This document shows positions 1-64,000 of a stretch of 64,000 nucleotides of DNA, in pieces. Each line of letters starts with the position of its first letter. Position 1 is the stretch's first letter. The notes beneath the pieces are model-generated. The model saw only the letters and a program-made list of their open reading frames with translations. It did no database searches and was not told where the DNA came from. The translations under genes and the position numbers were made by a program. The DNA comes from Octopus sinensis (Eukaryota), in assembly GCF_006345805.1 (NCBI RefSeq), contig NC_042998.1:128092001-128156000 (forward strand), written 5' to 3'.

Positions 1-228
1 ACGTTTCTTACGATCATAGTTTGTATTCGCTGCTTCCAACGTTAATGCCATACCGCCTAAAGAAATGAACGCATGAATATGATCCACTCGATGTCCATAC
101 ATACAAAGGATTGTATTGAAATCATCCCAGGAATACGGACTATGATCGTAAGAAGCATGTGATATGTGGAAACGCGCGTAGCGATGCATTACGATGTTTA
201 TAAATTTCATCCATGGATTATTATTAAT

Positions 229-230
<2 letters not shown>

Positions 231-302
<72 letters not shown>
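231..302. repeat. (GT)n microsatellite
   Basis: Perfect TG run. It explains the poly-CV ORFs at 166-388. Confidence 0.97.
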
Positions 303-303
<1 letters not shown>

Positions 304-608
304 CATCAAAGTTCAAATTCTATTTTTCTGCACGTGTGTATGGGTTTTTCATTATTTTAGGCTAAATTCTATGCTTCTTTTTCTTTAAACCTAAATATAC
401 TTAAAGAGCGTGGTGTCAGCTGCTCTGATTGAAGTTCAGAAGCCCACGCATGTTGATGGAATTTAAATTTCGACACGTTCACCATTACTCCGATATACTT
501 CTTGACAGTCAACTCGTTTATGGGTTACGCCTTTTGAGGGCTAAGTAACATACCTCGTGAGTTATTTACCATTTAAATTACATGTATCAATATTTATACC
601 AATACTCA

Positions 609-820
609 GGCGGCGAGCTGGCAAAATCGCTACCGCACTGGAAAAATGCTTTGCAGCAATACTTCCGACTTCATGTTCCGAGTTCAAATGCTGCCAGGGT
701 CGGACTTTGCTTTCATTCAACAAGGGTCGATAAAACAAGTACCAGTTGAACACTGGTGTTGATATAACTGACTCACCCCCTCCCCCGAAATTACTGGCCT
801 TATGCCAAATTTGAAACCAA
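609..820 (+). mobile_element. SINE, family 1 (GGCGGCGAGCTGGCAGAA head)
   Basis: Head ggcggcgagctggcaaaatcg, B-box-like gagttcaaat, body ending ggccttatgccaaatttgaaacc. Homologous copies at 34660, 48853, 53370 and 59994. Confidence 0.8.
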
Positions 821-1697
821 TATTTATACAAATATTGATTTGTGTATATGAGTGAATTTCGAATGGTAGAATTTATGAGAGTTTTTTTTTTTTTTTTGTA
901 GTTAATATTTTATAAAGATCGAATAACTGATATTAATGCTTGTTAGACGGAGCCTACTTTATGAGCTAAATCCGTTAATATGCATTTCGAATTTATTGAT
1001 AAGGTGCTGATATTGTAAAACATTTTGCGAATTGTTTTATATGCGCTAATACTCATGGTACTGTCATCAAGCTTAGTTGTTATCCAGAACACTAAAGTGT
1101 TGATAACCGTCTACTGTTGAGCTTCTGTTTGTGACAAACACATTCTATGTTTTCCTATTCCAGACAGCTTTCAACGATCGCAACAATTTTTGAATTCAGT
1201 CCTTAGGCAATGATAGAACAACATTTTTACCTTAATAGCAATTTCACTTTTCTTATGTTTATGAATATTTGATGTAAAAATATACAAATCAACATTTACT
1301 CTTCCTTCTCTGTGTAATTACGTAAAAATTTGTAAAGATTTCGTAAAAGTGAATCTAGGAGAGAAATCAATAAAATTATAATTTCAATAACAAGTAGGAA
1401 TTATACATTGTACCATTGATGATTTGGGAGAATGAAAGTTTCATTTTGCCCTGTTCGATATAATGGCTCCTCTTTTACTCTTTTACTTGTTTCAGTCATT
1501 TGACTGTGGCCATGCTGGAGCACCGCCTTTAGTCGAGCAAGTCGACCCCCAGGACTAATTCTTTGTTAGCCTAGTACTTATTCTATCGGTCTCTTTTTGC
1601 CGAACCGCTAAGCTACGCGGACGTAATCACACCAGCATCGGTTGTAAAGCGATGTTGTGGGGGGGACAAACACAAACACACAAACATACGCGCACAC

Positions 1698-1740
<43 letters not shown>

Positions 1741-1758
1741 GTTAGGATCCCAGAAAAA

Positions 1759-1835
1759 CAGGGTCTCACTGAAGAATTCTCCCATGGCAAATAAATTATC
1801 TTGTTTGCTGAATAGAAAGAAACTGCAGTCTGAGA
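1759..1835 (+). ncRNA. Type I hammerhead ribozyme, copy 1
   Basis: Stem I UCUCA 1764-68/UGAGA 1831-35; core CUGAAGA 1769-75; stem II 1776-1818; GAAA 1819-22; stem III AC-UGCA-GU; GUC cut site after 1830. It has an A.A mismatch at the base of stem II and a weakened pseudoknot (CCCAU). Confidence 0.8.
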
Positions 1836-2155
1836 ATTTTCCGGTTTAGTAAATGTTTTTATCTTCATTTCACTTAATTTATCAAGCTTTTGTATTCCTA
1901 GCACATATTTCGCCTTAATGTACTGATATATGAAAAATATATGGCTTGTGTTAGTAATACCAGCGATTATAATTATTTTTATTTTATCGCAATTTGATTT
2001 GTTTACATATTTCTCGATAAATTATGAGCGCCAGGCGATATACCAGAATTCCCTAGTGTTGTCGGGACGTTCGGAGTCTGCGCAGTGATATGATTAGTTA
2101 GGAAGAGTAACTCATTAGACGCACATGCTTCTAGTGAGTTAGGATCCCAGAAAAA

Positions 2156-2232
2156 CAGGGTCTCACTGAAGATTTCTCCCTGGGCAAATAAATTATCTTG
2201 TTTGCTGAATAGAAAGAAACTGCAGTCTGAGA
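2156..2232 (+). ncRNA. Type I hammerhead ribozyme, copy 2 (best formed)
   Basis: Core CUGAAGA 2166-72; stem II base UUUCU/AGAAA fully paired; GAAAC-UGCA-GUC with cut after 2227; pseudoknot CAGGG 2156-60/CCCUG 2178-82 intact. Confidence 0.88.
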
Positions 2233-2552
2233 ATTTTCCGGTTTAGTAAATGTTTTTATCTTCATTTCACTTAATTTATCAAGCTTTTGTATTACTAGCA
2301 CATATTTCGCCTTAATGTACTGATATATGAAAAATATATGGCTTGTGTTAGTAATACCAGCGATTATAATTATTTTTATTTTATCGCAATTTGATTTGTT
2401 TACATATTTCTCGATAAATTATGAGCGCCAGGCGATATACCAGAATTCCCTAGTGTTGTCGGGACGTTCGGAGTCTGCGCAGTGATATGATTAGTTAGGA
2501 AGAGTAACTCATTAGACGCACATGCTTCTAGTGAGTTAGGATCCCAGAAAAA

Positions 2553-2629
2553 CAGGGTCTCACTGAAGAATTCTCCCTGGGCAAATAAATTATCTTGTTT
2601 GCTGAATAGAAAGAAACTGCAGTCTGAGA
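2553..2629 (+). ncRNA. Type I hammerhead ribozyme, copy 3
   Basis: Core CUGAAGA 2563-69; cut after 2624; pseudoknot intact; A.A mismatch at the base of stem II. Confidence 0.83.
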
Positions 2630-2794
2630 ATTTTCCGGTTTAGTAAATGTTTTTATCTTCATTTCACTTAATTTATCAAGCTTTTGTATTCCTAGCACAT
2701 ATTTCGCCTTAATGTACTGATATATGAAAAATATATGGCTTGTGTTAGTAATACCAGCGATTATAATTATTTTTATTTTATCGCAATTTGATTT

Positions 2795-2850
<56 letters not shown>

Positions 2851-3051
2851 GACGGGCTTCTTTCAGTTTCCGTCTACCAAATCCACTCACAAGGCTTTGG
2901 TTGGCCCGAGGCTATAGTAGAAGACACTTGCCCAAGGTACCACGCAGTGGGACTGAGCCTTGGAACCATGTGGTTGGTAAGCAAGCTACTTACCACCCAG
3001 CCACTCTTACGCCTATGTTTTTATTAGGTTAAAGGTTAGCTCCTGTTGATT

Positions 3052-3587
3052 TATGGGACATAGTGGCGATATTTCCTACTAGAAGTAACAGCAAAATCCT
3101 GCTGCTCACATTACACAATACCGTCTTAAAAACGGAAGAACACATTTAACAATATTAATATAGATATCTATTAAGATTGGAGTGATACAACTAAAAAGTC
3201 CAAATTGTAGGTATCCAATGTATCGTGGGTAACGTAGGATCTGGCAGTAGCAGCCACCGCATCACAACGTCACATATCTAAATTTCCATCAATCACACCA
3301 CTACAAGCACCTCAACACTACATCTAAAATTTACACATACACGCACGCACACACACATACACACACACACGCCTATACACAAAACACTGCCATATCACCA
3401 CGCTTCTATCATACACCAACAGTACTATACACTAGTACCATATTTATCCGTCTCCATTTCTGCACGTTATCACATCGATATATCTGTGGATCAAATATAT
3501 CACATCTGCCCTCTAGCAATGGAAACCAGATAATGATCGTCACAAACCTACTAATGGACATTTAAAAAAACTCACCATTATTCTTTT
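3052..3587. repeat. About 520-bp direct duplication, copy 1
   Basis: Aligns along its whole length with 5385-5892 (offset about 2334), roughly 90% identical by eye. Confidence 0.9.
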
Positions 3588-4130
3588 TTTTCCGACCCTA
3601 CTGTGTTTGTAATGAGAAAATGGTCGGAAGAATCTCTCAATAAATTATCAGCACCTTTGACCATTTTCTAAACTATATAGTACATATTTATGAATCCTAA
3701 GTGAATTGAAGCAATGTAAAATATAGTGCTCTAACCATTAACCTAATAAAAACAGGTTGTTGGGGACTCTAACTTGTTAACAGGGAAATGAAGGCTAAGG
3801 TAGTCAGTAAAGTACATGATTTTGTTGAAAGCTGATTTGGATATGAAACCAGTAAGTAGATGTCGATCTTAATATCGTGTGTAGGACTGTTAAATTAAGC
3901 AGCAGCAGTAAATAAGTGAGAAAAGGAAAGGTGTTAAACTTTAACGCATGTCTAATGAGAGACAAGAACGTTTCACTTGTTTAGAAATGCTTTTAACACT
4001 GGGAATGAAAGTGTAGTTTGCCTTACTAATTGAATATTATTGTATAGGGATTTTGAATAGTTAAGTCAAGCGAATGGCAATGGCAGACTGCTGGTTATGA
4101 AGGTCCTTTTCCATTCTATTTTGCTTACAG

Positions 4131-4187
<57 letters not shown>
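4131..4187. repeat. (GT)n microsatellite
   Basis: Perfect TG run. Confidence 0.95.
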
Positions 4188-4189
<2 letters not shown>

Positions 4190-5384
4190 GTGTTTTATTC
4201 GTTTTTTTAACACTGCAAGAAATTCTAAAACATCTGATGATGGACTGGGAAACATTTTCAGATGATGGATTCAGATGATGGATTCAGATGACGGATATCT
4301 GTCTCAAAAAGGTGGAGGACCATGAAGAACATGTCAAGGAAAATTATCTCGGTTATATTGTTGATTTGTCAAAGGTTTATCACTACACTCCCTTACACAG
4401 CGAAATTTACTTTTATGCTGATAATTGGTTGATGAGTATGTTTATACACGAATTATATAAAAAGCTTCCCCAGACTCAAATAAAATTCAATATAAGTTCA
4501 TTTCAAATTTATTCCGAGTTTATACTAGGACTAGTGCATTTGTGTGTGTAACAGCAACACTGGACCAGATGTTGAAGCAATGTTCTAATGTCGGACTCTT
4601 TTAAGATCTTAAACAGTTTTTAATTGTCCGGAGCTGAAGCATTTTGGAGCACAACTGTAAACATTAGCGATACTAAGGCCTAGATTTTGGAGCGACCCTG
4701 AGGCTCCCGTTACTTATTCGTTCTTAATAGGTGGAGACACGTTATTTTCTCATGGTAGTCTTTTATGCTATTGAAGAAAACAAGTTCAACATGACTCTTT
4801 CAAAAAGTACGTTCACGCAGATTACGCCTGAGATTTTTTAGTTGCATGTGATTGACGCATGAAACATCGATGCTTAATGAAAGAGAAATAATTGCCAAAG
4901 CCGCTGACTTTGTTGGTTTGGGGTGAACGAAGAGGCTTCCACATTTAGAGTCTGCATAAATGGCGGTGAGTCTGTTAGAGTGGAAGGGAATAAAATGGGA
5001 GGAGATTTACCTTGTGTGTGCTGCGTAAGAATGACTGGATGTAAGGTGGGCAGAAAGTGTAAAGACGTTTTCCATGAGAATACGGTTTACAAAACCATAA
5101 GGACTGGAAAGTGAAGCGAATGAATATTCCGAAAAGATGTATTCGGATAACTGTCTTATTCGAGTTTGATGGAAAGCCAGCCATCTTTTAGTTGATTTTC
5201 TCTGAACGTTCTAAGCCATATTCTTTATCTGAATTACTTCAACACAGCAATAAGAGAACCATGTGGACGATGTGGGGCTATAAGTTTTTGTTTGTGTAGG
5301 ATATATTGAGAAACAGATCTACAAAGGTACTCTTTGTACCCTTTCAGTCATACCCATCATAGGAGCCTACAGGTTCATTTTGAG

Positions 5385-5892
5385 TTATGTGACATAGTGA
5401 CGATATTTCCTACTAGAAGTAACAGCAAAATCCTGCTCACGTTACACAATACCGTCTTAAAAATGGAAGAACACATTGAACAATATTAATATAGATATAT
5501 ATTAAGATTGGAGTGGTACAACTAAAACGTTCTAATTGAAGGTATCTAATTATCGGGAGTAACGTAGGATCTGGCAGTAGCAGCAACCACCGCATCACAA
5601 CGTTACATATCTACATTTCCATCCATCACACCACTACAAGCACCTCAACACTACATATAAAATTTACACACACACACCTATTCACAAAACACTGCCATAT
5701 CACCACGCTTCTATCATAACACCATCAGCACTATACATTAGTACCATATTTATCTATCTCCATTTCTGCACGTTATCACATCGACATACCTGTGGATCAA
5801 ATATATCACATCTGCCCTCTAGCAATGGAAACCCGATAATGATCGTCACAAACCTACTAATGGACATTTAAAAAACTGACCATTATTCTTTT
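5385..5892. repeat. About 520-bp direct duplication, copy 2
   Basis: See 3052-3587. Confidence 0.9.
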
Positions 5893-6049
5893 CATTTCTA
5901 CCTACATTACCTTTTTACTTCTTCATGGCCAACTAGTTTTCTTGATGCTTCCACGACTAAAGTTGGCTTCTTCCTAATACAATCTTCTCATAAATCCAAC
6001 AATAAAAAAAATAACTTCTCTGCAAATAGCAACTTTCAATGGACTGTAA

Positions 6050-6898
6050 ATTTGGTCGTCATCGTTGCAGCCATTGTTGTTGCTGCTGCTGCTGCTGCCA
6101 CTTGCTACGGAGACGGTGGTGGTGGTGGTGGTGGTGGTCCTAGCTGTGAGGCTGGTGTCGGCGGCTACGGCGGCGTGGTAGTGAGTGTGGAGGTGGTTGT
6201 GATGGTGTTGGTTATCGTGAAGGAGGTTCTGGTTGTGGTGGTGGTGACGTCAGCACGGGCGACAGCATGTGGTGGTAGTGGTGGTGGTGATTTTGGTGTT
6301 GGTGGTGGTGGTGTGGTGCTGGTGGTGGTGCTGGTGGTGCTGGTGGTGAATTTGATTCTGATGGTGACGGTGTTGGCTGTAGCTGTTATTACAAAGTACA
6401 AAGATGGTGATGGCTGCAGTGGTGGTGGTGGTGGTGGTGATGATGTCAGTGATGGCTGTAGTAGAGGTTATGGTGGTAATACTCTAGGTGATGGCGATGG
6501 TGGTGTCAGTAGTGGCGGCGATGGCAGTAGCGAAACCGTTAGCGATATTTGACTATTACAGGTGGTATTGGTGATGGTGACGGTTGTTCTACAGGTGACG
6601 ATGGCGATTCTACCACCACTACGGCTGCTATTACCGTTATTCTTGTTCTTGTTATTGCTGCCACTCTTGTACTAAACGTTAATATCGCTCTTATTCTTTT
6701 TATACTTTATATTGTAGTTCATTTTTTAATTTTTATTTTAGGTTATTTTTCGTTCCACGTTACTCTCTCTTGCCAATTTTGCTGCTGCTGCTGCTGCTGT
6801 TGTTGTTGTTGTTGTTGTTGTTACTGCTTACGTTGTCGGTTGCTGTCGTTATCGTGATGGAGGTTTATTTTCTTGTTTTTCCCATTTTTTGTTGCTCG

Positions 6899-6932
<34 letters not shown>

Positions 6933-7420
6933 GCCGTCGTGTTTTGCTATTATTATTTATTCTTGTTTGTGTGTGTTTGTTTATTTATTATTTTTGTTTC
7001 TAGTATAATATTGATGTGACTCTAGCTTTTGTCGCTATTATTTTGTTATTGTTGAAGTTTGTGTTGTTGACGGTGACGGCGACGGTGGCGGTGCGGTGGT
7101 AGAGGAGGCTGAGGGGGGAGGAGGAGGAGGAGGAGGAGGTAGTGAGTGGTGGTGGTGGTGGTGGTGGTGGTGGTGGTGGTGGTGGTGGTGGAAGCGGCAG
7201 TGGCGACGGTGGCGGCGGTGACAGTGTTGAAGGTTATTGAAATGGTGGTAGTGGTGGTAGTGGTGGCGAGGAAGTGGTAGCGTTGATAAAGAAGATGAGG
7301 ATGTTGAAGAGGAGGCGGTGGTGAAACGTAGGTGAAGATGCTGGTGATGGAAATAATGATGTTGTTATTGCTACAGTTGTGTTTTTTTTATTGTTGTGGT
7401 TGTTGTTGATGATCTTCATA
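6050..7420. repeat. Degenerate trinucleotide low-complexity tract (GGT/GTT/GCT/GAG)
   Basis: Runs of ggt, gtt, gct and gag. Its ORFs are poly-G, V, C or T. Confidence 0.9.
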
Positions 7421-8164
7421 AATACAATAACTGTTTTCTTTTGTTGACTTTTTTTTTTTTTACTTTTTTTTTTTTTTCGAGTATTTTATTTTATTCTATT
7501 TTATTTTTACTTTCTTTTGAAATGTATTCGGCCACTGATATTATTTAATCGATACCAAGAATAAAGGATGTTTCCACGATAGAAGAATATTCCTTGAATA
7601 TTTGGTTATAATCTAAGATAAACAAAACAAAACAAGAATCAAAAAATATCAAAGCCACAAATAAAATCACAAGAAGAAAAAAAGTGGATTAAGAAACACA
7701 AATGCGGAAAGCGAAAAGTAAAAATCCTGCCTCCCGGCCATTCTAACGTGACGGACATATATTAATGAAGGTTTATGTCGATTTGTTCATCTTGCTATCC
7801 TCATCATCTTACCACTATATATCACCACCATCATCGCCTTCATCCCCACTATCTTTACCAGCTGCAACAGCATTATTGTAATCATTTTTGTCATTATCAT
7901 CACCATTATTGTAATATTCATTGCTATCGTCCTCGTTGCCGCCATCATGTCGAACACCACAAGCAACAGTAGCGGCAATAATTTTACTTGCTACAAGTCA
8001 GGTTCAGTTTTAGTAATATAATCCAATATATTAGTTCGAACTCTGTATTTTTTTTGTGCGATACTTGTTACGTGTTACAGACACACATAGACACAGACAC
8101 ACGCACACAGAGAAACACACACACACACATGTGTATTTAATCATTCTTTTCTATCATTTTGTAG

Positions 8165-8352
8165 CCTCTAAACATCTGGCGTAGAGTCACCACCACTATC
8201 TCAAATATCCATAAGCACTTAGCCTTTTCCTTTCTTTGTTCGACACCGACCTGCAGTTCGCCGGATCCTCTCACATTCTCCCACCCTTGCCAGCACGGAA
8301 AACAGGCGTTAAATGAGGATGATAACGATGATAAGGATGCTGATGATGAAGA
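8165..8352 (+). CDS. Candidate coding exon, product unknown (PLNIWRRVTTTISNIHKHL...NEDDNDDKDADDE)
   Basis: Pyrimidine-rich acceptor ttctttttctatcattttgtag, 62 open codons, donor ga|gtaaga at 8353. No protein family recognised. Confidence 0.2.
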
Positions 8353-8360
8353 GTAAGAGG

Positions 8361-8397
<37 letters not shown>

Positions 8398-9576
8398 GAG
8401 ACCTTAAGGAGAGCGTTGTTCTTTTACAGTTGTCCTTCATCATATCCAACGTTGCGCCATGATAATATCTTCTAATACGTACAAACTTGCGAGATACAGC
8501 GGGTGATCTCAGTAGTTCCCTGAAGCTGATACCACTCGCAAGCAAACACACCGTGGAATCCGTTCTGTGGAAACCCACGGCGTTGGGAATGGTCTCAAAG
8601 ATGGGAAGAGTACCGAAAATCCCACCACTTTGAATGGACCCAAGCTTACTACCCAGGATTGTGCTCATTAGACTGCTCCCCTCCACACACACACACACAC
8701 ACACCCATTTCTGATATGGATGAGATAGTATTTAGACATGAATTGTAACTATACGGCTCCTGTAGAATGCCCTGTGGTGGGATACTGTTTTTCAAGTCAG
8801 AGTTGTGTATAAATGCGTAGTGGAAACTTATAATAATGGCAACAGTAAACCTCGTGAACCAGCGCATCTCCGTGCATAAGCATTCTTTTTCCAGCTCGAA
8901 GCTCAAGTTCTCTACTTTTTAGCAGAATACGTCCATAATCTAGCCAAGAGTAAAGTTAATCAGAGTTTGAAATAATCGGGGTGGGGGTAGATCGCCCAAC
9001 CTTGCCGGGGAAGGACATTCCTGCTACTTTGTATCAAAGAGGGATTGGAAATTATATTAGCCAGCACTAACCACTTACTTGATAAACGGGGAAAGATGTA
9101 TGATTATTTTACGTTCGTAGGACAATTTAGACCTTCTGGAATACACTTGGCAGAGTGTACTCTAGCAGTAACTACGATGGAATAAGCCAGACTTCGGGTC
9201 TTATTGAATGTGCTACGGTGGTATCTCTGCCAGTAGGTCCGAGTATTGTTGCACAAGCATAATGCTGTCAGGTATCCTGCATCCTACATCGGAATACCCA
9301 GTTTGTCTTTTCTCGCTTTTGCACCTTTACCGTCCAATCCACTAGTAAACGTTCCCGCGCTTTGTTACATCTCTACCGGAGAAATCTGGAGTCTAAAAGA
9401 CTATCTCCTCTTTTTACTTGGATTCCTTGACATTCACCACAAGTTTGTTTACAGTGTGTAAAAGCGAAGATTCTTTCAATAAATCAAGAATTTATCTTCT
9501 TTGGTATTTAAATATCTTTATTCGTGTTTGTTGTCAAAATTCTTGCTAGTCGCAACTTTCAGTTATTTCTCTTCAA

Positions 9577-9616
<40 letters not shown>

Positions 9617-9631
9617 AGTATGTGAAGAACG

Positions 9632-9769
9632 TGTTGTAGTGGTTGGCGTGTTGGACTCACAATCATAATGCTGTCTGTTCGATTCTTGGGTCGGGCGTTA
9701 TATCCTTGGGCAAGATACATTATGTTATGCTACTCCAGTACTCAGGTGACAATGATTAGTGCTGGAGCA

Positions 9770-9775
<6 letters not shown>
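9632..9775 (+). mobile_element. Degenerate tRNA-derived SINE head
   Basis: tgtagtggttggcgtgttggactcacaatc...gttcgattc...ccttgggcaaga resembles the head at 52225. Confidence 0.6.
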
Positions 9776-9819
<44 letters not shown>

Positions 9820-9857
9820 TCTCTCTCCTCTCTTTGTCTCTCTCTCTCCCTCTCTTT
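9773..9857. repeat. (CT)n microsatellite
   Basis: Imperfect CT run. Confidence 0.9.
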
Positions 9858-10156
9858 CAGTGTTACAGAGTGTCACATCCACCATGCTCTGCAGGGTCAC
9901 TGGCGGCGATACTGAACGTATTTCAATGCTAATAACTGCATAGCACTCGAAATAATTAGCAAATGAGGTACACTCTCCTGAGTCATACCCTGATACGAAT
10001 AGCGTCGATTTTTTTATGTGTGTACACGTGTGTCTGTGTGTTTAAGAGAGAGAGAGCCCGAGTTATGTGTGACCACGCGCTAGTTTGTGTGTGAGTGCGT
10101 GTATGTATTTGTGTGCGTGCGTATGTGTGTGTGTAAGTATGCATATATGGCGAATG

Positions 10157-10217
<61 letters not shown>

Positions 10218-10586
10218 ACATAAATACATACATATATACATACATAGTTTAGAAACAAAACGTACGCAATAAAAGAATAAATTCAATCTTTCGGTGTTAT
10301 TTCACCTCTTCAGTGAAAGACACTGCTTCGGTCATTCGGAGATTGCAGTGGCTTTATACACAAAGTCTTGAAGACAGAAATTTGTTCTCCGCAACAAATT
10401 CTCGCGGTGAATCTCATTTCCGATATCGTGTGCAGGACAGTGTTAAAAATAAAATATTTATATAATTATTTTGATCCTCACTATATTATGTGCTTGTACT
10501 AAACTAATGACGGATTGACAACCCTCTCTGCACATCTGTAAAAGTTTTGTCTGTTGTTTTATATTTAGGACAAGTTCCCTGTCTAG

Positions 10587-10667
10587 CTCCAAGTGGAAGA
10601 AGCGGTAACTATTGCTGAAGAGGCGAAGCACTGGTTATCCACTGATGTCGTTTGGAATTTGGTGTCT
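10587..10667 (+). CDS. Candidate 81-bp coding exon, product unknown (LQVEEAVTIAEEAKHWLSTDVVWNLVS)
   Basis: Acceptor ttccctgtctag, donor tct|gtaagc, phase 0-0, only one frame open, protein-like composition. Not assigned to a gene. Confidence 0.4.
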
Positions 10668-10969
10668 GTAAGCATGAAATGTACTGAGAGATTTGTTGTC
10701 CTACACTGACAAGCGTAGCGAATGTTATACGCGTTCATACGTATCATTTGGTATGCGTGTCTATATAAATATACATACACATAAAAATATGCAATCATAC
10801 ATAAATATAATCATATGTATGTATATAGGTTTGGTTTAGTTAGTGTGTGTAATATTATTCAAAGCTGGGTCTGTGGGAATCGCTCATAAAGTCTTTTTTT
10901 ATATTCCACACCGCTAACTGTATTGAATGCTTTTTCTCCTAAATATTTGCGATTCGCAGAACGTCAAGA

Positions 10970-11252
10970 CATGTATGTCAGTGTATGCCTGTATAAGTCA
11001 ATATATATTTTATGTGTGCGTCCATATTACAACACACACGGACGCACAGACGCACGCACACACGAATACACACAGACGCACACACGCAAATATATATACA
11101 TTCACAAAAACACACATATGTATAACTATATATATATATACATATAAATATATATGTATTTATATATATATACATATATATATATATACACACACATATA
11201 TATACACGCACACACACACACACGCATATATATATATATAATAAATATATAT

Positions 11253-11308
<56 letters not shown>

Positions 11309-11454
11309 CATGTACATATACATATACATATAATATAATTTATATATATGTATATATATATATAATATATATATATATATAATATATATATAATATACAT
11401 ATATATATATATATATATATATGTATATGTATATATAAAAATGTATATATATAT

Positions 11455-11498
<44 letters not shown>

Positions 11499-12050
11499 AA
11501 TGTGTGTGTGATGAGAATGTAAATGTTTACTTGGCTGTATGATTGTGTGTATTTGCATGCATATAATTTCTAATATATATTAGACAACTTTGCGTTTCTA
11601 AGATATTCATGAATAATTCACAAGTTATTTTTCCCTTGAAATACCCTATGTTTTTGCACCACCACACGTCAAATTACAGAGTATGGAAATCTTTTTCGTG
11701 TACATAATTTATATCTACACACATACATTACATACACATACATACATCTATATACATACATACATACATATATACACACACATACATATATATGCACACA
11801 CGCATACACACATGTACATACACACATATTTACGTATATATATGTAAGTATCCATATGTAATATATATATACATACCTGCATACATACATACATAGGTTT
11901 GTGTATGTATATATTTGTGAATCCTTATGCTTGTGTCTATAAACACGGATACATAGAAAAGAGAGTTGTGTGTGTGTGCGTGTGTGTGGTGTGTGTTTGT
12001 GTGTGTGTGCATGTGTATGTGTGTGTGTGTGTGTGGTGTGTGTTTGTTTG
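10970..12050. repeat. Compound CA/TA/GT microsatellite field
   Basis: Long interleaved (CA)n, (TA)n, (ACAT)n and (GT)n tracts. Confidence 0.9.
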
Positions 12051-14110
12051 CTGTTAGCTCTTTTGTTATTTATGTATGATTTTCACCTTTTATCCTCAAT
12101 AAATATAGTACTTCTTTAGTCGTCACGAAGCACGAATCTCTTTTTTTAAAGCATATCGTGGGAAGCTATTTAGAAGCTGATCTCCTAACGCTATAAATAT
12201 TCCCAGAAGTAAACCTCCCTGAGTATAGAAAAAATAGATAAGAAAAGCAAGCAATGCCGAAAAAGAAGCGATAATCCCCCATCCAACCATCTTAACCTCT
12301 GACTTTCGATCGTAGTTTTCGACTGGTTTTCACTTCAATTAAGTTGCTCATGCTTTTGAAGAACACAAGCCTGCAGTCTAATTTTATTTCCTTGTTTACA
12401 CTTCCTGCATGCATTTCTTGCTTTCAACATGCGTAAGGCCGTAAAGCTATCAATCTTCTGGTGAATAGCGATCCGTAAAATACGTTATTTGCTCGTAGTG
12501 AGCAATATTTTCAGAATAGTTTCGAATCAAATTTGAGGTATTTTACACCACTTATATCCGGTGGAAAAGCACCCAATTTCTAATATTTTTTATTCCTTCT
12601 TTCGTTAAATTTTAATTTGTACATTTGAACACCCGTTGTGCATTCAGAGTGCAACTCGTTCTGCGTTTTTCTGATATAAATTATGTGAGCCAAGAAAGAT
12701 CCTCTGAAATGCTACAAAATGATAAATCGATGAAAAATCTTTTCCCTTGAAATAACCTTATGTTTTTGCACCTCCTCGCATCAAATTACAGAGTATGAAA
12801 GCCGATATAGCTTAGCGTCTGTGTCATTGCCTTAGAACGCAAAGATCCATAACATACCTCCAGGAATCTAATCAATGGCTTTATCAATTCCTCTAATTAC
12901 CTCCTAGCATGGTTCTTTTCTCATTCACGCAAATATTTTATTTTATTAATTGTTGCTAACCATCTTCGTAGTGTTGAGTTTATGCTCATGGTGGACTATT
13001 TCTCGACGTTGTTTTGGTTCTCGGGTTGGCACCTTATTCATTTCATTTACTTTAGAGACACTCTTCATAACACAATGAGTAAAATTATGATTATCTCACC
13101 TCCTTTAAAAAAACGTTGTCTCCTTGTGCTTATGCAAAAAGAATTACGACAGTTTTAATCCTTTTAGGATAAGGTGGTAATACACAGAACAATACTTAAG
13201 ACTAAATACCTTCCATGAATATTTTCGTCCACTAAAGTGGTTCCTAAAGAAGATGCCACTGCTATACAGACAGCGGTGTCGGAAATCTTCAAAAGACGTT
13301 GTAAATATTCATAAGGAGCCATGTTTTTGGGGGGTTTTTTTTGTTATTCCATTGGACATTTCCAAATTTATTTTCTTTCTATACTATTGTCTTCTTTATA
13401 GCACTATAGAGTAGATCGCTATTGTTCTGCATTTGCTCCATGTCCTCCTTGATGTTGTAAACCTATCTCCAAAGACATTCCAGTCATGAGCATCCATCCT
13501 GTTTCCTATGTACAGGCACTTCCGGGCCACATTGTTATGTGGGTGTGATGTAATGTGTATTTGGCTTCTATTTATCGTAAGTAGATCAAATATGTAGAAA
13601 TCTTCTGGTTAGCCTATCGAATAAGGAGGTGAATTGAAAACACCTGAGAATCACATCTCAATATTATCAAATTAAATACTGACATCATAGTTAACCTTTG
13701 ACACTTTCAAATTGAAAGAAAATATAATTTTCAACTGTTAATTGCAAAGGGGATATTTCTGACTTTCTTGTGAGTATTTGTGTAATTAATGACAGAGAGA
13801 GGTTCCAACTCGAAATTACAACCAGGCTGTGCTATTGTATTTTCAAAATCTTACCCTTACATTTGTTGCTTTCCACAGCCTTTTGAAATATAACGAATAT
13901 TTCTCATGCAGCTTAACCAAAATCACTGAAACTTTATTTCCATTCAAGCTCATTCATGTTAGTGTGTTTTTTTACTCTTTACTCTCGACCTCTTTGCAAC
14001 CGTCTTGATAAAGAGGTTACAATAGACTCCACCTCATTTTATTTCAGCTGCGTAATTGTGGGGATTCCGAGTTCGATTCTAGGCAGTGACCTGAATAATA
14101 ATAATAAATA

Positions 14111-14202
<92 letters not shown>

Positions 14203-14206
<4 letters not shown>

Positions 14207-14752
14207 GCCCTGATGCAGTACCAGGCAGTGGCTCTCATGGCTTCTGATCTTAACTGATTGGAAGTGTTATCACGTACATTGTTTTGTCTTGGTATAAAAG
14301 ATGGGCTACAGCAAATATTCTGCTCAATACCACAGATTTGCTCGTCAGCTGTTTGACCTTAACCAGTTGAGCATGTCCCTTAGTGGCTGACGATATGTGC
14401 ATCTCTGATCACGAGCAGAAGTAGTGGGGGAGCATCATAGCCATGTGTTGAGAGGGATTTTTTGGGGTTTGAATAATTCACCTCTGGAAACATGGGTGGT
14501 TTTTTCAACATACTTAAACAACCCTTATTCAGGGACCGTTTGAGCGGGATGGGCTACTCAACCTGAAGAAAATTCTAACTGGGCCCCACCTGCAAGGTCA
14601 TGTACTGTTTATCTTGATATGAGATCACCGTGTCGCGCACATGTGGTTGTGATGCATGTGCCTGGTGTACCCTATCAGACGGGTAGTCATGATGGGTATA
14701 TTGGGCTTCGTATATTTTACCCCAGTGTCACTTTGATGGCATGCACTGCACT
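14203..14752 (+). mobile_element. 550-bp non-coding interspersed element flanked by (AAT)n, copy 1
   Basis: Runs aaatgccctgatgcagtacc...gcatgcactgc. Four more copies occur in the window. The strand is arbitrary, defined so that the flanks read AAT. Confidence 0.9.
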
Positions 14753-14763
14753 AATAATAATAA

Positions 14764-14825
<62 letters not shown>

Positions 14826-14932
14826 TAATAACAATAATAACAATAGCAATAACAACAACAACAACAACAATAACAATAACAATAATAATAATAATAATAA
14901 TAATAATATAATATAATAATAATAATAATAAT

Positions 14933-14966
<34 letters not shown>

Positions 14967-14990
14967 TAATAATAAAAACAACAACAACAA
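14753..14990. repeat. (AAT)n/(AAC)n microsatellite
   Basis: Long AAT run with AAC interruptions. Confidence 0.95.
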
Positions 14991-15040
14991 CATCAGAAAA
15001 CACCTTAGAAATGAGAACCCAGGTTCGAAATTTCCCCAAG

Positions 15041-15084
15041 ACACCTGATGAAAGCTGGAAAGTATATCAGCCGAAACGTTGTGT
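15041..15084 (+). ncRNA. Minimal Penelope-type hammerhead ribozyme motif (within a repeat at about 14991-15177)
   Basis: ACAC/GUGU stem I; CUGAUGA 15045-51 plus an extra A; stem II GCUG/CAGC with an A.C closing mismatch; GAAA-CG-UU with palindrome AACGUU. Confidence 0.6.
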
Positions 15085-15211
15085 TAACTACAAACAAGAT
15101 GAGGGCAAATATCCGTCAAATGTAAACCATGTAAATAATGTACAGAATTCCTCACCTCTTAAATATTGAACTGTAATATTTAGATTCATTCCTCTAGTTT
15201 TTCTACTAAAG

Positions 15212-15259
15212 TGGAGTTTAATCTTAATCTCTTCGAGGAGGCTACTGAAACACTTATGA
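15212..15259 (+). CDS. Candidate 48-bp exon (EFNLNLFEEATETLM)
   Basis: Acceptor tttttctactaaag, donor a|gtgagt, phase 1-1 open frame. Could be chance. Confidence 0.2.
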   Translation, partial: WSLILISSRRLLKHL

Positions 15260-16925
15260 GTGAGTGTCCATGTTTGAAAAACACAGATGGCTTACTCGAG
15301 AATGTGGTGAACAGCCAGTAGATGGATCCGAGCCTGTGCTCCGTGAATGTTATAGTGTTTTACTCCGAATCCAAAATACATTTCTTTCAATGGTGGTATC
15401 CACCAAGTTCAAGCTGGTACTACAGATAGTATAGTTCGCCACTGAAAGCAGCGACAGCACTCTAGGATCCATGAGTACTTCAGCACTTCATTGGTATATA
15501 ACGCAGTGTTCAATTATTCTTGTTTGGAAATCTATCTGCGATCGACTAGTGTGCTGTTATTAACATTACGAAAATCAGAAATAAAGAACACTCTCTCGAT
15601 AGGTTATTGCGATTCTGGAAAAAAACTTCGTTGAAGTACTAAATGCACATGTGTCAAACCAGTCAACTACACACCTCTACAACAAATACAAATTGGCAAC
15701 ATTTTAACCTCGTACCTTGTCAAACGGAATCAATAAATCGGCATATTATTGACCGAAAGGAAAAGTAAATAGCAGCTTCCAACATATATCTTGTCGTTGC
15801 TTTTATGAAGTATCTTTTAATATGTGAAACGACCCTTTAGCAAATACTAACGTATAGTTTTCAACTTTGAGATAACAGACGGTTTAATTATGCTCTCAAG
15901 AAGTTTTATCGATTCTTCATTACTTAAGTTTTGGCAATGTGAATTCAATGGTATACACCGATACACGTTATTTTTATTTCAACTTTCTCTTTACAGCGAA
16001 TATGTTCAATAAATTTAATAGTTCTATACATTATTCTAATGTGTCACGACTGTCTGACAAGACTTTAAAAACGTATAAAGAACTTGACTACAATAATTAT
16101 CTCAACTGAAGTTAGTACTGTTGAACAGAATCACCTGTTCTTTATTTATTGAAAAAGTAAGAAGAGTGTCAAGTGAATTTTAAAACATTTCTCAGAAATA
16201 ATTCTCGACTTTTTTTTTTTTTTACTACCAATCTGTTATAATTTGTGTTTAGAAAAACATGAAACCGTACTAAAAGATTATTTTCCTTATAAAAATGTGA
16301 TTGATAAGCCATCAGTTAAAGTTGTATTTTAGTATTCTTATATAATGCATCCTAGATGCAGTCACATTTTTCCTTGTTTCTCTACCTACTCTTGTTATTT
16401 ATGTAGCGTCTAATTGAGAAGAATATAAGTTATTGACGAGAAAGCTAGAGTATTGATGATGCCTTTCGCTACATTTTTTTTTCTTTTTGCTTTTAACTCT
16501 GCATTATTTTATTAATCTAATACATCTATATTTCTTCCTTTTTGTTTCGTTTGTATATCTTGCACTATGTTATTATGCCTATTTCATTGATTTCTAACTA
16601 TTTGTAAGTTTTCATTTCGTTTAATTCTATCCCTTTTTCTTTACTTAGCGTGATATCCGTGGTCTTTATTTAGTTTTCCATCTGTTTAAGGTTGCCTTGA
16701 AACAATTTGTAATCTAAAACTGATTCACTTTGGTCAATTCTTGTATTGTCTGCAGTTGTGTATCTAATAGTTTACCATCTGTAATAGGTATGCCTTTGAG
16801 ATCGTTCATATACAAAAGATGGTTTTGTAAGATTTGTATCCTAATTCCATCTGATTCAACATGTTACTTAACAGTGTAAACGGGTATAAGGGGATAGATA
16901 AAACAAGTGATTCCATGTAGAAAGT

Positions 16926-16926
16926 G

Positions 16927-16969
<43 letters not shown>

Positions 16970-16970
16970 C

Positions 16971-17006
<36 letters not shown>
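16926..17006. repeat. (AGAT)n microsatellite
   Basis: Near-perfect AGAT run. Confidence 0.95.
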
Positions 17007-18040
17007 GATATACATATTATCAATGTAATAACTTACTTTGAAGTTTCGCCGAAAGTAACTTCTCGAAATAGCATCTGGGGGTGGGGCGCACATTTCTGTA
17101 TTTGGATCTTCTTGGGTGGATATCTATTTTCATTGTAGTCGCCTCTAATGAAATCTTGTGTTCATTGATGTCTATAATATATTTATGTCTCAATTATTTT
17201 AACTGTTGGTAAAATACTTTGATTTCAACATTGTTTTAGCGTCTTTTTATTTTTGATGTCCGTTGGTACCAGAATTGAGAGCGTTACTTGATTTGTATTA
17301 AACGTACGTTGAGATAAGCAACTGAAATAATCTTTTTGTGTTGGTAGTATGGTTTTTCATTAATTCAATTTACTTTATTTATCTTCCTCTGTCTAATGCA
17401 TCTGGTGAGGATGTCTTTATGCTCTCTAGCGCAGCACACTTATTCAATTTTATTCATTTAACCGACAGATGTATACTAAACATCACCCAACGTTATAACA
17501 TATTTGAATGATACTGTCTTTCAGTTAAACCTTTCTACTGGATAGCACACCAGTCTATTGCATATTTACGCCACGAGAATTCGTGTTTCGTATGGCAACC
17601 GAATGACATACTGCCAGTCTAACGGTGCTGACTTTCTTGGCATTTTTTATGAGATGGCTTTTCCTAAGGTACTTATTAACATGAATATTGTCAGAGCTGG
17701 GATGGTGACGTGTGATAATGTAGTTTTGGCCGCAATAAGATATGCGTAAGCCGTGTAAACGAAATCCTGTTTTGATTCTGGTTTGAAACCCTTTTCTTTC
17801 AGATAAATTGATCTTTTGAAATTCTTCACAAAATTATCCTGTTTACATTCTCTTGAAAATTCAAAGCACGGAGAAACTCTGAAATATCATTCTAAACATA
17901 TCATAAAACACAAGGTTTCAGAAAGTATAATCTTGTTCATGTATAGCATTCAACTGATCATTTGTTTTGCTGACCATGTGTGTCATTGCCATTTACACCT
18001 CTTTCGTGACTGCACAGTATATACTACGATGATGATTATG

Positions 18041-18074
<34 letters not shown>

Positions 18075-18433
18075 CAAATTAATATACAACCGAAAGAGAT
18101 GTTATGATACTTTGAACATTTGAACAGGTATATTTATAAAACTCGCCATGTATCTTAAAGCAATCTTTCAGGCTCTGTTTATGCGTGTTATATATATATT
18201 TCTTTTAAAAAATCAAGGTCGCTGGTCAGTAAGAACATAAAGAAAGGGAAAAACATTGAAAAAAAAAACGTGAAGAAGGTTCGTGCAATACATAGAATGA
18301 GATAAAAAGAAACAAAATCAAGAATTACGATCCTCGCCCTCCCTGGTTGCAGAAAGTTCGTTAAATACAACTGATTTAGAACACAATAACAGAAAATATG
18401 TCTGCAAGACTCAATTCAGAGCGGGTGGTACAT

Positions 18434-18718
18434 TCTTTTATTCTTTTACTTGTTTCAGTCATTCGACTGCGGCAATGCTGGAGCACCACCTTGAAAGGCA
18501 CGTAAAGCACACTAACCCCATTTGTCAAGTGGTGATAGGGGAACAAACACGGACACAACACAAACACACTCACGCATATATACATATATATATATATATA
18601 GCTCACGAGGCTCTGGTCGGTCCGAGGCTATAGTAGAAGACACTTGCCCAATGTGCTACGCAGTGAGACTGAACTCGGAACCCTGTGGTTGGGAAGAAAA
18701 ATTTTACCACACAGCCAC
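18434..18718 (-). mobile_element. tRNA-derived SINE, family 2
   Basis: Same 3' end (cttttacttgtttcagtcatt) and head (cccgaggctatagtagaagacacttgccc) as 1472-3014. Confidence 0.85.
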
Positions 18719-18726
18719 ATATGGAA

Positions 18727-18777
<51 letters not shown>

Positions 18778-20531
18778 GTGTGTGTGTGTGTGTGTGCGTG
18801 TAAGCGTGTAAGTCTCTATCGTAATTATCAAGTGCTGTCCAGTACACTTTGGCAATATCCGTTCTGGTATATATTAAGCTTTCTAACTTGTTTTCCTTTT
18901 ATCCAATGCTTTCTATTTATACAAGGGTACATATCTTACGATAAAATGGTTCTAGTTGCAGCTAAGTTGGCGATACAGAACTAGTATTATATATAAAAAT
19001 ACTCGCAGTTTTTGTCTGCCTCCTAATTTCTCTTGCTTATCAGGCTCTCCTCAGTCGTACAAATGCATATAGCTAGAACTACACAACATAAATGATTGGG
19101 GTTTTTTTTTTCTAGTGATACGAGCAAAAAATAATTACTCTTCTGCAAAAGCTCTGAGGAAAATTTGAATATCAAACAATAGCGAAAGCTGAAAATCTAA
19201 TTTTTCTTGAGATAAGCCAGCATATGTAATTGAAATTAATCATTAGTTTCCACCACAGAGTCATGTTTTCTCCTGGACATTATATTAATCTACTTCAGAT
19301 TAATATTTTTTTTTCTCATTATTTATTGTATTGTTAACGACACAGCCGAAATCTCAGTGAGCGAAGTAAATAATAGAATCCTTCTATCATGCATAAGTCA
19401 ACAGTTTGTTTTAACTGTGATTAATTAACGTGGAGTACTGCTGCCGCCATCATTGTAAGGAGCTGAAGAACAGCATAATTTTTTTTCTTGATAGCTTGTC
19501 CGGAATATAGTTTGAAAAGAATATGAATATGAATAAGCATATTCATAAGAGTGTTTACAATGACAACCTCATAATCCAGTTTGTTGTTGTACATACCTAT
19601 ATGTTTAATAATGTGTATTTCATTGCTCCTTTTGGATAAGAAGGAAAAACGGCACCATTTCACCGTGAATGTATTTTTGAAAACTATAATGTCACAACAT
19701 TTCCTATCAGCTCCTTTGGGTTTCGTCAAAAACAAAGAATTATGACATTTGATTATGTTTAATGCAACGTTGTTTCATTTGTTTAGGAATGAGTGCTGAA
19801 TATTTTAAAGTGCATGAGTTAATGAAAATGTTCACCGCTTGTACTACGTCTAAGAGCATCAGCTTTATTATAATTTTATTCAGATCTAGGATATTTATAG
19901 GAATAATAAAGTGAACATAGAACTTTAAAATTATTTTATTTTATTGATCCCGTGAGGACAAGCAAAGTTGGCCTCCAGAATTTGAACTGACAACGAACGT
20001 AAAAAGTCAAACTAAGTTCCACAGACATTTGTTCAACCCTCTAAATATTATACCAAACAAATACATAAGATTTTTGTTAAAAGGTCAGCTATCTTTCTGA
20101 TCATCATTTCAACATTTCTAATAATAATGAATATTCAGTAGCTCCAAATACCATTATATATTGATGAAAGCCGATCTAGGTATCCTTAAAACTTGTTTTC
20201 TATTTTCGCTACGACATATATATGAAATGTATTTTAATATTTATTCAAAGTGCTGTTTCACTATTCAATGCAAGAAATTTGTTTTGAACGAAAGTTTTGA
20301 TATCTTAATTTTAGAGAATTTCACTTTTATACTGTTTTTTAAATTTTCAATTACATTTTAGTTTCTCAACTATTTCCAAGATACTCTGTTTCGTTAAACG
20401 GTACAAAATAACAATAAACTGTTATATGAAAAGAACCACAGTTTAATTCAATTTAATAAATAAGTTTTACTAAAACTGATTTCTTACAAATCATTTCAAA
20501 ACAAGGTCGTATATACATACATATACTCACA

Positions 20532-20690
20532 TGTGTGTGTGTGTGCGTGCGCGTGTGTGTGCGTGCGCGTGTGTGTGTGTGCGCGTGTGTGTGCGTGCGC
20601 GTGTGTGTGCGTGCGCGTGTGTGTGCGTGCGCGTGTGTGTGCGTGCGCGTGTGTGTGCGTGCGCGTGTGTGTGCGTGCGCGTGTGTGTAT
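20532..20690. repeat. 16-bp minisatellite (GTGTGTGTGCGTGCGC)n
   Basis: About 9 units, strictly alternating purine-pyrimidine. Confidence 0.9.
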
Positions 20691-21394
20691 GTGTCCATTA
20701 TCTCCCAAATCAATATAGTTGCGCATAGAATCGCCAAAAGATCAGGCATCATAAAGAATTACTAGATATCTATTAATATCCTGTAACGGAAACGATGTAA
20801 ATAATCTTGAATAAAATCAACACAGCTTATTCAACATTATGTTTATAATTTGTGTGCATACATCTTACAATGAAACCTGTTATATAAAGAAACGTCCTAA
20901 CAAACATTTCGCTGGTCTACACAACTGAAATTCCTATCCGCTGTCTACAAGGTAATATATAAGCTCATCAGACGGACTCAATATCAGTTCCTTAATCGAG
21001 CCTTCATTTGCAGAATCCTACAGGATTAACGAGGAAAACAAAGTCGTACCCAAACGTTAATCACACTGCCCACTCGCTGATGACAGATTGTGATAAATAC
21101 GGACAATCAAGCAGACATATTTAAAGGAAACTTTTGAAATATCTCAATCTAGAATTTTTCTCGGAAATCTGTGGTAACGTATTTATAGCTTATGAAGACA
21201 CTGTCTTAGCTCTTTCATATTTTAGGAAAAGGCTCAAAATTATTACAAAACAATATTCCTAAATCTGGAATATTTCTATTAAGGAATTATTGACACATTG
21301 TAAAATAAATATTATAAGTACAAATTTAATGACAAATTCTTTACAATATCTGTATCAACTACGTAACGAATACTTCTAAGAAATAACTTATTAT

Positions 21395-22670
21395 ACGTTT
21401 GCAAGGTCAGGGAACTCATTGTCAGAAGGATGCTGAGCACGTTTCTAGAAGAAAACAACATGTTCACAAACACACGACATGGCTTCCGTCGAGGGAGGAG
21501 CTGCCTCACACAGCTACTACAGCTTTATGACAGGGCACTGTAGCAATAGCTAAACAATGGAGCCGTATCAGAAACTGCGTGACCTTGGTATCGATGAAAA
21601 ACTAGAAATGGCTGATATTTTAAAAGGCAGAAGTCAAACAGTTTCAGCCAATTGTGCTCTCTTTGAGGAGATATCGGTTCTTGCAGAGTCCCTCAGGTAA
21701 CTGTCCTAGGACCACTACTGTTTGCGGTGTCTCTTTCATGCACCCTATCAGCCATAGTCAGCCACTTTCACCAGCTATACTGATGATCTAAAAGTATCAG
21801 TGGCCGTGAAACTGCAGGAAGACCTGAATGCAATATACAAATGGGCTGATGAAAATAATATACATTTCAATGCTGAGAAGTTTCAAGTTTCCACTGTTGC
21901 TCCACAAAACTGACTACAATCAAAATACACAGGACCAGTGAGTAGTGCAATCTCAGAGTCAGGGTCGCCACTTGACCTGGGAATAGACATAAGTAATGAT
22001 GCAATTTTCTATGTGCATATTACCAAAATCGAAACACTGTGCAGGCGAGTGGCTGGCTGGATTTTGATACCATTCAAAACTTCCACTCTTATTTGCCTGG
22101 ATTACAGCTCCGAAATGCAGTCACCGCAGAGCATGAAACAGGTGGTCGAATTCAAGGCAATCCAGCGCCACTATACTAAGAAGTTTGACTCGGTGCAACA
22201 GAATAGATACTGGGAGAGGTTACAAGAACTGAAGCTCCACTCCCTAGACAGAAGGCGCCGAAATATATTCAGTGATATACCTATGGAAGGTATGGGAAAG
22301 TCTAGCTCCCAGCTTTGGAATTGAAAACTTTACCAGCAACTTAACTGGACGGCATTGCATAGTACCAAAGATCCCGTCTTCCCCATCTTGAATAAGAACC
22401 CGGTACTTTAATAGCTTGGGTTTCAAGAACCTAGAACTAGTCAATATTCTGCCATACAACCTCAGAGAGTTGCGTGCTGTAGTTGTGGCGGCCTTCAAAT
22501 AACGCCTATACAAATTTTTATCTGAGATACCAGATAAACCCACATCGCGTCAGTGATCACAAAGGAGAGCAGCTACGTCCAATTCACTATTTCACCAAAA
22601 ACAATACAGAAAAGAAACCGAATCACACTGAAAGCGGTGCACTAGCATGGCCTCGACCTCTGGTCCAGTA
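21395..22670 (+). mobile_element. Decayed CR1/L2/Jockey-group LINE, RT and C-terminal region
   Basis: Broken frames give FLEENNMFTNTRHGFRRGRSCLTQLL, a degenerate PQGTVLGPLLF, and QRHYTKKFDSVQQNRYWERLQELKLHSLDRRR. Many stops and frameshifts. Confidence 0.85.
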
Positions 22671-24710
22671 AAAAAGATAAATGATGAAAGACGGTTTATC
22701 AAAAATACGGAAATACTTTTTCCACAACTTATATATTCTATGATAAAGATAAATATTAAAATTTAAGATGTCTTCATATCAAAGATTATCGTAGTTGTGA
22801 ATTTCTTGAAAACCTTCCTAATTTTATATTATATGGGAGTTTATTTAATGAGGAAAACATTCAAAATTTAAATTGTATTCAAATTTACCAGAACAAAAAC
22901 CAATATTCCCCATCGACATGTTAAAAATAATTGGCAGGTCTCCCTCAAATCCAGCTATTTCAGGAATAATAGATATGTTAGATATTGTATGCTGCGATAC
23001 AAAAAAAATATGGGATGTTTATAGCGAGGAGCATATTTGTTCATAATACTGCGCAATTGAGGCGACACTGGTTAGAAAATAATAGCAACTATATAATATT
23101 AGTATATGACATATATGCTTTCCAACAGCATGAATTAGAGACAAAACTAGATACGTTTTTTGTTTGTTTGTTTGTTTGTTTTTATTTGTTTTTTTACTGC
23201 CAATGGATACTAATCAATGAAAAGGCAATCTCGCCGTAAGTTTCTGAACTCCCAGCAAGTGAACTGCCGTGTAAATAGACTAGATGGTGTGTTTTTCGGA
23301 TTTAAGGATTTAAGGAGGGCATTCATTCTGTACTTCCCTCTTTCTTTCTCTCTCTCTCTCTCTCCAGATATACTTTCAAATTCAATTGTACACATACTAG
23401 GACTGAGAAAGAGAAATAATGTAAGGTAATATTTGTCTAAGATGTTATCTATGTCATATTTAGACATTAGGGCATATTTCAATTAGTTGGAATCCCCAAT
23501 TCAATAATGTATTGGAATACACGACAAAGTAAAATACAATGAGAATCGATGACAAATTTTATTTATATTTCATCGGAAATTTATAATTATATTTGGCAGT
23601 TTGTAGCTGTTTCTTAGTTGTAGGTTTTTAAAATAGATTTAAAATGGTTATTCTGAAACAAATCTAAGACTTTACATAATCAGAGAAACACCATACAATG
23701 CATCTGATAACCTGATTCGATTTCAGCTGAAGAAGTACATGCTCACAACGCAGAAAACTCCTAAATTGCCAGAAATCTCGTTAGCTGTTTGCGTTATAAA
23801 CGCTGACAAACACAAATCCACTTTACTATGTTATAAGCGATCGAAAATTTACCAAACGACATTTTGTATTCTTGTAATGCAATTCTTACTTGGCCATGAG
23901 AAGTCTGACTCGAAACTAGTTATATCTCATTAAGTTTGCGTATATAACACCTATTCCAGCACGAAGGACGACACTCATGGCACTTATCTACATACACACA
24001 CACAGGCTCATGTTACATATACACACATGCAACCATTCACAAATACACAGTTACGTACACAATAAGCATACGTATCCAGAGATAGATACAAATGGTTATA
24101 CAGAGATTGAATAACTAAATCGCACATGCTTCAATAACACAACCTTTCCCATATATGTATGTGTACGTGTATGTATATATATATTAGTAAATAAATGCAT
24201 CTGTAAGTATAGATATATGTGTGTGTATGTCTGAATGCATATATATGTGTGTATGTGTATAAACAGAAGCAAAATTATAATGTTAAATATTGTTGTATGC
24301 TCACAGTGAACCGACTGCAAATACGACACAACGTATCCCAAACATATAAAACTGAAAATTGGACATATAAATGAGGATATTCAAAGATATAGATGTGCTT
24401 ATATGGTTAAGTAGATACAGATAAACCTAAACAATTCATAAAAAAAGAAAAACTTAGATATACTCATTCACACACGCTCACACATGCGCGCGCATACACA
24501 CACACAGACGCACACACATTCGCGTGCATACACACAACGGCACATTGATGAGTACACCATTCATATTTGTACAGCAATGCTTGTCGACATATTCATTTTC
24601 TGTCTCTCTATCTCGCTCTTTATCTCTCCATACATACATGTAGACGTACATACAGATACATGTATATACATATATATATATATATATATGCATATACATA
24701 CACACACTCG

Positions 24711-24776
<66 letters not shown>

Positions 24777-27211
24777 ATCCTTGTTAGAGTATTCACGTAA
24801 ATGGAGTCGGGACAGGTTAGTTTCTGCTTGCATCAAGTCATTGTAATAATGAAATCAAACTAGATAATAACATTTTGAAAGATGTTATTCGTGCTTACTT
24901 TGCGCATGAATAAAATTGAACCTGAGGGTTAAATGCTGACCCTGACCCTTAAAGACGCCCTTGTAACCCTTATGTATTATTTATGTGGTTGTATCCACTG
25001 AGATTCCTGGATTAGCGATATTATTTTCATGATTGCCCCAGAATTGCTTTCAGGACACTTGGGTTTATTACTGGACTTGAGGCTCCTGTTAAAAGGTCTA
25101 GCGTGCCTACTGGCTGCAATATTGCTCCCCATACAAATCATGCAACTGTAGCCATATAGATGAACTGTTTGGAATATATGTACCATGTGATGAGAAGCTT
25201 TTAGAATAATTTTAATGAACTTCTTGGCAATGGTTTCATGTTGAGGTTCTATGAAGGACTGAACAAGTCATCGTAGCAGTTATTTTACGTCTCAGCTGAA
25301 CACGGTTCAGGTTTCTGAATAAATTTAATTTTCTCTTAATCCATTATTTTTCATGCAACGTGTTGCAGTTGATTTCATCTCTCTAGAACTATCTTTTAGC
25401 TGAGATGGTGGAGATTCTGCTACCAATATCGCTAACATTGTTAAAAAAATAGCCGGACATTGATTTGATTTTTTGTCACTGTAAATGAGATTTTCATTTT
25501 GTTTCATGCATCCCTTGTATTTGTGTATGCAAAGATTTAACATTGTTGTCACTAATAACATAACTATCGTTATGACAATAATATTAAGCCTTTAAAGGTC
25601 TTTGTTTTATGTATGCTATGTGCGTTTGAACTTTTAGAAATAGCTAAGCCATCATATCTGTTCAAAACTATGTCCATAGTATTATATATAGATATTTCAT
25701 TTTACGTAGGTTGAATAAGCCAACAACATCTCTGTACAGTTAAAGCAGCCTTTTGCGACATCAAAGCAATCGTTAGTGACTTTCGTTCATGCACATTTTT
25801 CAAATAACAAAGCTTGTTTTCAAACGTAATTTCCCCTGGATTTTTTTTTTCTTTGGCGTTCAGTATTGAATCTTTGTCGCATGTGAAGCAATGTTTCATG
25901 AGTCTTCATGGGTATTTTGACATATATATAAAGCCATATGGAACCATCAAGTCAAATATGATGTCTTTGGACCCTGTAGATTGTTCATGTCAATAAGGCT
26001 TTCAAAACATGTTACTGCGGTAGTTTGCCACTAGCTTCACTTTTCACTTCAATCTATTTGTTGAATTGGAGAATTTTGAGTGTCAAATAACCAGTGGCGC
26101 AAACTCTACCACAAACAAGATACCAACCACAAGTTTCTCAGCAATATTTCGGTAACGCTAACCCTTAAGATGATCTTTGGTCTCAGTGCAGGGGGCAACC
26201 TTCCGTATGTAGTTTCCGTCTATCATATTACACTCAGAAAGATATATAGAGATGTAAGGTATTCCTATGTGTAAGCGCTTTTAATAAACACACTCCATCT
26301 CACTGTTTCAAGTAAATTTTCTGTGATACATAGTGGAAGACTTATTACATTGACACAAAAATCATTAAAGTATATACAGACTCACATGAATTACTTTACT
26401 AAATAGAATATTAGCAATGTTTACTCTAAGCAATATTTTATTTCATAACGTTACAAGAACGAAACAAAGCGGTATATATCTGACAATAATAAGCTCCATC
26501 TATAATACTGACTTTTCGTAAGTATTAGCCATTAAAGACTCTGCAATTAGGGACAGAGTCAAATCCAATAGACTATGATCCTACAGCATAAACTTTTTGA
26601 ACGGGACTGTTGATTATATAGCCTCCAACACTTGACTGGTACCTTACTTTATTGACAGCAGAGGGATGAAAGACAAAGTTGAGCTTGACAACTTAGAACG
26701 TGAGGAGCCTGAACAATTAACGTAAGACATTTTATAGTGATAATAATAATTTCTGACGTAGGCAGGAAACCACAAATCTGAAGGAAGGGAAACAACTGGT
26801 TATTTTATCGCTCATTGCAGAATGAAAAACAAAGTTGAATTTTGACGTTTTTGCAACTCAGAACTTAGAATGACATAAGAAAATACTGTTACACCAAAAC
26901 GGCCGTAATGAATTGACACCAGTACATCTTTGTTTCTCATTTATATTTTATTCACCTACCCTGGAGTCTGTACTTCGGAAATTTTATAGGAAGTATTTAT
27001 ATATAAAGTACATGTCTGAACAGCCAAAGAGCGGACCTTTTCACTAAGTTGCGTCGTGTTAGCTACATACACTGCGAGAATACCAAGTGCAAACACTTCT
27101 GCACAGAGTTTGATATTCACCTGATATTGTTTGAGTATACAAATTGGATCGACCTAAGAAGGTGCCTCAATTTCAGTACCCAATTCAACTGAATATTAAT
27201 TATATTATATA

Positions 27212-27991
27212 TTGGGTCATGTCATAAATAATGCGGCCTTTTTATACTTGTTTTATTTTTAAAATGAAAATAAACAAAGTTTTTTTTTTAATCTACAATA
27301 TGCTCTTCTTCACTTTCTGCCATGCTCTTCCATCTATCTGGTAGACTTGCAAGGCCTTTTTTCCAAAATTCACTTGTCCGTGACGAAAAATACTCCTCCA
27401 GTACTGTTCTACCTCGTCTACAGAATTCATATTTTTTCCGTCCAAATCATTATGAAGACTGCTGAATAAATGATAATCGGATTGGGCAATGTCTGACAAA
27501 TATGGTGGATGGAACATCGTTTCCCATTCAAACTGCTCCAACCTTTGGAATGTCATCCGATCATTATCCTGATGGAAGAACACCTTTCGCCTAGACTTCC
27601 TCGTCTAGCTCTACAGCTTTTCCAGAACGAGGCTCGTCTTCAGGCTGTAGTTTCCGGCTCGGAATTTCTGGAACCACCGTAGACACTGGCTTATGCTTAT
27701 TGTCCGATCACCATTTACTGTATTAATATTCCTCGCACTTACCGTTGCGTTATTGCCTTTATTGAACTCAAAAAGCAAAATATGCTGTATATGCTCCTTT
27801 GTCACTTCCATTGTAGCTTTGAAATAAACAATTTAAAATCGAACTGCACTCTTCAAAACTTGCACTAAGAATAAGTCAAGGTAAAATTACTATCTGCTTT
27901 TATAGCAAGCTGATGCAGGTAGTTTATCCCGTCCCTCACGGACTTTTAGTTCATGCAATTGAAAAAACCGCATTATTAAGGGATGACCCAA
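27212..27991 (-). mobile_element. Internally deleted mariner DNA transposon
   Basis: Imperfect TIRs ttgggtcat..ataa.taatgcgg at both ends, with TA on the left. N-terminal HTH (MEVTKEHIQHILLFEFNKG...WFQKF) is joined to the C-terminal HPPYLSDIAQSDYHLF; the catalytic middle is missing. Confidence 0.9.
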
Positions 27992-28016
27992 CACACACAC
28001 ACACACTTATATACAT

Positions 28017-28054
<38 letters not shown>

Positions 28055-28528
28055 CAGGTGTAAAAAGGTTGAATTTAGATTCGTCCTTTAATTTGGAGGT
28101 TTCCCAAAAAGATTTCTAATATTGATTCTTCATATTTTACTGGAAGTTTACAGGCGTATATATAAGCGGATATGAAAATAATACTTGCATATGATGTGCT
28201 TGTGAATTGATAGAAAGAAATCCCATAAAACTCAACAATTTAGTTAAAAATGGAGAAGGGAAGTTGTTAAAATATATAAGAGAATTTTAATTCATGCAGA
28301 CGATCGTTTCGTACAACGATATAAAAATCATGCAAATTCATGATTGAAATGAATTAAATTAAATTAATAAAATATATTAATTATATATCAATGTACTCTT
28401 CAGTGCAAGAAGTATAAGCAAAACTTTTACACAAAACTTGAGAAAGGAAATAGCAGAATAAAATCTAGGAGATTCATACTTATCCTTATGAGAAAAAGAG
28501 ATGAGTCCAGTTAGGTATACATACATAA

Positions 28529-28863
28529 AGACCCCCTTCGGTCATGAATGACCATGGGATTGCACCTAGAAAGTTACCCTCCTAGACACAAGTCCGGGCA
28601 AGGTTGTTTATGGAAGACCAGCAGTCGCCCATGCATACCAGCCTCCCCTCTCCACGCCACCAGTGTTATCCAAGGGAAAGACAAAGGTCGATACAGCTTG
28701 GCACCAGTGACGTCGCAACTCATTTCTACAGCTGAGTGAACTGGAGCAACGTGAAATAAAGTGCTTTGCTCAAGAACACAACACGCAGCCCGGTCCGGGA
28801 TTCGAGCTCACAACCTCACGATCGTAAGCTCGACGCTCTAACCACTGAGCCATGCGCCTTCAC
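28529..28863 (-). mobile_element. tRNA-derived SINE, family 3
   Basis: Minus-strand head gtgaaggcgcatggctcagtggttagagcg...gagctcgaatccc with A and B boxes, then cttgagcaaagcactttatttcacgttgctccag. Confidence 0.88.
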
Positions 28864-29604
28864 ACATACAGACATACATACATACATACAAACATACATA
28901 CATACATACATACATACATACATACATGCATACATACATACATGCATGCATACATACATACATACATACATACATACATACATACATACATGCGTAGTGA
29001 GATTGCGTGTAAGGGAATATCATTTAGTTATTTCGGAATAGTAAAATGAATGTAGCATATGCTAAGAATAAAATAAAATATATCTACATTTGAACAACAT
29101 GTTTGTGAGCACAAAAGAGATAAATGGTCAGAAAAATAAAACTCCACTACATAATTTACCTCGTAGATAGAAAAGTATGTTTATATATAAGATTAATATG
29201 AAAAGTAGAAAAACAACGAAAAGAAAACGGAATACAATGAAAGATATATGGAACATTTTCCTCAGGCCAGTCACATTAGGTTAATTTGACAGACGAAATA
29301 GTAATATTGGTTGAATACACCACAATATATTTATAATGTTTACTGCATCACATGAATGCCAGAGCTATGCAATTTCAGTATAAATATAATGCTTTTATAT
29401 AATGTGCTCAAACGAGCAATCGAAGCTCCGAGATAGACGTAACGACGTTATTTAAAAGTGCCGTACAGCAGACAAACTTATTTCAGGTGATATTTAAGAA
29501 AAGGTTTCTTTCTTTTATACAACGTACCATTAAGTGAGCTACAAGACCTGTTCTATCTTTTTATAAGCTAATTAGCTTATGAACTATGTTAAGTGCATAT
29601 ATAT

Positions 29605-29706
29605 GTGGTTAGGGCAGCGGACTCGCAGTCGTAGGATCGCGGTTTCGATTCCCAGATCAGGCGTTGCGTGTGTTTATTGAGCGAAAACACCTAAAAGCTC
29701 CACGAG
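29605..29706 (+). mobile_element. tRNA-like SINE head fragment
   Basis: gtggttagggcagcggactcgcagtcgtaggatcgcggtttcgattccc. Confidence 0.7.
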
Positions 29707-29772
29707 ATATAAAAATAATGCAAATTCATGATTGAATTGAATTGAATTAAATTAATCAAATATATATATAAT

Positions 29773-30885
29773 GCCCCGCTGTGTGATATGGTGGGATCTC
29801 AGAAAGCTAGGGATTGACGAGTGGCTGGTGAAAGATGTACAGGCCATGTACAAAGACGCTGTTAGTAAAGTGGGAGTACAGCGAAGAATTTGATGTACTG
29901 GTAGGGGTTCATCAAGGATCAGTCCTTAGTCCCCTCTTTTTCATCATTGTCTTCCAGGCCATGACAGAGGAATTCAAGACTGGCATCTCTGGGAACTTTT
30001 ATACCCTGATGAATTGGCCCTCATAGCAGATTCCAAGAAATTTCATGTGTGGAAGCAAAACCTGGAATCTAAGGGCATCAAGATTAACTTAGCAAAGATT
30101 AATATCCTAGTAAGCGAGAAAACTGACAGAACCCTATCCACCTTAGATAGGTGGCCATATTCGATTTGCACGAAAGGTGTAGACAGGAACTCCATACGGT
30201 GTACCGAGTGTAAGTTATGGTCATACAAGATGTGCAGTGGATTAACGGGAAGCTTATCAGAGAAGATAGTTTTTCGTAAATGGAAGATGCACAGGATCCA
30301 TAAAAACTTTAGAGACTCGGGAAATTGATTCTCTCAAGTGCTCTGGTGGCTCATTAGAGGTAGTAGATAATTTCTGCTAACTAGGGAACCAAATTAGTAG
30401 CGGGGTTGGATGCACGGAGTGTGATAGCTAGAATAAAAATAGGATGGAGAAAATTCAAAGAAAGGTTTCTCTCTCCGGATGAAAAGAAGATTGTATGATA
30501 CATGTATACTGACAGCAATTCTACATGGTAGTGAGACATGGGTCCTGAATGCAGAGGACATGCGAAGGCTAGAAAGAAATGAGGCTAGTATTTTCCGCTG
30601 GATGTGTAATGTAAATGTAAATATTCGACAGAATGTTTAAGAGAGAAGTTAGGCATCAAAAGGAATTAGTTGGTGTGTGCAAGGGAGAAGACTGCGTTAA
30701 TTTGGTCATGTGACGCAGATAGACAGCTCCATAAAGAAGTGCCGATCTCTCAAAGTAGATGGGACACAAAGAAGTGGAAGACCCAACAAGATATGGATGA
30801 AGTACTGAAGAACGACATCAGGACGCAGAACCTTTCCGGTGAGCTGACAAAGGACCGAGATGCCTGGCGCATTACTGTACTCAAA
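29773..30885 (+). mobile_element. 5'-truncated, decayed RTE-clade LINE
   Basis: GVHQGSVLSPLFFIIV (RT motif), a decayed YADD region, a Cys/His module (WPYSICTKGVDRNSIRCTECK), and the RTE-type C-terminus. Frameshifted. Confidence 0.9.
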
Positions 30886-30886
30886 A

Positions 30887-30934
<48 letters not shown>

Positions 30935-31014
30935 TCAGCCGTGGCTTTTATCGCATTACGAAAAAAATTATATTATATATATATATATATATGGTTTTGT
31001 CTCTAATAATATTT

Positions 31015-31046
<32 letters not shown>

Positions 31047-31400
31047 CCATGGTTTATAAATATATACATCATGATGGTAGAAAAGCATATATTTCTCAGA
31101 TTCACGAGTACTTCTTACTTTAACTGTATTCAACAGCTGCTTCATCAAAACAAACACGTCCAAATGTATAATTGCATAACAGTGATAAATAATTAATTGA
31201 AATTAAATAAATTTGATACAAATTAATTTGAAAAACAATGTTTACCGAAATCATCAGGAATGTTATGTTAAGTTGATCAGAAAGCAGTTACTGGTTTAAA
31301 TACATAGAGATAATGAGAAAAAATACACTACGTAGAATAGTATGACAAAAGCAACAACAAATATATGGATAACTAAGAATAAGGATACATAAATACAAGC

Positions 31401-31465
<65 letters not shown>

Positions 31466-31467
<2 letters not shown>

Positions 31468-32590
31468 TTTCTTTATTAGCCACACAGGGCTGAACACAGA
31501 GGAGACAAATTACAAAGTAGAGCTTTCCTTTTGGGGGAGAAAACAAGGGGGGTAGGTTTTCGATCAAAAAGGGTCATAAAAAAACGATCAATAGGGATCG
31601 TGTATCAGAGAAATGTCATGATGTAAAGTGTAAAGGGGAAAAAAGATAATGTTTATCCGTGGAAAGAAAAGCCTACCGAGAAGACCACGGTAACCTCGGT
31701 CAATAATGTCACATGTTAACACATTTATTTGCGAGTAAGTAACCCTCTGCTTTAAATTTTTCCGGGTTCATATGATCATGCTCAAGGTGGCTTCGTCATT
31801 CATACGTGCCATCCTTGCTACATTCACCCATCTTTTTTTTAAACATTCGCTAGACAAAACTTGCCTCTCTACTCTCACTTTCCTTTTCAGGTGATACTTG
31901 AAGAAGTTGATGATAGATTGACCAGAGAGGAAAGTGCTTGTCTCTAATCCTTTCAGACGTGTCCACCAGAGATATTCTTTCGCCATAGCTACAAGTATGG
32001 TGAAAATAGCTCTTCCTTCCTGTTTGAAGGAAGGAGGCGTGACGATATTGACGATAGACTCGGCTGATAAACTGACTCGTCCCACACGTGACAGCAGTCG
32101 TTCGACATAAGCCCACAGGTCGGAAATGGTTGGACACTGCACGAGTGCGAGCAGAACGGTTTCGTCGCTCTGACCGCATCTCGGGCAGGTCGGCCCCGTG
32201 TTTCTTGAGCCGTATCTGTAGAGATTATCCCGAACGAGTAGCGCTTCGCAGTAGCACTGCCAGGCCAGGGATCTCTGGAAGTTGTCCATAGGTCTCGGCC
32301 CGAAAGTCGTCTTGAACAGGCGGGTCAGGTATTCCTCGTCGACGCTCAGGTTCGCCCAGATTCGCCCCGAGTTCGTCGTCGTACCTCTCCTCCACTAATT
32401 CCCTATAGAATGCCTTGGTTGTGATGCAATCGCTCAAGGTCGACCCGGGACAGCATAGTTGCTGGAAAGCAAAGCGACACTCGTGGTGTCATTCGCCCTT
32501 CCACGACCTCTTCTTGATCCATGACTGCAGCTCGGTCATGGAGACGAGCTGCAGGAAAGCGCGCCGCACAAACGGTGACCACACCTGCTC
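31466..32590 (-). mobile_element. 5'-truncated L1/Tx1-group LINE, C-terminal zinc-knuckle region and 3' UTR
   Basis: ORF 31768-32289 reads FQRSLAWQCY...CPRCGQSDETVLLALVQC (zf-RVT-like). AATAAA at the 3' end abuts (TC)n. Confidence 0.85.
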
Positions 32591-32689
32591 ATAGATATGC
32601 ATATATAAATAAGCATGTAAATACATCTTTATACTTGATCTAGGTAGCCTACAAAGCTGAGAAAGACAAATTACATGCATGTATTATGA

Positions 32690-32930
32690 GAGAGCTGCGA
32701 GATTATGAATATCGCTCTCTTTCAAAATATCAAGAATGAAGAGATTATCCGGTGTGCTGGTCTACCTCCTGGATTGAATATCTTCATTGATAGAAATTTA
32801 TGTCAGTTGGGACACAGGATGGACAACAGACACCAGACAACTCCCACTATGCCAGAAAACCAAGAAAGAAGAGAAACCATGGACGACCTAGACTGAAATT
32901 CAAAGCTACTGCAAAAATGAATATGCAGTG
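32690..32930 (+). mobile_element. RTE-type LINE C-terminal fragment
   Basis: NEEIIRCAGLP...QLGHRMDNRH...RNHGRPRLKFK resembles the RTE WLGHV.RM...GRPRLRF terminus. Confidence 0.65.
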
Positions 32931-33460
32931 GAAAGCTCTTAATTACAGTGATTTTAATCTATGATGCTTGTGCATCAATTCTCTTTATGAATATAGGCAT
33001 ATACGTATGACTGTGTTTGTATGCATACATGCTTTTCTTCGACTTTTTTTAAGTTCTTAAGAGAGGTCAAGCCGCTCGCTAACAAAGCGACAAAACTTTT
33101 TGAGTTAAGAGCGTCCAATGTTTGTAAATTGTGGTTGAGTCGGTGTGTTGGCTGAGCTGCCGATAAGCACACTCAACTGCATCTATTCGTCTAAAGACGC
33201 TCAGATGGAGTATCTTTGGAATGTCTTACAAATCTTCACTGTGTCGCTAATAAATTGGATTTCTTTTGCTCTTTCTTTGACAAACCTTGTATTTCTAAGA
33301 TTTTGTGTAAATTTGTTGGTACATAACCTAATTCAATTATGGTAATAGATACAAATGAGAATTTATAGTCATGGTAAACGAGTTGTAAGTTCCTCATTAA
33401 TTCACCATAAATGTTCTTTTTTTCTGGAATGTTCGCGGCATATATGTACGTGCATGTATT

Positions 33461-33670
<210 letters not shown>

Positions 33671-34121
33671 ATGTTCATTATTAATATGCTTTTCACTGTT
33701 GAATTTCGTTTTCGGAGAACATCACCCTTCAGAGACCATGTGTGCGTGTTGAGAATACACATGGTTCAGTAACGTAGCGGACTCTGAGACGTCAGTGTTT
33801 CGGCATCATTTTGTCTCCTAAGTCAGAGACACCACTTGGAATTCTAGAGTTAACAAAGTCAGCTAACAGAATATTTTCTCATACGTGCTTAACGCTGCCA
33901 ACCTGATATTAAATTACTGTGCACATGCAAAGCAGCTTACATTCTAAACACGTCCCGATAGATTTGGACGAGAATGTACTTTTCGCTCTTTTGCATATTC
34001 ACGTCGAAATCAACCGGAGAATGTTAAAAGTTAACATATATTATTGGTTGGATTCTCGCTGTTAATAACTTGCAAGATATACCTGTATTTATCTATATAT
34101 ATATTTATGTATATTGATACC

Positions 34122-34266
<145 letters not shown>

Positions 34267-34659
34267 TTGAGCTGGCCACCTGATGTTAGGTAAATTCTGG
34301 CCATGGTCGGTCTCAGTATTGATTTTATCTGATGCAAAAAGACACATAAGATATTTAAAAATAATATATGTATTATGCATACACATAAAATATCATCATA
34401 TAGACTACTGAAAAATATTATTGAACTGGAGATATATAATATATGATTAATACATAATGCATAAACACATCCTAAATCTTCTTCATCAGGGAGACATGGC
34501 TACGTCTCGAGGAATGTAATAAATGGTTATTTTAAATTCTTCGGAGATTTTTAATTCGCTTAGCCAGCATTATATTTATGATAATTTTAAAAAATTAATG
34601 AACCAATGTGAATAACTCAAATTTATCAATCCCATGAATATGGAGATATTCTGTTCTAC

Positions 34660-34861
34660 TTTAGGCACAAGAACCCGAAATTTGGGGGGAGGGGTAGTCG
34701 ATTAGATCGACCCAGTATGCAACTGGTACTTAATTCATCGGTCTCGAAAGGATGAAAGGCAAAGTCAACCTCGGCTGAATTTGAACTCAGGACGTAAAAA
34801 CACATGAAATACCGCGAAATATTACGTCCAGCGTGCTAACGTTTCTGCCAACTTGCCGCCT
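34660..34861 (-). mobile_element. SINE, family 1
   Basis: Reverse complement of the 609-820 type, ending ...tttctgccaacttgccgcc on the plus strand. Confidence 0.85.
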
Positions 34862-35639
34862 TGTGAATGCGGATATACTGAAAGGCATTACACTGAGTTT
34901 GGTCTTCTTTCAATTAAGATTCTTTTGCATATTCGTTGCAACACCCAATAGGTACTTTGACATATATCATTGGTCTACTCTACTGATTTCCCTTAACTTA
35001 TTAATTTCAAATATACAAATTACACTGCCGAAATTTATTTGTAATTATTATCTTTCTGCTGATTACTTGAACAGTTTTATATTATCCTGATGCGTTCTAG
35101 TTCTTCGAAACAGGCCTTCAGTTGTTCCTTATCTGCAATGATCAGACTTTATTCCCTTTATGCAAGTAAATTAACTTTAAGAGATTAATTCTTAATTTAT
35201 TAAAATGAACACCCCTTTCTACTTACACCTGCTACTAGATTTGTGGTTTTCTTTTCCAACAAGGAGGCAAAGTTCAGTTGTATATTGCAATCAGTACATC
35301 ATCACTTAACATATATAAAGCTATAGTGTCCTAAGAATTTTTTTTGTTTTTGTTTTGTGTTTTTTTCTAAGTTTTCGTTTACTAAATTTTTCGATAGACA
35401 CCCGGAAATATTTTGAGAATTATATATAATTTATATTTCGAAGAAGTTAAATTCGAAAATGTTGATGCACTTCGCATAAAGGGCAAGTATTCAAATTCCT
35501 GGACATATTAACTTAAAATTTACACTTTGTGCTTAACGTATTCCGCATCACGTGTGTATATAACACTGCTCAATTCGAATATATTTTATTTGTGCCCCGG
35601 CTGAAGTAAGGTTTAGTTGTGCTTTGTATACCAGTAGCT

Positions 35640-36330
35640 AGTTGACACATGATACTACTAACATTCGTCAAAATTAGGAAAGACAATGCTCCTACGCAAT
35701 TACTATTCAAATTCAACAAATTAGTTACTACTGGGAATTCTCAAATAGCAACTACCCTTTCTCATATAGATAAGTGTTTGCCTTTGCATAGTTCTTACAT
35801 CGCTACGTGGATACACATAAAAAATAACCGTATTTTTGTAATACATTTGCCTTTTGGCATAATAACAAATAGATTGATTTTATCGCCTTTACAAATTACA
35901 ATTTTCTTGTTCTTTTTCAAGTCCGGTAAAGCTAGATTAAGATTCTAGTTAAATAAGCTTTTGTTTATATATCTATCTATTTCCTTTACACACGACTAAA
36001 TTTTGCAATTTCTTCTCAATTTATTATACTTTTATCACTAAGAGTCTCTCGAGACTGAATAATTCAAGTAGGACATTTTATGTTTTGGTAATATTTTTCT
36101 TTGTGCCAAGATTGAAAATTGTAAATTGATCCGGGCTGAGACTTTATCTTCTTGTTTTGACAAGCATTTCCGTTATGTAAAAGTGCTAAAATTCATTAAA
36201 TTGTTGTTCTTTAAACGATGTGAAAGTGATGTCTGTACATTATTAAAAGTTGAGAAAATATTGTCGAGTAAATGTTAAACACGTAAAATAAACCATTGAT
36301 TTTTCAGAAGTTAATAGATGTATAACTTTA
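35640..36330 (-). mobile_element. Decayed Penelope-like element (PLE) ORF fragment, pre-RT region
   Basis: 35944-35824 reads NLNLALPDLKKNKKIVICKGDKINLFVIMPKGKCITKIRL, matching the PLE motif AL..LK.N..IVI.KADKG...VIM.K..Y..K. Upstream SLSPDQFTIFNLGTK resembles LS..E..VL.KG. Many stops. Confidence 0.6.
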
Positions 36331-37112
36331 AATCGGGTGTTGATGATTCTATCAGTTGTAACAAATCTTTGATGCGCTGCACGCGAACATTACGACAGAC
36401 TTTGCCTGAATTCTTGCCAGTTCATTTTTTCTCATCAGTTCTTTAGCAAACTGTTAAAACAGATACAATAAATGTTAGTGACACTACCAGCAATACAGTG
36501 GGGGTGAATTCGCATGTTTGGTTGTTCGTTATCTTCTCTGTATTGTATAATGTAGAGTTGTCTGTTAAGTTAGACACGAACAATCTCCAATTCAAGTTTT
36601 GATTGGATAATCACATATAGTGCATTACTTCAAAAGATTCTGTTGTTTAAATGTTTATTCTACATTTATACTGGGCAAGTGTAAATTTCCTCATGTGCAA
36701 CTCTACATACAACGCAGAGTAGATAACTTAAACAGTTAAATCGAAGGATATTAAGTAAAAAGCCTGTAGAAACTGCACCGGTATTATAGTAGGGTTACCA
36801 TTGCAACGGTTACTAATCGGTGCTGTTGAAACATACGTAGGTCTACGTAAAGCTGTGTATATAGAAAAAGAATTAAAGGTAATGCTATGCAACTTCGTAA
36901 TAATCCGTATTATCATTATTATTGTTGATATTATATACTTCAGCAAAACATATTGGTTAAGGTAATATATTCAGAATTATCCAACGGAATATATATCTAA
37001 ATTCTTATCTTATAAGAATGTTACTGGATTTATATATTAACTGTTGAATAATCTATTTTGAATACCTGAGAGCGAACCGGTAAACGTTTGGAGTAAACCC
37101 TTACTATTTACA

Positions 37113-37153
<41 letters not shown>

Positions 37154-37631
37154 CAGTTATTCGGTAGCCATGATAAACCTCCGAGTTTTGTCATGGCTAC
37201 CGAATAATTGTCACATATTATATTTAGAGATAAGCTATACCTGAAAGAGGCATTCCACATAATGAAACACAACTCTTCAATACTACTAAATAAATATAAC
37301 GAGGCCCAAGGTACATGCAACCACCGCTTTTTTTTTTTCATATTTTCAAAATTTAACACAAATCTAAATGCAACCTAAATCACCACACAGTACATATTCC
37401 GAACATACCTTAGGTAATCTCCATCGACCCTATTTGACTTGCCATTGTCTCCGTTTTTAATTTTCTAACTCTCCAATCTTATTTCCTGATTGTTTAATAA
37501 TACATATATGGACATGTGTACATGTGTGAGGATATACGCATATATAAATATATATATGTGTGTGTATATATGCATATGTATGTATGTGTATGTGTGTGCG
37601 TGTATGCATATATATATATGGGGGGTGCGTG

Positions 37632-37662
<31 letters not shown>

Positions 37663-38480
37663 GTGTGTGTGCATATATGCGTATGTGTTAAAGTACATAA
37701 TATGCAAGACTATATAATAGTACATATACACACGTATATGTATGTGAGTTCGCGCGTGCGTATATCAACATACACTTCTCTCTTTCTCTCTGTGATTCCT
37801 CAGCCCGCACTATCACATTAGCCAATACAATAAACACTTCCGTCTATTTTTAGAGACTTGACCGTTATATCTTATTAGTCTTCCCTTCCTTCACTACTCA
37901 CTTTAGTAACCCACCCCGTACCATTTTCGGTACCCAGCCCTCCACCTTAGTGCCGTTGAAACGTATCACCCCACTTTCCACTCAACACACATTCATTCCT
38001 TACATTCCTATCCCACCCCTACTCCTCTCCCACACTCATAATATCGTAACTGCCAACTAACACGCCTTTTTTCCTTTTCTCCTTTTTTACATTTTCTCTT
38101 CCTCTTTCTTTCTTTCTTCCTTCCTCACCTGTTCCTTTTGACCATTCTCCTCCTTTTAACATAGACATTTTTTCTCTCCTCTCTCTACTTAATACTACCA
38201 CTACATTCTCAAAACTTCATTCATGCTACAAGACCCCATTGAATGAACAGCACATGGAATCTACGTTTCCACACTTTCCATTTCTAATGACAAAATTTAC
38301 ATACTATGGACAAGAAGCATTTCTACCACTTCTACACTTTCCTCAGATAATGGAACTCTAACTATAACTTCCTACATATATTTTTATTTTTACTTTTATT
38401 CTCTTATTTCCCTTTATACCTTTTATCTCCACCCCTTCCACTTATATTGAACTCTTCTATTTAACCATCTCACATTTAAT

Positions 38481-38549
<69 letters not shown>

Positions 38550-39058
38550 CAAATTAGTAGTATAAGAAATGGATTCAAAAATTCGTGTCGCTGTCACAGG
38601 AACCTACTCTTACTGACTCGGCTATCTTTCCACATAGTAATCAATCACAAAGTGCAAAGTAGAGTGTCCATGTAACTGAAAAATCCAGAAAATCAGAGTC
38701 ATGAAATTATTTCATGAGGTTTATATAAAAACAAGGTCAAACATATACATTAATATACATACAAAATTTCCTCTAAATCTACACTGAAATTTTCCTCTTT
38801 ATATAAACAGTGTATGAATGGTTAACACCAGACAATTTAATTTTGTCAGATTTCGGCCTTCTGTACAATGTATATGCAAAGAGTTAATCTAATGATCTAG
38901 CTTTCTTTATTGACGTTAAGTCTTGAATTTACAATCGTATTATATAACATACTGAAATTAATACTTCATGAAGAAGGTTGCCAAATGGTCGTAATTCTAT
39001 GGAAGTTAAGTGGTTAAGTAAATATACATCCACCTCTCATACCTCCTGATTTTATGTT

Positions 39059-39108
<50 letters not shown>

Positions 39109-39398
39109 CGTGTGTGTGTGCGCGCGTGTGTGTGTGTTTGTTATATATAAAACAAAGATATATATGTATGATATATATATATATATATATTTGAATTTCG
39201 TTTTTTGGATTTGGTTTGCAAGATTCTTTATATGAGTTCGTGTGTTGAAACATATTCTGTTATAAGGCACAAAAAGAAAATGACTCTCCCCAGACACAAC
39301 AGTATATAGTTGAAATTTACAGAAAAACAAAAGACAAAGGCAGGCTTATGAATAACAAGCAGGTGTATTAGTTTGACGCTCGGGAAAGTGATAAAAGT

Positions 39399-39434
39399 CT
39401 TTTACGTTTCGAGCCTACGCTCTTCAACAGAAAG
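39399..39434 (-). ncRNA. Minimal hammerhead variant (A6 to U) within a repeat at about 39190-39445
   Basis: Minus strand CUUU-CUGUUGA-A-GAGC-guag-GCUC-GAAA-CG-UA-AAAG. Stems I and II pair perfectly; ACGU palindrome in stem III. Confidence 0.6.
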
Positions 39435-39474
39435 GAAAACAAAGATATATATGTGAGTTTTACATGTATGTATA

Positions 39475-39484
<10 letters not shown>

Positions 39485-39557
<73 letters not shown>
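39485..39557. repeat. (TA)n microsatellite
   Basis: Perfect TA run. Confidence 0.97.
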
Positions 39558-39559
<2 letters not shown>

Positions 39560-40859
39560 CATGGGTGACACTGTTCATGTGACGGTGAGAATGTATATTC
39601 TTACTACTGTATTATAGGTGAATAACTCGAATTTCTAAATACAGTATTCTATATAATGTTTATTTCGCATTACTACATTTAAAGAACGGAAATTGACACG
39701 ACTACAGTAACCATATTATAAGTAATAAACGCATCCAAGAACAATATTAACAGAACAGTTTATGAATTAATAGCTTTTTTCAATGTTCAAAATGTATCAA
39801 TAACGTACAATCAGCACACTCTATAACGTTAAAATCAGAACACTCTATTACGTTAAAATTTAGTTTACAAAAATGCCTTTCTCAGAAGACAGAAAAAGCT
39901 TCAAGTTAACTTCTATAAATAGTAAATGCCTTCACATTCTTCGATATTGTGAGGTGAATAGCCAACAGAACGTTAATATTTTCCAAATGAATCTTCATAC
40001 ATGTTAAAAGATTTTGTGAATTAATGGAAGCTATCAATTAGAGAAAATTTCACGGATATTGTATATTTGTTTTCTTCGTTACTATGATGTATCGTACCTT
40101 TTTAACATTAGGATTGGAGTATTTGATTTGCGGAATTCGTTTACTTGTTGCTTATGGTATTTACTTGTTGCTTATGGCATATGTGTTATGAAATTTTTCT
40201 TTTCTGGCAAACACAAACGGAAGTAAAATAAGTGCTTTGGCTAAAAATCTCTAATTGTTACAAACACATCTTTTTGTTTACATTCACAACTTCGTTAGTG
40301 ACGTCATAAGACGCATTTTCAAGTTTTATTGACACATGAAACGCCTAGCAACAGAGATATCCAATCATATAACCCAAGTTATGTTATAATATGATTGGGC
40401 AGATTACTTTTGTTATTTCGTAATAATCGTTACGTAATGTGGTTATTTTGTGTCTTAACTGTTTGCTTTGCTTAGCAACGTTTTTGGACCAATTCGGAGA
40501 AATGTTTCTATACAAATAATATTGATTATTTTGCATGTATAATCCCAACGCCGAGAGTTTTCTTTTTCCCATGAATGTGTTAAGGATATTTTATTTTGCA
40601 TGATTCATTTATACTTTACTAAACTCAAGCCTTGCAAAGCAGAATAAATGTATGCACTCATTACTTTCACCTGGTTCATTTCCCCCTCCCCGATCACGAT
40701 TAAAATTACCAGTATAAGTGCTACTAAAATCGCATTCTGTATTATTGATAAAAATTCGTTACCAGTTCAAATATGTTTGAGACATTCGAACCCGCAAGAG
40801 AGCCATCCACTATATTTTGTCATGGCGAAAATTTCTCGCTGTAGACAAATAGATGGAAA

Positions 40860-41500
40860 TAGAGCGAGACTGCTCACAGTATCCTCTAACCAGACTGATG
40901 AATGCATGCGTTTTGGAATGATTATCTTCTCTTTAGTAACAGAGACCAGAATGGCAGACGTAGTGAACTGACACGAGAGACAGGTTCCTTCTTATGATGT
41001 GTGAGCTGACTCAGTGTATTTATACTTGTCTACAGCGAGGAATTTTCATTGTCAAAATACAGTGAATTGTTCGAATATGATTCAAGAAGATTTGAACTGG
41101 TAACAGGCTTGTACTTATAAACTTCACTGCTTAGCGCTGTCACTCTATATTCTATTTACGACAACCCGGTGAATAGCGCAACCAGTCATTGAACGATGAC
41201 GGGAATATACTAAGAGGGACATGTATGTCATGTTAGTTCGCAACGTCTGCTTTTCTGGCCTCTGTTGATGAAGAGGCGTTAACCACTCTGAAATGAATGC
41301 ATCCGACAGTCTTATGATGAGGCGCTGTGAGCTTACTCGGTGTATTTACACGTATTTGTCTACAGCAAGGAATGTTCTCTATGACAAAATAAAATAAATG
41401 GTTTTCTTACGGGTTTGAATATGCCTCATGCATATTTGAACTGTTAATAAGTTTGTATTCATACAACTTACTGCTTAGCGTTGTCACCCCGTAGTCAATA
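40860..41500. repeat. Diverged direct and inverted duplications containing two decayed hammerhead-like motifs
   Basis: The reverse complement of about 40870-40975 aligns to about 41232-41335; about 40990-41150 aligns directly to about 41310-41490. Confidence 0.6.
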
Positions 41501-42026
41501 TTTATTGGGTTTTTTCATGTAATTATCCTTCTATTTTTCCTACATAAAAATAAATTTATTTGATATCCTTGTTCTATATATTTATTGTTTTTTTCATGTA
41601 ATTATCCTTCCATTTTTCCTACATAAAAATACATTTATTTGATATCCTTGTTCTATCCTTTACTACCGTTCGAAGATTGGAAACGTGAAACGAATAGTAA
41701 AGTCTTCAGTTTTCAATATACATGTGTTAGATGATCCGACACTGCACAATCACTACACACACGCATGTACTTACTGACACCCCCACACACACACACAGAC
41801 GCACACACACACAAACACAGAAACACACACAAACACACACACATATACACACACACACGCAGTCACACTATTCAAACAAAACGAAAAGACTGTAATGATA
41901 CATTCGAATATATGAGTGGGCGAATTGAAGTTTGAAATCTAAAGTTCAACAGTTCAGTGCAAGTTTAACAAAGCATACCACCTTCACACATACACACATA
42001 CACACACACACACTCACACACACACA

Positions 42027-42139
<113 letters not shown>

Positions 42140-42455
42140 TCATTATCACACAATCAAACACTACTACCATGAACCAATTTAAATTTCATACATACACAAA
42201 GAATTGTAAATATAAATAGTGAAGCTAATTTCACCATAAGATACACAACAAAGAGCAAACAAGAAGAAATGTGATAGTCTGCATAAAACGAGTGGAAATG
42301 CTCTCAATGATAAGGTCAAATGTGGCAAACGAATTTTGACAAAGCAATTACTTATTTAATTAATTAATTATTTAATTAGTTATGCAAATACTTATTGATA
42401 ATGCAGAAGGAATATACTAGCCCTTGTTCAATTGCAGCAATGCAAAAATACATTA

Positions 42456-42457
<2 letters not shown>

Positions 42458-42524
<67 letters not shown>

Positions 42525-42526
42525 TT

Positions 42527-42621
<95 letters not shown>
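42458..42621. repeat. (AGAT)n/(AGAC)n microsatellite
   Basis: Direct reading. Confidence 0.95.
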
Positions 42622-42629
42622 GGTTATAC

Positions 42630-42670
<41 letters not shown>

Positions 42671-45009
42671 CACACATATTTATGAATGAGAAAAAGAAGA
42701 AAATAGAAATTGATGTGTAGATATCAGTTTATTCAAAGATATCCAAATCAATATAATATGAAATTTTTATCTCTACAGCCGTTTACATATCCATTTAATT
42801 CAAATAGAGAAATTAAGTTAAATTAATTTAAAATTTTTCATATTGGAACTGGTTAATTGGTTATTTCATTAGGGCAGGATTTCCAGAAAGGAGTTGCATT
42901 CCAATGTGTTGGTCGACCCTTGACAGACTCAGATGTGTACATTTTGGTAAGGATAGGTTTTTAAAAAAAAAACTCATGAGTATAAATATACATACTTATA
43001 AACAAATATATTTTATGTATATGTATGAAATATGGATGATATAGTGGTGTCCGTGCGTTTGTTTACATATTAATTGTTATTGGTGGTGGTGTTGCAGTTA
43101 GGGTGAAGTAGGTGTTAGAGAGATTGAAAGAGAGAGAGAGAGAGAGAGATAGGTTAGGAGAGAGAGGGGGGAGAGACGATTAACATTTGTCATGTAATTG
43201 CGCGTGCGTTTGTTAAAATATGGAAGCCAACAAAAAATATGACGTATCAAAAACTGCTAATTATTTATCGCATTATAGTATCGCGTTATCCATATTTGTG
43301 CGCAATAGTTATGTTCATTACAACTATGCAAACAAAGGAAAACTTAAACGTTTTTAACCTTACTTACCCTATCCTTATTCCTATACCTGGCAGTTTGATT
43401 AAAATCTTTACTAACATGAGAAATATTCATGTTGTTAGCGATACCGATGTTCATATTTTTAGGATGATACTTCAATTTTTGTTTATACACAGCTTGGCTG
43501 AAAGCCACATTATAAAATTCAGCATATTTATCAAAAATATCCTTATTAGACGATAGATTGGAAATTCTTTTAGATATTATAAACCAAAAACAGTTTTACA
43601 CAACTGGGATGATTACTCTCGACATTTATATACGTAAGATTGGAGTTGGGCTTATGGTACGGCTCATAGTTGCCAGTAATAAGATTGAGATAAATATCTA
43701 GGAAGTTAACAAATTCATGCTTATTTTCTATCGTTTTAGGGAATCCAAAACTCTTTTTTAAACTCTGTAAAACTTTTTATATATTTCCAATTTCCTATTA
43801 GATAGGCTCCTAATGGTAAAGATGGCATTTTCCCTATATAAACCTCCCGCAGTAACTTCGGCAGAATCCGCTGAGTCCATGGCTATATGAAAGCCATCTC
43901 TACTTGTTTTCAAACTCTACAATAGTTCTTCTGGCGGCTAAAATGACATTAATTTCATTCATATTTATATTCGAGTTACTTTTTGCGAATAAAAGGACTT
44001 TATTTAAAATTATTTGGTTAATTGAAGAGTAATAGCTATCAATATCTACTAGCATGAACTTATTCCTACTTGTATATTTAATGCCATTAAACTAATCTTT
44101 ATACTGCATAGGTATTATACAAGAGTTGCAACAATCTTTTCTTCAAGAACTAGTATATATTTATCTAAAATAGCTTTACTAAGTTTACCCAGATCATATT
44201 TTCCTAGGCAAACCAGTCTAATTTTCGGGTTACTACAAAAACTTCCCTTGTGATCCTTTAAAATAATTCTCGGTCTTTTAGGAATGAAACGTTCAGTTTT
44301 ATCATTCGTGTGTGTGTTTGTCTGTGTGTGTGTGTATGTGCGTGTATTAGATATTTTATATTCGTGCGAGTGTGTTAAAGGTTTAACAAAGTAAGTTATG
44401 AGAAATAGTGCAAGTTGATGTTTTCTACTTTTACCTTGTATTTCAATATTTCGGGATTAGTACTCCTTTTTCAGGAAATCTTCGGAGGCTGACGTCACAT
44501 AGGAGGCTTAGTCATATAGGATACATACATACACAGACGCACACACATGCATATATGTATGTACATGCATATATGTATATACATTTATGTATATACAAGC
44601 ATATAATATACTTATGAATAATGCTCATATTCTCACACAAATATATATCATAATATCCATATACATATAAATTATAAATATATACATCCCTATATTCACA
44701 CACGCATACACCCAGATATATATATATACATGCATATACGACACAAATATGACGTCGTTAATATGAAGTGGCGTATTCAGTAGTGTTAATATTGACTGAT
44801 TTTTTTCATAGCGAGATATCCAATCATATACAAATGATTAGAATATTTGATGTGTGCTATATCTGTCATGTTAACGATAACCTGCAAACATGATATCAAA
44901 TAATGTAATTACATATAAAAATAATCTGATTGCCTTCAAACCTACAGGGAAAGAGTAAAATACAAGGATCTTTATGGAAACGTGCTCTTCCCATTGTGGT
45001 CGTAACATT

Positions 45010-45094
<85 letters not shown>

Positions 45095-45214
45095 ATGTAT
45101 ATATATATATGTATATATATATATGTGTGTGTGTGAATGTATATATATATATATATTCACACACGTACGCATGCGCGGGCGCAGACACACACACGCACTC
45201 ACATTATGCTAGTA

Positions 45215-45915
45215 TACGAGGTTTGATCAATATGTATCCGGACTGGTGCTATAAAAACAAAACTACAACACATACCAATTTGGCATTTAATCTCCTTCAA
45301 AGTAGTCCCCTTCGGAAGCCACACACTGAATCCAGCGTTGTTTCCATTGATGTAAGCATTGCTGGAACTCGTTTTCTGGGCTAATCAGCAGCTGCCTCGT
45401 CGTATTTTCTCGACGTCCTGAAATCTTCCTTTCAAGCGGGATTTGAAATTTGGAAAGAGGAAAAAGTCGCAATGAGCGAGATCCGCGGAATACGGTGGCT
45501 GTCGGGCCTGGGGAATGCCGTGCTTAGCCAAAACTACTGCACAATGCGTTGTTGGCTGAAAGCAGTTTTGGCACAAACTTGGCAGATACACACCTCATAC
45601 CCAAATCTTCATTGATAATGGACTGAGCTGAATCGTTACTAATTTGTACATCTGCTAACTCACGGATGGTGATTCGAGGATTTCCCCTCACAGCTACACG
45701 CGCATCTGCGATGTTTTTCTCAGTTCTACTGGTTGCGGGTCTCCTAGGAAGTTCGTCACTGTCGACATTTTTTCTGCTCATACGCTACCCTTCATACACT
45801 TCCTGCAAATTTGAGTAGGCCTCTGCGCAGGTATCACAAAGCTTTTGGCAAAATTTGATGCAGATTCTCTGCTCAACTTTCTCTGTCATAGTAAATGTGA
45901 CGAGACAAACAGCTA
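45215..45915 (-). mobile_element. Decayed mariner transposon
   Basis: TA-cgaggtttgatcaa terminus; QPPYSADLAHCDFFLFP, QWKQRWIQCVASEGDYFEGD and GNPRITIRELA motifs in broken frames. Confidence 0.88.
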
Positions 45916-46241
45916 TAAAATGTTGTTGCTGATATCAGACTTGGCACCCAACTGATAATTTATTATCGCACCTAAATATACAAGAAAAATTATTTCTTTT
46001 TGGCCAGTTATAGTCTAGCCACTGATTTTTTTGTATGATATAAATTTGACCATACAAACACGCCCATTTGTAATATGTATGTTATTCAGTGTTCTTCAAA
46101 ATTTTACACACAATTCTGAAGAATCTTATTCAACATGTTATCAAGTTAACCTGAATGCTATGTGGAAAGAAACCAATTGCATGATTCAGTAAAAATGAGT
46201 TAGCTGAAGAAGGCAATTGTATATTTTTTTAATGGGGTGGG

Positions 46242-46400
46242 TTTATACAGAAGGATCAGTTAATTATGATTTTATTCAACATATTTCCTTCTCAGATCCA
46301 CACACATATTGCAGTGGTCTTTCAGTTTTTCTAAGCCATGTAAAAGAATTCGAAAGTGTGAGTCTCCAACCAGGCCGTTTGCAAAACCCTTAAAGCCAAG
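46242..46400 (-). mobile_element. Mariner C-terminal fragment
   Basis: Minus frame ...HGLEKLKDHCNMCVDLRRKYVE* resembles the mariner terminus G+.KL..RW.KC+...G.YVE. Confidence 0.55.
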
Positions 46401-46917
46401 AACTTTTCAACACAACATCGTATATTGTGACTAATGTCTGTATTTGTTGGCAAAACCCATTTTTTAAATATATATATATACTCGAAAAAATGCAATACGT
46501 CAACGTTTTCAGAAGACCATTCTATTGAACAGGTTTGATTTTGTCTATTAGTTGGTCCTACAAATGCATTATACAAAAAATATTTTCTATGTGAGCTGAG
46601 ACTACTCTGACAAAATTTACCGATTATCTTCGCAATATATACGAACAGATTTTATCTGCCTTCCTAATATTAATAGTTCTTTTGTGTGCGTCTCTCATCT
46701 TCAGTATCTAGTCAGCAACATTACTATGTCTCTCAAACCAATTAACATGAACGTACAGTAGCTTTTCATCAGCCCCTCAAACTATTTATCAAATCAATAT
46801 CACAAAGATTGTATTATGACCCATATATACTGTATTTCTGATCAAATTTTCAAATTTTCAAATTTGCTGTCATTATTTATTAACAGATCATACATCTAAC
46901 ATTTGCAGAACGTAGTG

Positions 46918-47100
46918 TATGCACATACATACATTCATACATACATACATACATACATACATACATACATACATACATACATACATAAATACATACATTC
47001 ATAAATACATACATTCATACATACATACATACATACATACATACATACATACATACATACATACATACGTGCATACATGCTTACTTACATACATACATAC
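46918..47100. repeat. (ACAT)n microsatellite
   Basis: Direct reading. Confidence 0.95.
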
Positions 47101-48852
47101 GAGCATAGACACATACGCATCCACATACGCGCATGCATGTACACACACACATACATATATACCCAAATTTTCCATCATATTAACTGACTACCTTAGTAAT
47201 TATGAAATTAAAATGAGAAACATGGTAAATATCGATACATAAAAATTGAAACGGGCATTTAACATTCATGAAACATTGATTTACACATTTTATACTGTAA
47301 CTATCATGATATAAATTCAATGTATTCAATGTATTCAACATAAACCTTAGTGCAAAGAATATGGCTCAGGCCATTTATCACATTCGTTGCTGCATTTAGC
47401 GCGTGTGTGATAAGCCTAAATAGCACTATACCTCAGTGTTTGAAAGATATTATTTCTTTAAGATATTTATTTAAAAGGAATTTGTGAAAGGCTTCTCATT
47501 GAAGAAGAACATTTAAGAAGTAAAATGCTAAGAAAAGTGCAACAAAGATCTCCTCTACTGAGTTGTCTGCTCTGCCGCGCAATTCTATTGTTTGATCGAT
47601 TTTGAAATTCAGTAGCTAATCTTGTCCATCAGACTATCATTAACAATCGAATATAGTCACTAGTGACTAGGAGAGGGAGATCTGAATCAGCAAAACTTGA
47701 TAGAGTGAGAGAAATAACAACTTTGTATGCCGTGAGACAGTTTTTCATTGAAGAATGATGAGATATGATAAAATAGTCGATAAAAGGATAAGATAGTTTG
47801 GGGCAACAGGAATGAGTTGTAAGAGATAAAGAAGGAAAGAGAGGAAAAGAGGAAAATGGCCAGTGTAAGGGAGGTCAATAATGAGTTAGAAAAAATGGAA
47901 ATAAGGAAAGAAAGAAAATAATAAAAATATCTTATAAAGAAATATTTCATATACGTATTTTCGCATAAACTAGCTTTAGAGTAACTCATTTTATCTATAT
48001 ATTATCTGAAAGGAATCCATATAAGTTATCTGAAATAAAATCATTGTGGGGAACAGAAATCATAAGCTATAATCATTTATAATCTTAAAATGAACATCAC
48101 TGTTATTATCTTGTTTGGCAAAGGTTCTTTCTATCATCACCTAAAAAAAAAATTTTGACAGGACTACAATTTTTTCGTAATGATATATAGTACGTGAGTC
48201 CTAAACAAAAATAAATCAAATTTTGTTCAATGTATTTCACACATTCAGATTAAATAAAACTCTATTATTGGAACAAATTGAGTGGTATTAAATACAGCTC
48301 CTTTTGTTGTCGTTACAAATTATGTATGAGATATAATTCATTTAGAAATGACTTGAAGACAGTTTTCGTGTTAGTGTATTTCGAAAATCTTAATTTGGAT
48401 AGCTTCCATACTTCTCACTAAATTATACCTAAAGAAAGGTATGGACTAAGGCTGCAAGCAAAAGAAACTCTTTCCATGTGCTTAAATTTGTAGCTCCTTA
48501 TAGCTGTAAGCTGCATCTGCTCATAACTGAACCAACAAGGGTTTTACAAAGTTATTCAATCTTCTAGAAATAACAACCAAATCACCCTCAAACCACACAG
48601 CCTCGTCTTAAAAGGGTCAAGCTGGATAATGTGATCCTGTATTCTTAGCACATAGAAAATCTATTGGATGGTCACAGCTGAAATGTCATTAATCGTAGGG
48701 TTGCTTGGCCTACAACACCTGGTCCGTATATTCCTTCAGAGAGACCCACTCTGCTGGAAGCAACGTTACGAGAACCACTCTTCCTCTTTTAAGTCATAAT
48801 ATATATATATAAGAGAATAAGGTGTACGTATATATATATATATCCTTATTTC

Positions 48853-49110
48853 GGGGTCGATTAAATAAGTACCAGTTACATAATGGGGTCGATATAATCA
48901 ACTTAATCTGTTTATCTTTCCTTGTTTGTCCTCTCTGTGTTTAGCCCCTTGTGGGTTGTAAAGAAATAGGTATTTTGTCGTCGCTAAGTTTTGAGTTCAA
49001 ACTCCGCCGATGTCGACTTCGCCTTTCATCCTTTCAGGGTCAATAAATACTAGTTGAACACTGGAGTCAATGTAATCGACTCATCTCCACTTACTCCAAG
49101 CTGTGGAATA
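48853..49110 (+). mobile_element. Two partial SINE family 1 units in tandem
   Basis: ggggtcgattaaataagtaccagtt...gcccccttgtggg is followed by a second gagttcaaactccgccgatgtcgacttcgcctttcatcc. Confidence 0.75.
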
Positions 49111-49143
49111 ATTTGAGATGATAATAATAATAATATAATAATA

Positions 49144-49194
<51 letters not shown>

Positions 49195-49200
49195 TTGATG

Positions 49201-49232
<32 letters not shown>

Positions 49233-49254
49233 GACGATGATGATGATGATGATG

Positions 49255-49625
49255 ATGTGTGCATCTCTGATCACGAGCAGAAGTAGTGGTGGGGGGTCAT
49301 CATAGCCATGTGTTGAGAGGGATTCTTTGGGGTTTGAATAATTCACCTCTGGAAACATGGGTGGTTCTTTCAACATCCTTAAACAACCCTTATTCAGGGA
49401 CCTTTTGAGCGGAATGGGCTACTCAACCTGAAGAAAATTCTAACTGGGCCCCACCTGCAAGGTCATGTGCTGTTTATCTTTATATGAGATCACCATGTCG
49501 CGCACATATGGTTGTGATGCATGTGCTTGGTGTACCCTTATCAGACGGGTAGTCATGATGGGTATATTGGGCTTCGTATATTTTACCCCAGTGTCACTTT
49601 AATGGCATGAACTGCTCTCTCACTC
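49255..49625 (+). mobile_element. 550-bp element, copy 2 (truncated)
   Basis: Begins at gtgcatctctgatcacgag after (GAT)n and ends ctctctcactc-(AAT)n. Confidence 0.9.
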
Positions 49626-49784
49626 AATAATAATAAGAAGAAGAAGAAGAAGAAGAAGAAGAAAAGAAGAAGAAGAAGAAGAAGAAGAAGAAGAAGAAGA
49701 AGAACAACAACAACAACAACAACAACACAACAACAATAATAATAATAATAATCATAATAATAATAATAATCATAATAATAATAA

Positions 49785-50707
49785 TATTCCAGGGAGATAC
49801 GCTCTTTCCCTCCTTTTCTGCTTGGCACTGTCACCTCTATCGGATATACTAAACAGAACTGGATGCGGATATAAATGTTACGGCAAAACGATCAGCCACC
49901 TTTTATATATGGATGACCTAAAACTATACGCTACAAATGACAAACAGCTGGAAACACTACTAAAGACAGTTCATGGATTTACCAAAGAAATAGATATGAA
50001 ATTTGGATTAGAGAAATGCGCCAAAGTAACCCTGAAAAGAGGAAAACTAGTTAAGAGTAGCAACATCACACTAGATAAAACCAATGAAATAAAAGAATTA
50101 GACCAAAACCAAACTTACAAATACTTAGGAATCCATGAACTAGATAAGACACAACACACACAAATGAAAGAGAAAATAAAAAATATTATAGACGAGTTAG
50201 ATTAATACTAAAAACAGAGTTCAATGCTAAAAACAAGATAATAGGTATCAACACTTTAGCTGTCCCAGTTATATGTTACAGCTACAATATCCTTAACTGG
50301 ACACTAAATGAACTGACCAAAATAGATAGGAAAACAAGAAAAATAATGACAGGATCTAGGATGCATCACCCAAAATCTGACATAGAAAGGCTATATATAC
50401 AACGTATAGAAGGTGGTAGAGGCCTTATACAACTGGAAAACTACTATAAAATAACCACCATAGGACTGCAAAAATATCTACTTCAGAAGGGAGGAAAACT
50501 GATACAAATAGCGGCAAAACACGAGCAAAACAAAAAAACTGTTCTCAGTATTTAAGGAAGCTGACAAGTACAAACAAGAAATCATACCACCTAACAAATA
50601 TGAAGAAGAAGAAGAAGAAGAAGAAGAAGAAGAAGAAGAAGAAGAAGAAGAAGAAGAAGAAGAAGAAGAAGAAGAAGAAGAAGAAGAAGAAGAAGAAGAA
50701 GAAGAAG

Positions 50708-50739
<32 letters not shown>

Positions 50740-51674
50740 GAAGCAACTAAAGCTATAAAACAAATGAAATCCAAACTAAAAATAGAACAGCAACGAACCA
50801 TGATAAAACGATGGCAAGAAAAGCCCTTTCATGGTAAATACTGGACTAAACTAAATGCAAAAGAAATAGACAAAGAAAAATCCCAGCAATGGTTGAGAAG
50901 CTCAGGACTCAAAGCAGAACAGAAGGATTTTTAAGTGCAGCACAAGAAATTACCAAAAACATGTAATAAAAGAAATATAACAAGTAACTGCAGAATATGT
51001 GGAGATGGACAAGAAACAATAAATCATATTATCTCTGGCTGCCCAGTCCTGGCTAAGAAGGAATATATTCACAGACACGACAGAGTTGGGACCTATATAC
51101 ACTGGAAACTATGCCAACATTATGAAATAACAACAGAAAAAAGATGGTATAGGCACACACCAGAAAAGGTCACAGAAAACGAGAAAGCAACCATACTCTG
51201 GGATATGCCAATACACACAGATAGAGAAATTAAGGCCAACAGACCAGATATAGTTGTCAGAGATCATGAAGAAAAAAAATGTTTTCTAATTGATGTATCA
51301 TTACCAGCGGATGACAACGTGTCTCTAAAAGAAATGGAGAAACTTTCAAAATACAAAGACCTGGAAATAGAGGTAACCAGAATGTGGAATCTAAAAACAG
51401 AAACAATTCCTATCATAATAGGTGCATTAGGCATGATAAAAAAATATTCAGACAAATACATAACAAAAACACCAGGACTTACAAACACTTATAACATACA
51501 GAAAATTGCACTACTAGGCTCTGCACACATCCTACGCAGAACACTTTCCATACAATAACCATCAGAGCATCACAACAAATCACAGCACATACCCAAGGCA
51601 CACAGAGCTGCGCTCGATAGTGAAGTGAAAGCACGCTATAAAAATAAAACTACTGAAGAATAATAATAATAATA
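49785..51674 (+). mobile_element. 5'-truncated R4/Dong-like LINE (family A): RT end, zinc knuckle and restriction-like endonuclease
   Basis: IFQGD.LSPLLF, SHLLYMDDLKLY, YKYLG, CRICGDGQETINHIISGC, RHD, NRPDIVV, LIDVS, EKLSKYKDL; (TAA)n tail; frameshifted. Confidence 0.93.
50602..50736. repeat. (GAA)45 perfect repeat inside the LINE ORF
   Basis: 135 bp, in frame as poly-Glu between PPNKY and VEATKAIK. Confidence 0.95.
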
Positions 51675-52224
51675 AACGTGCAACCACGTGAGCGTGTAAA
51701 ACCGTTAAGGTGATTAAATATATCAAATTAAATGTTGATATTTTTTACATTTGTTTATTTCATTTCAACATATATTGTAAGAATTATAATATATAACATA
51801 TATTATAAGAATTTTAAAATTATTAAATTTATATGATAATCGGTAACCTAATCCAAATATTCGAAAATTTTATACTAGAATCTTCTTGTTATTTTCAACC
51901 TTATTTTCAATATCATGATTATGTTTACGAAATTTATAACATTAGAAAGGAAACAAAAATCCTGAGATATGAATAAACATTAATTAAATAAAAATTAATT
52001 CTATGAACCGAAGTCCTACATGATTAAATGTAACTCAGATAAATACATAAAAATCTATCTCATAAATACATGTGTATATGAGCGAGAATACTACCTGCCT
52101 TAATACAATCAGCCCCGAATATGTATAAATGTATATGTGTGTATGTATGTCTGTGCATACATGTATATGCATACATGTGTGTGTGCGTGTGCGTGTGTAC
52201 CTATGTATGTATATATGTATGTAC

Positions 52225-52540
52225 GTGAAGGCGCTTGGCTTAGTGGTTGCGATTTTCGGCTCACGATCTTTGAGTTCAATTCCCGGAGACGCGTTGTGCC
52301 CTTGAGCAAAACACTTTATTTCACGTTGCTCCAGTCCACTCAGCTGGCAAACATAAGTGGTACCTGTATTTCAAAGGACCAGCCTTGTCACATTCTGTGC
52401 CACGTTGAATCTCGCTGAGAACTGAGTCAATGGTACACGTGTCCGCGGAGTGCTTGACCGCTTGCATGTTAATTTCACGAGCAGGCTGCTCCGTTAATCG
52501 AATCAGCTGGGACCCTCGTCGTCATAACCGACGGAGTGCT
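52225..52540 (+). mobile_element. tRNA-derived SINE (family 3 head, different tail)
   Basis: gtgaaggcgcttggcttagtgg...gagttcaattccc...cttgagcaaaacactttatttcacgttgctccag, followed by an (ATGT)n tail. Confidence 0.85.
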
Positions 52541-52571
52541 CCTATGTATGTACGTACATATGTATGTATGT

Positions 52572-53058
52572 ATTCCTTAATATTGTTGAATGTATATTAT
52601 ATAGTCTGTTGACTATTTTTTCTTTCTCACTGGACCGCTGGTGGCGAAAAATTTCTCTTGAATTTTTTGCTACCCTTATATTGATTAATTAATGATTTTT
52701 GGGCTAATTCTGAAATTAAATCAGCAGTTTATATTTGCTGCTGATAAGTTGGCGCGATGACGGTAGATTTTGAAAATTTAGAATATATATTCTCAAGGCG
52801 TCGATGCTGTCGCCTCGTGGATATATATTTCCCTGGCTTCTTTGCTGACGAGACAGGCCAGTGGCAAATAGATTTAATTTAATTTAATTAAATCGGTTTG
52901 CCAATATGTATGTCGAAACTATGCATAGTCCAAAGATGATAAGGGTAAATGTTTTTATTTTCCTTTGGTTTCTGAATTACAACTATTTAGCGGTTTGAGT
53001 TTAGCTGCTCTTTCTAGTGGGTCGAATGGCCTATCAAGGCCATTCCTTAATATTGTTG
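52572..53058 (+). mobile_element. 470-bp hammerhead-containing unit bounded by a 17-bp direct repeat; retrozyme-like
   Basis: attccttaatattgttg at 52572-88 and 53042-58; (ATGT)n on both sides; intact HHR inside. Confidence 0.75.
52833..52936 (+). ncRNA. Intact type I hammerhead ribozyme
   Basis: Stem I UCUUUG 52839-44/CAAAGA 52931-36; CUGACGA 52845-51; stem II GACA/UGUC with a long extension; GAAA 52915-18; stem III ACUA-UGCA-UAGU; GUC cut after 52930; pseudoknot 52833-38/52856-61. Confidence 0.92.
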
Positions 53059-53369
53059 TATGTATGTATTATGTATGTATGTATGTATATATGTACGTAT
53101 GTGTGTATTATGTATGTATGTATACATGCATGTATGTACGTATCGTCGTTACCAGTGATCGAATTTGCTTCGTAACATGTATTATGTTTTCGCTAATTAT
53201 TTTAGGCGCATATGTAGTCGCGATCAGACATAGACATCCACTTTATTCTCCTACTCTCTCACTCAACGGTACGCTAAGAATGGACAGCTGAAAAGAGAGA
53301 CAGATGCACCAGCACTAATATCAATAAAATAATGTTGAATAATAATAATGATGATGATAATAATAATAA

Positions 53370-53555
53370 TCCTTTCAACTAAAGGCACAAGGCCCGAAAT
53401 TTCGGGGGAAGTGACTTGTCGATAACATTGACCCCAGTGTTTCACTGGTACTTATTTTATCGACCCCGAAAGGATGAAAGGCAAAGTTGCAAAATTTGAA
53501 CTCAGAACGTAAAGACAGACGAAATGTTGCAAAGCGTTTCTCTCAGCGTGCTAAA
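53370..53555 (-). mobile_element. SINE, family 1, with (ATT)n tail
   Basis: cctttcaactaaaggcacaaggcccgaaat...gaatttgaactcagaacgt...cagcgtgctaa. Confidence 0.8.
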
Positions 53556-53832
<277 letters not shown>

Positions 53833-54362
53833 AAATGCCCTGATGCAGTACCAGGCAGTGGTTCGCATGGCTTCTTATCTTAACTGATTAGAAGTGTTAT
53901 ATAATATTGTTTTGTCTTGGTATAAAAGATGGGCTACAGCAAATATTATGCTCAATACCACAGATTTGTTTATCAGTTGCTTGACCTAAACAAGTTGAGC
54001 ATGTCCTTTGGTGGCTGACGATATGTGCATCTCTGATCACGAGCAGAAGTAGTGGGAGAGCATCATAGCCATGTGTTGCGAGGAATTCTTTGGGGTTTGA
54101 ATAATTCACCTCTAGAAACATGGGTATTTTGTTCAACATCCTTGAACAACCCTTATTCAGGGACCTTTTGATCAGGATGGGATACTCGACTTGCTGAAAT
54201 TCTAACTGGACAAAGTCATGCGCTGTTTATCTTTATATGAGATCACTATGTCGCGCGCATATGGTTGTGATGCATGTGCCTGGTGTACCCTATGATGGGT
54301 ATACTTGGCTTTATATATTTTAACCCTGTGTCAATTTGATAGCATGCACTGCTCTCTCACTC
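53833..54362 (+). mobile_element. 550-bp element, copy 3 (more diverged)
   Basis: Same termini as copy 1, with small internal deletions and an (AAT)n tail. Confidence 0.9.
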
Positions 54363-54381
54363 AATAATAATAATAATAATA

Positions 54382-54416
<35 letters not shown>

Positions 54417-54429
54417 TAATAATAATAAT

Positions 54430-55620
54430 CATTTTTTCACTTGTCAGGAAAAGAAATGAAGAACTTAAGAATGAATGGAAATTCGAAAAAGTTAGAAAGA
54501 AGTATGATATAGATACAAAATCCCTGAATATTGTAATTGAAAAACTGAATCAGAATCAGAGTATACATACAAAAAATCAAAGCTAATTAGGTTTGAACAA
54601 CGGATTAAGCAATACCAGCAAAACAAATAGTTTAGAACCGACCAAAAACATTTTTACGAAGAGATTAATGAAGATAGAAAACGTGAAATATTAGTGCCTG
54701 ATGTTGATGAAAGTCGACTTTTCTGAGGTAAGATATGGAGTAAGCAGGAACAACATAATACTACAGCTGAATGGCTCTCCATCCTGAATCAAACCACTTC
54801 TTATCCCCAGCAAGAGGCTATCCACTTCACAGAAGACAGTATCAGAAATATGAGTAAAAATATAAGCAATTGGAAAGCAGCAGGACTTGATGGTGTACAG
54901 GGATTTTGGATAATAAAAAAAGGTCAGTAGTTGCCATAAATTGATCGCTCAGCAATTTAATGCATTGATCAATTGTGAAGAAATACTGGGCTGGTTGAGA
55001 AAAGGAAGCATCAAATGAAAATGCTGCTGAAAATTACAGACCAATTTCCTGCCTTTTATTAATGTGGAAGTTACTGTCAGGAGAAATTGCAGAAGAACTG
55101 TATAAATCTCTTGATGAGAACGATATATTACCGCCGAGGTACCAAAGATCAACTATTGATAGACAAAATGATAATACAAGATTGTAAACGAAGGCGAACA
55201 AATCTGAGAATAGCCTGGATTTGTTCGCCTTCGTAAGCTTATATGATGCCACATTCCTGGATCATGGAGTGCTTAGATCTGTTTGGAATTGCGAGGAATG
55301 TAACGTGTTTCCTGAAGAGAAGTATGGTGGGATGGAAAACTGAACTGACATCTTAGGGGAAAAGCTTGGGCACTCTTTGTATCAGAAGAGGGATTTTCCA
55401 GTGTGATAGCCTATCTCCGTTGCTTTTCGTTCTCTACATGACACCCCTCATCTTGGCGCTTAAGAAAATGAACCTGGAGTAACAACTAAATGAAAACTCC
55501 TAAACAATCAACCACCTCTTCATGGATGATTTGAAACGGTATGGCAAAGATGAGACACAAGTAGTGAAGTGAAAGTACGCTATAAAATAAAACTATTGAA
55601 TAATAATAATAATAATAATA
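54430..55620 (+). mobile_element. R4/Dong-like LINE fragment (family C), pre-RT to FMDD, ending in a family-A terminus
   Basis: KQYQQNK.FRTDQKHFY, NWKAAGLDGVQGFW, IFQ.DSLSPLLF, NHLFMDDLK; then tagtgaagtgaaagtacgctat...(AAT)n. Confidence 0.85.
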
Positions 55621-56437
55621 GCAACAACAACAACTACTACTACTACTACTACAACCACTAAAAAGCAACAACAACATCAACAACAGCACCAACAACAACG
55701 ACAATAGTAATAACATCATGTACCCGTAAACACACAAACTCGTGCGCACGCATTTGGTAGGAATATTATAGCTGCCATACGATATATTATGTAACCAGAC
55801 TGCTTACTGCGCTAAACACAGATGGCAGTCAAGACAGGCAAGAAATAATTTTAAGTATTTATCTACATATATGTGGGAGAGTTTTATTCTTAAAGAACAT
55901 GCAATGTACAACTAGATAAAATGTAAATGTGAAAACTCGGTCGATTATTCCTAGATTTCTTTTATGTTTTTCTTCTTTCATAGTTATACTCTTTGTATCT
56001 GCGTTTTACTTTGGTTAACATGTAGGTGTATACTCACCATTGGAGAGGATATGTTATTTTTATCTCTTTGCTACCGTCGTGTACATATTACTTTCCTCTT
56101 CTACCCACCCCGAATATGTACATGCTACTCAACCAAATAAGATATCCTTCTTCTGATCAACTATTCATGACAGGTCAAAGTATGACAACTTATTGTTTCC
56201 ACAATAGACAATAACAATATATTTAAAAATAAACTGAAGTATTTTGAAGAAAAAACATCAACATGGATATCACGAAAGTTTCAATAATTTTATGTCATGT
56301 TGCTACGTTATTCCTCCAATCATTTATTCGTGACATGTCGGCCATCAAAATAGCATATGTCATCTTGAAGAGTTCGTTTTAATAATGATGATGATGATAA
56401 TGATAGTAACAACAACAACAACAACAATAACAACAAC

Positions 56438-56519
<82 letters not shown>

Positions 56520-58441
56520 GATTTTTGTTTCTTACAATTACTGTCGATGTTTTTACTTTCGTTTTATTCTGTTTTTATTGTTCTGTTGTTGCTTTGTAGG
56601 TCTTTTTTTTTGTTTTTTAATCATCAGTTATTTGTATGGCGAAAAATGGAGAAATAAATAATTTCAATAGAAATAATATTCAATCAGTAGATCGATTGAT
56701 GGGAAAACATTTTAAATGATTCAGCTAAAACATGCAACATTTCACGTAGTCATTTGTCTAAAGAATTGATTTATATCTTGAGAATAATTTAGAAGATTTA
56801 TACACGATTAGAAATCAATAGTGAAATATCATATGATATGTAAGTTTCCAAAGAAAATTAGTAACTGCAAAAACAAATTAAATGATTATTAATAAAACAG
56901 TTGCTGCTAAGAATTGAAAAGTGGTCGCAGTTTCGGTTACATTATGATCAGCTAGATTATTCGACAAAATAATTTTAGGTGAATTCCTCAAATATTTTAA
57001 TACATTACGCATACATTTTTGGGAATTATGAAACGTCTTAAGTGAATTCTAAAATTATTTCTCACATGCGATAAGGATTTTATCTATGCTGTTGACTATA
57101 AAACTTATCCTAGATACTTGATCACTGAGTAGATCTCACTCTCAAGTTAATAACTGCTTTACTTTTTTTCATAGTAATCCTTGAGCAGTATCTAAAAATG
57201 TTTTCATTCTTCACTACTCTGCATCAAATATTTTAAAATAATGATACAAACTGAAAGCAATATTTGTATTATCATTTTAAAAGTTCCAAGTAGTTCCACA
57301 CTCTACTCCACAGTCTGAATTTCACTCATCTGTATAACTAAGCTTGTCGTTAAAACATATCGATTGTCTTGTTGTTATAGTACAATTTGTTTTGTTTTTG
57401 TGGTTTTTCTTTTTTAGCCTTTTCTGTTGATTTTTTTTATCATTTTTTGAATTTTTTTTATCGTTCTGTCCATTGAGATAGCTAAATATCATATTGCTAT
57501 TTGAACTGAGCTGCTGCCAATTTACACTTTTGCTAGTGAATAGGAGTTGACTTTGTTTCATAGAATAAATCGATTTTGAAGATACATCTTAAGAAACTCA
57601 ATGTAGTTTTTGTCTATTTCTGTACGAATTTTTCGATAACTTGAAGATAGTCTGAACTCATTTCTTCTAGCTATCATACAAAACTAAACGTTCATAACTA
57701 TAATACATGTAAGGCTGTGGTATTTCATTGAAATGATTTCAATAACGTGCCATGTTGAGCCCATTTTTTCTATAAAACTTTGAAGTGAGATTCCCATTTC
57801 AAATCGAACTATAAGTAAATACCAAGAATCGTTAGTTTTTGCGATGTTGATAGCTGTTTCATTAAAAATATGTTATCATATTGATTAGTAAAAGTTTCTG
57901 GGTTTTGGAAATGAATCAATCATGTTTAAGAGGGATCAAATTCGATTGCCCATTAAACTGGTTGTTGTTGTTGTTGTTGCTGCTGCTGCTGCTGTTGTTG
58001 TTGTTGTTTATTGACAAGTATTTTTGTTGGATCATTATACTGCGTTCAAACCTCCCCTTGTATTTGGACCAGCTTTGGGGTATTAAAAATGTATTTTCAC
58101 TTTCAGTTTTATGATCACCACTTGAAGTAAAAATATTAGAATGAATAAATTAATAAATATATGTGTTCATATTTCAGTATTCTGCACTGCAAAGTTAATT
58201 ATAGACAGTAGCACAAATATTGATGAGTTGCTGTGTCATCGTCTTTTACCCTAAAAACAATTTAAACAGTAACTACTGTGCAGACTTACTGTGAAATATA
58301 TTTAATATAGATGAAAGCAATTTGTTATTATGCAATAATGTATGCAATAATGTAGGTCTAATTCTCTGTAGGCATAACGACTACTCACTATTCAGACAAA
58401 ACAGTCAAAATTAGATATACTTCTGAACGTTATTATTATTA

Positions 58442-58508
<67 letters not shown>

Positions 58509-59100
58509 GAGTGAGAGAGCAGTTCATGCCATCAAAGTGACACCGGGGTAAAATATACGAAGCCCAATATACCCATCATGACTACCCGTCTGATAAGGGT
58601 ACACCAGGCACATGCATCACAACCACATGTGCGCGACACGGTGATCTCATATCAAGATAAACAGTACATGACCTTGCAGGTGGGGCCCAGTTAGAATTTT
58701 CTTCAGGTTGAGTAGCCCATCCCGCTCAAACGGTCCCTGAATAAGGGTTGTTTAAGTATGTTGAAAAAACCACCCATGTTTCCAGAGGTGAATTATTCAA
58801 ACCCCAAAAAATCCCTCTCAACACATGGCTATGATGCTCCCCCACTACTTCTGCTCGTGATCAGAGATGCACATATCGTCAACCACAAAGGGACATGTTC
58901 AACTGGTTAAGGTCAAACAACTGACAAGCAAATCTGTGGTATTGAACAGAATATTTGCTGTAGCCCATCTTTTATACCAAGACAAAACAATGTACATGAT
59001 AACACTTTCAATCAGTTAAGATCAGAAGCCATGAGAGCCATTGCCTGGTACTGCATCAGGGCATTTGGTACTGCATCAGGGCATTGGTACTGCATCAGGG

Positions 59101-59104
<4 letters not shown>
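58509..59104 (-). mobile_element. 550-bp element, copy 4, with a triplicated terminus
   Basis: Near-exact reverse complement of copy 1; ggtactgcatcagggcatt occurs three times at 59047-59104. Confidence 0.92.
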
Positions 59105-59170
<66 letters not shown>

Positions 59171-59179
59171 AATACTATT

Positions 59180-59727
59180 GAGTGAGAGAGCAGTGCATGC
59201 CATCAAAGTGACACTGGGGTAAAATATACGAAACCCAGTATACCCATCATGACTACCCATCTGATAAGGGTACACGAGGCACATGCATCACAATCATATG
59301 TGCGCGACATGGTGATCTCATATAAAGATAAACAGCACATGAACGTGAAGATGGGCTCCAGTTAGAATTTTGTTCTGGTCGAGTAGCCCATCCCGCTCAA
59401 AATGTCCCTGAATAAGGGTTGTTTAAGGATGTTGAACGAAACACCCATGTTTTCAGAGGTGAATTATTCAAACCCCAAAGAATTCCTCTCAACACATGGC
59501 TATGATGCTCCCTACTATTTCTGCTCGTGATCAGAGATGCACATATCGTCAGCCACTAAGAGCTCTGGTTAACGTCAAACAACTGACAAGCAAATCTGTG
59601 GTATTGAGCAGAATATTTGCTGTAGCCATCTTTTATAACAAGACAAAACAATGTACATGATAACACTTTCAATCAGTTAAGATCAGAAGCCACGAGAGCC
59701 ACTGCCTGGTACTGCATGAGGGCATTT
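59180..59727 (-). mobile_element. 550-bp element, copy 5
   Basis: Same termini; flanked by (ATT)n. Confidence 0.92.
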
Positions 59728-59737
59728 ATTATTGTTA

Positions 59738-59824
<87 letters not shown>

Positions 59825-59863
59825 TATTATTTATTATTATTATTATTATTATTATCATCATCA

Positions 59864-59908
<45 letters not shown>

Positions 59909-59943
59909 TATTATTATTATTATTATTATTGTTATTATTATTA

Positions 59944-59980
<37 letters not shown>

Positions 59981-59993
59981 CATTATTATTACT

Positions 59994-60141
59994 AAGGCGG
60001 CTAGCTGGCAGAATCGTTAGTACGCTGGATGAAATGCTTAGCGGTATTTCGTCTGCCGTTACCAGTTGCGTACTGAAGTCGACCTAATCGACTGGCCCCC
60101 TCCCCGCAAAAAAATCAGGCCTTGTGCCTATAGTAGAAAGG
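59994..60141 (+). mobile_element. SINE, family 1, internally deleted
   Basis: aggcggctagctggcagaatcgttag head and ...ccttgtgcctatagtagaaagg-(ATT) tail. Confidence 0.8.
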
Positions 60142-60145
60142 ATTA

Positions 60146-62714
60146 TTATTATTTTATTGTCTTTGCACAACTTCTAACGCTGAAAATGTACTACGCTGTC
60201 TGTTGTTCACTACCAGTGAACTAAGGTAACACCCCTTATTTTTCGAGCACCATCCGGAGTATTTGAGCAGTTCCAAGCAGTGCTGTTTTCTGGAAGTGCT
60301 TCACCATTATTCCACCCCCTATTTGTTCCATGTACTTCTCAATATTTGTACTCACTGTTCTCAGGGCTCCGACAATCATTGGTACTTCTACCAAATTTTT
60401 CAGCAACCATAACTGCTTAACCTCATATCTAACCTGTCATATCTATCGACTATTCTTTCTTCCTTATCGCATCCCTTGTTGTCAACTGGGCATGCTATAT
60501 CTATGATCCAGCATCGTTTCCTTTCTTTCTCAATTAAGACTATGTCTGGTTACCTATTCTCTATCCCATTGTCGCACGGAATCATTAAATCTCATAGGGT
60601 CTTTGCATTATCATTTTCGACGATGGCTTCGGGTTTATATTCGTACCACTCTTTTGCTCTGTCGAGTCCATGCTTGTTGCAAAGTGTCCAATGGACAATC
60701 CTTGCTATGTTGTCATGACGTCTCTTATATTCTTTCTGGGCTAGTGGCGTACATTCACTGGTATTATGCCATGCGGTTTCACCATTTTGTCCACAAATTC
60801 TGCACTGATCACTTTCTGGCGTGTTATCTAGTCTGTATTCGATGTAATTCGTTATTAATGCTTGCTCTTGTGCAGCACAGATTACGGTCTCCGTTTCCGG
60901 TCTTAAATCAATTTTAGTCATCCATAACCATCTTTTTTCTCTGTGTGTCTTATCTTCAACATCCCTATGAAACTGACCATGCATTCTTTTCTTTATCCAC
61001 CTAATTTCAGTCTCATTCATTCGCAAGTGCTTGTACTGTGCTTTATCTTTGCAATCTTCCATCCTACACAAGCCTGACCATGTTACCTCCAATAATAGCG
61101 GTTCTGTGGCATTTTTACATATCATGCTGTGTTTGTTTTATTCTGCTCTAATGCTGTGTTCGCATCCAATCAATACTCTTCCCCCTCGTTTTTCTTGGTA
61201 CACTGTGTCACTTTTTGGGTGGAATATCCCATATCTAGTCAGCAACTTCTTTGTCTTTCCGTCTAATGTCCATGCGATTACCACTGCCCCATATCTAAGG
61301 AGTGAAACCGCCTAGGTGTTGATAGCTTCAATCTTATTCCGTTCGTTTAATTTTGACTTAAGGATTAGTCTCAGTCTGCGCAAATATTCCACCTTAAATT
61401 TTTTCTGTCATTACTTTCTCCATCAATTTATCCATTTTCAGTATCCGCTAGTACTTATAGCCCGTCTCTTCTATTTGCTTCATAACGTCTCTCAACGGTA
61501 TCGCTAGCTCGTCCATACATTTAATTTTGCCTCTTTTCAATACTAATACACCACACTTTTTCAGTTCGAACTCCATTCTGATATCAGCACTGTTGTGGAC
61601 TGACTACAATTTGTTTCAGTTCTTGCAACCATTCAACATCCTTCGTGTGCGCCATGTCTTTGCTCCAGATGTCACTTCAAAACCTTTGACTTTCAATGTG
61701 ATCTGGTATCAACTTTTCATCTGTACACTTTCCATTGGTTTCTTTGTAGAATCTTTTCTGACCTACTCTGAATAACCCATTCTCCTGGTATCCCTTCATT
61801 CTTTGGTCGTATCTTTCAGTATCATACTTCCTGTTCAGTGCCCTGTATTTTTGTTCGCTTTTAAGCCCCCTTCGCTTTTCGGTCTAACACAGAAATGTCC
61901 TTCGAGAGCATATCTAACCCCCGCCTTTATTCTTCTTTTCCACCACTTCTTTAGTCACTCCCTTTATATTTATTCTTCTTGGCATAAACACCCACATTTT
62001 CTGCTACAACAATACTTGCTACCTTGATCAAATTATTTGTTGCTGTGATGCTTTTTGTTCTGGTGTATTTCAAAATTTCATTCACATTTTTTGTTTCTTG
62101 GTTCAATTTCCACCGATCAACCTTTTAAGGTTGCAAATAATGTCGCTACCGCTCTCCTGTAGCCCTGCCTTTATTTTGTCGTAGATTGCCTTTCACCCAT
62201 CTGTCATGTCACCGTTAGTTTTATTGTCTTCTTTCAGACCATCTATATGTCTTTCATCGAGCAAGCTATCACTGTTCCTTTCCTGTGGTTTATTAGAGAT
62301 CTCACTCTGTTTTCTGCTATGAGATTACTTATATCAACAGGAACTGTATTTTCATCGTCTCTTCTGCTGCTATTTTCCAATACCCGTCTTTTGATAGCTT
62401 CGAGCTCTACTTCTGTGAACCAACGATTGTCCTTATTGCTCTAGCTTGATCACATAATCTCTGTTCCGTGAGTTGAAACAATCCTATTTCTCTCCATTGA
62501 TCATACATATGTTTTTGGTACCCCCTAATATGAGCACCATTTTCATCTACAAGGTTACTCAAGTAGTAACACTCCATGACCACAACATTGACTTGTTTGT
62601 TCCCTCTACGCCGTCTGTTTTAGTCCATTGCTAGATAACGACAGGCTGGAGCCGGACTAGAGTCTCTGAGCCTGCTGGGTACAACACTGTCACCATCAAG
62701 GGCTTCAGTTTCAT
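60146..62714 (-). mobile_element. R4/Dong-like LINE (family B) with both ends but no RT core
   Basis: N-terminal VMECYYLS...GYQKHMYDQW...EQRLCDQARAI; EWLQELK..PQQ joined to ADIRMEF.LKKC; CRICGQNGET..H..SEC, RRHD, KTALLGTAQILR; (AAT)n tail. Confidence 0.9.
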
Positions 62715-62715
62715 T

Positions 62716-62750
<35 letters not shown>

Positions 62751-63365
62751 CATTATTATTATTATTATCATCATCAGCATCATCATCATCATCATGGTGC
62801 AAAAACTCTCTGAACGCTTCTACCATCTCTCTTATTACAGAGAAACGATTGTCCTCTCTAAAATTCTGCGTTGATATTTTTGGCTATGATCGACAGGTAA
62901 ATCATACTGTATATTGTAATAAAAATTTAAATAGCACAAATAATACAAACTAATACCTGATTAATTGTATGACAGGATATGTTTTAGGTGGTGAATTTAA
63001 TTGAAACTTACAATTATATTGCTTCATGCATGAATCACTGAAGCATATCGACATCGAAATTTCACCTTACTTAGTATTTCCCTAATTTCAAGGAGAAAAC
63101 ATCGATTCTCTAAAACTAATGTACAGCTTTACTTAGAGAAGAAGCAATTCTTGCCTGCATTGCTCTTGTTGACTTACTAAAATACCTGACAGCGAATACT
63201 TTTATGTCGTTACTGAAACTAGGTACAGATCGTTTTACACTTTGGTAAGAAAGAAACTTCTTTCAAATTGTGAGACATGTATATGAAGAATTCCTGTAAG
63301 ATACATAATTCTCGAATATCATCTGTCTTTGAAAAACTGCCGAGGCTGAAGTTATTTCACCTTAG

Positions 63366-63490
63366 ATCATTTTACACTTGGATTTCCGGAATCTAATATC
63401 GATAATGAAAAGAAATTTTGGGGGTTTTCTCGTTCATCTTGAATCAACATTTCTGTGGAGGCGTTGGAAAATGTCCATATACTGCTTAAG
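63366..63490 (+). CDS. Candidate exon, product unknown
   Basis: Acceptor ttatttcaccttag, donor aag|gtaaat, one open frame (IILHLDFRNLISIMKRNFGGFLVHLESTFLWRRWKMSIYCL). Not recognised. Confidence 0.15.
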
Positions 63491-64000
63491 GTAAATAAAA
63501 AAAATGAAATAATCCCAAATAAACCATATTATGTGAGCAACTTATAGAAAAAAAGCATAAAAGAAAGACAATAACAACGACAACGCTAACACAACATTAA
63601 TTTTTTCAAAAATCTCATTTCTCAAGCGCTATCTTTCTTATGAAATATTTCAGAGAAGGAAGGTATGAATCAAACTATTAGTTTAATGGTATTGATATTC
63701 TTAAGTCGATATAACAGGTGAAAGCACTGGGAAGAAAAGAACTATCATGATAAGAGTCGTAAACACGAAAGAAAGGATAAGAAAGCTATCTGCTTGGTGA
63801 CTGTATGTTTGATGTTTACATTAAATGATTGCGTAAAGTAGAAACTGATTAAATGCATAGACAGGCAGACATATAGGCCAGCTGTGAAGCTCGCTGTGAT
63901 TTGAAGGGAGATACCTTTATGAAAAACGCATTGAACTTTATATAGGATATGAGGTAGGGGGAAAACTCGTTGAGTTGATGATGGAAAGAAAGAACGTGTG

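Follow-up and report, generated by a model that had tools for sequence, protein, structure and literature searches.

Two diverged hammerhead-bearing elements, candidate non-LTR retrozymes, inserted in AT-rich microsatellites

Two elements carrying hammerhead ribozymes, designated A and B, were found in the window, that is, the whole stretch of 64,000 nucleotides that was analysed, and each is considered, with a probability of about 70%, to belong to a family of its own within the metazoan non-LTR retrozymes, a type of retroelement that is non-autonomous and non-coding. Each family is seen in the window as a single copy, and both copies lie in AT-rich microsatellites (Table 1). Elements of the retrozyme type are known in other animals, including mussels; element A would be a further member of this type and not a new kind.

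Table 1. Positions of elements A and B, their hammerheads and their surroundings in the window
Feature	Positions	Strand	Remarks
Host SINE, tail half, split by insertion	1460-1697	-	
(AT)n target microsatellite, left part	1698-1736		
Element A, tandem array	1737-2799	+	2.68 units of 397 bp; TRF and unit alignment
Hammerhead 1, type I	1764-1835	+	GUC cut after 1830; A.A mismatch at 10.1/11.1; Rfam 25.4 bits
Predicted 397-nt monomer 1	1831-2227	+	From cut sites; requires cutting by hammerheads 1 and 2
Hammerhead 2, type I	2161-2232	+	Cut after 2227; U-A at 10.1/11.1; 28.5 bits, E 1.5e-4
Predicted 397-nt monomer 2	2228-2624	+	From cut sites
18-nt block of element A, GTAAATGTTTTTATCTTC	2246-2263 (also 1849-1866, 2643-2660)	+	Starts 19 nt 3' of cut
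Hammerhead 3, type I	2558-2629	+	Cut after 2624; A.A mismatch at 10.1/11.1; 25.3 bits
(AT)n target microsatellite, right part	2800-2849		
Host SINE, head half	2850-3015	-	
Related SINE without insert, empty-site comparator	18434-18725	-	
(TATG)n-type microsatellite, left of element B	52545-52571		3' end of tRNA-like SINE (about 52225-52545)
Element B, second, diverged hammerhead element	52572-53058	+	Unit 470 bp; 1.04 copies
Hammerhead B	52839-52936	+	GUC cut after 52930
18-nt block of element B, GTAAATGTTTTTATTTTC	52945-52962	+	Starts 15 nt 3' of cut
(TATG)n-type microsatellite, right of element B	53059-53143		

Element A is a tandem array for which TRF reported a period of 397, 2.7 copies and 98% matches over positions 1735-2804. 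The limits of the array are ambiguous by a few bases at either junction, due to overlap with the TA repeats. Alignment of the units revealed only four differing columns (40, 48, 49 and 161), and 4 substitutions were counted across the 1063 bp. Thus, the array of about 2.7 near-identical 397-bp units described in the original prediction was confirmed by both approaches. The GC content of the unit, 34.8%, is uninformative for assignment as a retrozyme, since the entire window is 35% GC. Open frames in the units reach at most 95 aa and are without relatives: a protein search with the 95-aa frame found none, and the longest start-to-stop ORFs in the unit, of 52 and 56 aa, had no exact record in a public gene-position index. 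Predicted monomer 2, when folded as a circle, was calculated to reach -95.7 kcal/mol (z = -3.0 relative to shuffles), with 64% of its nucleotides paired.

Searches of metagenome and viral collections with exact 22-mers gave 0 matches. A generalised pattern, consisting of the 3' half of the hammerhead and the 18-nt block, was found at 22 metagenome loci and 1 viral locus, all of which were rejected as chance occurrences; no hammerhead was detected at these loci under model R1, the best of them scoring 20.2 bits and lacking the CUGA core. No tRNA-like gene was found by ARAGORN within or around the array. On the minus strand of both elements, no ribozyme or other RNA family was detected, and the matches to miRNA families observed there were dismissed as microsatellite artefacts.

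Each of the three type I hammerheads of element A contains stem I UCUCA/UGAGA, the core CUGAAGA, helix II and then GAAA. Helix II is composed of a 4-5 bp base, an internal loop, an 8-bp GCAAAUAA/UUGUUUGC helix and a hexaloop. Helix III has the sequence A-C-[UGCA]-G-U, and ACUGCAGU is thus a perfect palindrome. The GUC triplets are located at 1828-1830, 2225-2227 and 2622-2624. These motifs, the palindrome and the cleavage sites had been listed in the original prediction, and each was recovered in its place. At the base of helix II, positions 10.1/11.1 are A.A in units 1 and 3 and form a U-A pair only in unit 2, which stems from an A>T change at 2173. This position is normally G-C, and the presence of A.A in two of the three hammerheads may lower or abolish activity. 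Placing the A at position 25 as a bulge between 9 and 10.1, as in the Penelope-like type, was also considered and was rejected, since the C-G register of helix II would then be lost.

The Rfam model Hammerhead_1 (RF00163) matched all three motifs on the plus strand, with the best score for hammerhead 2. The E-values, 1.5e-4 to 1.7e-3, are those of a 1351-bp search and become about 50 times larger when scaled to the whole window. At the gathering score of 34 bits, no match was obtained in the whole window, the motifs of element A scoring 25.3-28.5 bits; the shortfall of the hammerheads of A and B is attributed to 29- and ~50-nt insertions in helix II and to its non-G-C bases. The Infernal/RNAMotif search that had been proposed as a check yielded the three Rfam matches, which lie below the gathering threshold, and those of a custom descriptor. 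This descriptor covers the core and all three helices, and none of 300 dinucleotide-shuffled versions of the window contained a match to it (0 of 300); a plain-sequence pattern of the core gave 3 matches compared with 0.04 expected.

Element B exceeds one unit by 17 nt, and the 17-nt sequence ATTCCTTAATATTGTTG is present at both of its ends. Its hammerhead contains stem I UCUUUG/CAAAGA, the core CUGACGA and GAAA. The base of helix II, GACA/UGUC, includes a G10.1-C11.1 pair, the apical hairpin of this helix is long, and helix III is the 12-nt palindrome ACUAUGCAUAGU. The unit has a GC content of 34.9%, and the element folded as a circle was calculated to reach -142.4 kcal/mol (z = -6.9). Element B was left unreported by Rfam Hammerhead_1 even at E-values up to 10. 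A model built solely from element A detected element B as its sole further match in the window, at 24.4 bits (E about 0.01).

What is conserved between the two elements? Elements A and B have in common the hammerhead and an 18-nt block, GTAAATGTTTTTATYTTC, located just 3' of the cut, and nothing else; outside these parts they are about 46% identical, which corresponds to unalignable sequence. All four hammerheads contain CUGA(A/C)GA, GAAA, A15.1-U16.1 and GUC, and both elements show the type I layout: of the three helices around the core, helix I is open, whereas II and III are closed. The hammerheads were aligned by model; MAFFT had misaligned the cores. Nine of the 20 helix pairs are changed on both sides between A and B and still pair, among them four of five in stem I and four of five at the base of helix II, and 95% of the A/B cells are paired, compared with 34-52% with slid partners, values that derive from two effectively independent sequences and from an alignment model fitted to the structure. 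The original prediction had held that copies of a genuine ribozyme should keep the core better than the flanks, and this was observed in a comparison of two families only, the hammerhead being conserved and the remainder unalignable. As the hammerhead and the 18-nt block are the sole conservation between the families, they likely act in cis as a module that serves processing and perhaps also reverse-transcriptase recognition. Helix III was calculated at +2.9 (A) and +0.4 (B) kcal/mol as a hairpin and at -11.1 and -15.9 kcal/mol, respectively, as a palindromic duplex, consistent with the dimer-dependent cleavage described for such hammerheads.

AT-rich microsatellites such as those that received A and B make up 5.4% of the window. 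The flanks of element A, when joined, are collinear with a SINE copy that is intact; the array thus interrupts an older SINE, in whose internal (AT)n it falls. The order of parts in this uninterrupted copy is tail, ACAC-rich stretch, (AT)n and head, and this empty architecture indicates that element A is an insertion. At the 3' junctions of both A and B, the unit is continued by microsatellite-like sequence. Homologous positions of the 3' end in the two units were considered and found to be unsupported, the local alignment being weak.

According to the published definition, an active non-LTR retrozyme is a TRF tandem repeat with at least two consecutive units that contain complete hammerheads, each hammerhead having an MFE below -5 kcal/mol. 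Element A agrees with this operational definition, having three consecutive units with hammerhead MFEs of -15.6 to -21.2 kcal/mol, and it lies within the size and composition described for retrozymes (about 150-450 bp, GC below 45-50%, no LTR/PBS/PPT and no protein). Element B, at 1.04 units, falls short of two consecutive units and would rank among the monomer derivatives. Overall, the earlier assignment of the array as a candidate retrozyme is supported at the sequence level by the operational definition, the unit size, helix III, the insertion in a SINE and the existence of the diverged element B.

From this anatomy, we infer each step of the following mechanism. A plus-strand transcript of more than one unit would fold into type I hammerheads. 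Since helix III is weak as a hairpin but palindromic, neighbouring ribozymes would pair and cut after GUC as a double hammerhead, and in the case of element A this cutting would produce 397-nt monomers with 5'-OH and 2',3'-cyclic phosphate ends. The monomers would then collapse to a highly paired fold that disrupts the ribozyme, with GAGAAUU just 3' of the cut predicted to pair with AAUUCUC of helix II in the monomer of element A, and a host RNA ligase could circularise them. A Penelope-like reverse transcriptase with a GIY-YIG endonuclease, supplied in trans, would nick AT-rich microsatellite DNA, and the reverse transcriptase would copy a template longer than one unit, which may be a circle or an uncut multimer. 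Copying would begin 130-180 nt 3' of the hammerhead, at a patch resembling the target repeat, and would end at a variable 5' point, leaving 2.7 units in the case of A or 1.04 units in the case of B.

The original prediction had taken the non-integer copy number as a mark of rolling-circle copying; this was not established, since a linear multimer, or unequal crossing-over subsequent to insertion, would leave the same footprint. A linear multimeric transcript is indeed copied in vitro from an internal start site in a Penelope-like element, and Penelope-like endonucleases favour AT-rich DNA and (TA)n. In the sole Penelope-like element studied in vitro, the start site of reverse transcription is non-homologous to the target and the hammerhead is dispensable for insertion, so that the steps of cleavage and circularisation may be irrelevant to mobility. 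Active Penelope families have been reported in Octopus vulgaris and other cephalopods. No Penelope-like reading frame was found in the window, and no reverse transcriptase/GIY-YIG frame within or adjoining A or B, neither of which therefore qualifies as an autonomous Penelope-like element. The Pfam matches in the window were only LINE-type RVT_1 and zf-RVT fragments, away from A and B. Two LINE ORFs of the window had no exact record; the closest proteins to LINE ORFs of the window are encoded on contigs of about 1 kb (GCA_024449705.1, SRR7158634), from which useful flanks are absent.

A more far-reaching idea can be put forward tentatively. The module of about 110 nt formed by the hammerhead and the 18-nt block, for which the consensus of A and B is GUAAAUGUUUUUAUYUUC, may be the complete cis-signal with which any RNA could hijack a Penelope-like reverse transcriptase. 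Nicked microsatellite DNA would then serve for priming on the repeat-like patch 130-180 nt downstream, and the hammerhead would be kept as a recognition fold for the reverse transcriptase as much as for cutting. We regard this idea as possible though doubtful; it would parallel the anole Penelope-like element, in which a protein-binding region was mapped beside the hammerhead.

Penelope-like elements also offer a different account of the array, namely that an autonomous Penelope-like element with tandem terminal hammerheads, to which the ribozyme would belong, has left only its 3' end, or pseudo-LTR, here after severe 5' truncation. Type I hammerheads with a short palindromic helix III and a long helix II are borne by Penelope-like pseudo-LTRs, certain Penelope-like elements have minimal hammerheads in tandem, their insertions are mostly 5'-truncated and target AT-rich DNA and (TA)n, and frog retrozyme consensus sequences match pseudo-LTRs. 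However, insertion A has no reading frame with a known relative, its 5' side directly abuts (AT)n and the SINE, and no reverse transcriptase/GIY-YIG frame is present among the larger open frames of the window. In addition, 2.7 repeats with a period of 397 bp correspond to a retrozyme layout, whereas tandem Penelope-like copies have a period of about 3 kb. Such an origin of the array is thus considered unlikely, and if retrozymes arose from pseudo-LTRs, the distinction becomes partly one of terms.

The tandem arrangement could also have arisen in place, one inserted monomer having been multiplied, through unequal crossing-over or replication slippage, until 2.7 units were present, in which case the hammerheads would be non-cutting relics and the locus a minisatellite. 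Unequal crossover is an accepted model of satellite growth, monomeric derivatives are common, element B is essentially a monomer, and two of the three hammerheads of element A carry the A.A mismatch. Against this, 4 substitutions in 1063 bp allow little time for decay and imply that the ribozymes are as good now as when inserted, all four hammerheads retain an intact core, and their helices have been kept through compensatory changes between families. The extra 17 nt of element B are also explained more simply by a template longer than one unit than by a later duplication. Growth in place, with relic hammerheads, is therefore judged to be quite improbable. The resemblance to a hammerhead might also be put down to chance in an AT-rich repeat, given the Rfam scores under the curated threshold; this explanation is effectively refuted already by the shuffled windows, in which the descriptor found nothing, and by an independent second locus with covarying helices and a common flanking block.

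If A and B are retrozymes, a cephalopod-type genome joins the hosts of hammerhead retrozymes; no description of retrozymes in cephalopods was found in the searchable literature. The locus is unusually clean, as a young element lies inside the microsatellite of a recognisable SINE with an empty-site comparator nearby, and the diverged element B, 50 kb away, isolates the conserved module. Together, A and B provide a convenient substrate for studying cis requirements, including dimer-dependent cleavage, the natural variant at 10.1/11.1 and the 18-nt block. Elements of this class escape Rfam annotation under default settings, A being sub-threshold and B unreported, so that the number of retrozymes with a long helix II in mollusc genomes is probably underestimated.

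How do these elements compare with known hammerhead-bearing systems? Metazoan non-LTR retrozymes (Cervera and de la Pena 2020, PMC7229834) also contain a type I hammerhead in each head-to-tail unit. Units of 350-390 bp were reported in the mussel Mytilus galloprovincialis (PMC7229834), compared with 397 and 470 bp here; the 470-bp unit of element B, present as a 1.04-unit copy, is slightly over the usual retrozyme range of 150-450 bp. The low GC content, the lack of LTR/PBS/PPT and of coding sequence, and a predicted monomer that is highly self-paired, as are published retrozyme circles (PMC7229834), are further shared features. Mussel hammerheads, like those of A and B, are without the classical loop 1-loop 2 contact nucleotides (PMC7229834). 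Helix II is 43 and 63 nt long between the core strands here, unlike the canonical 4 bp. Plant LTR retrozymes are likewise non-autonomous retroelements, whose hammerheads excise a circular RNA intermediate, but none of their other features, namely type III hammerheads, LTRs, PBS, PPT, 4-bp target duplications, GC above 55% and dependence on Ty3-type elements, applies here.

Newt satellite 2, the axolotl repeats and Schistosoma Sm-alpha are repeats, either tandem or dispersed, with a length of about 330-350 bp; their type I hammerheads, as here, have a weak palindromic helix III, and cleavage is dimer-dependent. In the axolotl retrozyme family HHR_Amex2, the base of helix II is likewise mismatched (U.U), and helix III consists of 2 bp capped by a tetraloop, as in element A. 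Those families, however, comprise 10^4-10^5 copies and conserve the loop 1-loop 2 contacts, whereas helix II of A and B is long and interrupted. Penelope-like elements differ from A and B in having a reverse transcriptase/GIY-YIG reading frame, and the G10.1-C11.1 pair of hammerhead B is replaced by A.A or U-A in A. Microhomology to the target is seen at the 3' junctions of A and B, which in this respect differ from the start site of the anole element. In other respects, Penelope-like hammerheads (Cervera and de la Pena 2014, PMC4209133; Frangieh et al. 2024, PMC11167929) resemble those described here: helix I has 4-6 bp, helix II is enlarged, and helix III combines a few pairs with a palindromic loop, which implies that they act as dimers. 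Penelope-like insertions (PMC4209133; PMC11167929) are similar as well, being directed to AT-rich or (TA)n targets, containing more than one unit and ending about 100-200 nt 3' of the hammerhead.

Element A, the 397-bp tandem array, is real and carries hammerheads; it is probably a mobile element of the metazoan retrozyme kind, and it has a sister in the window, the diverged element B. TRF gave a period of 397, 2.7 copies and 98% matches over 1735-2804, in agreement with the array of the original prediction, and an in-register alignment of both complete units with the incomplete third showed differences at four columns only. The predicted hammerhead parts were all located where they had been placed, on the plus strand of each unit: stem I UCUCA/UGAGA, core CUGAAGA, a long helix II, GAAA, the palindrome ACUGCAGU and GUC. 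Of the four differing columns, three fall in helix II. A lone A>T change at 2173 turns the A.A mismatch at 10.1/11.1, the pair at the base of helix II, into U-A in unit 2; units 1 and 3 carry A.A.

Positions of elements A and B, their surroundings and other repeats in the window
Feature	Position	Strand	Remarks
Element A	1737-2799	+	hammerheads 1-3
GUC triplets of A (ends)	1830, 2227, 2624	+	
(AT)n left of A	1698-1736		
(AT)n right of A	2800-2849		
Host SINE, tail half	1460-1697	-	
Host SINE, head half	2850-3015	-	
Related SINE copy	18434-18725		no insert; order tail, AC-rich stretch, (AT)n, head, as in host SINE
SINE locations	1460-3015 (split), 18434-18725, 52225-52545, 28729-28884		
GTAAATGTTTTTATYTTC block	1849-1866, 2246-2263, 2643-2660, 52945-52962		
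Element B	52572-53058	+	unit 470 bp, 1.04 copies; inside (TATG)n tract
Hammerhead of B	52839-52936	+	descriptor match at 52840-52935
Predicted cut in B	52930	+	after GUC
LINE-type retrotransposon fragments	49822-51558, 60592-61125, 30014-32289		RVT_1, zf-RVT domains
Small tandem repeats	41498-41656, 20537-20688		79 bp x 2.0 and 16 bp x 9.5; without ribozyme motif

Chance resemblance to a hammerhead is ruled out by two independent estimates: a descriptor of the core and all three helices matched none of 300 dinucleotide-shuffled copies of the 64-kb window, and a core-only pattern gave 3 matches versus 0.04 expected. Rfam at gathering thresholds reported no match anywhere in the window. A permissive Rfam scan of 1600-2950 returned Hammerhead_1 matches of 25.4, 28.5 and 25.3 bits in A, for which the curated threshold is 34 bits and the E-values (1.5e-4 to 1.7e-3) apply to this 1.35-kb search. 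The shortfall is mainly due to a 29-nt insertion in loop 2 and the A/U-rich base of helix II. The hammerhead of B was not reported by Rfam even at E up to 10. Default Rfam annotation is shown to miss this class of hammerhead element. Permissive scans also produced many false miRNA-family matches on AT/GT repeats, such as mir-297 at 53075-53134 (47 bits).

Element B carries the 17-nt ATTCCTTAATATTGTTG at both ends, 470 bp apart, and thus comprises 1.04 units. Its hammerhead, cleaner than those of A, consists of stem I UCUUUG/CAAAGA, core CUGACGA, a helix II whose GACA/UGUC base has the canonical G10.1-C11.1 pair and is topped by a long apical hairpin, GAAA, and a helix III formed by the 12-nt palindrome ACUAUGCAUAGU. 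Apart from the hammerhead, the A unit cannot be aligned with the B unit (~46% identity), and the only non-ribozyme sequence common to both is the 18-nt GTAAATGTTTTTATYTTC, which starts 15-19 nt 3' of every predicted hammerhead cut and occurs at these four places only in the window, a count reached in 0 of 100 shuffles. This block, which includes a T5 run, may belong to a region recognised by a reverse transcriptase, or it may be a Pol III stop. Because it was found by BLAST ahead of the descriptor run, which made no use of it, it is independent evidence of kinship between A and B. In both elements the apical helix II likewise opens with GGCAAAUA and closes with UUUGC. A covariance model derived solely from the three A hammerheads, searched with filters off on both strands, had a single further significant match in the window, namely B (24.4 bits, E ~0.01), with fitting structure. 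Standard pairs occupied 95% of cells in the A/B alignment versus 34-52% with partners slid by 1-3 columns. Nine of 20 pairs differ on both sides with pairing kept (four of five in stem I, four of five at the base of helix II, one in the apical helix), a covariation to be read in light of effectively two independent sequences, a B-finding descriptor that demanded pairing and an alignment fitted to the model.

The joined flanks of A are collinear with the related SINE copy at 18434-18725, and the insertion point lies within the (AT)n tract of that copy; therefore, as judged from sequence, A is an insertion into the SINE's microsatellite and arrived later than the SINE. A is young, since only four substitutions are present in 1063 bp. 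If the units were identical at insertion, their divergence of ~0.3-0.4% gives an age of the order of a million years by the octopus repeat clock quoted in PMC13282606, provided that the window is octopus DNA. B is flanked on both sides by a (TATG)n-type microsatellite, with a tRNA-like SINE adjoining. The window contains two SINE families, each tied to a microsatellite, internal (AT)n in one and (TATG)n/(ACAT)n beside the other. Microsatellites of period up to 6 make up 8.2% of the window, which has an overall GC of 34.9% and 101 TRF rows. Both hammerhead elements landed in SINE-linked microsatellites, and SINE-borne repeats may serve as their landing pads. AT-rich microsatellites, in which both insertions lie, account for 5.4% of the window; the endonucleases of Penelope-like elements cleave AT-rich DNA, with a preference for (TA)n in several clades.

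Both insertions exceed one unit, and their ends show no relation to the cut site. Each stops 128-175 nt 3' of a hammerhead, at a point from which the unit runs on into repeat-like sequence (TTTA|CATAT in (TA)n for A, GTTG|AATGTAT in (TATG)n for B). These features fit target-primed reverse transcription beginning inside a template longer than one unit. This template could be a circle, as the original prediction suggested, or equally an uncut multimer, as proposed for an anole Penelope-like element whose hammerhead proved unnecessary for insertion in vitro. Unequal crossing-over may also have enlarged the array later.

As a hairpin, helix III is unstable in both A (+2.9 kcal/mol; 2 bp and a UGCA loop) and B (+0.4 kcal/mol; 4 bp and a UGCA loop), versus -11.1 and -15.9 kcal/mol, respectively, for a palindromic duplex of two ribozymes. 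Hammerheads of newts, the axolotl, schistosomes and Penelope-like elements have this arrangement and are known to cleave weakly on their own but well when dimeric. Given the palindrome and this known dimer dependence, two neighbouring ribozymes in a tandem transcript would pair via helix III and cut, and the freed monomers would stay uncut. The circle of A was predicted to fold at -95.7 kcal/mol (z = -3.0 versus shuffled controls, 64% paired) and that of B at -142.4 kcal/mol (z = -6.9, 68% paired). GAGAAUU directly 3' of the cut (2228-2236) is perfectly complementary to AAUUCUC on the 5' side of helix II (2171-2180), and this recurs at equivalent positions of the other A units. In the predicted A circle this pairing takes the ribozyme's place, and it could act as an on/off switch between cutting and resting conformations.

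The original call of a candidate retrozyme holds: under the operational definition that Li et al. (2026) give, A counts as an 'active non-LTR retrozyme' and B as a monomer derivative. This kind of element is already known; B was previously unnoticed. The main value of the locus lies in its clean insertion site, natural 10.1 variant and isolated conserved module, besides the Rfam gap. The SINE sequences would be in keeping with the cephalopod attribution of the original prediction. No paper linking hammerheads or retrozymes to cephalopods was found in the searchable literature; there are reports of active Penelope families in Octopus vulgaris and of Naiads in several cephalopods. The window contains no Penelope-like reading frame, the Pfam matches being LINE-type RVT_1 and zf-RVT fragments only. 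Among these, a 207-aa frame (50935-51558) has relatives of ~60% identity in corals, anemones, a sea cucumber and a tunicate; those on short contigs reach 83-90%.

A and B agree with the family described by Cervera and de la Pena (2020) in size and composition, in coding for no protein and in having no LTR, PBS or PPT. Their predicted circle folds match the 'highly self-paired' circles of invertebrate retrozymes (170-400 nt; mussel units 350-390 nt). Their ribozymes, in which helix I is short, helix II enlarged and helix III palindromic, are in style less like the canonical loop-loop type than like Penelope-like hammerheads. This agrees with the view that the retrozymes of animals arose from Penelope-like pseudo-LTRs.
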